A stretch of 62,170 bases of DNA, counting the filler. It is 3 parts of 3 records of this genome, joined end to end, with 100 filler letters (N's around TTAATTAATTAA, not from the genome) between each part and the next. Parts side by side here need not be neighbours in the genome. Positions count along the whole stretch, not along the records: positions 27,621 to 54,434 come from SRR31156797_1860; 2 more parts are not named here. One strand, 5' to 3'. The position numbers were made by a program, and so were the translations under genes. The notes below the pieces were generated by a model. The model was not told the origin of the DNA. It saw only the letters and a list, made by a program, of their open reading frames with translations, and made no database searches. Position 1 is the stretch's first letter; every line of letters starts with the position of its first letter. Of the stretch, positions 1-62,170 are shown in pieces.

Positions 1-42
1 CATGTTATTAATAACATGTCCTCTTTTTTTATTTAAAATGAT

Positions 43-1119
43 TTAATATTGAAGGATTTCTGTTTCATTACGAACAATCATACTACCATAATGGCTAAGT
101 GCTCCTAAAACTTCCGCTCCTGGATAAACCGTAACAGGTGCTATTTTCTCAACTCTGATTCGAATTTCCCTAACAAACTTTTCGTCCTTGGCCATTCCTC
201 CGGTAATAATTATTGCATCTACTGTTTCGTTGCCAAAAACGGGATACATTCCTCCAATGGATCTTGCAACCTGATAAGCCATTGCTGAAAGCACATCTGT
301 AGCCTTCTGATCACCAGCATCTCTCATTTTACAAACATCATACCCGCTATGTGTATTAAAGTAGGCATATAAGCCTCCTTCTCCTGTTTGCATTTTCATC
401 ATTTCTTCCTTTGAGTATTTTCCCGAAAAGCACATCTGAATCATTTCCCCCATTGGTAAACTACCACTTCTAATAGGTGAAAAAGGTCCATCACCATCAT
501 AAGCTTGATTAGAATCAACTACTTTCCCTTTCTGATGTGCACCAATGCTAATACCACCACCCAAATGAGCAACAATCAAATTCAATTCTTCATATTTCTT
601 ATAAATGCTCCTAGCATATTTTCTTGCGCTTATCTTTTGATCCAATGCATGAAAAATTGATTTCTTTTTTAGCTCAGGTCGTCCCGTTATTCTAGCAATT
701 TCTTCCAATTCATCTACAACTACCGGATCAGCAATATATGCTTCAGCACCTTCAATTTGAGCTGCAATTTTATTTGCCAATAAACCTCCAAGGTTTACAA
801 CATCATTCCCAAATTCACAATCGGAAAGATCAGTAACCATGGATTCATTCACTTTGTAAACACCTGATTTAACCGGCTTCAACAATCCTCCACGACCAAT
901 AACAACCTTTACATCTTCAAGCTTGATATCGTTGGATTTCAATTCATCCAAAATAATATTTGCCCGCCATTCGTCTTGCTCACAAAAGCATTTGAAACCC
1001 TCTAATTCTTCTGGTTTGTGATTAATTTTCTTCAAAAAAACTGTTGTATTCATCCTGTAAACAGCAATTCGGGTAAATTGCATGCGTGGATTCAAGGCTA
1101 GTATCAATTCTCTACTCAT
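43..1119 (-). CDS. buk: Butyrate/branched-chain carboxylate kinase family protein (degenerate catalytic motifs)
   Basis: GRGGLLKP, DPVVVDE, FHALDQK, AHLGGGISIGAH, GPFSPIRSG and TGGMA motifs of Buk. The N-terminal NPGSTSTK loop reads NPRMQFTR. Confidence 0.85.
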   Translation of the reverse strand: MSRELILALNPRMQFTRIAVYRMNTTVFLKKINHKPEELEGFKCFCEQDEWRANIILDELKSNDIKLEDVKVVIGRGGLLKPVKSGVYKVNESMVTDLSDCEFGNDVVNLGGLLANKIAAQIEGAEAYIADPVVVDELEEIARITGRPELKKKSIFHALDQKISARKYARSIYKKYEELNLIVAHLGGGISIGAHQKGKVVDSNQAYDGDGPFSPIRSGSLPMGEMIQMCFSGKYSKEEMMKMQTGEGGLYAYFNTHSGYDVCKMRDAGDQKATDVLSAMAYQVARSIGGMYPVFGNETVDAIIITGGMAKDEKFVREIRIRVEKIAPVTVYPGAEVLGALSHYGSMIVRNETEILQY

Positions 1120-1173
1120 AGTGCAAGTATTTTGGGTTAAACTATTGTCATTTGCTTTCTATCTAATTTTAAT

Positions 1174-2322
1174 TTATTCGTTCAGCAGATATCTCGATAT
1201 CACCAATCGTTGAATTTCGGAGGTTCCTTCACCTATTTGTAACAATCGCTGATCTCTGTAAAAACGTTCTACCGGATATTCCTTCATCAAACCATAACCT
1301 CCATGAATTTGAACCGCTTCATCGGCAACCTCTTTGGCTATTTCAGAACAATACAGCTTCGACATGGCAGCCTCTTTAGCAAATGGTTTCCCATTATCTT
1401 TCAACCAACAAGCTTTGTATAATAGATTTCGAGCCAATTCAATTTTTGTAGCCATATCAGCTAACTTAAATGAAATGGATTGAAACTTAGCAATTGGCTT
1501 ACCAAACTGCTTTCTTTCTTTAGAATATTGAAGAGCCATTTCAAAAGCGCCTTGTGCCAATCCTAGTCCCATGGCAGCGATAGATAAACGACCAGAATCT
1601 AATGTCTTTAGCATTATTTTTGATCCCATTCCTCTCTCTCCCAATAAACTTCCTTTAGGAATACAACAAGTATCAAAAAACATTTCAGCAGTATCCGAAG
1701 CTCGCCACATTAATTTTCCATGCATGGCTTTCGACGACCAACCTGGTGTTCCTTTTTCAACAATAAAAGTGGAAAATTCCTTTTCATCGCCATTTATTGC
1801 TGTTACAGCTTGTACCGTAACGCCTGAACACATTTCACTCGAACCATTGGTTATAAAAATTTTTGATCCATTTATTTCCCAGTCACTACCAATATCTTTT
1901 GCAAAAGTTTTTGATCCCCGGGAATCGGAACCTGCATCAGGTTCGGTTAAACCAAATGCCCATAACTCTTCTCCGGTACATAAGCCAGGCAAATATTTCA
2001 TTTTTTGCTCTTCCGTGCCAAATACATACAAAGGACCAACTCCAAGTGAATTGTGAGCGGCTAATGTAGCTGCATGAGATCCATCAACACGTGCCATTTC
2101 TTCAACAGCTATTATATAAGACAGGTAATCTGTTCCTTGTCCGCCATATTTTTCAGGAATAAACATCCCAAACAAACCCATCTCACCCATTTTTCGAGTT
2201 AACTCAATCGAAAATTCTTCTTTCTCATCGAGCTCGTGCGCCAAAGGTTTAATCTCCCGTTCGGCAAAATCGCGAACAGCTTTTCTTATGATATCATGTT
2301 CTTCGTTTAAATCGAAATTCAT
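1174..2322 (-). CDS. Acyl-CoA dehydrogenase (short/branched chain; isovaleryl-CoA DH candidate)
   Basis: FGLTEPDAGSD, GSKIFITNG, QIHGGYG, IGEGTSEIQR. Confidence 0.93.
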   Translation of the reverse strand: MNFDLNEEHDIIRKAVRDFAEREIKPLAHELDEKEEFSIELTRKMGEMGLFGMFIPEKYGGQGTDYLSYIIAVEEMARVDGSHAATLAAHNSLGVGPLYVFGTEEQKMKYLPGLCTGEELWAFGLTEPDAGSDSRGSKTFAKDIGSDWEINGSKIFITNGSSEMCSGVTVQAVTAINGDEKEFSTFIVEKGTPGWSSKAMHGKLMWRASDTAEMFFDTCCIPKGSLLGERGMGSKIMLKTLDSGRLSIAAMGLGLAQGAFEMALQYSKERKQFGKPIAKFQSISFKLADMATKIELARNLLYKACWLKDNGKPFAKEAAMSKLYCSEIAKEVADEAVQIHGGYGLMKEYPVERFYRDQRLLQIGEGTSEIQRLVISRYLLNE

Positions 2323-2440
2323 ATGATCTAATAATCTTTAATCTAGAAAAATTAAATATCCATTGTTAGATATTCAATTCACTCACTTTAAGTTAGCAAT
2401 AATCCTGAACTATCCCAATCATATTGGGCTATTCAAGACA

Positions 2441-4258
2441 TTATTTTTGCGACTGAACTTCCATTTTTGATGAAAGTAATTTTTCAGGTATCATGATTTC
2501 CTGGTTTAGAAGTGCCGAAGCAAATGTTTTCCCCTGTGCATCAATCATTAATGATTTTGTTCCTCCACCGTCAAGCGATTCTTCCAAAAGAAAGTTCAGC
2601 GCCATTAAATTGTCAATTTCAAATCTGGTAACCTTCCCTTTTGTCAATCCTCCAAACATTTCTTTTACCTTCTTAGCCGTCAAATCATGTTTCAGGTATT
2701 GATAAATTTCTTCTGATCGAGCCAACACTCCTACATTTACGGTATCACCTTTATCGCCAGAGCGTCCAAGACAAATATCCCGCAATGGAACAGTTACCAA
2801 ACGATCATCCTCCCATGAAGGATCTACGTTTTCAGTATGTTCAGTGATATCCATAAAGGTCAATTCTTCTTCATTACCTAAAACAGAGCCTATATCATGA
2901 CTTTCAGTCACCACACCTTTTTCATTTAAAACATGAACTGCAGAAGTTATGCAACCTTTAGGAATTAAAGTTGGCCAGTATGTGATTACTTGCTGCATTC
3001 TTGCTCTCCCACCAGTTACCGCAACACCTGGAGGTCCACTTAAAATTAAAGGAGCAATACTCATTGAGAAATTCTTAATCTTACTTGCATCTGTATCGTA
3101 AACCGATAGGCGCAATAAAATCTCATTAGGATCAATATCTTCAGCCAAATGCTGATGACAAGCATTGTAACCAACAAATTCAGTATTCTTTTTAAGATAA
3201 TGTATATTCAAACGCTCCCAGAAAATCTGCTCGAATTCCTGTGCCTTATTCAATACACGTCCGCCACTAATTACAATAGAGCTGGTAGCTTTGTATCCAT
3301 CCTCGAATGCCATCGATACTTTTAAGTAAGGTGTGGAAGGATATCCTTTAGCACCACTTACCAATACCGTATTGGTATCCAGTTCTTCCAGTTTTAAATG
3401 TGTAAAATCCGCCACCACATCAGGACTAATATACTGATCAGGATTTCCCATTTCGTAAACCAACTGTTCACGAATAGTATCCACACTTATCAATCCTCCT
3501 GTATCTTCATGCTTATATACTGTAAATGAACCAGATTGATCCATTTCAACTATTGGGTAGCCCATATTATCCCATCGAGGCACTTTTTGCCAATCGGTAA
3601 AATTGCCACCGGTCGATTGCGCTCCACATTCTATAATATGACCTGCCACTAATCCTGCTGCCAGCTTATCCCAATCGTTCAATTTCCAGCCCAATTCATG
3701 TATCATTGGCGCCATAGTTACCGAAGTATCGGTAACTCGACCAGCCAGGATTAAATCTGCACCACTTTCCAAAGCCTTTAGCAATGGCGGCACACCTAAA
3801 TACACATTTGCACTTTGGATATTATCGATAATGGTATCGAAATCCTCAGCCGAATCCATATTTTTAAAATTGGCTTTATCAGGATAAAATTCTCCTATCC
3901 GTTCTACAATATTATCACCATCAACAACAGCAATTTTAAGCGATACACCTTTTTTCTCCAATTCCGATAAAATCTTCCGCGCACATCCAATAGGATTAAT
4001 CCCACCAGCATTGGTAATCATGCGCACACCTTTTGATTTCATCAAATCAGCCACATCCACAATCTGATCCACAAAATCAGTCACATAGCCCAAAGCCTCA
4101 TTCTTCAACTGCTGTTTTCGAAGAATACTCATGGTAACTTCAGCTAAAAAATCGGATGAGATGTAATCTACTTCTCCACCTTCCAACTGTCGGCGAAGTA
4201 CTCCCAGGTCATCCCCCCAGAAACCTCCGGCATTTGCAATTCTGATTTTGGTCTTCAT
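2441..4258 (-). CDS. AtuA-family (acyclic terpene utilization, DUF1446) protein with C-terminal AtuA-like domain
   Basis: IRIANAGGFWGD, DFLAEVTM, GHIIECGAQSTGGNF, C-terminal GRSGDKGD and SLMIDAQGK. Confidence 0.88.
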   Translation of the reverse strand: MKTKIRIANAGGFWGDDLGVLRRQLEGGEVDYISSDFLAEVTMSILRKQQLKNEALGYVTDFVDQIVDVADLMKSKGVRMITNAGGINPIGCARKILSELEKKGVSLKIAVVDGDNIVERIGEFYPDKANFKNMDSAEDFDTIIDNIQSANVYLGVPPLLKALESGADLILAGRVTDTSVTMAPMIHELGWKLNDWDKLAAGLVAGHIIECGAQSTGGNFTDWQKVPRWDNMGYPIVEMDQSGSFTVYKHEDTGGLISVDTIREQLVYEMGNPDQYISPDVVADFTHLKLEELDTNTVLVSGAKGYPSTPYLKVSMAFEDGYKATSSIVISGGRVLNKAQEFEQIFWERLNIHYLKKNTEFVGYNACHQHLAEDIDPNEILLRLSVYDTDASKIKNFSMSIAPLILSGPPGVAVTGGRARMQQVITYWPTLIPKGCITSAVHVLNEKGVVTESHDIGSVLGNEEELTFMDITEHTENVDPSWEDDRLVTVPLRDICLGRSGDKGDTVNVGVLARSEEIYQYLKHDLTAKKVKEMFGGLTKGKVTRFEIDNLMALNFLLEESLDGGGTKSLMIDAQGKTFASALLNQEIMIPEKLLSSKMEVQSQK

Positions 4259-4389
4259 CTGTTGTGTTTTAATATTTAGTATTCCATCTATTTCTCTGTA
4301 TTTTCCTACCTGCAGGTTGCAGCAAACATCCTAAAGTGCTTATAATCCTTCGTGCAAACTGCATGAGATTTCTGTATAAACCTTTATAA

Positions 4390-6369
4390 TTATTCTACAG
4401 CTTCAAGCTTTAACAATTCTGTTTCGTTCTTCACCTGTTCACCCTCTTCTACAAACACCTGTTCAATTTTTGCTTCGAAAGGTGCTAATATGCTATTTTC
4501 CATCTTCATGGCTTCCACAATAATCAGGACATCGCCTTTAGCAACTAATTGTCCTGTTTTCGCTTCAATTTTCACCACCTTTCCAGGCATTGGAGAAATA
4601 ATTCTTCCATCACTTTGATCTGTATTTGATCCTCCATCGCTTACCTGAGCCTGAATTTCTGACCATCGTTCCAATTCACGAACAATTCCTCTACAACTCA
4701 CAAAGCTCTTACCATCAGAATTTTTAGAACGATAAAAACGGTAACGTACCCCTTCATATTCAAAAGTCATTTCATTCTCATTAAACTGAAGACTATCAAT
4801 AAGGTATTCATTCTCATCTATTCTGATTCTATAAGGATTCTCTTCTAGTATTTCCACATCAACGGTGCTACCATCTGTCACTCTTAGTCGGGTACCATTT
4901 TGACGCCAATAACCTATCTCCTCCCATACTGAATTTGCTTCCTGTCTGTTCAATTCAAACAAAGCAAAGCTGATATGAAACAAAAATGCTGGAACATCCT
5001 CCTTCTCTTTCAGCATAATTTTATTCAATTCTTCGGCATGATGTTGGCAAAAATGAGTTGAAATTTGATTCTGTTGATACGCATCAGTATTCAACAGAGT
5101 ATGCAAATACATAATGTTATTTTTGATACCATGTATTTGATAATCGTGCAATGCCAAATGCAATCTTTCAATTGCCAAATCACGATTCTCATCCCAAACT
5201 ACCAATTTGGCAATCATTGGATCATAATCGGGGTAAATAGTGCATGGACCCGTAATAGCAGAATCCAAACGCAATCGTCTATCAAATAATTTTGGAGGAT
5301 TGTAAAAACTGATCTCTCCTGGAGATGGAATAAAATCCTTCTCAGGATCTTCTGCATAAATTCTTGCCTCAATGGCATGTCCATTTATAGCTACATCCTC
5401 TTGTTTCAATTGCATTGTTCTGCCCGAAGCAACGAGCAATTGCTGCTCTACCAAGTCAATACCCGTAATCATTTCCGTTACCGGGTGTTCTACCTGAATA
5501 CGGGTATTCATCTCCAAAAAGTAGAAATTCAAATCCTCATCAACCAAAAACTCAACCGTTCCGGCATTGCTGTAATTCATTTCTTTTGCCAGAAGAACCG
5601 CTGTTTCACCCATTTTTGTCCTCAATTCGGGTATTAATGTTGGTGATGGCGCTTCCTCAATCACTTTCTGGAACCTTCTCTGTATTGAGCACTCCCTTTC
5701 AAACAGATGAATTACATTTCCATGCTGATCTGCCAACACCTGTACCTCGATATGTCGGGGATTTTCTATATATCTTTCTATCAGAACCGAACCATCGCCA
5801 AAATAGCTGGCTGCCTCACGCGAGGTAGATTCCAATGCTGCCTCTAACTCTTCTTTCCTGTGAACAATTCTCATCCCTTTTCCGCCACCACCTGCAGCAG
5901 CTTTTATCAGTAAAGGGAATTCTATTTTCTTGCTCTCTTCAATCAGTTTAGCATGATCACCAATCACACCCTCTAATACAGGAACGCCGATTGATTTTGC
6001 AAATTCACGGGCATTCACTTTGTTACCCATCAATTCTATAGCCTTCGAATTAGGACCTACAAAATCAATATTTGAATCGGCACACAATTGCGAAAAGTCA
6101 GCATTCTCAGCCAAAAAACCATACCCAGGGTGAATAGCATCAGCCTTTGCCTTTGTGGCAATATCAACAATTTGTTGAGCATTTAGGTAGGTAGATTGCA
6201 AATCCATTCCCTTTAAAGGGTAAGCCTCATCTGCCTGCATTACATGCTGAGCTTCTCTATCCAATTCAGAATAGAGTGCAATGGTATGTATCCCTAAATC
6301 CTTAGCTGTACGCATGATTCTTAGGGCTATTTCACCGCGGTTTGCTATTAGTATTCTTTTGTAATACAT
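4390..6369 (-). CDS. Acyl-CoA carboxylase alpha subunit (biotin carboxylase + BCCP; methylcrotonyl-CoA carboxylase type)
   Basis: ANRGEIA, HPGYGFLAEN, GGGGKGMR, EMNTRIQVEHPVTE, biotinyl motif EAMKMEN. Confidence 0.93.
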   Translation of the reverse strand: MYYKRILIANRGEIALRIMRTAKDLGIHTIALYSELDREAQHVMQADEAYPLKGMDLQSTYLNAQQIVDIATKAKADAIHPGYGFLAENADFSQLCADSNIDFVGPNSKAIELMGNKVNAREFAKSIGVPVLEGVIGDHAKLIEESKKIEFPLLIKAAAGGGGKGMRIVHRKEELEAALESTSREAASYFGDGSVLIERYIENPRHIEVQVLADQHGNVIHLFERECSIQRRFQKVIEEAPSPTLIPELRTKMGETAVLLAKEMNYSNAGTVEFLVDEDLNFYFLEMNTRIQVEHPVTEMITGIDLVEQQLLVASGRTMQLKQEDVAINGHAIEARIYAEDPEKDFIPSPGEISFYNPPKLFDRRLRLDSAITGPCTIYPDYDPMIAKLVVWDENRDLAIERLHLALHDYQIHGIKNNIMYLHTLLNTDAYQQNQISTHFCQHHAEELNKIMLKEKEDVPAFLFHISFALFELNRQEANSVWEEIGYWRQNGTRLRVTDGSTVDVEILEENPYRIRIDENEYLIDSLQFNENEMTFEYEGVRYRFYRSKNSDGKSFVSCRGIVRELERWSEIQAQVSDGGSNTDQSDGRIISPMPGKVVKIEAKTGQLVAKGDVLIIVEAMKMENSILAPFEAKIEQVFVEEGEQVKNETELLKLEAVE

Positions 6370-6554
6370 TTTTAATTAATTAGTAATTATCAAATGAATA
6401 ATTATTAATTGCATAGTACGATCGATTCATCATGAACTTCTTACTATCATTTTAATATTAAACTCCTTTAGAATTCTAAATTCTATTTTTAAGAAACACT
6501 AAAAGTTTAATTAATCTAAGTTTATTTCAGATCTCAATTATTAATTACTCATTG

Positions 6555-7355
6555 TTAATTATTTTCTATCCAATTTGGTTTGCGCTTTTCTAAAAATGAA
6601 CTCATGCCTTCCTGTCCTTCATTCGATTGACGCAAATCAGCAATCATTTTAGCCGTGTTCTCCATTGCTTCTTCATGCGTCCATTCATTTTCTACATCAT
6701 AAATCAAACGCTTACAAGTTGATACCGCAACAGGACCACTAGTCTTTAATTTCGAGATTAAATCAGTCAGCTTGGCTTTCAATTTCTTATCTCCATGCGA
6801 CCAATTTGCCAAGCCAGCTTGTTGAGCTTCTTTTCCATTAAATCGCATTCCGGTTAGCATCAATTCTTTTGATTTGTACTCTCCAACCCGCTTCATCACG
6901 TAAGGAGAAATACAGGCAGGAACAATGCCTATTTTTACTTCACTTAGCGAAAAAATGGTATTCTTATGAGCCAATACAAAATCACAAGCTGCTAACAATC
7001 CATTTGCACCGCCAATAGCAGCTCCATGCACCATGGCAATGGTTGGAAATTTGCATGAATACACAGCATTAAAACACATCGATAGCTTATAACTTTCCAA
7101 ATAATTTTCCTGATAAGAGTATTCAGCAACCCCTTTCATCCAGTTTAAATCTGCTCCAGCACAAAACGATTTACCTTTTCCTTGCAAAATCACAACACGT
7201 AAATTGTTATAATCCTGCTTTTCGATCTCCCCGAAGCAATCAATGATCTCTGCAATCATGGTTTCGTTGAATGCATTGTGAATATCAGGACGATTTAATG
7301 TGATCGTTCCAATTTTATTATCGATATTGAATTCTATGGTATTGTATGTTTTCAT
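6555..7355 (-). CDS. Enoyl-CoA hydratase, methylglutaconyl-CoA hydratase (LiuC-like)
   Basis: LNRPDIHNAF, FCAGADLNWM, LSEVKIGIVPACISPYV, EGQEGMSSFLEKRKP; lies between the carboxylase subunits. Confidence 0.85.
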   Translation of the reverse strand: MKTYNTIEFNIDNKIGTITLNRPDIHNAFNETMIAEIIDCFGEIEKQDYNNLRVVILQGKGKSFCAGADLNWMKGVAEYSYQENYLESYKLSMCFNAVYSCKFPTIAMVHGAAIGGANGLLAACDFVLAHKNTIFSLSEVKIGIVPACISPYVMKRVGEYKSKELMLTGMRFNGKEAQQAGLANWSHGDKKLKAKLTDLISKLKTSGPVAVSTCKRLIYDVENEWTHEEAMENTAKMIADLRQSNEGQEGMSSFLEKRKPNWIENN

Positions 7356-7397
7356 CTATTTCATATTATTCCCTGACATAAATATCAAGGCTATTTA

Positions 7398-9005
7398 TTA
7401 CATTCTAAACACTCCAAAATCTGGTTCTCCAAACTCTTTGTTTAAAGATGATGCAATTCCCATTGCAAGTACCTTTCGTGTATCGGCAGGATCAATAATA
7501 CCATCATCCCACAATCGAGATGTGCTATAATAAGCTGAACCTTCTTCCTCGTATTTCTTAAGAATTTTTTCCCGCAGTTTGATTTTCTCTTCAGGATCGA
7601 ATTCCTGACCTCTTTTTTTCAACTGTTGCTCTTTTACCTGAACCAATACACCTGCAGCCTGTTCTCCTCCCATAACCGATATCTTTGCATTTGGCCACAT
7701 AAACAACAACCTTGGCTCGTAGGCTCTTCCAGCCATGGCGTAATTTCCTGCTCCAAAAGATCCACCAACAATAACTGTAAACTTAGGAACCTGAGCATTT
7801 GCAACTGCATGAACCATTTTGGCTCCATCACGTGCAATACCTTTGTGTTCATATTCCTTCCCAACCATAAAACCAGTAATATTTTGAAGAAATATCAAAG
7901 GAATTTTACGGAAACTACACAATTCAATAAAGTGAGCCGCCTTTAATGATGTCTCTGAAAAAATGATTCCATTATTGGCAATAATCCCTACTGGAAAACC
8001 CATGATTTTTGCAAAACCCGTAACAATAGTTGGAGCGTAACGCTCTTTAAATTCTTGAAAAGAACTATCATCTACAATTCGAGCAATCAATTCTCTTGCA
8101 TCAATAGGCTTTTTTAAATCCAATGGTGCTAAACCGTAAAGCTCTTCGGCTGGATATTTAGGTTCCTTCACCTCTTCTCTTTCCAAAAGATATTTTTGAA
8201 CCTTTGGCATTGATTCGAAGATATCTCTGCAAATTTGAATGGCATGTCTATCATCTTCTGCCAAATGATCGGCAACCCCGGAAATGGAAGTATGAATATC
8301 AGCTCCTCCTAATTCTTCAGCTGTAACTTCCTCTCCTGTTGCTGCTTTTACCAATGGAGGTCCACCAATAAATATGGTTCCCTGACCTTTTACAATAATA
8401 GTCTCATCGCTCATGGCTGGAACATAAGCACCACCCGCAGTACAAGATCCCATAACAATAGATATCTGAGGAATTCCACGAGCGGACATCTTCGATTGAT
8501 TGAAAAAGAATCGTCCAAAATCGTATTTATCTGGAAATACCTTAGATTGCTCCGGAAGGAAAACTCCACCAGAATCTACCATATAAATACATGGCAAATG
8601 ATTTTGCATAGCAATTTCCTGTGCCCGAATGTGTTTTTTTATAGTCTCCTTAATGTAGGTTCCCCCCTTAACAGTAGCATCATTTGCCACAATCACACAT
8701 TCACGTCCATGTACAACACCAATTCCCGTGACAATTCCTGCCGACGGAAACTGATTTTCATACTGATCGAAAGCCGCCATTGCCGATAACTCCATAAATG
8801 GCGTATTCCTATCCAACAAGAGTTCAATACGATCTCTAACCAATAATTTCCCTCTTTTTAAATGTCTATCCCGAGCTTTTTCATCAACACCTTTCAGCAC
8901 CGAATTCAAACGCTCTCGATATTCTTTCATCAAGAGATTATAAGACTCTTTATTCTTTAAAAAGTCTTCAGATTTTGTGTTTATTTTTGATTTTAATTGT
9001 TTCAT
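7398..9005 (-). CDS. Methylcrotonyl-CoA carboxylase beta (carboxyltransferase) subunit
   Basis: ANDATVKGG, GSCTAGGAYVPAMSDE, GGSFGAGNY, LWDDGIIDPADTR, C-terminal FGVFRM. Confidence 0.93.
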   Translation of the reverse strand: MKQLKSKINTKSEDFLKNKESYNLLMKEYRERLNSVLKGVDEKARDRHLKRGKLLVRDRIELLLDRNTPFMELSAMAAFDQYENQFPSAGIVTGIGVVHGRECVIVANDATVKGGTYIKETIKKHIRAQEIAMQNHLPCIYMVDSGGVFLPEQSKVFPDKYDFGRFFFNQSKMSARGIPQISIVMGSCTAGGAYVPAMSDETIIVKGQGTIFIGGPPLVKAATGEEVTAEELGGADIHTSISGVADHLAEDDRHAIQICRDIFESMPKVQKYLLEREEVKEPKYPAEELYGLAPLDLKKPIDARELIARIVDDSSFQEFKERYAPTIVTGFAKIMGFPVGIIANNGIIFSETSLKAAHFIELCSFRKIPLIFLQNITGFMVGKEYEHKGIARDGAKMVHAVANAQVPKFTVIVGGSFGAGNYAMAGRAYEPRLLFMWPNAKISVMGGEQAAGVLVQVKEQQLKKRGQEFDPEEKIKLREKILKKYEEEGSAYYSTSRLWDDGIIDPADTRKVLAMGIASSLNKEFGEPDFGVFRM

Positions 9006-9019
9006 TTATATGATTTAGT

Positions 9020-9047
9020 GTAGTGACACAAGATCTTGTGTCACTAC
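9020..9047. repeat. GTAG-type REP-like perfect 28-bp palindrome
   Basis: GTAGTGACACAAGA|TCTTGTGTCACTAC; same architecture as the element at 13227-13254. Confidence 0.75.
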
Positions 9048-9054
9048 CATATAA

Positions 9055-12000
9055 TTACATATTTCGTCTATATTGACCACCTACCTCGTACAAGGCATTG
9101 GTAATTTGTCCAAGTGTGCAAAATTTACAAACCTCCATTAATGCAGCAAAGATGTTCTCATTCCTCAATGCTGTTTCTTTCAAATTTTGAAGAGATTGCT
9201 CTGCTTTTTCTTTGTGATTCATCTGAATCAATTCTTTAAATTTCACTTGATTTTCCTTTTCTGATTCATCAGAACGAATAACCTCCTTTGGTTGTATCGT
9301 TGGTGATCCTTTTGAACTCAGGAAGGTATTCACACCCACAATTGGTAGTTTTCCATTGTGTTTCAAACTCTCGTAATGCAATGATTCCGATTGAATTTTA
9401 CTACGCTGATACATGGTTTCCATTGCACCCAATACTCCACCACGTTCCGTCAATCGATCAAACTCAACCATGACAGCTTCTTCCACCAATTCAGTCAGCT
9501 CATCAATAATGAAAGCTCCTTGCAAAGGATTCTGATTTTTTGCCAATCCTAATTCCTCGTTAATAATCAACTGAATTGCCATTGCTCTACGAACAGACTC
9601 TTCGGTTGGTGTGGTTATCGCCTCATCGTAGGCATTTGTATGTAAGGAGTTGCAATTGTCATAAATGCCTGTCAATGCTTGTAAAGTTGTTCTGATATCA
9701 TTGAACTCTATTTCCTGTGCATGCAGCGATCTACCGGAAGTTTGAATGTGATATTTCAATTTCTGAGAGCGATCATTTGCTTTATACAAATACCTCATCG
9801 CCTTCGCCCAAATAATTCTGGCTACACGACCTATTACCGTATATTCAGGATCCATTCCATTAGAGAAGAAAAAAGATAAATTTGGAGCAAAATCATCTAC
9901 ATTCATTCCTCTTGAAATGTAATATTCCACCAATGTAAATCCGTTTGCCAAGGTAAATGCCAACTGTGTAATTGGATTCGCTCCCGCTTCCGCGATATGG
10001 TATCCAGAGATGGAAACAGAATAGAAATTTCTCACTTGATTGTGAATGAAATACTCCTGAATATCACCCATCATTTTCAAAGCAAAATCAATAGAAAATA
10101 TACAGGTGTTCTGCGCCTGATCTTCCTTCAGCATATCCGCCTGAACAGTACCACGAACTTTACAAATCGTTTCAGCTTTTATCTTCTCGTATACATCTTT
10201 CGGTAAAACCTGATCTCCGGTTACTCCCAAAAGCATCAAACCTAAACCATTGTTTCCTTCTGGCAGGTCTCCAATGTATTTTATTCTATCTTTCCCTTTA
10301 TAGATTACTGCAATTTTATCCTCAACTTCTTTTTCTAATTCATGTTCTTGAATGTATTTCTCACATTCCTGATCAATAGCTACATTCATGAAATAACCAA
10401 CCAACATTGGAGCTGGTCCATTAATAGTCATGGATACAGATGTTTTGGGATCACACAAATCAAAACCAGAATACAATTTCTTAGCATCATCCAATGAGGC
10501 GATCGAAACACCTGAATTACCAACTTTTCCATAGATATCTGGTCGATAATCCGGATCGGCACCATAAAGTGTTACAGAATCAAAAGCCGTTGACAAACGT
10601 ACGGCTGGCTGAGCTTTTGCCAAATAATGGAATCTTTTATTGGTACGCTCTGGCGCACCTTCGCCTGCAAACATTCTAGTTGGATCTTCTCCTTCACGTT
10701 TAAATGGGAAAACTCCGGAGGCATAAGGAAATTCTCCCGGAACATTTTCCTTCAAATTCCACTTTACGATATCACCCCAACTCTTGTAATTAGGCAATAC
10801 AATCTTTGGAATCCTATTGTGCGATAAAGTTTCGATATGTGTTTCAACACATATTTCCTTGCCTCTCACCTTATATTTAAATATCTCTTCTTTGTATTTT
10901 CTTCTTTTCTCTTGCCAAGAATCGAGAATATCCTGATGCTTGAAATCCTTTTCAATTCTATCATATTCTTTCTCAAGATTTCTGCGACTCAATTCATCAT
11001 CAATCAATTTAGATGATTTGTTCAATACATACAGCTGATCTGCAATTTCAGCCTGATCTTCCACCTTTCTATTGTATTTACGAACGGTTTCCGATATATC
11101 GGATAAGTATCTTACTCTTGATGGAGGAACAATTTCAATCTTATTACTAGTCTCTAATAATGGTTTACCGTTTATGGTAAAACGCTCAACTCCTTTTTCA
11201 CCCAGAAAATCGATTAAGGCATGATAGAGTTCATTCACACCATGATCATTAAATTGAGAAGCAACGGTTCCATATACTGGCATTTCTTCAGGATCTTTAT
11301 CCCAAAGTAAATTGTTTCGTTGATATTGCTTTTTTACATCACGTAAAGCATCCTGAGCTCCTTGCTTATCAAACTTGTTAATAGCTACCAGATCTGCAAA
11401 ATCAAGCATGTCAATCTTCTCCAATTGTGTTGCTGCTCCAAACTCAGGGGTCATTACATAGAGCTTCACATCACTAAAATCAACAATCTCGGTATCCGAT
11501 TGACCAATTCCAGAACTTTCCAGAAAAATGCAATCAAATTCTGCCGATTTCATGATCATTAAAGCGTCATCAACATGTTTGGAAAGCGCCAGGTTAGCGC
11601 GACGAGTCGCTAATGAACGCAGGTAGATATTTGGATTTTGAATGGCATTCATTCTAATTCTATCGCCTAATAATGCTCCACCACTTTTCTTACGCGAAGG
11701 ATCAACCGACAGAATTGCCAATTTTAAATCAGGATAATCAATTTGAATTCTACGAATTAATTCATCGGTAAGGGAAGATTTTCCAGCGCCACCTGTACCT
11801 GTAATTCCAATAACAGGTGTTTGACTGATTTTGGCATTATTCTTTATTTTAAGATACAGATCTGAATCCTGAATCTGATCTTGTTCCGCCAAAGTAATTA
11901 AGCGCGACAGTACATTCACATTTTTTGAAGAGAGCTCTTCAATTTTTGGCAAATCTACCTTATTCAACTCATAATCTGCTCCAAGCAAAACTTCATTAAT

Positions 12001-12405
12001 CATTCCTTGTAATCCCAAATTCCTTCCATCATCAGGTGAATACAATCCTGCGATTCCGTATTTCTCCAACTCTTCAATCTCAGCTGGAAGAATTACACCT
12101 CCACCTCCACCGAAAATTCGAATATGTCCTGCATTCTTCTCTTGTAATAAATCGTACATGTACTTGAAGAACTCAATATGTCCTCCTTGATAGGAACTAA
12201 TTGCAATAGCCTGTGCATCTTCCTGAATTGCACAATCCACAATTTCTTCAGCCGATCGATTGTGACCTAAATGAATAACTTCAGCTCCTGAAGCCTGAAT
12301 GATTCTTCTCATGATGTTAATAGAAGCATCATGTCCATCGAACAATGAAGTTGCAGTTACGATTCTTACAGAGTTTTTAAGTTGATATGCAGTAGGTGTA
12401 TCCAT
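9055..12405 (-). CDS. icmF: Fused isobutyryl-CoA mutase / MeaB-like GTPase (AdoCbl-dependent)
   Basis: N-terminal B12 domain FDGHDAS, P-loop [28 protein letters not shown]-terminal VGGQYRRNM; 1116 aa. Confidence 0.95.
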
Positions 12406-12416
12406 TTTAAGTGTGA

Positions 12417-13211
12417 TTACAGATCTAACGCTTTTTCAATAATTTCAGCTACATCCAGATTTTCTAATTCGTTCTCTTTATTCTTTAATTTGATACCATC
12501 CGTTAACATGGTCATGCAAAACGGACAGGCAGAAGCTACTTTGTCTACTTTTCTTTCAATGATTTCTTCTGTGCGCTCAATGTTTACTTCCTTACTTCCC
12601 TTCTCTGCTTCTTTAAACATTTGGGCTCCCCCAGCTCCACAACACAATCCAAAACTTCTGGATCTTTTCATTTCTTTAACCTCTCCAAACACTGCTTTCA
12701 CAACATTTCTTGGAGCTTCGTATATCTTATTTCCTCTACCCAAATAGCATGGGTCGTGATAAGTAATACTTTCTCCTTTAAAAGGATTGTCCTTTAAATC
12801 CAATTTTCCTTTCTGAATCATCTCATCCAGAAATTGGGTATAATTGATAACCTCATAATTACCTCCCAAATCAGGATATTCATTCTTTAAGGTATTGTAA
12901 CAGTGAGGACAGGTGCAAATGATTTTTTTGATCTCATATCCGTTTAACACTTCTATATTTTGCATGGCTTGCATTTGGAAAAGCATCTCGTTTCCAGCGC
13001 GCTTGGCAGCATCACCAGTACAACTTTCCTCTTTTCCTAAAACGGCATAGCTCACTTCTAGGTGATTCAAAATTTTAGCAAAAGCACGAGCTACTTTCTG
13101 ATATCTGTCATCAAATGCACCAGCACATCCAACCCAATAGAGATATTCAGGTTGTTCACCTTTCGCAGCCAAATCAGCCATTACAGGAACGTGTAATTTT
13201 ATATCTGTCAT
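12417..13211 (-). CDS. CCG-domain Fe-S protein (C-terminal half of FadF/EMO-like oxidoreductase)
   Basis: [36 protein letters not shown]. Confidence 0.88.
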
Positions 13212-13226
13212 TCAAATTATATTTTG

Positions 13227-13254
13227 GTAGAGACGCAATACCTTGCGTCTGTAC
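13227..13254. repeat. GTAG-type REP-like palindrome
   Basis: GTAGAGACGCAA-TACC-TTGCGTCTGTAC. Confidence 0.75.
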
Positions 13255-13273
13255 ATGAATGTTATTAATCAAA

Positions 13274-14536
13274 TTATCCTTCAGTCCATTTTAAGCGATC
13301 CTCAGGTGAATATTGCCAAGGCGCTCCATTATTTTCAATATTGGTAAACATGGTATTTAGTTCTGCTGGAGCAGCAGCCTCTTCCATAACCAAATATCTG
13401 CGCATATCCATAATCAGGTTAGGATGACTAATATCAATCGGACATTCCTGAGCACAGGCGTTACAAGTAGTACAAGCCCACAATTCTTCTTCCGAGATAT
13501 AATCTCTTAACAACGATTTTCCATCCTCTTTTCCCTTTACAACCAAAGGACCAACTTCATCCATTCGCTTTCGTAGATCAACAAATATTTTTCTAGGAGA
13601 AAGCAACTTTCCTGTGATATTGGCAGGACAAACGTCGGTACAACGTCCACATTGTGTGCAAGCCAAGGAGTCCAAGTAATTTTTCCAACTGACATCTTCT
13701 ATATCCTTAACACCAAAACGAGAAACTTCTTCATTTTCATCGTAAGCTGCTTCAGGATCCAACATCAGTTTTACTTCCTTCGTGATACTCTCCAAATTTG
13801 AATATTTTGTTAATGGTTCAAGATTTGCCAAAAACACATTTGGTACTGAAAGGAAAACATGAAAATGCTTAGAGTAAGGCAAGTAGTTGGCAAAAATAAA
13901 TATCAATAAGATATGCACCCACCAGCCAGGTTCCTGTAACCAACTAAAATCCCATCCAAATAAATTAACCAATGTAGTCGAAACAGGATAAATACCTTCA
14001 TAATTATTTGGATGATTACTGACATATCCCATGTTGAAGCAAAGCAAGGAAACCATTAAAAATGCAATAAAATAAAGTGATATTTGTGCATCCCATTTAG
14101 ATTTTAAGCTCATTTCGACACCAGAAAACCGTTTAATATTCATAAAGGTTCTACGAAGTATAAATAACTTTATAAAAGCAATAATAAGCAAAGCAAAAAT
14201 ATCACCTGAAGCCATCACAACATCATAAAACCAACCTGTAAAGGCAAAAGATCGTTCCAAGCCAAAAGCTCCATCCACAACTATTTCAATACTACCGAGC
14301 GTGATCACCAAAAATCCCCAAAAAACCAAAGCGTGCATTAAACCTACTACTGGTTTACGAAAGATTTTAGTTTGTCCGAAAGCAATATCCAGAGTATGCG
14401 AAATTCGCGCTCCAATATTGCGAATTGGATAGGAAGGCTTAGTCAATTTAAAGAAAGCCCACAATCGCTTCACGGAGTAGGCAAAAACTCCTAAAGTAAT
14501 TGCCAATGAAATAATAAAGAGGATTTGTTTTGTCAT
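13274..14536 (-). CDS. Membrane-bound 2x[4Fe-4S] oxidoreductase (N-terminal half of FadF/EMO-like ETF:menaquinone oxidoreductase)
   Basis: Hydrophobic N-terminal helices with His residues (MHALVFWGF, WVH, SKHFH), CTQCGRCTDVCP, CTTCNACAQECP. Confidence 0.88.
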   Translation of the reverse strand: MTKQILFIISLAITLGVFAYSVKRLWAFFKLTKPSYPIRNIGARISHTLDIAFGQTKIFRKPVVGLMHALVFWGFLVITLGSIEIVVDGAFGLERSFAFTGWFYDVVMASGDIFALLIIAFIKLFILRRTFMNIKRFSGVEMSLKSKWDAQISLYFIAFLMVSLLCFNMGYVSNHPNNYEGIYPVSTTLVNLFGWDFSWLQEPGWWVHILLIFIFANYLPYSKHFHVFLSVPNVFLANLEPLTKYSNLESITKEVKLMLDPEAAYDENEEVSRFGVKDIEDVSWKNYLDSLACTQCGRCTDVCPANITGKLLSPRKIFVDLRKRMDEVGPLVVKGKEDGKSLLRDYISEEELWACTTCNACAQECPIDISHPNLIMDMRRYLVMEEAAAPAELNTMFTNIENNGAPWQYSPEDRLKWTEG

Positions 14537-14666
14537 GGTTTCAGGTTTTAGGTATTCTAATTTAAGTTATTATCCCATATTATTTGATTCCACTATAATA
14601 TTAGAAGCTTCAAGCCTCAAGTCAAAAGTTTTCTTGACACGTGAAGCTTGCGACTTGTTACTATTG

Positions 14667-15635
14667 TCATGATTTTGAGTTACGAATCGCTTCAGTCAAT
14701 TTAGGTAATACTTCCATCACATCCCCAACAATACCATAATCAGCAACACTAAAAATTGGTGCTTCAGGATCGGTATTAATAGCTACAATACATTTACTTC
14801 GACTGATTCCTGCAACATGCTGAATCGCACCAGAAATACCCGCTGCGATATACAGGTTTGGAGCAATTACCTTTCCGGTTTGTCCAACATGTTCTTCATG
14901 TCCGCGCCATCCTTCATCCGAAACCGGACGAGAACAAGCCGTAGCGGCACCTAAAACCTCTGCTAAATCTTCTACTGGTCCCCAATTCTCAGAACTCCTC
15001 ATTCCTCTACCTGCAGAAACAACTACGTCAGCATCAGAAAGGATTACTTTGTTCTTCTGCTCCTCTTCTTCAATTACCTGAACTTTAAAAAGACTGGCAT
15101 CTACTTCAGGAGTAAATTCTTCAACGCTAACATTAACCGGATTTTCAACTAAACCAAAACAGTTTTTGGCAATGGTCAATACCTTCTTTTCAGAATCGAT
15201 TTGAACATGACCAAAGGCTTTTCCTGAGAATACTCTTTTCTTTACAATGAATGGATCCAGAGAAACAGGCATTTCCTGAACTGCAGCAACCATTCCAGCT
15301 CTCATCTGAACAGATACTCTTGGCGAAATTGCCTTTCCACTGTTATTATCACTCAAAACTACAACAGTCGCTCCTTCCTTATCAGCAACCTGAGAGATCA
15401 CCTTAGCATAAGCACGACTCGTGAGCGTATTCAATTGAGGATCGTTAACAGCAACGACTTTATCTGCTCCGTATTTTCCTAATGTATTTAGTTCCTCATT
15501 TGATACTTCCCCAATGGAGAGTACAACCAGATTTGTATTTAATTTATTAGCTAATTCTTTTGTATATGATACCAACTCATAACTGGAACTCTTAAATTTC
15601 CCATTCCAATTTTTGGCAAATGCAATTACAGACAT
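14667..15635 (-). CDS. etfA: Electron transfer flavoprotein alpha subunit
   Basis: VVSAGRG, VGQTGK, LYIAAGISGAIQH. Confidence 0.95.
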   Translation of the reverse strand: MSVIAFAKNWNGKFKSSSYELVSYTKELANKLNTNLVVLSIGEVSNEELNTLGKYGADKVVAVNDPQLNTLTSRAYAKVISQVADKEGATVVVLSDNNSGKAISPRVSVQMRAGMVAAVQEMPVSLDPFIVKKRVFSGKAFGHVQIDSEKKVLTIAKNCFGLVENPVNVSVEEFTPEVDASLFKVQVIEEEEQKNKVILSDADVVVSAGRGMRSSENWGPVEDLAEVLGAATACSRPVSDEGWRGHEEHVGQTGKVIAPNLYIAAGISGAIQHVAGISRSKCIVAINTDPEAPIFSVADYGIVGDVMEVLPKLTEAIRNSKS

Positions 15636-15681
15636 AGGCTCATTTTTAATTTGTTAATAATAGGATTCATTAAGATTTCAA

Positions 15682-16431
15682 TTACAAAACCTTTGCTTCA
15701 TTCTTTAATAAATCAACAAGCTGTTCTGCTGACTCTGATTCGATCATTTTACAAGCTCCTTTTTCTGCTGGCAATTCAAATTTTACTGATTTTGTAAGAA
15801 TGTCAATTTCAGCAGCAGGCTTCACCTCTAAAGGCTTTTTGCGAGCCATCATGATTCCTCTCATCGCAGGAATTCGTGGTTCATTCGTGATTCCTTTTTG
15901 CACAACTGCTACAAAAGGAATTTCTGTTTTTAACACTTGCTTTCCACCAGGAATCGCACGCGTCAATTGAATATCATCATCATCCAGGTTTACAGCTGTT
16001 ACCGAAGAAATTCCAGGATAATCCATAAATTCTGCAATCATTGCACCCACCGAAGAGCCATTGTAATCACTCGATTCAATTCCGCTAAACACGATATCAA
16101 AAGGATTCTCTTTCAAGTATTCCGCAATTTGACCCGCCACATAGTAAGCATCAGCAGCACATGCATCAATTCGAATTGCTTTATCAGCACCTATTGCCAG
16201 AGCTTTTCTAAGTGTAGCATCTGCGCTTGCAGCACCAACATGGATTACACAAATCTCATTCACAGAGTTTCCAGCATCCTCCTTAAGTTCCAATGCACGT
16301 GTTAAGGCTAATTCATCCCATGGATTAATAATCCACTGAACTCCAGAATCATCAAATGAAGTATGATCTTCCTTAAACTTTACCTTTGTTGTAGTATCGG
16401 GAACATTACTTATACAGACTAATATTTTCAT
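15682..16431 (-). CDS. etfB: Electron transfer flavoprotein beta subunit
   Basis: MKILVCISNVPDT, INPWDELA, ALAIGAD, EPRIP. Confidence 0.95.
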   Translation of the reverse strand: MKILVCISNVPDTTTKVKFKEDHTSFDDSGVQWIINPWDELALTRALELKEDAGNSVNEICVIHVGAASADATLRKALAIGADKAIRIDACAADAYYVAGQIAEYLKENPFDIVFSGIESSDYNGSSVGAMIAEFMDYPGISSVTAVNLDDDDIQLTRAIPGGKQVLKTEIPFVAVVQKGITNEPRIPAMRGIMMARKKPLEVKPAAEIDILTKSVKFELPAEKGACKMIESESAEQLVDLLKNEAKVL

Positions 16432-16501
16432 AAGCGATATTTTTTATTTGAGACAAGAGAAACGAATTAGCAGATTCTTTTCTCTTATATTTTTTAAAAT
16501 T

Positions 16502-17641
16502 TTAATCGACTAAACCTCTTGAAATTACAATCTTTTGAATTTCAGAAGTACCCTCATAAATCTGAGTTAGTTTGGCATCACGCATCAATCTTTCCACATG
16601 ATATTCTTTCACGTATCCATATCCGCCATGAATTTGAACTGCTTCTGTTGTTACTTTCATTGCTGTATCAGCCGCGTATAATTTTGCCATTGCACTTGCC
16701 TGTCCATATGGTTTGCCCTGATCTTTTAACCAAGCAGCTTTCAAACAGAAAAAACGAGCAGCTTCAATCTCTGTAGCCATATCCGCTAGCTTAAATGCTA
16801 TAGCCTGATGATTGATAATTTCTTTACCAAAAGCTTTTCTTTCCTGAGCATATTTTAATGCAAGCTCATAAGCTCCCGATGCAATTCCCAATGCTTGAGA
16901 AGCAATACCAATTCTTCCGCCTTCAAGCGATTTCATTGCGAATTTGAATCCAAATCCTTCTTCACCCAGAAGATTTTCTTTAGGCACCTTCACATTGTTG
17001 AACATGACCGAATGAGTATCCGAAGCACGCATTCCCATTTTGTTTTCGTGTGGTCCCACTGATACACCTTCTGAATCAGCCTCTACAATTAAGGCATTAA
17101 TTCCTCTATGTTTTAATTCAGGATGAGTTTGAGCAATAACTATGTAAGTTGAAGCTGTTTTTCCACTCGTAATCCAATTTTTAGTTCCATTTACCAGATA
17201 ATGATCGCCCATATCAACAGCAGTTGTTCTCTGCGATGTTGCATCCGATCCTGCCTCTGGTTCTGATAATAGAAATGCACCAATCTTCTCTCCACGAGCC
17301 ATTGGTTTTAAATACTTCTGTTTCTGCTCTTCATTTCCATACTTCTCTACCCCCCAGCAGACTAATGAATTGTTCACCGACATAATTACAGAAACCGATG
17401 AATCGATTTTAGAGATTTCTTCCATTGCCAATACGTAAGAAATGGTATCCATTCCACCTCCATCATAATCAAGTCCTACAAGCATTCCAAGAAAACCGAG
17501 TTCTCCAAGTTTTTGAACTTGTTCAGTAGGATATATGGCTTTTTCGTCTCTTTCTATTACACCAGGTAACAATTCTCTCTGCGCAAAATCTCTTGCAGCA
17601 TCGCGAATCATCAACTGTTCTTCGGTGAATTCAAAATTCAT
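16502..17641 (-). CDS. Acyl-CoA dehydrogenase (butyryl-CoA DH type)
   Basis: LSEPEAGSD, GTKNWIT, GRIGIASQALG, IYEGTSEIQ. Confidence 0.93.
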   Translation of the reverse strand: MNFEFTEEQLMIRDAARDFAQRELLPGVIERDEKAIYPTEQVQKLGELGFLGMLVGLDYDGGGMDTISYVLAMEEISKIDSSVSVIMSVNNSLVCWGVEKYGNEEQKQKYLKPMARGEKIGAFLLSEPEAGSDATSQRTTAVDMGDHYLVNGTKNWITSGKTASTYIVIAQTHPELKHRGINALIVEADSEGVSVGPHENKMGMRASDTHSVMFNNVKVPKENLLGEEGFGFKFAMKSLEGGRIGIASQALGIASGAYELALKYAQERKAFGKEIINHQAIAFKLADMATEIEAARFFCLKAAWLKDQGKPYGQASAMAKLYAADTAMKVTTEAVQIHGGYGYVKEYHVERLMRDAKLTQIYEGTSEIQKIVISRGLVD

Positions 17642-17663
17642 AATCTTTTTTTTTAGGTGTGAT

Positions 17664-17698
17664 TATAGAGCTAACAGCTATAGCTTGTTAGCTCTATA
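17664..17698. repeat. Intergenic inverted repeat (stem-loop)
   Basis: TATAGAGCTAACA-gctatagct-TGTTAGCTCTATA. Confidence 0.7.
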
Positions 17699-17736
17699 TT
17701 ATTAGTAATTTACTATCATTTATTGCTCTTTAATTC

Positions 17737-18981
17737 CTACTTACCTCTCTTGTATACAATTGCTACAAGAGATTTATCATCTCCTCCCATATTTACGGTC
17801 ATCCCGTAAGGTCTGTCTTCTTTCATTTCAATTTGCGCATCACCAGCATTACCAGTTAATTGTTCCCAAATGGTAACCGCCTGATGAACTCCTGTTGCTC
17901 CTGTAGGATGTCCCCAACCAATTAAACCGCCTGTTGTATTGAAAGGAACCTTTCCACATCTTGAAGTATGACCAGCTAAGACAAAATCAACTCCTTTTCC
18001 TTCTTCTGCAAAACCAATTGCCTCAGCTCCCATAATACCCGCAATCGAGAAACAATCATGAACTTCAACAGTACCGATTTGATCAACCGTAATTCCAGCC
18101 ATTTCCATTGCTTTTGCAGCAGCAGCTTTCATGGTTGTAAGGCTTGTCATATTTTCCGGATCTTTAGTAATATCAGCAGCAGCCTGACCAAAACCTACAA
18201 CTTCAACAGCGTCCTTTGGGTCTATTCCAACCTTTTTCAATCCTTCTTCGGAGACAATAGCAATTGCTGAAGCTCCATCAGATACCTTTGAACAATCCGA
18301 ATAATTCAAATGATCAACAAATTTTTTAGGATTTACAGGCATATTCGCCGCTCCTTCTAAATCTTTATTTCGATTGTGATACTCCTGCGCAGTTTCACAT
18401 AAACGAGCATTTTCAATTGCATTGCAATACCATTTTGCCATTGCCTTGCGAGTTTTTTCTCTACCGAACTTCTCATAGTAAGCACCTGCTCGATTGCTGA
18501 ATACTCCTGGGAAGAAATAGGCATGCCCATCTTTTCTGGTCTTCATCCAACCGGCACCAGCAAGTATATCCGCACCATACATTGCCTTCATGGTATTCTG
18601 AACCTCGAAACCAACAGCAAGTACAACATCAGCAGTTTCTGCTAAAATTGATTTTATTCCACTAGCCAAAGCCAATCCTCCTGATGCACATGCACCTTCT
18701 ACACTAATAGCTGGTTTGTGATTCAATCCTTCATCAATCATTGGTAAAAAGGCTGGCAAATTTGCTTGTTTGTTAAAACGAGAAGCCATAAAGTTTCCAA
18801 TAACGCCCTCATCAACATTTTTAGCACCACCAATTTTTTCCAAGGTTGCTTGTCCCGCTTCTTTGATATAATGCTCCATATCCGGACGCGGTTTCTTTGG
18901 ATGAAACTCTTTTCTACCGGTTCCCATTGAAATGGTATTGTAACCGGCTACCATATATATTTTTTTGCGTAAAGCTTTCAT
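17737..18981 (-). CDS. Thiolase, SCP2/'HDCF'-type
   Basis: EGACASGG nucleophile loop, VEVHDCF, GHPTGATG; NMGG in place of the CxG loop. Confidence 0.88.
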   Translation of the reverse strand: MKALRKKIYMVAGYNTISMGTGRKEFHPKKPRPDMEHYIKEAGQATLEKIGGAKNVDEGVIGNFMASRFNKQANLPAFLPMIDEGLNHKPAISVEGACASGGLALASGIKSILAETADVVLAVGFEVQNTMKAMYGADILAGAGWMKTRKDGHAYFFPGVFSNRAGAYYEKFGREKTRKAMAKWYCNAIENARLCETAQEYHNRNKDLEGAANMPVNPKKFVDHLNYSDCSKVSDGASAIAIVSEEGLKKVGIDPKDAVEVVGFGQAAADITKDPENMTSLTTMKAAAAKAMEMAGITVDQIGTVEVHDCFSIAGIMGAEAIGFAEEGKGVDFVLAGHTSRCGKVPFNTTGGLIGWGHPTGATGVHQAVTIWEQLTGNAGDAQIEMKEDRPYGMTVNMGGDDKSLVAIVYKRGK

Positions 18982-19002
18982 GTGTGTGTTTCTTTGTGCT
19001 TT

Positions 19003-20331
19003 TTAGAAATAATCATTAATTGGACCGTATGCATGGAAAAATCCTGTTTCCAGTACAGTATTTACATCTTCAGCAGAAGCTGCGACTTCAGTATTAACAA
19101 GCATTTGACCAATCGCTTTTGAATTTTTACCATAAGCAACTGCAAGGTTTGCACCCATACTGTCAATTTTGTGCAACTCTTCGAAAAATTTCCCCAAAAG
19201 CTCTGCTTTGTTTTTCTCTCTTACTACCGATTTCCAATAAACTTTCAAGGTTGGTAATTCACCAAGCTTAGCCGCACAATCCATTTCTATCTCTTCAGTA
19301 GAAACATATTTTTCTGTAGCTAAATCGTAAACCTCTTTAATTCTTCCTTTTTGATACTTGAACACACCATCCTTTTGTGAACCATCAGCGTATTGTCCAC
19401 CTTTTACATCAGCGCCAAGCATTTGGTTTAGTGCTGCATGCGATAAGGTTTCATTTGGAAATGATGGTTGCATACTATCCAAGATAAATCGGGTAACATC
19501 AATTCCCACATAATCTAACAATTGGAAAATCCCCATAGGACGAACCAGAAGATCTCTACTAATGGTATCAATCATGAAGAAAGCTTTTGCCCAGCCAATA
19601 GATTCCGACAATTTGCTTGCTTCATTTAAAGCATACAAAGCATCACGCATAAAGTGACCATTACCAATAAATCCGGCAACATCTCTTGAAGGAACAACGA
19701 TCTTTCGCATTGACTTGGCTAATGCTACAGAAAAATCGTTCAATTCATCGGAAGTATTCTCACATCTAATAATTTCTAATAATCTTTGAACAACAGGAGG
19801 ATTATAAAAGTGATAACCAAGAATATCTCCATTTAAACCTCCTTCTTGTTCAATTTCCCCAATCGGAACTGAAGAAGTATTAGTTAGAAACCAAGCCTTT
19901 GGGTTGTTCTGCTTAATTTGTGAGAACAATTTTACTTTAAGTGCCTTATCTTCTTTAATGGCTTCAAAAATCAAATCAGAAGAATAAGTTGTCTCAATTC
20001 TTGTTGAAGTTTGGATCATTGCCATTACATCTTCAACGAACTGATTGATTACCTCTTCATTATCTACAAGGTCAGCTCTCTCTTTGTACCATTCTCTTAA
20101 CTCTACAATGTTCTTTTCGGCATGCTTTACCAACTGTGAACGAACATATCCCAACAAATCGATTAAAGCTGGTTGTGATACATCAATTGCATTTAAAACA
20201 AACTCTTTATCTTCCTTTTTGCCAAGTTTTAACTTTGCCATTTCAAAAGACAAAAGTACTAGAATACCGCTTCCCATTTTTCCTGCAGCTCCCAGCACAC
20301 TAACGTTTTCCATTCTTCGGACTAAATCCAT
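19003..20331 (-). CDS. 3-hydroxyacyl-CoA dehydrogenase family protein (start probably ATG 20331 rather than 20373)
   Basis: GAAGKMG Rossmann motif, FEAIKED, TNTSS, GYHFYNPP, GFIGN, PMGIFQLLDYVGID. Confidence 0.88.
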   Translation of the reverse strand: MDLVRRMENVSVLGAAGKMGSGILVLLSFEMAKLKLGKKEDKEFVLNAIDVSQPALIDLLGYVRSQLVKHAEKNIVELREWYKERADLVDNEEVINQFVEDVMAMIQTSTRIETTYSSDLIFEAIKEDKALKVKLFSQIKQNNPKAWFLTNTSSVPIGEIEQEGGLNGDILGYHFYNPPVVQRLLEIIRCENTSDELNDFSVALAKSMRKIVVPSRDVAGFIGNGHFMRDALYALNEASKLSESIGWAKAFFMIDTISRDLLVRPMGIFQLLDYVGIDVTRFILDSMQPSFPNETLSHAALNQMLGADVKGGQYADGSQKDGVFKYQKGRIKEVYDLATEKYVSTEEIEMDCAAKLGELPTLKVYWKSVVREKNKAELLGKFFEELHKIDSMGANLAVAYGKNSKAIGQMLVNTEVAASAEDVNTVLETGFFHAYGPINDYF

Positions 20332-20464
20332 ATTGTTTTGTTTTTTAATTTTGATTCTTCTTAATCTAAACAAGGTGTAGCTCTCCTATTTGAGCTACTC
20401 TATAAAACCCATCACCTCTACCTGCTTAGTATGTTATTCTACTAAGTCTCCCCACAAAAAATGA

Positions 20465-21241
20465 TTATTCCCAATTTGGATGACGCTTCTCTAAAAAGGC
20501 ATTGATTCCTTCTTCCCGCTCCAAATGATCTTCTTTAAAAAGACGTCCAAATTCTTTGGATTCCATCTTTCCTGCTTCCTTGCTATTCAGTTCCAAACCT
20601 TCGCGTACCATCTCCTTTATTAATCGCAGAGCATTAGGTCCTTTGGTAACTATTTTTTCAGCAAGAGCAACAGCTTCTTCAAGTGTACTCTCAGGTGGAG
20701 TTAGCTTCTGAACAATGCCCAACTGATAAGCCTCAGTGGCAGTAATTCCTTCGCCTAACATCATTAAATACATGGCATTTCCTGCTCCAACAAGTCGTGG
20801 TAATCTTTGAGTACCGTTAAATCCAGGTATCAAACCCAAATTAACTTCCGGCAATCCCAAGCGTGCTTTCTCACTAGCTACACGAATGTCGCAAGCTAAT
20901 GCAAGTTCTAACCCTCCCCCAAGGGCAAAACCATTTATCGCAGCAATTACGGGAACTTCCAGATTGGCTATTTTATCAAATACCATTTTACCTGTTTCTG
21001 AAAAATCATAAGCCGCTTGAGGAGAATACTCCTGCATGGCTTTGATATCAGCTCCGGCAATAAAGGCTTTTCCTTCGCCAGTAATAACAAGTGCACGTGT
21101 TGATTTTACATCCTCACTCTCGAGGAAACAGGTCAGCTCTTTAAACACTCCCTCATTTAGGGCGTTTAAGGCTTTTGGGCGGTCAAGAGTTAGAATTCCA
21201 ATTCTAACTCTTTTTTCAAATTTTAAATAATTAAATTCCAT
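20465..21241 (-). CDS. crt: Short-chain enoyl-CoA hydratase (crotonase)
   Basis: RPKALNAL, AFIAGADI, GFALGGGLELALACD, PEVNLGLIPGFNGTQRL. Confidence 0.9.
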   Translation of the reverse strand: MEFNYLKFEKRVRIGILTLDRPKALNALNEGVFKELTCFLESEDVKSTRALVITGEGKAFIAGADIKAMQEYSPQAAYDFSETGKMVFDKIANLEVPVIAAINGFALGGGLELALACDIRVASEKARLGLPEVNLGLIPGFNGTQRLPRLVGAGNAMYLMMLGEGITATEAYQLGIVQKLTPPESTLEEAVALAEKIVTKGPNALRLIKEMVREGLELNSKEAGKMESKEFGRLFKEDHLEREEGINAFLEKRHPNWE

Positions 21242-21420
21242 AGGTGTAAGTAAGACTTTTTTTCATCTACATATCTAAATATAACAAAAACTCTCAAGAC
21301 TCAAAAGGTAAAATATCATACTTCTGAACCACTAAGCTACACCCCTTAGATTTACAAGGCTTTAGGAAAATAAAAAAGTTAAAAAAAGACCTGTTTTTCT
21401 TTTTATATAAACTGCAAAAT

Positions 21421-21452
21421 AAAAAAGCCTGACTCCTTATTCAGGGTCAGGC
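21421..21452 (-). terminator. Rho-independent terminator downstream of yebC
   Basis: Minus strand GCCTGAC...GTCAGGC followed by a T-run. Confidence 0.7.
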
Positions 21453-21487
21453 TAATTATATCGTAATATAATTATGATTTTATTCTG

Positions 21488-22195
21488 TTATGCCATGTTG
21501 TGATAAACATTTTGCACATCATCATTGTCTTCCAATTTCTCCAATAGTTTTTCAACATCAGCAACCTGATCTTCCGGAAGTTCCTTAGTATCCATAGGTA
21601 TTCTTTCGAATCCTGAAGAAATAACTGTCATGCTATTTTCTTCAAGGTAAGCTTGAATTCTTCCAAAATCAGTAAACTCACCATAAAGCATAATGCCATC
21701 CTCTTCAGCAAAAACTTCTTCTACTCCAAGGTCAATCATTTCCAATTCCAGTTCTTCTACATCCTGACCTGCATTTTCGATCTTGAAATGGCATTTACGT
21801 TCGAACATGAATTCTACACTACCTGCAGTACCCAAACTTCCTTTGCACTTATTAAAGTATGATCGAACATCAGCAACAGTTCTTGTATGATTATCAGTTG
21901 CAGTTTCTACTAAAATGGCAATACCATGTGGTGCATATCCTTCGTAAACAAGCTCTTTAAAGTCCTTCTGTTCCTTTGATGAAGCTTTCTTAATTGCACG
22001 CTCAACATTATCCTTAGGCATGTTAACAGCCTTCGCATTTTGAATAACCGCACGCAAACGAGCATTTGATGTCGGATCAGGGCCTCCTTCTTTTACTGCA
22101 ATAACAATATCTTTCCCAATTCGGGTAAAGGCTTTAGCCATCTTATCCCAACGCTTCATCTTACGCGCTTTTCTAAATTCAAATGCTCTTCCCAT
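21488..22195 (-). CDS. yebC: YebC/PmpR family protein
   Basis: MGRAFEFRKARK (Bacteroidota-type N-terminus), YEGYAPHG, TDNHTRT, DDVQNVYHN. Confidence 0.95.
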   Translation of the reverse strand: MGRAFEFRKARKMKRWDKMAKAFTRIGKDIVIAVKEGGPDPTSNARLRAVIQNAKAVNMPKDNVERAIKKASSKEQKDFKELVYEGYAPHGIAILVETATDNHTRTVADVRSYFNKCKGSLGTAGSVEFMFERKCHFKIENAGQDVEELELEMIDLGVEEVFAEEDGIMLYGEFTDFGRIQAYLEENSMTVISSGFERIPMDTKELPEDQVADVEKLLEKLEDNDDVQNVYHNMA

Positions 22196-22217
22196 GATTT
22201 ATGTATAAAATTTTCCG

Positions 22218-22225
22218 CAAAAGTA
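22218..22225 (-). promoter_or_regulatory. Bacteroidota -7 promoter element for yebC
   Basis: TACTTTTG on the minus strand (TAnnTTTG consensus) ~22 nt upstream of the ATG. Confidence 0.6.
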
Positions 22226-22405
22226 ACACATGTGATCCAATCTGTAAAGCAATTTACCATTTTTCTTCTTTAACAGTGTATAAAGTTTACTATTCAGCAG
22301 AACGAATATTGCAGGCATGTTTAATGAGATTGCTCATTGTTTGGTTTGCCACGATTCGCTATTTTAGTGGCATAAATTCAAATCATAGATAACAAACCTA
22401 AACCA

Positions 22406-24448
22406 ATGAAAAAGATTATTTTTCTTTTTACAGCTTTACTGGTTTTATCCATTTCGGGTAATCCGGTTAAAGCGGAGCAAAAGGCAGATGCATCAAACAT
22501 CTCCTCTGCAACTATCAATCAAACAATTGAAGAATTAAGCAAAAATGCACTTGAGCAAAACTTGCTTGAAAAAGGTGTGAAGCACGCTGCTAGTTTATGG
22601 CGTAAGAGCGATGGAACAGAAGCTGATTTTAAAGCTTTTTGTGTAAAAAACTACATTGCTGATAAAGCGGAAAAAGAGTTGGTATTTCAGAAAATATCAA
22701 GAAATGTAGAAATTATTACAGGACACTTTAATAAAATCACATTAGATTTATTAGAACCTGTTCACTTGAACATTTTCGAGCAGCACCCTATTGATAATGC
22801 TTTTGGTGCTTATAGTGTAGGTTCACATTGGATGAACGATTTTTACAACAACAAAATCGCTTTCAATATTGCATTGAACTTTCCATCGTTTAGTTTGGAA
22901 GAAAAAGAGGCAAATGCAAAGAGCTGGACTCGTGAGGAATGGGCTTATGCTCGTTTGGGTGATTACTTTACTGCAAGAGTTCCTTCTGAATTATTACAAG
23001 CTGCCGGAACTGCTGCTGCTGGTTCTGATGTTTACATTGCCGATTACAATATTTATGTAGGTCATTTAACTGATAAGAAAGGAAATCGTTTCTTCCCTGA
23101 AGATAAAGTTCTTTTATCGCACTGGAACCTTCGTGATGAAATCAAAGCCAACTATGCCAACAAAAAAGATGGATTGGAAAAGCAGAAAATGATTTACCAG
23201 GTGATGCAGCGTATCATCTCTCAGGAAATCCCTGAAAAGGTAATCAACAGTGGAGATTTTGAGTGGGATCCGTTTGCAAACGTAGTTTACAAAGATGGAA
23301 AAGCAATTGATGCGACTCCTGAGCCAAACGAAAGATACCAGCAAATCCTGAACAACTTCCACGCGAATAAAGCGATTGATCCTTACTATCCTGACCAAAA
23401 TACTTTCATCAAAAGACAGTACGATGGCGCTAAGGAAATATCAGCGGAAGCAACTGAAAAAATCTTTACAGATTTCTTACGTTCTGATGAAACCAAGAAA
23501 GTAGGTAAACTGATTCAGAAAAGATTGGGTCGTAAATTACAGCCATTCGACATATGGTACGATGGATTTAAAGCACGTAGCGGAATGGATGAGTCGAAAC
23601 TGGATGCACAAACCAGAGAATGGTATCCAAACGCAGCAGCTTTAGAGGCTGATTTGGCGAACCTATTGGTAAAATTAGGATACGACAAAGAGAGAGCTCA
23701 ATGGTTAGCTGACAGAATTGCTGTAGATCCTGCTCGTGGTTCGGGTCATGCCTGGGGTGGCGCTGCAAAAGGACAGAAAGCTCACTTGCGTACTCGTATT
23801 GGTGCTAAAGGAATGGATTACAAAGGCTACAACATTGCTATCCACGAATTTGGTCACAATGTAGAACAAACCATCTCATTATACGATGTAGACAACTTTG
23901 TAATGAACGGTGTTCCAAATACAGCATTTACAGAAGCTTTGGCTTTCATCTTCCAGAAAAGAGACATGTTGCTTTTGGATATCAACGATGATTCTCCACA
24001 GAAAGATGCGTTAAAGAAATTAGATTTATTCTGGAGCGCTTACGAAATTATGGGTGTATCGGTAATGGATATTCGCATGTGGAGATGGTTGTATGCAAAT
24101 CCTGAAGCTACAGCTGCTGAACTTCGCGATGCTGCCATGGATATTGCCAAGAAAGTATGGAACGAATTCTACGCTCCTGTTTATGGCGTAAAAGATCAAA
24201 CCATTTTGGCAGTATACTCACACATGTTGAACAGTCCGTTGTACTTATCGAACTATGCTTTTGGTAATGTAATTGAGTTTCAATTGGAGCAACAATTAAA
24301 AGGAAAGAGCTTCCCGAACGAAGTAGATCGTATCTTTAAGCAAGGACGTTTAACTCCTAACCAATGGATGGTTGAAGCTACTGGTAATGATTTATCGGCT
24401 CAGCCACTATTGAATGCGGCTAAAGAAGCTTTGGAAGAATTGAAATAA
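22406..24448 (+). CDS. Secreted hypothetical protein, probable gluzincin (M3/M32-like) metallopeptidase
   Basis: Signal peptide; IHEFGH (HEXXH) followed by NTAFTEALA and YLSNY. Confidence 0.65.
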   Translation: MKKIIFLFTALLVLSISGNPVKAEQKADASNISSATINQTIEELSKNALEQNLLEKGVKHAASLWRKSDGTEADFKAFCVKNYIADKAEKELVFQKISRNVEIITGHFNKITLDLLEPVHLNIFEQHPIDNAFGAYSVGSHWMNDFYNNKIAFNIALNFPSFSLEEKEANAKSWTREEWAYARLGDYFTARVPSELLQAAGTAAAGSDVYIADYNIYVGHLTDKKGNRFFPEDKVLLSHWNLRDEIKANYANKKDGLEKQKMIYQVMQRIISQEIPEKVINSGDFEWDPFANVVYKDGKAIDATPEPNERYQQILNNFHANKAIDPYYPDQNTFIKRQYDGAKEISAEATEKIFTDFLRSDETKKVGKLIQKRLGRKLQPFDIWYDGFKARSGMDESKLDAQTREWYPNAAALEADLANLLVKLGYDKERAQWLADRIAVDPARGSGHAWGGAAKGQKAHLRTRIGAKGMDYKGYNIAIHEFGHNVEQTISLYDVDNFVMNGVPNTAFTEALAFIFQKRDMLLLDINDDSPQKDALKKLDLFWSAYEIMGVSVMDIRMWRWLYANPEATAAELRDAAMDIAKKVWNEFYAPVYGVKDQTILAVYSHMLNSPLYLSNYAFGNVIEFQLEQQLKGKSFPNEVDRIFKQGRLTPNQWMVEATGNDLSAQPLLNAAKEALEELK

Positions 24449-24474
24449 AATATTAAACTTTGTTTTTGAAATAC

Positions 24475-24506
24475 AAGAGACTGTCCCTTATGGGATGGTC
24501 TCTTTT
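24475..24506 (+). terminator. Rho-independent terminator
   Basis: AAGAGACTGTCCC-ttat-GGGATGGTCTCTTTT. Confidence 0.7.
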
Positions 24507-24650
24507 CATTTATAGTCCAAATCTTAACTACAGGATCAAAAAAAGTGTATTCCTTCTTACTTTTCCATTGATGAAAAGTAACAAAATTCTACGACGCATC
24601 TATTTGCCAAATTATTATTAGATTTTTTTAAAAGAGTCATTAATGCAGAA

Positions 24651-24685
24651 AAAAAGATTGTCCTTTTAAGGGACGGTCTTTTTTT
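24651..24685. terminator. Second, related terminator-like hairpin
   Basis: AAAAAGATTGTCC-tttt-aaGGGACGGTCTTTTTT. Confidence 0.55.
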
Positions 24686-24755
24686 ATATCCACTGATTTG
24701 TGATAATCATATATAAAATTTAAATTCACAAACATATCAAGTATTAAGAAATACA

Positions 24756-25244
24756 ATGTTGAAAAAAGAAAAAATTACAACAGCTTTAAGAGTTATATTT
24801 TTGATTTTATTATTAATCAACCTTTCCGTTGCAATATTTGAAGAAGTAGGTTTTATTAACGCTCTTTATTCATTCTCTGGAATAATAAACAATCCTTTTT
24901 TAATTGTAAAGCTAAATTTATTTTTTCATCCTCTTTTAATTTTACTTGGAATCATCGGGGTTTTCATGCTCAGAAAAATAGGATATATACTAATGCTCCT
25001 ACTTCCATTCTATATAATTACTTATAAGCTAATACCATTATTTTTTGGTCTATCGAACTTTGAATCAATTTGGATAAAACTAGTTTTAGCTTCAATTTAT
25101 TTAATCATATTATATTCAAGAGGTATCAGATATACATATGGATTAAAAAGTCTTAAAAATTTTTTCCTACTAAATTCATTGGTGCTTTTATCTATGTCCT
25201 TACTTTCTTTTATTCTACTCTATTTTAAGGGATATTTCGTATAG
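24756..25244 (+). CDS. Hypothetical integral membrane protein
   Basis: 162-aa ORF with ~5 hydrophobic segments; very AT-rich. Confidence 0.6.
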   Translation: MLKKEKITTALRVIFLILLLINLSVAIFEEVGFINALYSFSGIINNPFLIVKLNLFFHPLLILLGIIGVFMLRKIGYILMLLLPFYIITYKLIPLFFGLSNFESIWIKLVLASIYLIILYSRGIRYTYGLKSLKNFFLLNSLVLLSMSLLSFILLYFKGYFV

Positions 25245-25367
25245 ATTTCCATTTTAAGCACCAAACAAATATCTCCAATAATTAATGAACCACAGAACAC
25301 ACCGATGCACACTGAGAAAAAACATTTAATTTTACGCCAAAACTATAAATCAAACCTTACTTAGAAT

Positions 25368-26114
25368 TTGATACTAGAGAAAACACATCGTCCTTCTTCC
25401 CCACTAAATCAATTTGTGGATGTCATTTGGCTGGGGAAATCCTCGGAACTGAATGTGGAATCGAGTCACCATGCAGCATTGTTTACCGAGTTGATCTTCA
25501 ATTATGGCGATAACTTTCAGGTAGATGGGCAAAACATCGAGAATATCATTGGCAAGCACGATCATCAAATTATATCAGGGTTAAAAACAGAACCCTTTCA
25601 AACCAAGATATCAGGAACCTATGGCAGTATCGGATTACTGCTAAAACCATTTTGTTATGGCATTTTAATCGAGAAGTTTGGTTCCCGTGCTATGGAGCAA
25701 ATTTCTGAGATACTTTACGAGCACATCTTTGTTCCCAAGGAAGCAGATTTTAAGCTGGCAGAGCAACACCTGCTACAATTGTTCTCGGGCAAACATATCG
25801 ATCCCGATTTTATCAAATTTGAGAACTACATTTCATCTAATTTACTAGGCAAAGGAGCGCTTAAGGATTTTAACCTCTCCCTATCCATAACACAAAAAAG
25901 CTTCATTCAAAAATTTAAGAAGCATTACCTCTTAACACCCAACGATTACCTGAAACTAAAGAGGGTAAACACCGCCATACAATTACTTCAAAATAACAAA
26001 TCGGAGAAATTAATTGGTGTAGGATTGGATTCCGGCTTTTACGATCAATCGCATTTTATTAAGATTTTCAAGAAGTTCTGTGGCTGCACGCCAAAAGAGT
26101 TTTATAAATTGTAG
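25368..26114 (+). CDS. AraC family transcriptional regulator
   Basis: C-terminal GFYDQSHFIKIFKKFCGCTP. Confidence 0.9.
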   Translation: MILEKTHRPSSPLNQFVDVIWLGKSSELNVESSHHAALFTELIFNYGDNFQVDGQNIENIIGKHDHQIISGLKTEPFQTKISGTYGSIGLLLKPFCYGILIEKFGSRAMEQISEILYEHIFVPKEADFKLAEQHLLQLFSGKHIDPDFIKFENYISSNLLGKGALKDFNLSLSITQKSFIQKFKKHYLLTPNDYLKLKRVNTAIQLLQNNKSEKLIGVGLDSGFYDQSHFIKIFKKFCGCTPKEFYKL

Positions 26115-26186
26115 TCAAGGGTAAATTCTGTACAATTTTATCGGTCTCAAATCAAAGACATTTGCAGAAACTAAAAACACAGCAAA

Positions 26187-26726
26187 ATGAAAGGTAAAAA
26201 TTACGTATTTATAGCAAACAGTTTAGACGGATACATTGCAGATAAAGATGGAGGTATCGATTGGTTGAACACTGTACCTAATCCAGATCATGATGATGCA
26301 GGCTACAACAATTTCATGAAAAAAATGGATGCCATTGTAATGGGGCGATCCACTTTCGAAATTGTCTTGAGTTTTGGAATCGACTGGCCTTATCAGGTTC
26401 CTGTATTTATCTTGAGCAACAGCCTGCAAGAAGTTCCGAAAGATTACATCGGGAAAGTTGAAATCGTATCTGGAAATCTTACCGATATAGTAGAAAACCT
26501 GAATGCCAAAGGATACCATCACCTGTATATTGATGGCGGTAAAACCGTGCAAAGCTTTTTACAGGAGGATTTGATTGATGAATTGATTATTACAACCATT
26601 CCTATCCTTCTGGGCGGAGGAATTCCTTTATTTTCGGAATTGCCAAATGAAATGAGATTTGAGCATAGCCATACAGAAATCTATCTGAAAGAGATGGTTC
26701 AGAGCCATTACATTCGTAAAAGATAA
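26187..26726 (+). CDS. Dihydrofolate reductase / RibD C-terminal domain family protein
   Basis: IANSLDGYIA, VMGRSTF, YIDGG, IPILLGGGIPLF. Confidence 0.9.
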   Translation: MKGKNYVFIANSLDGYIADKDGGIDWLNTVPNPDHDDAGYNNFMKKMDAIVMGRSTFEIVLSFGIDWPYQVPVFILSNSLQEVPKDYIGKVEIVSGNLTDIVENLNAKGYHHLYIDGGKTVQSFLQEDLIDELIITTIPILLGGGIPLFSELPNEMRFEHSHTEIYLKEMVQSHYIRKR

Positions 26727-26739
26727 AACTCTACAAATA

Positions 26740-26764
26740 AAAACCCCTGATTCAAAATCAGGGG
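26740..26764 (-). terminator. Terminator hairpin between convergent genes
   Basis: CCCCTGATT-caa-AATCAGGGG with an A-run on the left (T-tail on the minus strand). Confidence 0.65.
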
Positions 26765-26857
26765 CAAGTATTATATATTTTAAAGTTTACGAGCTAGCCC
26801 CCAACTGCCGCAAGTCAATTATATAGTATTTATTGGGGATGTGTAACGGTTACTTTT

Positions 26858-26866
26858 GTTGTAGTC
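26858..26866 (-). repeat. Inverse-core (R''-like) site of a putative attC-like element
   Basis: Minus strand GACTACAAC 5 nt after the stop of 26872-27360; exact reverse complement of the site at 27424-27432. Confidence 0.55.
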
Positions 26867-26871
26867 TGTTG

Positions 26872-27360
26872 TTATTCACAATTCAATAAAGATTCATCTA
26901 AATAACTGCCCAATAAAACCAATTCATCCTCTTCATATTTAAGCTCTATTTTCTTCTCATCAATAGGTTCATACCCTTTATTTTTACCAGAAGTTCCTCC
27001 ATTTCTAGTTGGTGTGATAGAAATATCATTTTCTTTTCGATATATCTCGACTAATTTTGAAAATAACATTTGTTTTCTTATTGATGATAATCCAGTTTTC
27101 TTTTCATAATTCTCAGACATCTTCACAAAATCGTAATGCTTTTCTCTGACTGATTTTGATAATTCTAAATGTTTTAAGATTAATTCCTTTTTTCGCTCTG
27201 AACTTATATCTTTAGATTCAATCGTTAATAAATCTGTCCGCTTCCAAAGACCGCTTTCTATTCTGTAATAACTTTCAAATACAATTTGATTAGGATAATC
27301 GATTACAGTTATAAGATGTTCTTTAATGTTTTTATTAAAAATTTTTAATAAGCTAATCAT
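26872..27360 (-). CDS. Putative CdiI-like (DUF1436-type) toxin immunity protein
   Basis: Size (162 aa), ISITPT..G..GYE segment and C-terminal LGSYLDESLLNC resemble the CdiI 'IGAALRLALSRC' ending; recognised from memory, no search run. Confidence 0.5.
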   Translation of the reverse strand: MISLLKIFNKNIKEHLITVIDYPNQIVFESYYRIESGLWKRTDLLTIESKDISSERKKELILKHLELSKSVREKHYDFVKMSENYEKKTGLSSIRKQMLFSKLVEIYRKENDISITPTRNGGTSGKNKGYEPIDEKKIELKYEEDELVLLGSYLDESLLNCE

Positions 27361-27423
27361 AGTATCGGATTTATTTTCTTCACTATATCATTTAGTCATT
27401 TTATACTGAAGTCTAATTCAATT

Positions 27424-27520
27424 GACTACAACGCTGTTAATAAGTGGTCGTGGGCTGATTTGAAAAACCAAACCTCTAAAAATTCCACTTAGCCGAAGCT
27501 TTTGTTTTGGTTATAAATTT
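27424..27520 (-). repeat. Right arm of a long attC-like repeat, truncated by the contig end
   Basis: Minus strand ...CAAAACAAAAGCTTCGGCTAAGTGG...CAGCCCACGACCACTTATTAACAGC-GTTGTAGTC ~65 nt before the gene start. Confidence 0.5.
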
Positions 27521-27620
27521 NNNNNNNNNNNNNNNNNNNNNNNNNNNNNNNNNNNNNNNNNNNNTTAATTAATTAANNNNNNNNNNNNNNNNNNNNNNNN
27601 NNNNNNNNNNNNNNNNNNNN
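27521..27620. other. Artificial contig linker
   Basis: N44-TTAATTAATTAA-N44 (stop codons in all six frames). Confidence 0.98.
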
Positions 27621-27650
27621 ACATTGATACATATCTTTCGGGTCAGCCAT
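27621..27650 (-). CDS. Rubredoxin, 5' fragment cut by the contig edge (MADPKDMYQC...)
   Basis: GAGGAGG RBS, ATG at 27650; N-terminus resembles deltaproteobacterial rubredoxins; only 10 codons visible. Confidence 0.5.
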
Positions 27651-28571
27651 GTACTTCCTCCTCTCATGAATTTATCTAAAGGATCACTGGTAAACGATAA
27701 CAATATTCATTCCTAGCAGCAAGCCCAAAAACACATTCCTTTCCAACGCGAATTGCCGCAACAACAAGATTCGTTTTAGCAGCCAAAAAAATAGCGTCAA
27801 TTTCTAAACGACACTTGGATGGGTACAGCTGTAACCCCCTAACTACTTCTTTGAAGCGGAATACCATCTGGAGGCACGGCTTAACCAATTGAGCTTAATA
27901 GATCTTTTAGGTTTCACTAGAAATGGCTGTAAGGATTTAAATAAAATGAAGATTGAATGAAATATGTTGACTTTGGCCATGGAATAACTTGTTAAGCCTT
28001 CCCTGCAGAAACCTTTTAAGGACACACTCTAAGTTTGAGTATAATGCAATATTGATTAGTTTTGTTGTGGCAATGTTAACTTTCAGTGATCAGTCGTTAA
28101 GAGCACCTAATCAGGAAAAAACATAAGCTGAGTTGAGCCACCAGGGGGCAGGATTGCCTCTTTTCATCTTAATAACCTCCAAAGGCTTTTAAAAAATGGG
28201 GACCAGCTTACGTCTCAGCAGTCATTTCTTTTTCTTCTTTCGGTTTCTTTAGCTTTACCTGTGATTATAATTATGCAATCGAAATCAAATGGTTAGGGGA
28301 AATTTGTTCTGCATCAGGAAAATATGCAGGTGCTACAAATTGAGCTGATGACTTGATGTGTAAAAACTAATAAATATTGAGCCGGTTAAAAAAGTTGTTT
28401 GGCATCATGTAGAGTTCTGTTAATTCATTGTATTATGGCATAATCAGCGCATCTTCCCTGATGAAGGAAAATAATGTAGGTTGCCAACAAGATCTTGTTG
28501 TTTCGCCTCAAATTGTCTTTTGAAAGACTCTGACTTTAGAACCGTTAACCAGCTATCAGTCTAATTCAGCA

Positions 28572-29315
28572 ATGAAAACCAAATCTACAACCCACACCCC
28601 CTTGGGCACCATTTCGACCCAAACATCTCCAGCTAATGCGGCGAAAGCCTATTCTGAAGCTGCGACTACCCCTCGTCGAACAATAAGTGATACCACATCG
28701 ATAATGGGTATACCTGATGCCGAATTTACGCCAAAAGTTCGCGAAGCGATTCTAGCACTCATGCAGGAAGTAGACAATCTACGCAGAGAGCTAGATGATG
28801 TAAAGAAACGTCTTGCTGCAGAAAAAAAGATGGCGGACCAGGACCCGCTGCTCCCGATTTATAATCGTAGAGCATTTGTGCGAGAACTGACAAAAATTCA
28901 GGCATCAATAGAGAGGTATGATGGAAAGGCGAGCTTGGTCTATATTGACCTGAATAATTTCAAGACGATAAATGACAATTATAGCCACCAGGCTGGAGAC
29001 CATGTTCTGCATGAGTTTTCCAGGAGATTAGTGGAGTCAGTCCGCGAAACGGATGTCGTTGGTAGGCTTGGTGGTGACGAATTTGGCCTCATTTTATCAA
29101 ACACGAAACCAGATGCGTCATCTGTTCTGATAAACCGGCTTTCTGAAGGACTTCGTACTCGTCCTATTTTTTGGGAAAAACAACCTCTTGATGTAAGTAT
29201 GGCCTGCGGGATCGTCACCATTGAACCGGGAAAGGATGTGCAGGATATCATGGACATGGCTGATAGTGAGATGTATTTACAGAAATCAAAATCCAAAGGA
29301 GTGAATCGCCCTTAG
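28572..29315 (+). CDS. Diguanylate cyclase (coiled coil + GGDEF)
   Basis: DPLLPIYNRRAF, DLNNFKTIND, RETD I-site, RLGGDEF. Confidence 0.93.
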   Translation: MKTKSTTHTPLGTISTQTSPANAAKAYSEAATTPRRTISDTTSIMGIPDAEFTPKVREAILALMQEVDNLRRELDDVKKRLAAEKKMADQDPLLPIYNRRAFVRELTKIQASIERYDGKASLVYIDLNNFKTINDNYSHQAGDHVLHEFSRRLVESVRETDVVGRLGGDEFGLILSNTKPDASSVLINRLSEGLRTRPIFWEKQPLDVSMACGIVTIEPGKDVQDIMDMADSEMYLQKSKSKGVNRP

Positions 29316-29544
29316 TATTGTAGACAATTCTAAGTTACACAAAATGACTGGCTTGCACTGCCTTTTCAAACCTTAAAATTTGCAGATTCCCGCAAACTTT
29401 ACGTGGCTACTGCGGAGATGAGAGAGGTTACACTCTTCCTGTGCATTCCTGACCAGGTCAGTGCTAAAAAAGATAGTGAGGATTTGAGATTGCCACTATT
29501 TCCTTTTTAATAAAAACCAAAATACAACTCTGAGAGGAAAGAAC

Positions 29545-29712
29545 ATGAATGATATTATAAAAATAATATGTGCAATTATCCTTCCACCGGTGGCAGCTTT
29601 TCTGCAGGTAGGTTTCGGTAAGCATTTTTGGATAAATATTGTGTTAACATTTTTAGGCTTTATACCTGGGATGATTCACGCAATTTGGATAATTGTTAAA
29701 AATAAGCAATAA
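29545..29712 (+). CDS. YqaE/Pmp3 family small membrane protein (55 aa; not in ORF track)
   Basis: GAGAGG RBS; MNDIIKIICAIILPPVAAFLQVGFGKHFWINIVLTFLGFIPGMIHAIWIIVKNKQ. Confidence 0.9.
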   Translation: MNDIIKIICAIILPPVAAFLQVGFGKHFWINIVLTFLGFIPGMIHAIWIIVKNKQ

Positions 29713-30065
29713 CAAGTTGCAATATATGGGTGGGGCCAAGATGATAACTTGGCCCGCCCCCGTCGTGCGGCTCATCTCGCATCTTTACCCGAGCGACAAT
29801 GCGTTACCGACTCCATGGTGTATCCTGAAGAATGCCGAGATCCAGTGTTATGAAACTGCATACTCATAAACTTTTTCATGGTTTACCCAAATATTACTTT
29901 TCAAAGTAGTAACGTAGTTTTCCCGACCATTAAGTACCCCCCTCCTTGTCATAAAGACCTAGAGAAAAAATGTAACTATTTATCCAGCCTGTTTGTACGC
30001 ATCTGGTGCGCTGCTGAACAGTTACGGAAAAAAAACAAAAACAGCGCATCACCACATTGTGGTTG

Positions 30066-30114
30066 CTGGTTGATATGCACCACCATAACTGGTTCATATC
30101 AACCAGTTATGGTG
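30066..30114. promoter_or_regulatory. Palindromic candidate operator/UAS
   Basis: CACCATAACTGGTT-catatc-AACCAGTTATGGTG (30081-30114) plus an upstream CTGGTTGATATG half-copy (30066-30077). Confidence 0.45.
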
Positions 30115-30189
30115 CAAATTAAATTTTCTCAATTTTCCCAACAAGCTATAGAGTCAACGAAATGTGGTTATCTCCGCTCTCTCAAAAAT

Positions 30190-30206
30190 CAGGTATAGCA
30201 CTTGCT
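30190..30206 (+). promoter_or_regulatory. Candidate sigma54 (-24/-12) promoter
   Basis: CAGGTATAGCACTTGCT = GG-N10-GC with TTGC. Confidence 0.5.
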
Positions 30207-30374
30207 TTCAGATGGACAAGCATATTTGAACAAATGCAATACCAAAAATTAAACCAATAAAATAAAGGTGATTAGGAGCGTATCACAAAACAGGGGGTAA
30301 TAATCTTTTTGGGAAACATGATAAGGCCTATGACATTGCTTGCTTTACTCTTAACATTTAAGGAGATCACTCAG

Positions 30375-32219
30375 ATGAAAAAATTGGGGAGTACAGGATT
30401 GTCTCTATCACTAATGGTGGCATTAACGTTCTTGTCCGGTTGTGTTGACGACCATACTAACAAAAAAAAATCAACGGATTACAACCAAAAAAAAGTAGTT
30501 ACCCTTGAACAAGGGTGGAATGATGAGCAACGATCGTCATTCTATACATTATCCCAGGGCTCGCAACTCATCCCCTACTCCTGGTTTTTGGCTTTGGAGC
30601 AAGCAGGCAGCACTACCTTATTTCGAGATACAAGTAATATCAAACGACTGGGGTACATCCCGCAGGACACAACATCTGGACATAATCCTGATGGCCTGCC
30701 CATTGGTTTTGTCAAAGATGACAATATGGAAGACTTTCTTTCTGTAGCGCTATCTTCCTCACGTTTGCAAGCTGATGCACAGAACACCGACAGGCCCTAT
30801 AAAGAGTGGTTAGGATTCACCTGTGCTGCCTGCCATACTTCAGAGATAGAGTACAATAACCACACCTTGCTAATAGACGGCGGCCCTCCTTTGTCGGATT
30901 TTCAAACGTTGATTACTGAGATGTCGCAAGCAGTAAAGGCGACGGTTGAAGATGATGAAAAATTAACCCGTTTCTCAAAAAAAGTCCTTGCCGAAGGTGG
31001 GTACAATGAAACAGAGAAACAACGTATCAAGTTAGAAGTAAATAATTACAGAAACTGGCTGGATAGCTATATCGCAATGAATTACAGCGACCTGGCAACC
31101 CCCTATGGTTACGGACGTCTGGACGCCTTTGGCTCAATCCTTAACATGGTGACAGGCAGTTTCATTGGGATAAAGAAAAATGCCAAGCCGTCAAACGCAC
31201 CGGTAAGTTATCCCTTCTTGTGGAACACTTCACAGCTCAGCTGGGTGCAGTGGAACGGTTCGGCAAACAACCATATCGGCAGAAATGTAGGTGAAGTATC
31301 CGGTGTTTTTGCCCACACCATTGTAAATACAACCAATGATGCCGATCGTTTTTATTCTTCAGCTAAAATCGATAATCTGGATCGGCTGGAACAGTTAATG
31401 AGTCAGCTGGACTCTCCTCAATGGGAATCACCAAATTCTCCCTTACCAGTCATTGATCAAGCCAAGGCTGCACAAGGCAAGGCTCTCTTTTCCCAAAACT
31501 GCCAGCAGTGCCACAACGTCCGCGACGAAAACGGACAATTTCCGATGACAGCTCCGAATCCTGTAGGCAAACAATTTATCAAAATAAACATGATCGCCCT
31601 TGATAAGATTGGCACAGATCCTCTGATGGCGATGAATTTTGTTAACCCTGCCTACGATGCAGACCCCGGAGCCATGCGGCCTTTTCTTCCCAAAGCACTA
31701 CAGAGCAAGGAAAGAGTTCCCAGAGGTGCGATGCTTACGTACCTTGTAAGAAACGTTATCGCGAAACAAGTCGCAGAAAAAAATCCGCCTAATCCACAAG
31801 AATGGCTGTTAGAGCTGTCAGGTGGTCACATACCTTCGGAAAAAGGAGGCCCTGCACCACCAAATCTTATCGCATATAAGGCACGACCATTAAACGGCAT
31901 CTGGGCTACGGCTCCTTATCTACACAACGGCTCGGTTGCGAGTCTCTATGAGATGCTGCTGCCTGAAGCCGAACGCCAGAAATCATTTTATGTTGGCAGT
32001 ACCAAGTTCGATACAGAAAGGGTGGGATTTGCTTCACACCAGGACGATACCAGCTACCTATATAGGACTGTTGATAATCAAGGTAAACCAATTCCTGGCA
32101 ATAGCAACTTGGGACACTCCGGTAAATTACACACCGAAACAAAAGGGGCGGATGGTCAATGGAGAACATACACCGACGCAGAACGCTACCAGCTGATTGA
32201 ATATTTAAAAACGCTCTGA
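30375..32219 (+). CDS. RoxA-like dihaem cytochrome c (peroxidase/oxygenase superfamily) lipoprotein
   Basis: AAGGAG RBS before ATG 30375; lipobox FLSGC; CAACH and CQQCH haem motifs; YKARPLNGIWATAPYLHNGSV; LIEYLKTL. Confidence 0.85.
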   Translation: MKKLGSTGLSLSLMVALTFLSGCVDDHTNKKKSTDYNQKKVVTLEQGWNDEQRSSFYTLSQGSQLIPYSWFLALEQAGSTTLFRDTSNIKRLGYIPQDTTSGHNPDGLPIGFVKDDNMEDFLSVALSSSRLQADAQNTDRPYKEWLGFTCAACHTSEIEYNNHTLLIDGGPPLSDFQTLITEMSQAVKATVEDDEKLTRFSKKVLAEGGYNETEKQRIKLEVNNYRNWLDSYIAMNYSDLATPYGYGRLDAFGSILNMVTGSFIGIKKNAKPSNAPVSYPFLWNTSQLSWVQWNGSANNHIGRNVGEVSGVFAHTIVNTTNDADRFYSSAKIDNLDRLEQLMSQLDSPQWESPNSPLPVIDQAKAAQGKALFSQNCQQCHNVRDENGQFPMTAPNPVGKQFIKINMIALDKIGTDPLMAMNFVNPAYDADPGAMRPFLPKALQSKERVPRGAMLTYLVRNVIAKQVAEKNPPNPQEWLLELSGGHIPSEKGGPAPPNLIAYKARPLNGIWATAPYLHNGSVASLYEMLLPEAERQKSFYVGSTKFDTERVGFASHQDDTSYLYRTVDNQGKPIPGNSNLGHSGKLHTETKGADGQWRTYTDAERYQLIEYLKTL

Positions 32220-32280
32220 TCGTTGTCATTCTTTATTTGGAGTTATTGCTGATAAGATGGACCGCACCGCGCTCCACCTG

Positions 32281-32315
32281 AACAGGGGTTGCAATCAGGG
32301 ATTGCAACCCCTGTT
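32281..32315. repeat. Perfect 16-bp intergenic hairpin
   Basis: AACAGGGGTTGCAATC-agg-GATTGCAACCCCTGTT. Confidence 0.7.
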
Positions 32316-32434
32316 ATACACTCCTCAGGCTTACAGTAGAAACAAAACTGCAGTCACTCAACAGATGCTGAAGGAGGAAGGCCAGGCACTCTAAGTTTAC
32401 AAATACCTCTACAATCCCTTATGAGGAAATCACC

Positions 32435-33703
32435 ATGCGCAAATCAACCTTTTCTACTCGTGCCCTGAAACTATTACTCGTAATTATCTTATTGCTATTT
32501 GCAGGTGGATGCACTGACACAAACAAAAATTCAGGGGCTGAAGCCGTTGAAAAAATCCCGCAAGGCGAAGCGGAGCAGATAGAGCACATTGCCAACCTGA
32601 CGCCAGAATTGCAGGATAAGCGTGCAGTGTTGCCAGAGCAGCATGGCAAGGTACTACGAGGGGTTCATCCAAAGGCCCATGGCTGTGTGCAGGCTGAATT
32701 TGTGATTAATGATGATATAAGCAAAGAATATAGGGTAGGTCTTTTCAAGCATCCAGGGAAAAAATATGACGCCCATATTCGTTTTTCCAACGCGTCAGTA
32801 AGGGTGGCCCATGACCTTGAAGGTGGAAAAAACGGTAGCCGCGGCATGGCCATCAAGGTGTATGACGTTAAAGGTGAGTTTTTAGTAGAGGATAATGGAA
32901 GGAAAAACCAGGATTTTCTGATGATCAACACCCCTGAATTTGCTTTTGCCAATGTGCGTAGCTATACTTTTTTAACCGACACGCTTAATGCATCTCACCA
33001 TGGTAATGATCCCAATAAACTTTTTGGCCTTGTCCTGATACTGGCAAAGGTAAACAAAACACCACCCCCCTTCCCTGTACCGCAGGCAGAAGACCTGGAG
33101 AAACTCAAAGCCATACTTGCCTCCCAGAACAATCAATTACCAGCAGGGTTTACCCTCAAAGATTTACAGGAACTCACGACTACACTGAATATCGTCGTTA
33201 CAAAAATACAAACACAAACAGTACGAAATCCGCTCCAGGTGCAGTACTTTGGTGCAGCTCCCTTTCTCTTTGGCCCAGATCGAGTAATGAAATTTTCTGC
33301 TGCTCCCCAACAGAAAGTAGAACAGAAAGCATTTACAACTGAACCAAGTGAAAATTATCTCCGGGAAGCCTTAGCCGAAACAATGTCAGGGAGTGAAGAG
33401 ATTATGTTTGATTTCAAAATTCAGGTCCGCAATACAGATGCTGATTTCGGCGAAGGGCAGGAGCTGATTGAAAACGCAACCACGACCTGGGACACAGCAA
33501 ATGTGAAAGAAGTAGACAACTATGTGAATGCAGCAAAAATTATTATAAAGGCTCCCCAGCAGACAATGACTGCTGTAGCTCAATCTCAATGTGAACAGCT
33601 GGCCTTCTCACCCTGGCATTCTTTATCTGCCCACCAACCGGTGGGGGGTATTAATCGTCTGCGAAAAGGTGTGTATATCAATTCCGAACTGCATCGAGAA
33701 TAG
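32435..33703 (+). CDS. Small catalase-related haem lipoprotein
   Basis: Lipobox FAGGC; RGVHPKAHG (distal His), RFSNA, RGMAIK, QDFLMIN, FSPWH, INRLRKGVY (proximal RxxxY). Confidence 0.85.
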   Translation: MRKSTFSTRALKLLLVIILLLFAGGCTDTNKNSGAEAVEKIPQGEAEQIEHIANLTPELQDKRAVLPEQHGKVLRGVHPKAHGCVQAEFVINDDISKEYRVGLFKHPGKKYDAHIRFSNASVRVAHDLEGGKNGSRGMAIKVYDVKGEFLVEDNGRKNQDFLMINTPEFAFANVRSYTFLTDTLNASHHGNDPNKLFGLVLILAKVNKTPPPFPVPQAEDLEKLKAILASQNNQLPAGFTLKDLQELTTTLNIVVTKIQTQTVRNPLQVQYFGAAPFLFGPDRVMKFSAAPQQKVEQKAFTTEPSENYLREALAETMSGSEEIMFDFKIQVRNTDADFGEGQELIENATTTWDTANVKEVDNYVNAAKIIIKAPQQTMTAVAQSQCEQLAFSPWHSLSAHQPVGGINRLRKGVYINSELHRE

Positions 33704-34069
33704 AAAACGTCAGTTACCTATTCAAATCTGCTAAACGCAATAACGATGGCTAAGGAACAGCAAGCAGAAACCCCTTAGGGTGTTGCTGTTTGCATTGTTC
33801 CTTAGCCGGTATTCATTTCTCAACCGGAAAACACCTTACTCCATTTCGCCACGTTGTGGTTTCCGTCCCTGTACTGGCGGCCAAAAAGATCATGGCCCTC
33901 GCCCTTGGGTTGCATTTTTCCATTGGTATAACAGCTTCTTTCGAGATACATTGACAATTGACTTGGTCCAGCTGATTTTATAACCGGGCTGATTCATGCA
34001 GGTTGGAGAATTGTTATAAATCAACAATAATGAGTTGCAATGCATGGCAACAATACACAGAGGGCGATC

Positions 34070-34888
34070 ATGTTTTTTTCAGTTGATTATTCGAAATGTA
34101 ACCAGGACGGTCTTTGCGCACTCGAATGTCCAGCCAAGATCATCGAGATGGATGATCAAGGCCCCGTGGCTATTGAGGGGACTGAAGATACGTGCATACA
34201 ATGCGGGCACTGTGTTGCGATATGCCCAGAGGCCGCTCTTACACTGGACTTCCTCTCACCAGAGTCATGCAGAGAAGTGGACGAGAAGCTGCAATTAACA
34301 CCTGACCATGTTGAGCATTTTTTGAGATCAAGGCGATCCATCAGGACCTATCGAAAAAAGGAGGTTCCACCAGATGTGCTGGAAAAATGCCTCTCTCTAG
34401 CTGCTGCAGCTCCGACAGGGAGCAACAGGCAGTCGGTTAAATGGCTTGTAGTGCATAAGAAAAAGGATGTGCAGTCTATAGCTGCGCATGTCATTGATTG
34501 GATGCGGCACGTTCTCACCCATGCTCCTGAACTTGCTGCTCGTCTCAATATGGAAAAACTGATTGAGGCATGGGAAGCAAAAGTTGATAGAATTTGCAGG
34601 GATGCCCCTCATCTCATTTTTGCGTATGCGTTAAAAGAAAACGGTATAGCCAAGGCAGATTGTGATACGGCAATCGCTTATCTGGAACTTGCTCTCCCCT
34701 CCTTTGGGTTAGGCAGTTGCTGGGCAGGGTATGTGACGGTTGCGGCTAATCAGTGGCCACCACTTGCCGCATTTCTTGGTGTGCAAGATGAATACTTAAT
34801 ACATGGTGCTGTTATGGCGGGGTATCCTAAATTTGCCTACAAGCGAATACCGGAGAGGAATAAGGCAGACATCGTCTTCTTTAAATAG
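34070..34888 (+). CDS. Nitroreductase family protein with N-terminal 4Fe-4S ferredoxin domain
   Basis: CNQDGLCALECP, CIQCGHCVAICP, RRSIR, APTGSN, GLGSCWAG. Confidence 0.9.
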   Translation: MFFSVDYSKCNQDGLCALECPAKIIEMDDQGPVAIEGTEDTCIQCGHCVAICPEAALTLDFLSPESCREVDEKLQLTPDHVEHFLRSRRSIRTYRKKEVPPDVLEKCLSLAAAAPTGSNRQSVKWLVVHKKKDVQSIAAHVIDWMRHVLTHAPELAARLNMEKLIEAWEAKVDRICRDAPHLIFAYALKENGIAKADCDTAIAYLELALPSFGLGSCWAGYVTVAANQWPPLAAFLGVQDEYLIHGAVMAGYPKFAYKRIPERNKADIVFFK

Positions 34889-35014
34889 CCAGCGAGAGTG
34901 AAAAATAACTGCACCGAAGAAAGGGATACTTTTAATCTATCCCCTCCATGACGATTGACTGTAAAAGTAGTACAATGTCGATCGTAAATTTGACCTACAA
35001 AATGCAGAGGATCC

Positions 35015-35257
35015 ATGGCTGAGTATACCGAAATGAAATGTCCGGAATGTGGCCAACAGTTACGGTTTCCAAAAGACATTGGGGGAATGCTTATGGCCTG
35101 CCCTTCATGTGGGCAAAAGTTTTCTTCAGACTTTAAACTGGGTAACGCCAAGGGAAACGCACCTCAAGCAAACGCTCCGCAAGGAATAGTAATAACAGTC
35201 TTTGAAATGCCGTATAAGATAATGAGCAAGTTGGCCCGGTTTTTTCTTTCTAAATAA
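35015..35257 (+). CDS. Small zinc-ribbon protein
   Basis: GAGG RBS; CPEC...CPSC. Confidence 0.7.
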   Translation: MAEYTEMKCPECGQQLRFPKDIGGMLMACPSCGQKFSSDFKLGNAKGNAPQANAPQGIVITVFEMPYKIMSKLARFFLSK

Positions 35258-35333
35258 TTAGGGCACCTTACATAGTAACCACCAATTGTTGACGACCGCT
35301 ATACTTGTAAGAGAGGTTACCAAGGGGACTACA

Positions 35334-35930
35334 ATGAAACAATTAGCCTGTATGGGAGACAGCATCACCGAGGGAGCTGACTTTGTTAAAGGCCACACCT
35401 GGCCATCTCTTGTTGGTAACGCATGTGCCCTGGATGTTACAAATTTCGGTATCGGCGGTGATACCACCCAAGGGATGCTTTCCCGGTTTTACCCGGAAGT
35501 GATACAGCTCAAACCCGACTATGTATTTATTATGGGCGGGACAAACGATCTGTGGTGGGATTGGGAGATGAAAACAATCCTGGGAAACATATTTTCAATG
35601 AGTTTTCAGGCAAGATATCATGACATCACCCCTATCATTGGCCTGCCGATACCTGTTGATGTGGAATCTGCCCAAAAAGTTGATTTTTCCGGTCCACTGC
35701 AAGGATATGAAAAACTAGTAGAAACACTTGCTGAGCTAATTGAAAAACTTACAACCTATGCCACCGGCAGTGAAATACCTGTGGTAGATGTACACCGACC
35801 TTTCCTGGGTGACGATCAAAAAGCCAAGAGCAGCATGTTTCTTGATGACGGCCTCCACCCTAATCAGAAAGGGCACCAGCTGATTGCAGACAGTATCACC
35901 GGCTCCTTGAGAGAAGTATTTCGATTGTAA
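35334..35930 (+). CDS. SGNH/GDSL hydrolase
   Basis: GDSITEG, GIGGDTT, GGTND, DGLHP. Confidence 0.9.
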   Translation: MKQLACMGDSITEGADFVKGHTWPSLVGNACALDVTNFGIGGDTTQGMLSRFYPEVIQLKPDYVFIMGGTNDLWWDWEMKTILGNIFSMSFQARYHDITPIIGLPIPVDVESAQKVDFSGPLQGYEKLVETLAELIEKLTTYATGSEIPVVDVHRPFLGDDQKAKSSMFLDDGLHPNQKGHQLIADSITGSLREVFRL

Positions 35931-35942
35931 AATAGTTTAATC

Positions 35943-36701
35943 ATGAATCACACAATTCCACATAAAATCATCAAATTGATGGCCCCTGTTGCAGAAGGCC
36001 ATACGGTAGCCGATGTACGCATTGGGTTAGTGTATACAAGTGTACGCCTTGATAACGGCAACACAGGCGTTGCATGGACCGGTCAAAAAAGTTCTGGAGG
36101 CTGCGGCCAGCAACCAAAAGCAGGCTCACTTGTTGGCAGACCGGCCAGAGAGCTTCTCCAGATGCTGGACGTTGCCGAGAGCCCCCTTTCCAAAACAATC
36201 GGCCTTGCCACGGCCAATGCTCTTACAGCAGATGTCCACCAGCCAAACACCGTTACAGATGAGATTTTAAAACTTATTGATATTCAACCACCGGAACATG
36301 TCGCCATGGTAGGTTTTTTTGGCCCTTTGGTACCGCGACTGCGCCAAACCGGTTGCCGTCTGGATATCCAGGAACTAAAAAGTGACAAACCCGGCACCAT
36401 TTCTCCTAATGAGGGCCGCTCCTCTCTGGCCACATGCGATGTAGCCCTTATCACGGCCACATCTATAGTGACCGACACCATGGATGTATTGCTCGCCGAT
36501 CTCGGCAATGCCCGTGCCGCAGTCATTCTTGGCCCATCGACTTTCATGCATCCAGAGGTTTTCTCGGGGACACCGGTAACCCATATTGCAGGGGCCAGGG
36601 TACAAGACTCGTCAGCAGTGGAAAGGATTATTTCTGAAGGTGGTGGAACAAAGGTTCTGAAAAAGCATATGCAGTTTGAAACCATCTGTCTTCATTCCTA
36701 A
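35943..36701 (+). CDS. DUF364 / Rossmann-like putative heavy-metal chelation protein
   Basis: IGLATANA, MVGFFGP, ITATSIV, LGPST. Confidence 0.8.
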   Translation: MNHTIPHKIIKLMAPVAEGHTVADVRIGLVYTSVRLDNGNTGVAWTGQKSSGGCGQQPKAGSLVGRPARELLQMLDVAESPLSKTIGLATANALTADVHQPNTVTDEILKLIDIQPPEHVAMVGFFGPLVPRLRQTGCRLDIQELKSDKPGTISPNEGRSSLATCDVALITATSIVTDTMDVLLADLGNARAAVILGPSTFMHPEVFSGTPVTHIAGARVQDSSAVERIISEGGGTKVLKKHMQFETICLHS

Positions 36702-36870
36702 AGATTGCCCACATACTGCTCAGTAACCTTATCAGAAACACCACTCTTGATCAGCAAAGATGGACAGGACAAATAGACACTTGCATGGTATAGTATACGT
36801 TTTTTCCCAGATCAAATATGGCGTCATCTTTCTCAAAAACTATAAACAACCAACTTACGATTACTGAACA

Positions 36871-38163
36871 ATGAACTTTATCGAAGAATTGACATGGCGC
36901 GGCATGATCCACGACATGAAGCCCGGAACCGAAGAACAACTCCAAAAAGAGATGACATCAGCCTATATTGGAATTGATCCTACAGCTGATTCGCTCCATA
37001 TTGGTCACCTGGTAAGCGTGATGATGCTCAAGCATTTCCAAATTGCCGGTCACAAACCATTAGCGCTTGTCGGCGGTGCAACCGGGATGATCGGTGATCC
37101 GTCTGGAAAATCGTTAGAGCGCAACCTGCTCGACGAGAAAACCCTCCGTCACAACCAGGAATGCTTAAAGAAACAGCTCGCTAAATTTCTTGATTTTGAA
37201 TCAGACGCACCCAATGCCGCTGAGCTGGTAAATAATTACGACTGGATGAAAGACTTCAGCTTTTTGGAGTTTATCCGCGATATCGGCAAGCATATTACCG
37301 TAAACTATATGATGGCCAAGGACAGCGTGAAATCACGTTTGGGCGAAGATGCCAAGATGGGTATGTCCTTTACTGAATTTTCCTACCAGTTGGTTCAGGG
37401 AACCGATTTTTTGCATCTGTACAAAGAAAAGAACTGCAAATTACAGATGGGCGGGTCCGACCAGTGGGGAAACATCACCACCGGCACAGAGCTTATCCGC
37501 CGTAAAGAAAGCGGCGACGCCTTTGCCCTTACATGCCCGCTGATAACTAAAGCTGATGGCGGTAAATTTGGAAAGACAGAAAGCGGTAATATCTGGCTTG
37601 ATCCTAAACTGACCACACCCTACAAATTTTACCAGTTTTGGCTCAATGTGTCAGATACCGATGCAGAAAAGTACATTAAAATATTCACCCTGCTCAGTAA
37701 AGAAGAAGTGAGTGAGCTAGTAAAAGAGCAGGAGGCTGCGCCACATCTTCGACCATTGCAGAAACGGTTGGCAAGAGAAGTTACCTGCATGGTTCATGAC
37801 GAAGAAGAGTACGAGAAAGCAGTGGAAGCCTCACAGATCCTTTTTGGAAAAGCAACGGCTGAAAGCCTGGCAAAGCTGGATAAAGAAACGTTTCTTGCAG
37901 TATTTGAAGGAGTGCCTACTTTTGAAATTAAACGTGCTAAACTCGCGGCCGGCGTGCAGATCATTGAATTACTCGCTGCTGAAACCGCCATTTTCCCGAG
38001 TAAAGGCGAAGCACGCCGTACGATAAAAGGGAATGGTCTCAGCCTAAACAAAGCAAAGGTGACTGATCAGGAATACTCGGTTACCACATCGGACCTGATC
38101 AGTGAAACATACGTACTGGTGCAGAAAGGCAAGAAAAATTATTATATTATCGAAGCGGTGTAA
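36871..38163 (+). CDS. tyrS: Tyrosyl-tRNA synthetase (Bacteroidota-type)
   Basis: [27 protein letters not shown]-terminal S4-like domain. Confidence 0.97.
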
Positions 38164-38178
38164 CCAGCTTGAGCCTTT

Positions 38179-38214
38179 TAAGAGAGCTGCTTAAATGTGC
38201 AGCTCTCTTATTTG
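38179..38214 (+). terminator. Terminator hairpin after tyrS
   Basis: TAAGAGAGCTGC-ttaaatgt-GCAGCTCTCTTA-TTT. Confidence 0.7.
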
Positions 38215-38325
38215 CTAATACTGCTGTGTTCCCCCACCAGCAGTCCCAGGAAGATAGCCCTATCTCGAATAAATACACCTCACGCTTGTCAGGCCTGACA
38301 ACTTGAAATACTATAAGGAATACCA

Positions 38326-38691
38326 ATGAATATTGCCATAACAGCAGACGACTCTACACTGGACAGCACCGTTTTCCATGAATTTGCCAGGACACCTTAC
38401 CTGCTCATTGTTAATGTTGAAACCATGGCATGCACCCCCATCGCGCATACCTGCAGTCCCGGCTCAGATGAGGAGCTTGCCCAGACTATTTTGAAACACA
38501 GGTGTGAAGCTGTCATTACCGGTGAGCTGGAGGAAAAAGCCTTTAACGTGCTGGCAGATGACGGTATAACCCGCTATGCTGCTGCAGATATTTCAGCACG
38601 CGAGTCCCTGGAAAAAATGGACAAAAGACAGTTGGAGTTTATCCGCAACCCTGAAGGCACATCTATCTGCTCAGGCGATCACCATCATTAA
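38326..38691 (+). CDS. NifB/NifX (dinitrogenase FeMo-cofactor) family protein
   Basis: MNIAIT..., FARTPYLLIVN, AVITG, His-rich C-terminus. Confidence 0.75.
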   Translation: MNIAITADDSTLDSTVFHEFARTPYLLIVNVETMACTPIAHTCSPGSDEELAQTILKHRCEAVITGELEEKAFNVLADDGITRYAAADISARESLEKMDKRQLEFIRNPEGTSICSGDHHH

Positions 38692-38838
38692 TAACCACCC
38701 GTACTTAAAACAGAGCTAAACAGCAGCATCCCAAATGAAAATCACAACTGTAACAAGGGATGCTCACTGCGGTTGAGCTGCTATATCGAAAATATTATAG
38801 CCCGAAGACTAACTTCCTGTCAGGCAGCGTGAAATGTT

Positions 38839-39744
38839 ATGCGTGATGCATCATTGATACTTTCCAGGGCTTGTTATTTTTGCCTGTTGCTTATTGGGTT
38901 GACTGCTCTTCTGCTTTTTACCAGCTGCGCTTCCATAGCCCCCACAGAAAGACTTTTCCTTGGTCAGAATAATAGTTTGCTGACTGTCATGGACGGCACC
39001 TGTAATGAAACCAACCTTCTGCCTGTGAGCCGGTTGGAATTTGATGCGCAAGATGCATTGGATCCCAATACAATTTCTCTTCTTGGTTGGAATATATATA
39101 AAGGGCAAAGGGAAGGCTGGGAAAAGGATTTACTGAAATTCAGTACACAGGCAGACATTATTCTGCTGCAGGAAGCATTATTAAACGATGGATTAAAGCA
39201 GGTGTTCGATGATCAGGAAATGTACTGGAGCCTTAACAATGCCTTTAGATATAAAGGCAGGGAGGCTGGGGTATTAATTGCCTCAAAGGTTCAGCCACTA
39301 AGTCAGTGTGGTATGCGACATCCGGAGCCAATTATGGTTATCCCGAAAACAATGCTGATCAGTCGCTTCAGTATTCAGGGAACCACTGAAGAACTCTTGG
39401 TAGCGAATATCCACGGCATTAATTTTTCCACAGGGCTTGGAAGCTATCAGGAACAATTTGCATCCTTGAGAGAGATCCTGCAGCATCACCAGGGCCCTCT
39501 TATACTGGCAGGTGATTTCAATAACTGGAGCAAAGGTCGAACCGAGGTTATAAAGCAATTTGCAGAGGCACTTTCTTTAAAGGCGTTGGCCTTTGCAGAA
39601 GGTAACAAAACACTGTTCCTGGGGCAACCGCTTGATCATATTTTTTACCGCGGCCTTATACCTGTTACAGCAAGTGTTCACTCTGTAAAGACTTCAGATC
39701 ATAACCCCATGGTCGTTACTTTCAAATTCCCCCAACACAGATAA
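38839..39744 (+). CDS. Endonuclease/exonuclease/phosphatase family protein (YafD-like)
   Basis: WNIYK, LLQEA, NIHGINF, AGDFNNWS, LDHIFYRG, SDHNP. Confidence 0.9.
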   Translation: MRDASLILSRACYFCLLLIGLTALLLFTSCASIAPTERLFLGQNNSLLTVMDGTCNETNLLPVSRLEFDAQDALDPNTISLLGWNIYKGQREGWEKDLLKFSTQADIILLQEALLNDGLKQVFDDQEMYWSLNNAFRYKGREAGVLIASKVQPLSQCGMRHPEPIMVIPKTMLISRFSIQGTTEELLVANIHGINFSTGLGSYQEQFASLREILQHHQGPLILAGDFNNWSKGRTEVIKQFAEALSLKALAFAEGNKTLFLGQPLDHIFYRGLIPVTASVHSVKTSDHNPMVVTFKFPQHR

Positions 39745-39764
39745 TTGCGAGGTGAAAAAGTACT

Positions 39765-40145
39765 ATGCGTTATGTTGTCGCTGCTTTGGTCTTTTGCCAG
39801 CCCATTTTATTCTCTCATGTTTCCTGGGCAGATGAGCATGAAATTCAATACCTGCTTACCGCTATTTCAAAAAGCGAATGCACCTTTCAAAGAAATGGCA
39901 AACAATACCAGGGGCCAAAGGCCTCCAGTCATTTACAGAGGAAATATTCGCACGTTAAAAAGCGCATTCATACGACAGAAGATTTTATAGATAAGGTCGC
40001 AACAAAGAGCAGTATATCAGGAAGAAAATATGAGGTGAACTGTACGGGAACTGCTCAACCAACAGGCAGCTGGTTGCATGATATACTGTCCGATTACCGA
40101 GAGGAAAAGCAAAAAAAGAGACTACATACTAAACCGGCTTCATGA
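39765..40145 (+). CDS. YfeK/DUF5329-like secreted protein
   Basis: Signal peptide; SECTFQRNG, HLQRKY, FIDKVATKSSISGRKY. Confidence 0.75.
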   Translation: MRYVVAALVFCQPILFSHVSWADEHEIQYLLTAISKSECTFQRNGKQYQGPKASSHLQRKYSHVKKRIHTTEDFIDKVATKSSISGRKYEVNCTGTAQPTGSWLHDILSDYREEKQKKRLHTKPAS

Positions 40146-40467
40146 ATCGTATCAATGTGTGGAGGCTCAAACTTGATCTGACAAACCCTATAAATTGGTT
40201 CAATGAAAGACGATTAACATAATTCTTGGTAAGTACGCTTTTTAGCAGCGTTACCCCTCCTGCTTATTTGTTTTTATTATGTAGCCATGTAGTTTGCGCT
40301 TCAACTTATGGATATGATCTATCCATGAATTTCTGCGGAAAAACATCCCCAAAAGCGTTCCTTCTGTACGCTTTACATTTCCTCTTGTCATTCAGGTATA
40401 CACCTAATGCTAACATCGATCCTGACCCGCTGTCTTTCATTTTGTGCAACTCTTCATCTCATCAGGA

Positions 40468-40935
40468 CTAGGTATCGTTAAACGAGTGATAATTGTACAG
40501 AATCGTAGCACGACAGGACGAGGTCTTGCCGTTTATATACTCCCTAAAAAATGCTCTTGTGTAGGAATGCAGGGGAAGATTCAGCGCATCCCTCACGGAA
40601 ACCCACACGAACTCCTGCCCCTCCTCATTCAAGGTCACTTGGATTGAGGTTGTCGAACAGGCAAAACCGATATACACGAAGTGTCTTTTTGTATGAGAGT
40701 TTTGATTAAAAATGGCTTCCTGCAATGCCAGGAGTTGGATATTCTCAATCTCCAATCCGGTCTCTTCCTTGACTTCCCGCCGTAGGGCTTGCTCAAAGGT
40801 TTCTCCTCTTTCGATGTGTCCGCCGGGAGGGACAAACCTGTTATTAAATTTTTCCTCTTTGATTAAGAGTATCTGTCCATCTGGATTGAAGATAAACGCA
40901 CCAACCGTTGGTTCTGGATAGCATTTTTTTCCCAT
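40468..40935 (-). CDS. NUDIX hydrolase
   Basis: Nudix box PGGHIERGETFEQALRREVKEETG; probable start at 40935. Confidence 0.9.
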   Translation of the reverse strand: MGKKCYPEPTVGAFIFNPDGQILLIKEEKFNNRFVPPGGHIERGETFEQALRREVKEETGLEIENIQLLALQEAIFNQNSHTKRHFVYIGFACSTTSIQVTLNEEGQEFVWVSVRDALNLPLHSYTRAFFREYINGKTSSCRATILYNYHSFNDT

Positions 40936-41145
40936 CGCTTCGTTCTCTCTTTTTCCATTAATCGGTGAACATTGCATGGTTGCCAACCTTTTTTTAGCAA
41001 ATATGAGGCAGAAGTGTTTTTACAGCAGCACCAACTGCTGGACATGGCATTTGCCGTATCCTTGTCTTTGCAGGGCGGCACTAAGCGGATCAGCTTCATC
41101 TATGAATGGAAGGTGATCAGGGAGATGCTGAATCAACTTGGAGGA

Positions 41146-43179
41146 CTATAGTAATTTAAACTTTTTCAGCTTAGCGTATATCGTGTTCCGGCCGATACCC
41201 ATTGCCTTGGCTATCTGAGTGATATTGCCTTCATATTGCTCAAGGGCCTGCGTGAGCACTTGTTTTTGAATTTCATCAAAGTTGAGCGATGAGAACCGTT
41301 GTGGCTGTTCTTTGTCCAGGAGGCATGGTTGCCATGTTGCCTGTTGTATCTTCTCCGGCAATGATTCAAAGCTTAATGTATCTCCCTCCATAAGGATGAG
41401 GGATGATTCAATAACATGCCGTAGTTCACGGATATTGCCAGGCCAGGGGTAGGTAGCAAGTGCCTCGCGATACTCTGAATCCACCCCGTCAATCTGTCGA
41501 TCCAGTTTTTGGGTGAACTCTTTGATGAAATGGTCTGCCAGGCGCTGAACATCACCTCCTCTTTCACAGAGAGGCGGTAAGGTGAGAAGAACCACATGAA
41601 GACGATAATACAAATCCTGACGAAACTTTCCTTCCTCGACCATCGCTTCCATATCCCGATTCGTGGCGGCAATCACCCGTACATCAACGGGGATGGTCTG
41701 TTTTCCACCAACCCTGACAATCTGCTTCTCATCCAGAACCCTTAGTAGGTTCACCTGAATGGCAAGAGGCATTTCTCCGATCTCATCCAGAAAAAGGGTT
41801 CCCCCTGCAGCCTGTTCAAACTTGCCAGGTTGTCCACCTCGCCGGGCGCCGGTAAATGCACCTTCGACATAACCAAACAGTTCGCTTTGAATCAGGTCCG
41901 CCGCAATGGCACCGCAATTTACCGCCACAAAGGGTTTTTTCGCCCGAGGGCTTGATTTATGCAAACCGCGCGCCATAACTTCCTTGCCGGTACCACTGGG
42001 ACCGAGAACAAGAACTGTTGTGTCGGTAGCGGCAACCCGGCTTGCCATTTTCAGCGTTCGTTGAAAAGCACTACTGTCCCCAATCATATCCACAAAACCA
42101 TAGTTCTCATTGTGCCGAAGGCGTGGTTTATTGGAAACAGGAGGTGGAGGGTATATACAGAGTGTAAGGCCATGCAAGTGGTTGAAAGTATTAACCAAAG
42201 GCGCAGCAAAGGTATTCCAGGTCGGATTGTGAAGACAACGCAGCTCAACCATTGTCTCCGGGTCAGACCACTTGTCTTCCAATTGCTGGTCAAAAAATGG
42301 TGAGAGGTCAAACCATTGAGAGGCATCCCTGCCGCAAAGTATTTGCAACGAGCTGCCCAATAACTTGGCAGCGAGTTTGTTGCCATAACAAATCTTTCCA
42401 AACCGGTCCAATGTAAGCAGGCCAATGGCGTTGTTGTTCAGCATCCTGCCGACTATTCCCATACACTGCTGCTGAAAAAACAGTGCTTCAATGGCTCTGG
42501 CGTAATATACAGCCAACGCCAGATTTCGACTGTGGTCGGTGTGGAGGGGGCCGGAGATATCGACACAGCCTTTCAGGGATCCATCAACACCAAAAATTGG
42601 AGCAGCTGAACAAATCCAATTTTGGCTACTCTCACAAAAATGCTCTTGACCAATCACCCGCAGTGGCAGGCCGCTGGCAAGAGCTGTGCCGATAGCGTTC
42701 GTGCCCACGCTCTTTTCCGTCCAGTTTGCACCTGGCCCAAAGTGAATGGAGTGAGCCATACGAAGAGCTTTATATGACCCAACCGTACCCGTCAGGTACC
42801 CGTGCCGGTCACAAATCGTGAATAACAATTCCTTTTCGTTAAGAAACGCAGAGAGTTCACCTGTCGTATTTTTTATTAAATTACCCAGAAATCGATGTTC
42901 GGCATCTTTGTTTTGTTCCTCATTAAAATTTTTACATCTCTTCAGGCTCGGATCTACGCCCATTTGAAGGCAACGCTCCCACGAATCGTGAACGCTTGTT
43001 TTAATATAGTCTTGATTAGGTTTTTTATTATCGACAAATTGCCGCCATACCTCCTTGTCCAGTTCGCTTTCGAATTCCAGAGGTAATATGCCGGAGGAAA
43101 ACTGAGGCGTTATAACGACTTCACTCTTGCGAGGCTTCGCAATTGTGTATTTGTCTTTTTTTCTAATGAGTTCGTGCAT
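41146..43179 (-). CDS. acoR: Sigma54-dependent activator AcoR (GAF-PAS-AAA+-HTH)
   Basis: [43 protein letters not shown], Fis-type HTH; divergent from the aco operon. Confidence 0.9.
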
Positions 43180-43350
43180 AAGAATTTCTCAAAACCCGAC
43201 CAAAACAGTAAAAACGACCAATCATTTTTTTCCTCTCTCTTCTGTCACCAACAAAAGATAAAGAAACAAAGGAATAGCTCCTTTGTCCGTTTCTATTGAC
43301 AGCACGCGAGACGAGGGCAAGTGATATATCGTAAATAAACTTTGTCTAAA

Positions 43351-43367
43351 TGTTCTATTACCGAACA
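43351..43367. promoter_or_regulatory. Candidate AcoR upstream activator site 1
   Basis: TGTTC-tattacc-GAACA. Confidence 0.7.
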
Positions 43368-43440
43368 GCCTTCCTGCGTTATTATACTAGAAATACAGAG
43401 AGATAGCAATTTTTTTTGTCGTGCGTGCACTTCTATGAGA

Positions 43441-43457
43441 TGTTCCATTTTCGAACA
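43441..43457. promoter_or_regulatory. Candidate AcoR upstream activator site 2
   Basis: TGTTC-cattttc-GAACA. Confidence 0.7.
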
Positions 43458-43633
43458 GTCCTTGTTGTTTCTGGAAGTTATTTTTCCGTCCACAGCCATC
43501 TTTTCACTCCTCCAGCTGGTTACTTTCTTGAGGAACCGCAGGTATGAGATTTTTCTCATTTGCCTGTATCCGGGCGGCATCGTAACAAAATGAAAAAGAG
43601 ATGAAGAGAAAATTTTTCTTTTTTGCTTTTCGT

Positions 43634-43650
43634 TTGGATTGCATTTTGCA
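43634..43650 (+). promoter_or_regulatory. Sigma54 promoter of the aco operon
   Basis: TTGGATTGCATTTTGCA = GG-N10-GC. Confidence 0.7.
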
Positions 43651-43757
43651 AAGAGGGCGTAACATTTAATTTTGCATGGATAATTCAGATGTAAGGAAAG
43701 AGCAACATATCCGTTGGGATTAGGATTCGATCGACTTAGACAAAGGAGGCAGATACT

Positions 43758-45089
43758 GTGGCAACAGACATACTTATGCCCAAATGGGGCCTGACCATGA
43801 AGGAAGGAAAACTTTCCAAATGGTTAAAAGATGAAGGTGATAGCGTCAAAGCGGGAGAGGCTATCTTTGAAGTGGAAACCGATAAAATCACCAATACGGT
43901 GGAGGCAGCCGAGGATGGGGTGTTGTTTCAGATCGTTGTGCCCGCCGGTGAAACCGTAGCAGTAAAAACGGTGGTAGGGGTGCTGGCAGCTGCAGGTGAG
44001 ACCCCTGAGAAAAAAGAGGCAAGCGGGGCGACAGCGGCTACGGAACAATCTGCATCAAAAGAAGTGGCGAGTAAAAAAGCCAAAACAGGAGAATTCGTTC
44101 TGGCCACACCAATTGCTCGCCGTCTTGCCAAAGAGCAAGGCATTGATTTAGCAGACGTGACAGGTACCGGTCCTAACGGCAGGGTAACTGAAAAAGATGT
44201 TCTCGGCTACACTCCAGAGCCTGATGAATATGACTCCTTCAATGCTGCACCTCAGGCAATAGACCTGGCAAGAAAATCAGGTATTGATCTATCGGATATT
44301 ACCGGAAGCGGTGAAGGCGGCAAGATTCTCAAGGTAGACATCCTGCGAGCTATGCAACCAGCCGTTGACCAGAAAAAAGCGAAGGAAGCTGACATGCCTG
44401 AAATCATCCCATTTACTGGCATGCGCAAAATTATCGCTGACAACATGATGGCCAGTTTGCACAATATGGCACAGCTTACGGCCTTTGTTGAATGTGATAT
44501 TACCGAAATGACCGCCTTTCGTGACCGTGTGCGGACCAAGAATGCAAAACGAGAAGACATACCACGTGTTTCTTATAATGATATCATCGCGTTGGCTGTC
44601 AGCAGAACCCTCATGAAATTCCCTTACATGAATTCCTGGCTCACCGAAGAAGGTATTGTCAGGCATAAGCAGGTAAATCTTGGCATTGCTGTTGCTTTGG
44701 ATAACGGTCTGGTTGTGCCACATGTCAAGGAAGCCGAGAAAAAATCATTAACTGAATTGGCTGTGGCTATCCGCGATGTTGCAGGGAAGGCAAGAGAAGG
44801 TGGCCTTTCCATGGATGAACTTCAGGGGGGAACCTTCACTATAAGTAATGTGAGTATGTTGGGTGTGGATGGTTTTACACCAATTATTAATCCACCAGAA
44901 ATTGCCATTCTCGGTGTCGGCCGTGCTGTACAGCGTCCGGCTGTGGCCGCCGATGGTCAGATCGTCAGCCGCACGATGATGACCCTCAGCCTTACCTTTG
45001 ACCACCGGGTAGCCGATGGTGCTCCTGCCATGAACTTCTTGCGTGGTTTGGCGGATTGCCTGGAAGACCCTGCCATGATACTTGCCTAA
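43758..45089 (+). CDS. acoC: Acetoin dehydrogenase E2, dihydrolipoamide acetyltransferase
   Basis: AGGAGG RBS and GTG start; lipoyl ETDKIT; two peripheral-subunit-binding domains; DHRVADG. Confidence 0.92.
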   Translation: MATDILMPKWGLTMKEGKLSKWLKDEGDSVKAGEAIFEVETDKITNTVEAAEDGVLFQIVVPAGETVAVKTVVGVLAAAGETPEKKEASGATAATEQSASKEVASKKAKTGEFVLATPIARRLAKEQGIDLADVTGTGPNGRVTEKDVLGYTPEPDEYDSFNAAPQAIDLARKSGIDLSDITGSGEGGKILKVDILRAMQPAVDQKKAKEADMPEIIPFTGMRKIIADNMMASLHNMAQLTAFVECDITEMTAFRDRVRTKNAKREDIPRVSYNDIIALAVSRTLMKFPYMNSWLTEEGIVRHKQVNLGIAVALDNGLVVPHVKEAEKKSLTELAVAIRDVAGKAREGGLSMDELQGGTFTISNVSMLGVDGFTPIINPPEIAILGVGRAVQRPAVAADGQIVSRTMMTLSLTFDHRVADGAPAMNFLRGLADCLEDPAMILA

Positions 45090-45105
45090 CACGAGAGCGT
45101 AACGG

Positions 45106-45471
45106 ATGGAAAAGAAAAGGTTTGTTGTTGAGCTGGGCAGTGGTGCGGATCTCCACGGTATGGATGCCACCAAGGCCGCCTGCCGGGCGGTATGCGATGC
45201 CATCAGGCATAGCTGCTTGTGCGGGGTGGTGGAAATTTTAGGTCGCAGCAGCTTTGAAGGAGTAATTATTGAGGTATTGGTGGCCTCTCCTTTTCCCGAA
45301 CAGGTTGACACCGACAAGGTCCTGGCCGAATTGCCCATCGGCAAATGTAGCCTCCATTCGGTGAAAGGAGGCATGTTGGCCGAGGGGCTCTGTGTGGATA
45401 CTTTCGGTAAAGGCTGTTCTTCCATTCTCGTTGCCAACGCGGCAATCACTGTTTTTGTGGAAATCGACTAA
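45106..45471 (+). CDS. Lin0512 family protein
   Basis: ELGSGADLHGMDATKAACRAVCDAIRHS, LPIG, GG, ANAAITV. Confidence 0.8.
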   Translation: MEKKRFVVELGSGADLHGMDATKAACRAVCDAIRHSCLCGVVEILGRSSFEGVIIEVLVASPFPEQVDTDKVLAELPIGKCSLHSVKGGMLAEGLCVDTFGKGCSSILVANAAITVFVEID

Positions 45472-45612
45472 ACATTTGTATCGAGCCGGTGGCCCCTAGT
45501 GCCATGACACCTCAAGTATAACTTATTATCAGGAACATGCATGATGCCCTGTCGCCGATACAACTTCAATATTGACCTCTATTCAAAGTCATGAGCAACC
45601 AAGGAGGAAGTA

Positions 45613-46572
45613 ATGACAAAAAGTAAGGAAAAAATGATCCAAATGTATACGACCATGTACCGGATTCGTCAGTTTGAAAGCAAACTGCAAGATTTCTTTG
45701 CAGCCAGCAAAATTCCCGGTTTTGTGCACCTTTATCTGGGTGAAGAGGCTGTGGCTGCCGGAACCTGCGCTGCTTTACGTGACGATGACTACATCACCAG
45801 CACACACCGTGGACATGGACACCTGATCGCCAAGGGTGGAGACCTCAAATTAATGATGGCCGAGATCTTTGGTAAAAGTACCGGATACTGCAAAGGTAAG
45901 GGTGGTTCCATGCACATAGCCGACGTGAATCTTGGTATCCTTGGTGCCAACGGTATCGTTGGTGGTGGTGGCCCTATTGCTGCCGGGGCCGGCATGGCCA
46001 TTCAATACCGGGGTGAAGATCGAGTCGCGGTTTGTTTCTTTGGCGATGGTGCTTCCAATCAGGGTACGACGCAAGAGGCACTTAACCTGGCTAGCGCTTG
46101 GGAGCTTCCGGTTGTCTTTGTTAATGAAAATAATGGATACGGCATATCTTGTCCTATCAGTAAATCCATGGCAATCACAGATATTGCCGACCGTGCCGCA
46201 GCCTATGACATGCCCGGCGTTATTGTAGACGGAAATGATGTCGTTGCCGTAAACGAGGCAATCTCTGCAGCCGTTGAGCGGGCGCGTAAGGGAGAGGGAC
46301 CTTCCCTGGTTGAATGTAAAACCTACCGTTGGCGTGGCCATTTTGAAGGCGATGCCTGTACCTACCGGGAGAAGGACGAACTCGACGAGTGGGTCAAGAA
46401 AGATCCGATCCCGCGTTTTGCCAAAAAACTGCTGGATGAGGAGATCCTCACCAAAAAGGAACTCGACAAACTGCATGCCGACGTAAATAAAGAATTGCAG
46501 GAGGCTATTACCTTTGCAGAAGAGAGCCCTCTGCCGGAACCTGCAGATATGTTTGAAGATATTTATGCCTGA
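45613..46572 (+). CDS. acoA: Acetoin:TPP-dependent dehydrogenase E1 alpha
   Basis: PGFVHLYLGEEA, STHRGHGH, GKGGSMH, FFGDGASNQG, YRWRGHFEGD. Confidence 0.93.
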   Translation: MTKSKEKMIQMYTTMYRIRQFESKLQDFFAASKIPGFVHLYLGEEAVAAGTCAALRDDDYITSTHRGHGHLIAKGGDLKLMMAEIFGKSTGYCKGKGGSMHIADVNLGILGANGIVGGGGPIAAGAGMAIQYRGEDRVAVCFFGDGASNQGTTQEALNLASAWELPVVFVNENNGYGISCPISKSMAITDIADRAAAYDMPGVIVDGNDVVAVNEAISAAVERARKGEGPSLVECKTYRWRGHFEGDACTYREKDELDEWVKKDPIPRFAKKLLDEEILTKKELDKLHADVNKELQEAITFAEESPLPEPADMFEDIYA

Positions 46573-46637
46573 GAGGATAACCGGGGATAACATACCAATC
46601 TGACGTTTACGTGATACTTAATTTTCTGGAGGAATAC

Positions 46638-47612
46638 ATGGCACAAAAAACATATATGCAGGCGCTCAATGACGCCTTACGCGAAGAAATGGAAAGCGAT
46701 TCCAATGTACTCGTCTTCGGTGAAGATGTCGGTCAATTTGGAGGCTGTTTTGGTGTAACCAAGGGGCTTTACGAGCAATTTGGCGAAAAGCGAGTACGCG
46801 ATACTCCAATTACCGAAAGCGCTATTATCGGCGCGGCTACGGGTGCTGCGGCTGCCGGTTTACGACCAGTCTGCGAACTGATGTTTGTAGACTTTATCGG
46901 TGTCTGCATGGATCAGCTTTTTAATCAGGCAGCCAAGATGCGATACATGTTTGGTGGCAAGACCACCATCCCTATGGTCGTCAGGGCACCCCAGGGAGCC
47001 GGAATCGGCGCCGCCGCCCAGCATTCACAGTCTCTGGAGGCCTGGTTCATGCACATACCAGGACTGAAGGTAGCTATGCCTGCGACCCCAGCTGATGCTT
47101 ACGGCCTATTACTTACAGCCATTCGAGATGACAATCCGGTTATGTTCCTTGAACACAAGCTGCTCTACGGCGTTGAAGGCGAGGTTCCTGAAAATGCCGG
47201 TCCTATTCCCTTTGGTCAGGCTAATGTCTGTAGAGAAGGTACTGACGTCACTATCGTTGCCTTTTCCAAAATGGTCTACAGTGCTCTTGAAGCTGCTGAG
47301 GCGTTGGCTGCCAAGGGAATCAGCGCAGAAGTCATTGATCCGCGCACAGTGGCACCGCTGGATATGGATACCATTCTCAATTCCGTAAAAAAGACCCACA
47401 ATCTGGTCGTGGCTCACGAAGCGGTTAAAGTAGCCGGAGCAGGGGCAGAAATCGCAGCACAGGTGGCTGAAGAAGCTATTGATTACCTGGATGCACCTAT
47501 CATGCGTGTAGGAGCACCTTTTACCCCAGTACCATTTTCACCTCCATTGGAGGAAGCATTCATTCCGGGTGCTGAAAACATTGTTGCTGCAGTTGAAAAA
47601 ATGCGTTCCTGA
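46638..47612 (+). CDS. acoB: Acetoin dehydrogenase E1 beta
   Basis: GGAGG RBS; GEDVG, DTPITES, QHSQSLEAW, EHKLLY. Confidence 0.93.
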   Translation: MAQKTYMQALNDALREEMESDSNVLVFGEDVGQFGGCFGVTKGLYEQFGEKRVRDTPITESAIIGAATGAAAAGLRPVCELMFVDFIGVCMDQLFNQAAKMRYMFGGKTTIPMVVRAPQGAGIGAAAQHSQSLEAWFMHIPGLKVAMPATPADAYGLLLTAIRDDNPVMFLEHKLLYGVEGEVPENAGPIPFGQANVCREGTDVTIVAFSKMVYSALEAAEALAAKGISAEVIDPRTVAPLDMDTILNSVKKTHNLVVAHEAVKVAGAGAEIAAQVAEEAIDYLDAPIMRVGAPFTPVPFSPPLEEAFIPGAENIVAAVEKMRS

Positions 47613-47639
47613 TTTCAACAACGAAAGAGAAGAATCATT

Positions 47640-48623
47640 ATGACAACAGTCGGTATCATCGCCAACCCTATTTCAGGCAAAGACATTCGCCGCCTTGTAG
47701 CCCACGGCAGTGTTTTTGATAATCAGGAAAAGGTGCGTATTGTAAGGCGCCTTTTGGTTGGTCTTGCCTGGGCTGGAGTGAAACGGGTAATTTTCATGCC
47801 CGATTACTACTCCATTGTTCAGCGAGCGCACAAGGGTGCCCACACAGCTATTGATATAGAATCAGCTCCAATGTGTGTTGACAATACCCAGGAAGACTCA
47901 ACGAAAGCAGCCCGGCTGATGGTCCAAGCCGGGGTCAGTTGTATCTTTGTTTTGGGAGGTGACGGCACAAGCCGGGCTGTGACCAAAGGGAACGTAACGA
48001 TACCGATTTTGCCTATTTCCACAGGCACCAATAATGTTTTCCCTTTTATGATGGAGGCGACCATAGCTGGTCTGGCCGGAGGTATTATTGCCACCGGACA
48101 GATCAGTTTGGAGGAAGGCTGTTTTCGATCTCCCAGTATTGAGATACTTGATGGGGAAGGCTCGATTCTTGATATCGCTTTGGTGGACGCAGCGGTTCAT
48201 ACGGATACCTTTATCGGGTCCAAGGCCATTTGGAGCCTAGATCAGGTGTCTCAAATTTTTCTGACCCGTTGTCGACCAGATAGTATTGGTCTTTCGGCTA
48301 TAGGAGGCCAACTTCACACCATCAGCCCACAAGAGCAGCAAGGCTTGCATCTTATATTGGGCGAAGGAGGCAAGATGGTGACTGCCCCTATTGCTCCCGG
48401 ATTGATGGAACCTGTAGCTATTGCAGGGGAGGCTTCGCTGCAGGTGGGGGACACCGTTTTGATCAATGAATCTCCCTGTATCATTGCCCTAGATGGTGAA
48501 CGTGAGGTTGAGGTTAGGCGTGGAAAACATGTCTCCATCAGTTTTTCCAGCAATGGTCCCTTGGTGATAGATGTTCCCAAAGTGATGGCACTAGCCCAGC
48601 AAGCCAAGCTTTTTGTTAAATAA
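47640..48623 (+). CDS. acoX: AcoX (ATP-NAD/AcoX kinase family)
   Basis: GIIANPISGKDIRRLVA, LGGDGT, STGTNNVFP, ALDGERE. Confidence 0.9.
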   Translation: MTTVGIIANPISGKDIRRLVAHGSVFDNQEKVRIVRRLLVGLAWAGVKRVIFMPDYYSIVQRAHKGAHTAIDIESAPMCVDNTQEDSTKAARLMVQAGVSCIFVLGGDGTSRAVTKGNVTIPILPISTGTNNVFPFMMEATIAGLAGGIIATGQISLEEGCFRSPSIEILDGEGSILDIALVDAAVHTDTFIGSKAIWSLDQVSQIFLTRCRPDSIGLSAIGGQLHTISPQEQQGLHLILGEGGKMVTAPIAPGLMEPVAIAGEASLQVGDTVLINESPCIIALDGEREVEVRRGKHVSISFSSNGPLVIDVPKVMALAQQAKLFVK

Positions 48624-48701
48624 GAACAGGCTGGCAATATCACTACTCATCCGGTGTTTGTTTATCCCTCGCCCTGAATTAAAAAATAAGGAGAAGCATC
48701 A

Positions 48702-49016
48702 ATGACTGACATAATAAAAGCTGCATTTGTCTTTCTCGCACCGGAAGCAAATCCTGGCAAACACCGGCAGTGGATAAAAACCCCTGTAGTACACGTGGTG
48801 ACTGTTGGGGTCACAAATTATCCAGAAGCCGTGGCAACGTGCAAGGAACTGGTCCAAGATGACGGTGTGAAGGCAATTGAACTGTGTGGTGGTTTCGGTA
48901 ATCGCGGCACAGCACTTGTTGCCGAAGCCGTAGGTAATGATGTCGCTGTGGGAGCGGTACGTTTCGACGTGCACCCAGGGCTTGGTAACGTCAGCGGCGA
49001 TACAATTTTTGGTTAA
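48702..49016 (+). CDS. DUF6506-like small protein
   Basis: KAAFVFLAP, IELCGGFG, VRFDVHP; co-oriented within the operon. Confidence 0.7.
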   Translation: MTDIIKAAFVFLAPEANPGKHRQWIKTPVVHVVTVGVTNYPEAVATCKELVQDDGVKAIELCGGFGNRGTALVAEAVGNDVAVGAVRFDVHPGLGNVSGDTIFG

Positions 49017-49129
49017 TCCATCCCAACCGATATTCACAACGTGTTGGTCAACTTGAGAGTGAACTGATTACGGTTTTTTCTTCGATTTGGAAGCGAAATG
49101 ATCACTTTTAACATATGGAGGGGTTCAGT

Positions 49130-50188
49130 ATGAAAGCAGCGAAGTGGTACGGACAAAAGGACATTCGCGTTGAAGATGTAGCTAACCCACCCGCACCAAA
49201 TCCAGGTGAAGTGCAAGTAAAAGTTGCCTGGTGTGGAATTTGCGGGTCTGATCTGCATGAATATCTTGCAGGCCCTATCTTTATCCCAGTCGAGCCGCAT
49301 CCGTTGACGGGAGTAAAAGCGCCGCTGGTTCTTGGTCACGAATTCTCCGGAGAGGTGGTTGCAGTTGGAGAAGGTGTGGAGACTGTCGGTGTTGGCGACT
49401 ATGTTGCACCGGATGCCTGTCAGCACTGTGGTGTTTGTGTAAACTGCCGTGAAGGGCGCTATAATGTGTGCGAAAAGTTAGCCTTTACAGGACTTATGGC
49501 TGACGGAGCTTTTGCAGAATACGTCAATGTTCCCGCGGAACTCTGCTACGTATTACCAAAAGGGTTTGATTTAGAAGCAGCATCCCTTATCGAACCTCTT
49601 GCCACAGGTTTTAAAGCTGTTCGTCTGGCAGGGTCCTTGTTGGGCCAAACTGCAGTAGTTTTAGGAGCCGGCACTATCGGTTTGGGTACGATCATGTGCG
49701 CAAAGGCGGCTGGGGCATCAACAGTAGTGGGAGTCGAGACGGCGACAGCGCGTAAAAAACTGGCCACGGAATGCGGCGCGGATGTCGTACTCGACCCCAA
49801 TAATTGTGACATTGTTGCCGAGATCAAGAAGTTGACCAATGGATCCGGGGCTGAAGTTTCTTTTGAATGCATCGGCCATAAAAATACTGCCCCCCTGGCT
49901 GTTGATGTAATCCGTAATCATGGTAAAGCTGTTATCGTCGGCATTTTCGAGGAGCCGAGCTCTTTTAATTTCTTTAGCTTAAGCGGCACGGATAAAGTGG
50001 TTATAGGTACTTTGGCCTACACAATTGATGATTTTCAGGGTGTAGCTAATCTGCTCGCCAGTGGCCAATTGCAAGCAGAACCTTTGATTACAGGAAGGAT
50101 AGGGCTACAAGATATTGTAGAGAAAGGATTTGATGAATTAGTCAATAATAAGGCGACAAATATTAAAATTATCGTCAGTCCGACCTGA
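49130..50188 (+). CDS. Zn-dependent (R,R)-2,3-butanediol dehydrogenase
   Basis: CGICGSDLHEY, GHEFSG, CxxCxxCx7C, GAGTIG; located in the aco operon. Confidence 0.88.
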   Translation: MKAAKWYGQKDIRVEDVANPPAPNPGEVQVKVAWCGICGSDLHEYLAGPIFIPVEPHPLTGVKAPLVLGHEFSGEVVAVGEGVETVGVGDYVAPDACQHCGVCVNCREGRYNVCEKLAFTGLMADGAFAEYVNVPAELCYVLPKGFDLEAASLIEPLATGFKAVRLAGSLLGQTAVVLGAGTIGLGTIMCAKAAGASTVVGVETATARKKLATECGADVVLDPNNCDIVAEIKKLTNGSGAEVSFECIGHKNTAPLAVDVIRNHGKAVIVGIFEEPSSFNFFSLSGTDKVVIGTLAYTIDDFQGVANLLASGQLQAEPLITGRIGLQDIVEKGFDELVNNKATNIKIIVSPT

Positions 50189-50212
50189 TTATCACGCTCA
50201 TCTCATACGTAG

Positions 50213-50248
50213 AAAAAAGGCTGCCTCAAAAGGGCAGCCCTTTTTTTT
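50213..50248 (+). terminator. Bidirectional terminator at the end of the aco operon
   Basis: AAAAAAGGCTGCC-tcaaaa-GGGCAGCCC-TTTTTTTT. Confidence 0.8.
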
Positions 50249-50294
50249 AAATCCTATAGCCTATGTTCATAGCCTGAAGACAAACAGAAAAAAG

Positions 50295-50327
50295 AAAGGG
50301 GCTATCCCTGGTTTGAGACAGCCCCTT
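50295..50327 (-). terminator. Terminator-like hairpin downstream of the CMD gene
   Basis: AAGGGGCT...AGCCCCTT preceded by an A-run. Confidence 0.6.
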
Positions 50328-50407
50328 GCGCTTTTTTCACAAAGATAAATTTTTAGTTTTAGCCTGACGATTTATGCTCTGTTGTTTTTTTGTTTATGGC
50401 AAACATC

Positions 50408-50734
50408 TCATCCAAACAAGTCTTCCAATGCATCATACACATAGGACATGTACATCAGTTTTGGTGAACCACCCATAGCCACTGCCATAAACGCAGCTTG
50501 AATGATTTCATCTTGGGACGCCCCCATAGATGCGGCAGCCTCAACATGTAAAGCAATACACATTTCACATTGTGACATCACTCCACAGGCAACCATAATC
50601 AGTTCCAGCTCCTTGTGTGGAATTGCGTCGATGGCCGCAAGCTGCTTCGTGAATTCAAGGTACTTGCCATACTCCGTAGGAGAGTATTTGGTTAAATAAG
50701 AAAGGGCCTGGCCGGCTTTTTCAGACGAGTTCAT
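50408..50734 (-). CDS. Carboxymuconolactone decarboxylase / AhpD-like CxxC protein
   Basis: GAGGAG RBS; ELIMVACGVMSQCEMCIALH (E...CxxC...H); GASQDEI. Confidence 0.88.
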   Translation of the reverse strand: MNSSEKAGQALSYLTKYSPTEYGKYLEFTKQLAAIDAIPHKELELIMVACGVMSQCEMCIALHVEAAASMGASQDEIIQAAFMAVAMGGSPKLMYMSYVYDALEDLFG

Positions 50735-50830
50735 ACGTGCTCCTCATTAGATTGTTTTCGAATAAAGGGTTGCTTGGTCGAACCACTGGTGTAGCCGACC
50801 GATTCGATGGTCATTCTCCACCTAGCTCTT

Positions 50831-50846
50831 TGCAGTTTACATGCCT
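50831..50846 (-). promoter_or_regulatory. Sigma54 promoter of the CMD gene
   Basis: Minus strand AGGCATGTAAACTGCA = GG-N10-GC. Confidence 0.6.
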
Positions 50847-51151
50847 AATATTATAATCAAAGTTGCAAAGCGACGTTGTGGAATAGAATTTTTTTTTATA
50901 TTGAATGTAATAACCATTATACCATGCAATATAGTATACAATTGCCTGACAATCTGCTGACGAACAAGCAGGACATCTCTAGTGTTTCATCTTCTGGCCA
51001 TCTTTGTTGTGAGCCAATGGAAAAATTCTCTAAGGAGCATAGCCGACAACTGTAGTTCTCCCCAATCAACGACATTCAAGCTGGCCAAATCCACATGTCG
51101 TCTTGTTGTGATTATTCTGGACATGTGCAACTATTCCAAGCTTACTGTGAC

Positions 51152-51201
51152 TGCTCCAAAAATGAACACCTGGCAGACATAATCTGTTCATTTTTTGAAC
51201 A
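51152..51201. promoter_or_regulatory. Pair of AcoR-type UAS upstream of the CMD gene
   Basis: TGCTC-caaaaat-GAACA (51152-51168) and TGTTC-atttttt-GAACA (51185-51201). Confidence 0.65.
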
Positions 51202-51480
51202 GGTCTGCTTATGTGGATAATTCTGGCCGCAGGAAGAGTTCTGCCGTCATCGGGGGGGGGGCAGCTTGGCGGAAAACCAAAGCTATCGATTACCTGCGAA
51301 GGCAACAGTTACTGGTGCAGAGGAATCAACGGAGGCATAGTGGGAAGTGCTGTGCGAAAAAAAGATAAACCCTGTCGGCAGCAAAACGACAGAATCTACC
51401 AAGAATTGGTCACTTGAATCCTCCGCAGAGGAGGGATCAATCAGATGGCATGTTTTCTGAGTTATCTTTAAAACGGAAAG

Positions 51481-52377
51481 TTAGCGCTCATCTCCTGCAT
51501 GAAATGTAGAAGCGAGTGCAGGCAAAAAAAGAGACTGTTTCTTGTCACGAAGAACATGGATGTGAACTCCCGGGCGTTCATACCGTTCAATGTCACGATG
51601 GACCATGTAGGAAAACTGCATGGTATCATCCTGTTTGAACGGCATGTGATAAATCACAATATCGCGGGGACGAAATATTTCATTGATTATTTCTTGTCCG
51701 CTGGGGTTGTGATAAAAAATAGGGTTTACAAAAACGGCATCTAGGACCACATCCGCCAAAGCATTTTCAAAATACGCCGAAACATAGTCGGCGTCCCCGG
51801 TAAACAGAAGGTTTTTCCCGGCCAACGTCAACAGGAAGCAATCGTTGCGAATAGCTGCATATTGCGGCCCCATATGCCGTGCACCAATTACGGTAACTAT
51901 CAAATCGTCCGTGAGCGCGACCCGTTTCGTCTCTCCTGGCTCCAATCCTAATGGCCAGTAGGGGATCGCAAGTTCCCGTGCTTGGTTGAGCAGGAGAGAA
52001 AGGCTCGGCGATCCCTGGCTCTCAGGTGGGAGAAAAAGCCCTTTTACCAATCTGAACTGTAGATATTTCGATACATAGTGGGGAGCAAAATGGTCTGGAT
52101 GCTCATGGGTGAACAACAGATAATCGAGGTTTGCGAAAATACCCGCCCCACGGCGCATGAGCTGTATGTCGCTTTCGGCGACCCGACTGAATGGATGTCC
52201 ATCTTCATGGTGGATTCCATCCACAAGGAGTCCGACACCGTTATGTTCGATCAAGACCCCTGCGTTAGCGATAAGAGTTATCTTGACGCAATCATTTCCG
52301 CTTTTCTGGCCCCCAAGAAAAGGCGATCCCCTGCCATGAAGGCGTCTTGCCCCCCTAGGGCCGTGCTTGATATTCAT
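51481..52377 (-). CDS. MBL-fold metallo-hydrolase
   Basis: THEHPDHF (HxHxDH), HMG, FTGDA, YHMP. Confidence 0.85.
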   Translation of the reverse strand: MNIKHGPRGARRLHGRGSPFLGGQKSGNDCVKITLIANAGVLIEHNGVGLLVDGIHHEDGHPFSRVAESDIQLMRRGAGIFANLDYLLFTHEHPDHFAPHYVSKYLQFRLVKGLFLPPESQGSPSLSLLLNQARELAIPYWPLGLEPGETKRVALTDDLIVTVIGARHMGPQYAAIRNDCFLLTLAGKNLLFTGDADYVSAYFENALADVVLDAVFVNPIFYHNPSGQEIINEIFRPRDIVIYHMPFKQDDTMQFSYMVHRDIERYERPGVHIHVLRDKKQSLFLPALASTFHAGDER

Positions 52378-52393
52378 CTATAGTTCAGAAAAG

Positions 52394-53254
52394 TTATGCT
52401 GTCATGGCTGCAAAACTCTCAGCTGCATGATACGAACTGCGTACCAATGGTCCTGCAACGACTTGTTTGAATCCGAGCTCATGCCCGATAGCCGCCAATT
52501 GGTCGAATGTATCTGGATGAACGTATTCCTTCATCGGGTGGTGTTGGGGAGATGGCCGCAGATACTGCCCCAAGGTCAGAATCTGGCATTCAGACTGAAG
52601 TAAATCTTTCATAACCTCAACCACTTCTTCCAAAGTCTCACCCAGGCCGAGCATCAAGCCTGATTTGGTCGCGATGTGTTGATCAGGACACGCCAAAGAC
52701 ACCTTCTTGAGCAACCGTAAGGACTGTTTGTAAGCGGCCCCTGGCCTTACCGACGAATAAATACGGGGAACGGTTTCCAAATTATGGTTGATCACATCCG
52801 GTACAGCCGAGATGACTTGGCTGAGAGGAGTGTCCTGCCCTTTGAAATCGGGGACAAGGACTTCCACTGTGGCATTCGGATTTTCTCGTTTGACAGCCTT
52901 TATTGTCGCAGCAAACTGGCTGGCTCCACCATCCGGCAGGTCATCACGGGTCACGGACGTAACAACGACATGTTTGAGTCCCAGTTGACTGGCAGTGAGA
53001 GCGACCATGTAAGGTTCTTTGGGATCAGGGCTAGAAGGTCGTCCATGTGTTACCGCACAAAAAGCGCAATTTCGTGTGCAAACATCACCTAAAATCATAA
53101 ACGTGCATGTTTTGTTGGCAAAGCACTCACCTATATTCGGACACTGGGCGCTTTCACATACAGAATGAAGTTGGCCTTTATCCAGCAGTGCCTGGATGCG
53201 GTCCATGTCATGTGTATTGGGGGCTGGAAGCACCAGCCAACTAGGTCGTTTCAA
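52394..53254 (-). CDS. lipA: Lipoyl synthase (start probably TTG 53254, overlapping the lipB stop)
   Basis: AAGGAGG RBS; CESAQCPNIGEC, CTRNCAFC, NHNLETV, VRSSY. Confidence 0.95.
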   Translation of the reverse strand: MKRPSWLVLPAPNTHDMDRIQALLDKGQLHSVCESAQCPNIGECFANKTCTFMILGDVCTRNCAFCAVTHGRPSSPDPKEPYMVALTASQLGLKHVVVTSVTRDDLPDGGASQFAATIKAVKRENPNATVEVLVPDFKGQDTPLSQVISAVPDVINHNLETVPRIYSSVRPGAAYKQSLRLLKKVSLACPDQHIATKSGLMLGLGETLEEVVEVMKDLLQSECQILTLGQYLRPSPQHHPMKEYVHPDTFDQLAAIGHELGFKQVVAGPLVRSSYHAAESFAAMTA

Positions 53255-53957
53255 GATAGTCCTCCTTGATGAACTGTTCCAGGTTGCCGAAACGCATGGA
53301 AAGCTGAAAAATGTCTGAAAATTGCCTACGCATCTCACTTCGCACGGCATTAATATCAATGGAGTGCCCTAGGACTTCAGCCATTGAGGTCACACCGTTG
53401 GAAGCAATACCGCAAGGAACGATGAATGAAAAATGTTGGAGATCGGGACACACGTTGAGTGCAATGCCATGCATTGTGATCCATTTACGGACAGCAATCC
53501 CCATAGCTCCGATTTTCAGATTCTCAACCCACACACCAGGGAATTTTGATTTTCGCCCTGCCACTATACCAAATGTGCGTAAAGTCCTAATCATGACTTC
53601 TTCCATTTTACGTGCATAAGCATGGAGATCGCGTTGTTCCCCCTCCAGAGAAAAAATCGGGTAACAAACAAGCTGCCCGGGGCCATGATAGGTAATATCT
53701 CCACCCCTGGGTGTCTCATGCACAGTGATACCGTATTTTTCCAAAACGGCTTTGTCTGCAAGCAGATTATGGTAGCCGCCACTACGGCCAATAGTGATGC
53801 AGGGAGAATGTTCCAGCATGATTACCACATCGGGAATTCCCCCCTGCTGCCTCTTGTTACGAAGAACTTCCTGCAGACGACACATCTCTGGATATTCGCA
53901 TCTGGAAAAATTCAGCCAAAGGCTGCTTTTATTGATTTTCTTATCTCTAATTATCAT
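53241..53957 (-). CDS. lipB: Octanoyltransferase
   Basis: LEHSP, RGGDITYHGPGQLV, KIGAMG, HGIALN, IVPCG. Confidence 0.95.
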   Translation of the reverse strand: MIIRDKKINKSSLWLNFSRCEYPEMCRLQEVLRNKRQQGGIPDVVIMLEHSPCITIGRSGGYHNLLADKAVLEKYGITVHETPRGGDITYHGPGQLVCYPIFSLEGEQRDLHAYARKMEEVMIRTLRTFGIVAGRKSKFPGVWVENLKIGAMGIAVRKWITMHGIALNVCPDLQHFSFIVPCGIASNGVTSMAEVLGHSIDINAVRSEMRRQFSDIFQLSMRFGNLEQFIKEDYLETT

Positions 53958-53999
53958 TGTCTTTATTTAAATTTTGACGAAACACGCTGCACTGTCAAT

Positions 54000-54015
54000 T
54001 GCAAAATGTACGCCA
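54000..54015 (-). promoter_or_regulatory. Sigma54 promoter of lipB-lipA-MBL
   Basis: Minus strand TGGCGTACATTTTGCA, close to consensus TGGCAC-N5-TTGC. Confidence 0.75.
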
Positions 54016-54334
54016 TAACGAGAACTCACTCGCCAGATCTCTGGAAAAATGGTACACGAAAAAATTTATCGAATACATCTCTCAACATCAAACTCAGCAG
54101 ACAGGTTATCAGACAGAGGTACCTTCTGGTTGAAGAGAATCTAAAGAGATATGGGAAAAACAAATCGAACGGCAATTGAGTTTTCCCTCAATTGACACAA
54201 CAATGTTGCCGCACATAGTGACAGATGGTTCGTTGGGAAAATAGATTTCTGACGGGACTTTTCTCGGGACATATAGAGGAAAGCCTTTCAAAATTAAAAA
54301 AGGATGAAACATATTCAGAAAAGCTGTTCAGCAC

Positions 54335-54351
54335 TGCTCCATATGCGTACA
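54335..54351. promoter_or_regulatory. Candidate AcoR-type UAS upstream of lipB
   Basis: TGCTC-catatgc-GTACA, ~320 bp from the sigma54 site. Confidence 0.4.
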
Positions 54352-54434
54352 AGCAGGTTGAATAACTATATTGTTGCTCTCTTTTCCTGCCTGATCTCAC
54401 GCAAAGGTAAGCGTAGACTCCGGGTAAGCGTAGA

Positions 54435-54534
54435 NNNNNNNNNNNNNNNNNNNNNNNNNNNNNNNNNNNNNNNNNNNNTTAATTAATTAANNNNNNNNNN
54501 NNNNNNNNNNNNNNNNNNNNNNNNNNNNNNNNNN
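54435..54534. other. Artificial contig linker
   Basis: N44-TTAATTAATTAA-N44. Confidence 0.98.
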
Positions 54535-54612
54535 TTTTTCAAAGAGAAACTAGAAACTATTACTCTTTGGAAGAGTTATGGAATGAAGCTAAGGAGTTAG
54601 TAAGAAGATAAT

Positions 54613-55029
54613 ATGGAATACGCTGTTATATTTCTTTTAGTTTTTTTAGAGACAAGTGTTTATGTAGATTTTCCATATAATGCGGTAGCAATTAGTTTTG
54701 TAGGTTATATTACATCAAAAAAAGAGTTCGGAGCTATACCGTATGCGGTTATTACAGGTATAATAGTAGGATTATCCGGCTATCATGTTGAACGGCCGGT
54801 TGTTTTTTTGATTATACTAGTTGTTATTTTAAGATATGTGTATAAAGTACTTATGTTTGATAAAGTAACTTTATATCTTATTAGCGCTCTTGAACTGGTG
54901 ATGTATTTTATATATATCTATTTTTTTGAGTTCAAAGATATTAAACCAATATATTTTGTCAAAGAGTTTTTCTTTATTTTTCTGATGAACTATGTATTGT
55001 ATAAAGCAGATAAAAAAGAGAGAATTTAA
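54613..55029 (+). CDS. MreD-like membrane protein
   Basis: Hydrophobic 138-aa ORF with a 'GIIVGL' helix, directly upstream of PBP2; call rests on position. Confidence 0.55.
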   Translation: MEYAVIFLLVFLETSVYVDFPYNAVAISFVGYITSKKEFGAIPYAVITGIIVGLSGYHVERPVVFLIILVVILRYVYKVLMFDKVTLYLISALELVMYFIYIYFFEFKDIKPIYFVKEFFFIFLMNYVLYKADKKERI

Positions 55030-55041
55030 GGTGTAGTAAAT

Positions 55042-56832
55042 ATGAAAAAAACAAAAAAGAAAAATCTTGATATAAATTTAGTAAAAAATCAAAGTCGTAA
55101 AGTACGTGTGAATATATTTAGAATATTGATTATACTGGTTTATATTTTAATTGCAATCAGGCTTTTTTATATGCAAGTATTAAATAGCGAAAATTATAGA
55201 GAAAAAGCACAAAAAAACAGAATTAGAATAAGAAGAATAGACGCTCCAAGAGGAAAGATATATGATAGAAATGGAGAGCTTCTTGCAAGAAATACAGCAG
55301 GATATAGATTAGTATATCTAAATGGTAGAAGATATGATGACGAAGTGTTAGAGTCAATATCAGAATTATTATCTATTGATAAAAAATTTATAGAAAAAAG
55401 AATTAAGAATGGTGAAATATATAGATATACTGGTGAAAACGTACTAATTGATGATTTAGAAGTTAGTAAAGCACATCAGATTATGGAAAAATTAGGAAAT
55501 TATCCGTATCTTGACGTAATATCATACTCAAAAAGAAACTATGTATATGACAAGGTTGCGTCTCATTTATTAGGGTATGTTAAATCTATAACAAAAGATG
55601 AGTATGAGAAAGTTAAAGATAACCCTTTATATACTCCTAGAAGTTTAGTCGGAAAAAAAGGGATAGAAAAAGAATATGATGAATTACTTCAAGGACAAGA
55701 CGGGTATGAGTATATTGAAGTAAACGCTTACAATAAAATTGTTAAAAAAATAAAAAACGGGAAAGTAATTCCCGGAAGAGACCTGTATCTGACTATTGAT
55801 ATTAGGTTACAAAAACACATAACAGATTATTTAAAAGATGAGAAGGCTTCTTTTTTAGCAATGGATGCAAAAACAGGTGAAGTAATTACGATGGTTAGCA
55901 GTCCTGAATACTCGCTTAATATGTTTGTTTCAAAATTCGGTGCTAAAGAGTGGAATGAAATATTAAATGATCCTAAGAAACCACTTATTAACAGATTTAT
56001 GGGAAGTAATTTTCCTCCGGGTTCTATATATAAACCGATTGTAGCTTTATCTTTTCTTGAAAATGGAGTAGATCCGAATAAAGAGATTTTTGATCCTGGT
56101 TTTTATAGTATTGGTAAATGGAAATATAAATCATGGAAAAAAGGCGGACATGGTTATGTAGATATGGAAAAATCAATTATCGAATCCGTAAATACATATT
56201 ATTATCAGTTTGCTGATTCACTAGGACATAGAGCTTTAGTAGAAACATCTCAAATGATGGGACTTGGAAAGAAAACTGGAATAGATATTCCTGGCGAAAA
56301 GATTGGAATTTTACCAAATAGTGAATGGAAGAGAAAAGCTGTTGGTGAAGGTTGGTATAAAGGAGATACAGTTAATCTATCAATAGGGCAAGGATATATG
56401 TTAGTTACACCACTTCAGATGTTACTTGCATATGATGTCTTTGCAAATAAAGGAATAGGTTATAAACCTCATCTATTAAAAAAAATAAATGACAGAGTAG
56501 AAGGGGTAAAGGAGATAGAGAAAGAAATCAAAATTGATTACAAAAGTAAAAGATATTATTATGATCTTTTGGACACAGCTATGCAAAAAGTTGTTTCAGA
56601 AGACAATGGAACAGCAAAAAGAATTAGAATGAAAGATGTAAAAATAGCAGCAAAAACAGGATCAGCGCAAAACGCACAATATGCTGACACACATGCATGG
56701 GCGGCAGGATATTATCCAGCTGATAATCCTGAGATAGTGTTTATATCATTTGTTGAAGGTGGCGGTTCCGGAGGATCTGTTGCGGTTAAAGCTGTTGGAG
56801 AATTTATGAAAAAATATTATGAATTGCAGTAG
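55042..56832 (+). CDS. mrdA: Penicillin-binding protein 2
   Basis: TM anchor, APRGKIYDRNG, PPGSIYK (SxxK), SVN (SxN), KTG. Confidence 0.93.
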   Translation: MKKTKKKNLDINLVKNQSRKVRVNIFRILIILVYILIAIRLFYMQVLNSENYREKAQKNRIRIRRIDAPRGKIYDRNGELLARNTAGYRLVYLNGRRYDDEVLESISELLSIDKKFIEKRIKNGEIYRYTGENVLIDDLEVSKAHQIMEKLGNYPYLDVISYSKRNYVYDKVASHLLGYVKSITKDEYEKVKDNPLYTPRSLVGKKGIEKEYDELLQGQDGYEYIEVNAYNKIVKKIKNGKVIPGRDLYLTIDIRLQKHITDYLKDEKASFLAMDAKTGEVITMVSSPEYSLNMFVSKFGAKEWNEILNDPKKPLINRFMGSNFPPGSIYKPIVALSFLENGVDPNKEIFDPGFYSIGKWKYKSWKKGGHGYVDMEKSIIESVNTYYYQFADSLGHRALVETSQMMGLGKKTGIDIPGEKIGILPNSEWKRKAVGEGWYKGDTVNLSIGQGYMLVTPLQMLLAYDVFANKGIGYKPHLLKKINDRVEGVKEIEKEIKIDYKSKRYYYDLLDTAMQKVVSEDNGTAKRIRMKDVKIAAKTGSAQNAQYADTHAWAAGYYPADNPEIVFISFVEGGGSGGSVAVKAVGEFMKKYYELQ

Positions 56833-56946
56833 AACTTAGTTTTATATATTAAAAATTTTTGAAAGAACTTTGTGTAAATATTATTATTTTTCTTATAGAA
56901 GTTGGTTAAAAACATACCAGCTTAGAAAAACAATTGGAGTGATAAT

Positions 56947-57591
56947 ATGTTAAAATCCGTTAAAGAAGGTATCTTGATTCAAGTAAATAACATAGAGAAA
57001 GATTTAATTGACTTGGAAGAAAAAGTATCAAAAGATTTTTTTGATAAAGAAACGGATTTTATCCTTGGCATAGAAGATAAAGAACATTTTCCTAAATTTT
57101 GGGAAATTCTTAGTCAACATTCTCATAATTTAGTGGTTATGCAATATATTAAAGAGGAACCGGTTAAGAAAAAAACACATATTATAAAAAAGAGAATAAG
57201 ATCTGGGCAAAGACTAGAACTTGATGGAGATGTGTTATTATTAGAAGACTTAAACACGGGAGGAGAGCTTGTTGCAACCGGCAATGTATATGTGATAGGA
57301 AAGGCGCTGGGATTTATTCATGCAGGCTCAAAAGGAGATGAAACGGCAACAGTAATAGCTTTGGAGATGAGAGTAAGTCACCTAAAAATAGCAGGTGTTT
57401 TAGCAAAAAACGATGAAGATCATAAAACTAATTTTCCTGAAAGAGCATTTTTGGATGCAAATGGCCAAATGGCAGTAGAGGAAGTAACTTTTCACTCTAA
57501 TCATATACAGGAAGATAATAATGAAAAAGTTGATGAAAAACCAAAAGGGGTATTTAGAAGACTTTTTGGTAAAAAAAAACTAAAAAAATAA
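56947..57591 (+). CDS. minC: Septum site-determining protein MinC with C-terminal amphipathic extension
   Basis: RIRSGQ, GDV..., LNTGGELVATGNVYVIGKALGFIHAG beta-helix motifs. Confidence 0.85.
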   Translation: MLKSVKEGILIQVNNIEKDLIDLEEKVSKDFFDKETDFILGIEDKEHFPKFWEILSQHSHNLVVMQYIKEEPVKKKTHIIKKRIRSGQRLELDGDVLLLEDLNTGGELVATGNVYVIGKALGFIHAGSKGDETATVIALEMRVSHLKIAGVLAKNDEDHKTNFPERAFLDANGQMAVEEVTFHSNHIQEDNNEKVDEKPKGVFRRLFGKKKLKK

Positions 57592-57724
57592 ACAAGAAAA
57601 TAAAGCCGAAAACTGCAAACAATAAAAGTTAAAAGAAAACTAGCTTTATAATTAAAAAAGGTGTTGATTATAAAGAGTGCAGAAAAGTTGGCAACTTATT
57701 TATAAAATTTGTTCGGGGGTTAAA

Positions 57725-59461
57725 ATGAAAAAAAGTGAAAACAAAGAAAACAAGTCGGTTGAGTCCGCAAAACCGAAACCTAAGCAGAAAAAGGAGGAGA
57801 AGTTATATATTTTTCCACTTGGTGGATTGGACGAAGTAGGAAAAAATATGACAGTTGTTCAGTACAGAGATGAAATTATTGTACTTGACGCTGGTTTAAC
57901 TTTCCCTGATGAAAATCTGTTTGGAATTGATCTTGTTATACCTGACTACTCTTATCTTGAAAATAACAAAGATAAGATAAAAGGTTTAGTATTAACGCAT
58001 GGTCATGAGGATCATATAGGTGGAGTAACTTATCTATATCAAAAGATAAGTCCGGAAGTTCCTATTTATGGTGGAAAATTAACACTTGCTTTAACTAAAT
58101 CAAAATTTGATAATTCCATAATTTCAGGAATGAAAGTTAAAATGAATGAAGTTAAGGGAAGAGACAAAGTTAAAATTGGAAAATATTTTGAAATTGAGTT
58201 TATTAGAGTTACGCATTCAATAGCTGATGCATATGCGATATTTATAAAAACTCCTGCTGGAACAATGCTTCATACCGGTGATTTTAAAATTGATTTAACT
58301 CCGGTTGATGGTATTGGTTTAGATTTCCAAAGATTAGCTGCACTAGGTGAAGAGGGCGTTGATGTAATGCTTTCTGATAGTACTAACTCGGAAGTTAAAG
58401 GCTACACTCCATCAGAAAAAAGTGTAGGAGAGGCTCTAAGATATGAGTTTGAAAAAGCTAATGGAAGAATAATAGTTGCTGCGTTTGCTTCTCATATTCA
58501 TAGACTTCAGCAAATAGTTGATGAAGCTGCAAGAGCAGGTAGAAAAATTGCAATTGATGGTAGAAGTATGATTAAAGTATTTGATATTGCAACTGGAATG
58601 GGATATTTAACTATTCCGGAAGGAACAATGGTTTCACTTAAAAGTGTTGAAGGTTTAAAAGATGAAAACGTAGTTATTCTTTGTACCGGAACACAAGGTG
58701 AACCAATGGCTGCATTATCGAGAATAGCTAATAGAATTCACAAACATATAAAAATTAGAGAAAATGATACAGTAATTATATCAGCTACACCAATTCCTGG
58801 TAATGAAAAAGCTGTGTATAATAATATTAATAATTTATTAAAACATGATGCTAATGTTGTTTTCAAAAAAATAGCTGGTATTCACGTATCAGGGCATGGA
58901 AGTCAGGATGAACAAAAATTAATGTTTAATCTTGTAAAACCAAACTTCTTTATACCTGTTCATGGTGAATATAAAATGCTGAAAGCTCATAAAAAAACAG
59001 CGGAAGAGTGTGGAATAGACTCTAAAAATATAGTTATTGCTGCTAATGGAAGCAAAATTGAAATGACAAAATCAGCTATTAATTTAATAGGAAAAGTACC
59101 TGCCGGAGATGTTCTGGTTGATGGATTAGGTGTAGGAGATGTAGGGAATATAGTTCTTAGAGATAGACAACATCTTGCAAAAGATGGTATTGTAATCGTA
59201 GTATTAACTCTTTCAAAAGAGAATGCTACAGTTATTGCAGGACCTGATATTATAACAAGAGGTTTTGTTTATTCAAGAGAATCAGAGTCTCTAATAAGAG
59301 AAGCAACTAATAGAATGAAAGAAGAATTGAAAAAACACGAAGAAAACAATGTAACAGAGTGGTCAGTTCTTAAAGCAACAATTAAGGATACTGCTGGGAA
59401 ATATCTATATGAAATGACTCAGAGAAATCCTATAATTTTACCAATTATAATGGAAATATAA
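57725..59461 (+). CDS. rnj: Ribonuclease J
   Basis: PLGGLDEVGKN, THGHEDHIG, HTGDFK, GTQGEP, IHVSGH, PIILPIIME. Confidence 0.95.
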   Translation: MKKSENKENKSVESAKPKPKQKKEEKLYIFPLGGLDEVGKNMTVVQYRDEIIVLDAGLTFPDENLFGIDLVIPDYSYLENNKDKIKGLVLTHGHEDHIGGVTYLYQKISPEVPIYGGKLTLALTKSKFDNSIISGMKVKMNEVKGRDKVKIGKYFEIEFIRVTHSIADAYAIFIKTPAGTMLHTGDFKIDLTPVDGIGLDFQRLAALGEEGVDVMLSDSTNSEVKGYTPSEKSVGEALRYEFEKANGRIIVAAFASHIHRLQQIVDEAARAGRKIAIDGRSMIKVFDIATGMGYLTIPEGTMVSLKSVEGLKDENVVILCTGTQGEPMAALSRIANRIHKHIKIRENDTVIISATPIPGNEKAVYNNINNLLKHDANVVFKKIAGIHVSGHGSQDEQKLMFNLVKPNFFIPVHGEYKMLKAHKKTAEECGIDSKNIVIAANGSKIEMTKSAINLIGKVPAGDVLVDGLGVGDVGNIVLRDRQHLAKDGIVIVVLTLSKENATVIAGPDIITRGFVYSRESESLIREATNRMKEELKKHEENNVTEWSVLKATIKDTAGKYLYEMTQRNPIILPIIMEI

Positions 59462-59497
59462 ATAAAAATAAAATTAAATAGAGAATGAGGAGATAAA

Positions 59498-59818
59498 ATG
59501 TCATTAAACAGTAAGCAAAGAGCATTTTTAAAAAAGAAAGCTCACGATATAAAAGCAATAGTTAGAGTAGGAAAAGATGGTTTCTCTGAAAATATCGGAA
59601 AAAATCTTGAAACAGCATTGGTTGCAAAAGAGTTAGTTAAAGTAAAAGTTTTACAAAATGCTGAACAAGATGCAAGCGAAATAAGAGAAACAGCTAATAA
59701 ATTGGCAGAAGCTTCTAACTCGGAAGTAGTGGATGTTATAGGAAGAACTGTTGTTTTCTATAAAGAAAATGAGAAAAAAAGAGTATTTTCAGACGAAGTT
59801 AATAAAATCAAGAAATAA
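59498..59818 (+). CDS. yhbY: YhbY / CRM-domain RNA-binding protein
   Basis: LNSKQRAFLKKKAH, VGKDG, ELVKVKVL, IGRTVVFY. Confidence 0.92.
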   Translation: MSLNSKQRAFLKKKAHDIKAIVRVGKDGFSENIGKNLETALVAKELVKVKVLQNAEQDASEIRETANKLAEASNSEVVDVIGRTVVFYKENEKKRVFSDEVNKIKK

Positions 59819-59899
59819 TAGGTTGAAGTTTTGATTTTTCAGTGTTAATACGGAATATTGATCATGATAATCTTATACGAAAAGGCAGGTTTATTTAGA

Positions 59900-60361
59900 A
59901 TGAAAATGGGTATTGTTGCAGGAAATAGGATACTGGATGTTGCTTTCATAGCAGCTTTTGTAGCTCAGTTTTATAAAGTTGTAAGCCCTGTTTTGAAAGG
60001 TGAAGGTCTTCAATTTCACAGATTATTTCAAACAGGAGGAATGCCTAGTTCACATTCATCTACAGTTACATCATTAGCAACTTGTATTGCATTTGTAAAT
60101 GGTGTTCAATCAGTAGAGTTCGCAATTGCTTGTGTATTTGGAACAATTGTAATGTATGATGCAACAGGAATAAGAAGAGCAGCAGGACGTCAGGCGGGAG
60201 TTTTAAACAAAATAATGATCAGTTTAAAAAATAAATATGACTTCAAAGAATTTGAAGCAAACTTAAAGGAACTTTTGGGACATGAACCTATAGAAGTACT
60301 TGTAGGTGCTGTTTTAGGGATTTTAACGGCGTTTTTGTTCAGGTCATATATTTTAGCTTAA
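59900..60361 (+). CDS. Divergent PAP2 family (DUF212) protein
   Basis: TGGMPSSHS, VMYDATGIRR, LKELLGH. Confidence 0.9.
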   Translation: MKMGIVAGNRILDVAFIAAFVAQFYKVVSPVLKGEGLQFHRLFQTGGMPSSHSSTVTSLATCIAFVNGVQSVEFAIACVFGTIVMYDATGIRRAAGRQAGVLNKIMISLKNKYDFKEFEANLKELLGHEPIEVLVGAVLGILTAFLFRSYILA

Positions 60362-60404
60362 GAAGCTTCAAGTTACTACATATAAGAAAAAGAGGGTCAT
60401 TTTT

Positions 60405-62170
60405 ATGGATATAAATGTAAAGAATAAATCTATTGAGGAATTAATAGCCTTATCTGAGGATATTAGAAAAGTTTTGATAGATGTAGTAAGTAAAAATGGG
60501 GGACATCTTGGACCAAATCTGGGAGTAGTTGAACTTACTATAGCACTTCATAAAGTGTTTAATTCGCCAAAAGATAAAATTTTATGGGATGTAGGGCATC
60601 AGAGTTATGTACATAAAATTTTAACAGATAGATTGGATAGATTTCATACTATTAGACAAAAAGGTGGCTTGTCACCGTTTTGCGATAGAAATGAAAGTGA
60701 GCATGATCATTTTATTACAGGTCATGCCGGTAATATTATAGCTGCTGCTTCAGGAATCGCTGAAGCAAATAAAGATTCGAAAATTCTTGCAGTAGTTGGA
60801 GATGCCTCATTTGCTGTGGGAGAGAATCTGGAAGCCTTAAACATGATAGGCGGCGAAAAAAGGGAAAATGTTATTGTTATCTTAAACGATAATGAAATGT
60901 CTATCGGAAAAAATGTAGGTGCTTTATCTAAAACATTTAGAGTAATTCTTGATAGTAAATTCTATAATCGTTTGAAAAGAGATGTAGAAGGAACTTTAAG
61001 AAAAGGAAACTTTGGAAATAACCTTGCTGATATAATTAAGCGTTTAGAAGGATCGGTAAGACATTTTATAACTCCGGGTAGTGTATTGGAAATCCTTGGC
61101 ATGAGATATTTTGGACCGATTGATGGTCATAATTTCGAGAGTTTAATTCAAACACTTGAAGTAGCTAAAAATATTTCAGGACCTGTACTTATTCATGTCA
61201 AAACTGAAAAAGGTAGAGGTTATAAACCAGCACTTGATAATCCTGAAAAATTTCATGGAATAGCTCCATTTGATATAGAGACAGGAGAAGTAAAATCCAA
61301 AGGAGTATCTTATTCATCTATAGTTGGAAGAGCTTTGTGTAAGTTAGCTGAAGATGATAAAGATATATCAGCTATCTCTGCAGGAATGATTAAAGGAACA
61401 GGTTTAGTTGAATTTTTTAAGAAATATAAAAATAGAGCTTATGATGTAGGAATAGCTGAAGAGTATGCAGTAACATTTGCAGCTGCATTAGCTCTTGAAG
61501 GAAAAAAACCTTATGTTGCAATCTATTCAACTTTTTTACAAAGAGCGTTTGATCAAATGATGCACGATGTGGCTATTCAGAGAGCTCCTGTTAAGTTTTT
61601 AGTGGATAGAGCAGGAATAGTAGGGGCAGATGGTAAAACTCATCACGGTATGTATGATATTAGCTATTTATTAAGTATACCTAGAATGAATGTGGTGGCT
61701 CCGACGACTTGTATAGAATTAGTGGAAACTATTAAACTATCAAAAGATTATAATAGCGGACCATTGGCAATTAGATTTCCAAGAAATAATTGTTTTAGTA
61801 TGACAGCTAAAAAACAGGAGTTTAAAGTTGGAAAATGGTTTGAAGCTTTATCTGGAGAAAAAGATATAATAATCGCAACCGGAAGTATGTTAGAGCAGGT
61901 TTGTGAGGTAAAAGATGAATTAAAAGAAAAGGGACTTAATCCGACAATTGTTTCAGCAGCTTGGATAAGACCTTTTGATGAAGAATATGTATTAGAGAAC
62001 ATAAGTAAATATGATTATATACATGTATTGGAAGAAAATTCAGAAGTTAATGGTTTTGCATCAATGTTAATTAACTTCCTGAATGATAATGGAATAGCTA
62101 AGAGAATTAATAAAATTGGATTAAAGCATGACTTTATTGAGCATGCATCTAGAGATGAAATCTTATCTGA
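60405..62170 (+). CDS. dxs: 1-deoxy-D-xylulose-5-phosphate synthase (3' truncated by window end; not in ORF track)
   Basis: ATG 60405; GGHLGPNLGVVELT, WDVGHQSYVHKILT, LNDNEMSI, GPIDGH, YSTFLQRAFDQ, DRAGIVGADGKTHHG. Confidence 0.95.
   Translation, partial: MDINVKNKSIEELIALSEDIRKVLIDVVSKNGGHLGPNLGVVELTIALHKVFNSPKDKILWDVGHQSYVHKILTDRLDRFHTIRQKGGLSPFCDRNESEHDHFITGHAGNIIAAASGIAEANKDSKILAVVGDASFAVGENLEALNMIGGEKRENVIVILNDNEMSIGKNVGALSKTFRVILDSKFYNRLKRDVEGTLRKGNFGNNLADIIKRLEGSVRHFITPGSVLEILGMRYFGPIDGHNFESLIQTLEVAKNISGPVLIHVKTEKGRGYKPALDNPEKFHGIAPFDIETGEVKSKGVSYSSIVGRALCKLAEDDKDISAISAGMIKGTGLVEFFKKYKNRAYDVGIAEEYAVTFAAALALEGKKPYVAIYSTFLQRAFDQMMHDVAIQRAPVKFLVDRAGIVGADGKTHHGMYDISYLLSIPRMNVVAPTTCIELVETIKLSKDYNSGPLAIRFPRNNCFSMTAKKQEFKVGKWFEALSGEKDIIIATGSMLEQVCEVKDELKEKGLNPTIVSAAWIRPFDEEYVLENISKYDYIHVLEENSEVNGFASMLINFLNDNGIAKRINKIGLKHDFIEHASRDEILS

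Follow-up and report, generated by a model that had tools for sequence, protein, structure and literature searches.

The window, a 62,170-nucleotide stretch in which three genome records are joined by filler, contains a putative acetoin dehydrogenase locus whose operon lies on the plus strand. It opens with acoC (43758..45089), encoding an E2 in which Pfam detects a lipoyl domain with K43, two E3-binding-type (peripheral-subunit-binding) domains and an acyltransferase core. There follow a Lin0512-family gene (45106..45471; PF09585, TIGR02058), acoA for E1 alpha (45613..46572; PF00676), acoB for E1 beta (46638..47612; PF02779 and PF02780), the NAD-kinase-like acoX, named from its context (47640..48623; PF01513), a DUF6506 gene (48702..49016; PF20116) and a Zn-dependent alcohol dehydrogenase that, judging by its neighbours, is probably a 2,3-butanediol dehydrogenase (bdh; 49115..50188; ADH_N and ADH_zinc_N). 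Divergent from the operon is an acoR-like sigma-54 activator (41146..43179, minus strand; Sigma54_activat and HTH_8). Beyond bdh, the minus strand carries the gene for a 108-aa AhpD-like dithiol protein of the CMD family (50408..50734), a metallo-beta-lactamase-fold gene with weak Pfam matches under or near cut-off (51481..52377), lipA lipoyl synthase (52394..53254; TIGR00510 above cut-off) and lipB octanoyltransferase (53241..53957; TIGR00214 above cut-off). The lipA start is likely a TTG at 53254, as read from the sequence; the ORF finder gives 53359.

No pyridine nucleotide-disulphide oxidoreductase (E3, lpd) was found among the 16 proteins scanned between 38326 and 53957, and no acoL lies in this cluster or in any of 51 CMD-type loci. 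The gene inventory of the first-pass annotation, including the missing lpd and the two AcoC binding domains, thus agrees with ours, as does its contig end some 480 bp upstream of lipB, which we place at the N-linker at 54435 (478 bp). Across the 51 CMD-type loci, the Lin0512-family and DUF6506 genes each recur in 49 and acoR in 45, some loci being truncated at contig ends. The accessory genes vary: bdh occurs in just 14, lipA in 14 and a thioesterase in 27, while the metallo-beta-lactamase-fold gene (17) accompanies lipA/lipB.

The locus combines ThDP-type E1 alpha and beta subunits with an E2 that has the lipoyl lysine, binding domain and acyltransferase core of an acetoin dehydrogenase, and its acoX and AcoR/sigma-54 context matches the Pelobacter carbinolicus cluster (acoABCSL, acoX, acoR, lipB) as far as the main text of PMC3543383 describes it; acoX is typical of acetoin clusters in that account. 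Gene context thereby suggests acetoin as the substrate of AcoAB, and the PDB matches include no solved acetoin E1 structure. Both clusters share E1 alpha/beta, a lipoylated E2, acoX, AcoR, a butanediol dehydrogenase and clustered lipoyl synthesis genes. Unlike P. carbinolicus, the present cluster has no acoL and instead has the AhpD-like gene under the same control; neither AhpD nor a CMD gene occurs in that main text.

This shared control is visible in the DNA. The upstream activator box TGTTC-N7-GAACA has three exact copies in the whole window against 0.08 expected: two ahead of acoC (43351..43367, kept upstream of acoC in relatives, and 43441..43457) and one at 51185, paired with a one-mismatch copy at 51152 in the region upstream of the CMD gene (51152..51201). 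Scored against the sigma-54 consensus, a -24/-12-type GG-N10-GC site precedes the operon (43634..43650, plus strand; 3 mismatches, kept in relatives), a second GG-N10-GC site precedes the CMD gene (50831..50847, minus strand), and a weaker one with 4 mismatches lies upstream of lipB (54000..54016, minus strand). Of the corresponding loci in 38 relatives, 36 have the box ahead of the CMD gene (shuffled mean 0.3) and 35 have the sigma-54-type site (shuffled mean 3.5). Terminator-like hairpins follow bdh, closing the operon (50219..50239, plus strand), and the CMD gene (50296..50327, minus strand). Two earlier claims, that the operon ends at a terminator and that the AhpD-like gene has its own sigma-54 promoter with the same upstream box, are thereby upheld.

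The AhpD-like protein and its distribution relative to lpd

The AhpD-like protein scores above cut-off against PF02627 (54.4 bits) and TIGR00778 (35.1 bits). The E..CxxC..H motif reported earlier corresponds to E44, C56-x-x-C59 and H63, which are invariant in 78 of 78 orthologues, and its spacing is presumably that of the Glu/His relay around the CxxC of mycobacterial AhpD. The predicted structure (pLDDT 90) has six helices and is closest to Lpg0406 (TM 0.85 to 5dik). With the small proteins Lpg0406, TM1620 and RclX it shares this fold and the E-x11-CxxC-x3-H motif; identity is only about 28%, and those proteins are linked to oxidant defence rather than to a lipoyl-dependent catabolic operon. 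Mycobacterial AhpD proper, which has about 175 aa and a His inside the CxxC, was considered and set aside: the present protein has 108 aa and Met at position 58, and matches 1me5/1gu9 weakly (E 0.06-0.11). A stand-alone paralogue occurs in genomes without acoX, and E44 is missing from all nine such paralogues examined.

The first-pass annotation had proposed testing whether acoL and the CMD gene are anti-correlated across aco clusters. Among 80 related loci, 38 carry the CMD gene only, 21 lpd only, none both and 21 neither, yet the AcoABX tree holds only two independent changes (sign test p 0.5). A sample of 201 Desulfovibrionales genomes includes 32 with acoX, none with both genes; each of the 18 AhpD-like orthologues is found no more than 4 kb from acoX. 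Of the 14 acoX genomes that lack an orthologue, 13 carry lpd in the cluster and one is truncated at that point. No orthologue was found in the 21 lpd-type genomes (best match 30-34% identity) or in L008 and L013, two draft genomes of the CMD clade whose loci are truncated. Seven acoX loci that are well flanked and more distantly related lack both genes. Within its clade the CMD gene is present in every well-flanked locus except on the branch that regained lpd.

The lpd-type clusters carry a lipoyl-carrier/HdrD-like/cytochrome electron-export module; its HdrD-like gene occurs in 11 of 12 lpd-type genomes and in none of the 38 CMD-type ones. This module resembles sHdr-LbpA, as presented in the consulted portion of PMC6067878, in its GcvH-like carrier with a conserved Lys, HdrD-like CCG protein and ligase; it differs in its link with a multihaem membrane cytochrome instead of genes for sulfur oxidation, and none of the CMD-type genomes studied has it.

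AcoC binding domain 2 as a predicted docking site

The lipoyl lysine K43 is invariant in 34 CMD-type AcoC sequences. Binding domain 1 (residues 114-149; 44097..44204, plus strand), the presumed E1 site, is present in every AcoC examined. Binding domain 2 (residues 162-198; 44241..44351, plus strand) accompanies it in all but one of 48 CMD-type AcoC ORFs, and that one is split. Where Desulfovibrio has regained an acoC2-lpd cassette, the older AcoC, which falls within the CMD clade, is down to a single binding domain in 19 of 19 cases.

A complex model of the AhpD-like protein with AcoC binding domain 2 scored 0.68; among three controls, which included neither binding domain 1 nor a domain 2 of lpd type, the best scored 0.00. 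The score mark is reached by 51 of 78 solved pairs and 2 of 108 mismatched pairs, in a calibration set that differs in kind from this job; close cousins of true partners frequently pass (10 of 12 in the tool's own test). At least 92% of contacts are shared between runs, the partner's pLDDT is at least 87, and the interface is small (25 contacts). CMD-type domain 2 carries K192, a small hydrophobic residue at 193 and L196, each in 47 of 47 sequences, whereas 24 of 28 lpd-type domains have E/D at 193 and 21 of 28 have it at 196. On the partner, all 78 orthologues have an acidic residue at position 105, where 8 of 9 stand-alone paralogues have K/R. These interface comparisons were made after the model was seen, on related sequences that are not independent. 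Docking model and matching signatures together tie the AhpD-like protein to AcoC at the level of prediction. New here is an AcoC domain 2 whose sequence is specific to cluster type, which is lost upon lpd regain and which is predicted to bind the AhpD-like protein.

Electron removal from AcoC

AcoAB splits acetoin, releasing acetaldehyde and loading an acetyl group onto the AcoC lipoyl arm; AcoC passes the acetyl to CoA, and dihydrolipoyl is left. The host is probably a Desulfobulbales-type sulfate reducer, in which the AhpD-like protein would occupy the usual place of E3. To judge by the conserved motifs, AcoR and sigma-54 would activate the lipoylation genes and the AhpD-like gene along with the aco operon. 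Through helix 4 and its acidic C-terminus, the AhpD-like protein is predicted to dock onto AcoC binding domain 2; by analogy with AhpD chemistry, its C56-C59 disulfide would then reoxidise the lipoyl arm via thiol-disulfide exchange. The reduced protein might in turn hand its electrons to a thiol/disulfide acceptor whose gene lies elsewhere, for instance thioredoxin, a DsrC/Hdr-type disulfide, polysulfide or a peroxiredoxin.

Close in chemistry is the M. tuberculosis E1/DlaT/AhpD/AhpC route, where, in the excerpts of PMC12995895 and PMC8945050 used here, dihydrolipoyl-E2 made by E1 or E3 reduces the AhpD CxxC disulfide; made by E1, it drives AhpD without NADH (PMC12995895). According to the same excerpts, AhpD there supplements, as an antioxidant, a complex with its E3 in place and a single binding domain on E2. 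Here, by contrast, the AhpD-like gene excludes lpd from the cluster, has no adjacent ahpC, encodes a 108-aa single-unit protein and is tracked by a second E2 binding domain.

An lpd-like gene lies elsewhere in all 38 CMD-type genomes, as the first-pass annotation had allowed for the present one, so "E3-less" describes the locus alone. Of these genes, 28 exceed the TIGR01350 cut-off, 8 sit in gcvH-P1-P2-L operons and 2 are on short or cut contigs; depending on the carrier, the gene belongs to a PDH operon, belongs to a glycine-cleavage operon or stands alone. An AcoR-regulated acoL elsewhere, raised earlier as a counter-indication, was also sought: no exact box precedes lpd elsewhere in any of 10 genomes checked, and so none was found. 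The suggestion that the CMD protein takes the place of E3 thus stands in part. Exclusion, conserved co-regulation and the docking prediction speak for it; the lpd genes elsewhere, the mere two events and the Acinetobacter baylyi precedent, where acoL is dispensable and housekeeping Lpd is offered as the explanation (PMC2290942), speak against. On balance, we lean towards a docked dithiol subunit that reoxidises the AcoC lipoyl arm in E3's place. As for the proposed acceptor, DsrC/Hdr-type or peroxiredoxin, no acceptor gene recurs beside the cluster in 51 CMD-type loci, and one CMD-carrier genome has no DsrC match. DsrC is not obligatory as acceptor.

The main alternative, which we consider unlikely, is that the complex borrows the housekeeping PDH or glycine-cleavage Lpd to make NADH, while the AcoC-tethered AhpD-like protein draws on dihydrolipoyl only to counter peroxide or repair thiols, like the AhpD of Actinobacteria. 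The lpd genes elsewhere and the A. baylyi case fit it, the docking evidence suits it equally well, and its antioxidant side accords with the nearest structures and with characterised AhpD-type proteins, which are antioxidant relays fed by Lpd/SucB/NADH in the parts of PMC10460364 and PMC8945050 consulted. It leaves unexplained why the CMD gene is absent from 21 of 21 lpd-type genomes and why gene and binding domain 2 were lost together upon lpd regain; moreover, no peroxiredoxin family recurs in three or more of the 51 CMD-type loci, the CMD promoter bears the box of the catabolic activator, and the gene is constant in well-flanked loci of its clade, that lpd-regaining branch excepted, where bdh, lipA and the thioesterase are not.

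Thiol exchange with lipoyl groups is reversible, and Lpd needs no adapter to act on free lipoyl domains. The first property would let the AhpD-like protein pass AcoC electrons to the lipoyl of GcvH or another E2, through which a housekeeping Lpd unable to dock on AcoC still makes NADH; the second counts against such a relay. No new acceptor gene would be required, in keeping with the 51 loci, and the best lpd match in CMD-type Desulfovibrionaceae is often a glycine-cleavage L protein adjoining gcvH (8 of 10 sub-cut-off genomes), but the differing lpd contexts provide no single conserved partner, and we regard the relay as improbable.

It is more doubtful still that the protein serves lipoylation, either by maintaining lipoate or the enzymes of that pathway in the reduced state or by bearing an Fe-S cluster on behalf of LipA, much as MdrA, a Methanosarcina CMD-family protein, binds a cluster through its CxxC. 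The CMD gene does adjoin lplA or lipA/lipB in most loci (lplA 34/51, lipA 14/51, lipB 11/51), but its own promoter separates it from the lipoylation genes, lipA is absent from most CMD-type loci and found in lpd-type loci without CMD, and the predicted partner is an AcoC binding domain. That the gene entered the cluster once and is unconnected to acetoin metabolism, as the two changes and the stand-alone paralogue in genomes without acoX would allow, is scarcely credible against the box conserved in 36 of 38 loci, the catalytic residues invariant where paralogues lack E44, and retention across several orders plus one spirochaete record.

Returning to the docked subunit in E3's place, we put forward tentatively, and with less assurance, its fuller form. 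Bound to a dedicated E2 domain, the cofactor-free AhpD-like protein might be a non-flavoprotein third component that sends the whole acetoin electron flux into an anaerobe's thiol/disulfide pool (for example Hdr/DsrC- or thioredoxin-type), bypassing NAD+; it could have taken over from an ancestral E3 and the lipoyl-carrier/HdrD/cytochrome module that went with it, and in turn have given way to that module once Desulfovibrio had recovered it.

In the textbook scheme, the last component of 2-oxoacid and acetoin dehydrogenase complexes is E3, and the product is NADH; the NAD+/NADH couple lies at -0.32 V. The lipoyl couple lies at -0.29 V, in the portion of PMC6067878 consulted. Because the lipoyl couple is the higher of the two, an E3/NADH ending is awkward for anaerobes. 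If our reading is true, the complex could pass its electrons, through a docked thiol protein, to a sulfur pool of higher potential, AhpD-like proteins would gain a catabolic role beyond defence alone, and an E2 binding domain would recruit a partner other than E1 or E3. The acetoin clusters of many sulfate reducers have no flavin enzyme of the usual kind; a small two-cysteine protein is encoded there in its stead and may remove the electrons through sulfur chemistry.

A conserved acetoin locus with a co-regulated CMD gene

Pfam and NCBIfam scans of 16 window proteins recovered the expected aco gene set without an E3, as the first-pass annotation had held. Hairpins close the aco operon after bdh, where a terminator had been proposed, and, from the opposite side, the CMD gene (window 50408-50734, minus strand), which encodes an AhpD-like CxxC dithiol protein of 108 residues. 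Sigma-54-type sites lie upstream of acoC, the CMD gene and lipB. The box TGTTC-N7-GAACA, the presumed upstream activator site for AcoR, occurs three times in the window against 0.08 expected copies. The sigma-54 promoter and shared activator site previously assigned to the CMD gene proved to be conserved: in 36 of 38 relatives the 600 bp before the CMD gene contain the box with no more than one mismatch (shuffled mean 0.3), and in 35 of 38 a sigma-54 site falls in the nearest 250 bp (shuffled mean 3.5). These patterns indicate that co-regulation of the CMD gene with the aco operon is a conserved design, with putative binding of AcoR to the box. The locus represents a genuine variant of the acetoin dehydrogenase system, and a conserved one.

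Three contigs of differing base composition (G+C about 37%, 46% and 31%) are joined by N-linkers at 27521-27620 and 54435-54534. The aco locus lies on the middle contig, and genes outside window 27621-54434 are probably from other organisms. The nearest acoX relatives are Desulfocapsa, Desulfobulbus, Desulfogranum and Desulfobacter records and an unclassified Proteobacteria draft (73-88% identity). TyrS (window 36871-38163) shares 88% identity with its counterpart in one Desulfogranum genome and only 33-36% with those of four other relatives, a split suggesting that tyrS was replaced in part of the family. On the Desulfogranum match we reject a chimeric contig, which tyrS had led us to suspect. 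Together with the acoX relatives, it makes a Desulfobulbales-type sulfate reducer the most likely host.

Several neighbouring genes recur. The Lin0512-family (window 45106-45471) and DUF6506 (48702-49016) genes are near-constant in both cluster types, each being present in 49 of 51 CMD-type loci. A metallo-beta-lactamase-fold gene (51481-52377) often accompanies lipA/lipB in such clusters (17 of 51 loci) and possibly has a role in lipoate handling. Of the 51 CMD-type loci, 27 have a hotdog thioesterase gene (L042:13094-13504 and relatives); its usual place in Desulfovibrionales is immediately after the CMD gene. The contig of the aco locus also carries a di-haem cytochrome c peroxidase family gene (30309-32219; NF040606 over cut-off). 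In Desulfobulbus rhabdoformis (L006:11469-13912), bdh is split in two by an unannotated 418-residue ORF, possibly an insertion element.

Distribution of CMD and lpd genes

The anti-correlation of acoL and CMD put forward for testing was borne out. Among the best 80 of 164 confirmed acoX loci on genome contigs, 38 held only the CMD gene, 21 only lpd, 21 neither and none both. Restricting these to the 56 whose flanks reach 4.5 kb or more upstream and 3 kb or more downstream gave 33 with CMD, 16 with lpd, none with both and 7 with neither, the last being more distant clusters. The 21 lpd-type genomes yielded no CMD orthologue (best match 30-34% identity), and a profile search of five lpd-type genomes returned at most 64 bits. 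Among 201 Desulfovibrionales genomes, 32 have acoX and 18 a CMD orthologue (62% identity or more), in every case no further than 4 kb from acoX. In 23 further clusters of this order, all 13 with CMD lacked lpd; of the 10 without CMD, nine had lpd and one ends at that place. The remaining four CMD-less acoX genomes are lpd-type clusters already in the 80-locus set. In a 401-genome phylum sample, five genomes had a CMD orthologue. Four of these orthologues adjoin acoX; the fifth is flanked by lplA and an E2 gene, at the end of a contig in a draft where acoX had no match. There (L127:7993-11899), E1 alpha, E1 beta, lplA, CMD and E2 form a co-oriented operon that stops within E2 and may represent the same design on another dehydrogenase. 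Neither of two CMD-clade drafts whose loci are cut off (L008 and L013) gave a CMD orthologue.

We set aside a Fisher's p of 6e-9 for this exclusion because kin share the trait. On a tree covering 67 of the 81 loci (14 with missing or distant genes left out), the CMD/lpd state changes only twice; with two independent pairs, p is 0.5. When the tree is rooted with Synergistales and Chloroflexota records, the lpd type falls at the base, with the CMD type arising once and one Desulfovibrio lineage reverting.

The caveat that lpd may exist elsewhere holds in the relatives: lpd-like matches lie outside the cluster in all 38 CMD-type genomes, and we reject an E3-less organism for them. TIGR01350 scored over its cut-off in 28 of these 38 and, among the 12 of 21 lpd-type genomes tested, in 11. 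Best matches in the other ten CMD-type genomes fell in gcvH-P1-P2-L operons (eight) or on short or cut contigs (two). In close relatives, lpd stands in a PDH operon, in a glycine-cleavage operon or alone. A search for exact boxes upstream of lpd genes elsewhere found none in 10 of 10 genomes, which, for exact matches, argues against the AcoR-regulated acoL that the first-pass annotation had named as part of the counter-evidence to its proposal. Judged from these genomes, the host very probably encodes an E3, though not one controlled with the aco locus. E3-less aco operons also occur in Cupriavidus and Pseudomonas. A report on A. baylyi describes acoL as dispensable, its authors crediting the housekeeping Lpd (PMC2290942). 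In a Maridesulfovibrio locus (L099:5598-8918), an OsmC-like gene lies directly 5' of lpd with lipA nearby, likely a lipoyl-fed peroxidase unit.

The CMD protein and the second binding domain of AcoC

The CMD protein is an AhpD-like/CMD family member, not mycobacterial AhpD. Its predicted structure (pLDDT 90) has six helices and is nearest to Lpg0406 (TM 0.85), TM1620 and RclX; all 78 sequences compared share E44, Q55, C56, C59 and H63. We also found a stand-alone paralogue, mostly in Desulfovibrionales genomes without acoX (L118:6828-7208, L119, L160-L166), with 17 matches at 47-57% identity to the aco-linked protein. The nine examined retain CxxC and His; all lack the catalytic Glu (E44), and eight carry K/R at position 105. 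In M. tuberculosis, AhpD with AhpC is reported to be powered by an E2 reduced via E1 (PMC12995895), and a study of Corynebacterium AhpD-type reductases describes a preferred Lpd/SucB route (PMC10460364); the chemistry needed is thus known. Across the literature covered (titles, abstract starts and some passages, few of them from subscription journals), we found no description of an AhpD-like gene in aco clusters or of AhpD use in the place of E3.

AcoC, the E2 of the system, does carry the two peripheral-subunit-binding domains first noted in the window, as do 34 of 35 CMD-type AcoC ORFs (the exception is split) and 18 of 18 cassette-type AcoC. In lpd-type Desulfovibrio the first AcoC falls within the CMD clade and has a single such domain (10 of 10). 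Out-of-sample counts agreed: two domains in 13 of 13 CMD-type and 10 of 10 cassette-type proteins, and one in 9 of 9 first AcoC, with one ORF unparsed. Domain 2 (residues 162-198 of the AcoC encoded here) has mean identities of 0.60 and 0.64 within cluster types and 0.45 between them. Domain 2 might, alternatively, have been lost merely because a new AcoC took over E3 binding.

We predicted a complex of two CMD copies with AcoC 154-203, without our own alignments as input. It scored 0.68 against 0.00 for the best control, from a set that included neither AcoC domain 1 nor lpd-type domain 2, with at least 92% contact agreement between runs and partner pLDDT of at least 87. In calibration, 51 of 78 solved complexes reached the mark, as did 2 of 108 mismatched pairs; these rates are a rough guide, since our job is unlike those cases. 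The model supports CMD-AcoC binding, short of demonstration. Predicted contacts join CMD residues 65, 68-71 and 105-108 to AcoC 164, 166, 191-193, 196-197 and 199-200, with C56 and C59 outside. The 20 PDB matches to domain 2 are E2 or E2-like chains; to our knowledge, no structure has been solved in which an AhpD-like protein is bound to a domain of this kind.

The predicted contact positions are those separating the cluster types. In counts over related sequences, compared after the model had been seen, CMD-type domain 2 has K192, A/V/I193 and L196 in 47 of 47, of 28 lpd-type domains 24 have E/D at 193 and 21 have it at 196, and CMD orthologues have an acidic residue at 105 and Leu at 106 in 78 of 78. 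The CMD protein is likely a docked partner of AcoC that exchanges electrons with its lipoyl arm.

Electron disposal

Neither search for an acceptor gene named one. Seventeen regions with other exact boxes offered no candidate; most look like chance matches, and one box pair precedes a short-chain dehydrogenase. Clustering the neighbours of 51 CMD-type loci gave recurring families (ABC ATPase, 9; sensor kinase-like, 6; two families of 3), none pointing to an acceptor. An intact CMD-type cluster in a spirochaete draft (L054, Oceanispirochaeta), nested among Desulfovibrionaceae on the tree, is by that placement a probable horizontal transfer. This draft has several lpd genes and was the one genome of five tested that gave no DsrC match, and we reject DsrC as an obligatory acceptor.

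The lpd-type clusters often encode a multihaem cytochrome c whose membrane part is NarI-like, a GcvH-like protein that keeps its lipoyl lysine, an HdrD-like CCG protein and a ligase (L246:12703-17158, with 11 CxxCH motifs in its cytochrome; L247:11439-16859; L248:10537-15351; L137-L146). Of the lpd-type genomes, 11 of 12 have a CCG orthologue (at least 40% identity), against 0 of 38 of the CMD type; at least one genome carries it in another E1/E2/E3 operon. This module appears undescribed and is a candidate lipoyl-to-membrane electron route; these sister clusters look equipped to pass lipoyl electrons to a membrane chain. The DsrC/Hdr-type acceptor proposed at first pass gains an analogy from it, without direct support.

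Both E3 and this module were lost in the CMD type, a pattern that suggests a role for the CMD protein in electron disposal. Reoxidation by a borrowed E3, with the CMD protein docked as an antioxidant, strikes us as rather doubtful. Ahead of it, and by our estimate slightly better than an even prospect, the best single reading is that the CMD protein does the catabolic job of E3.
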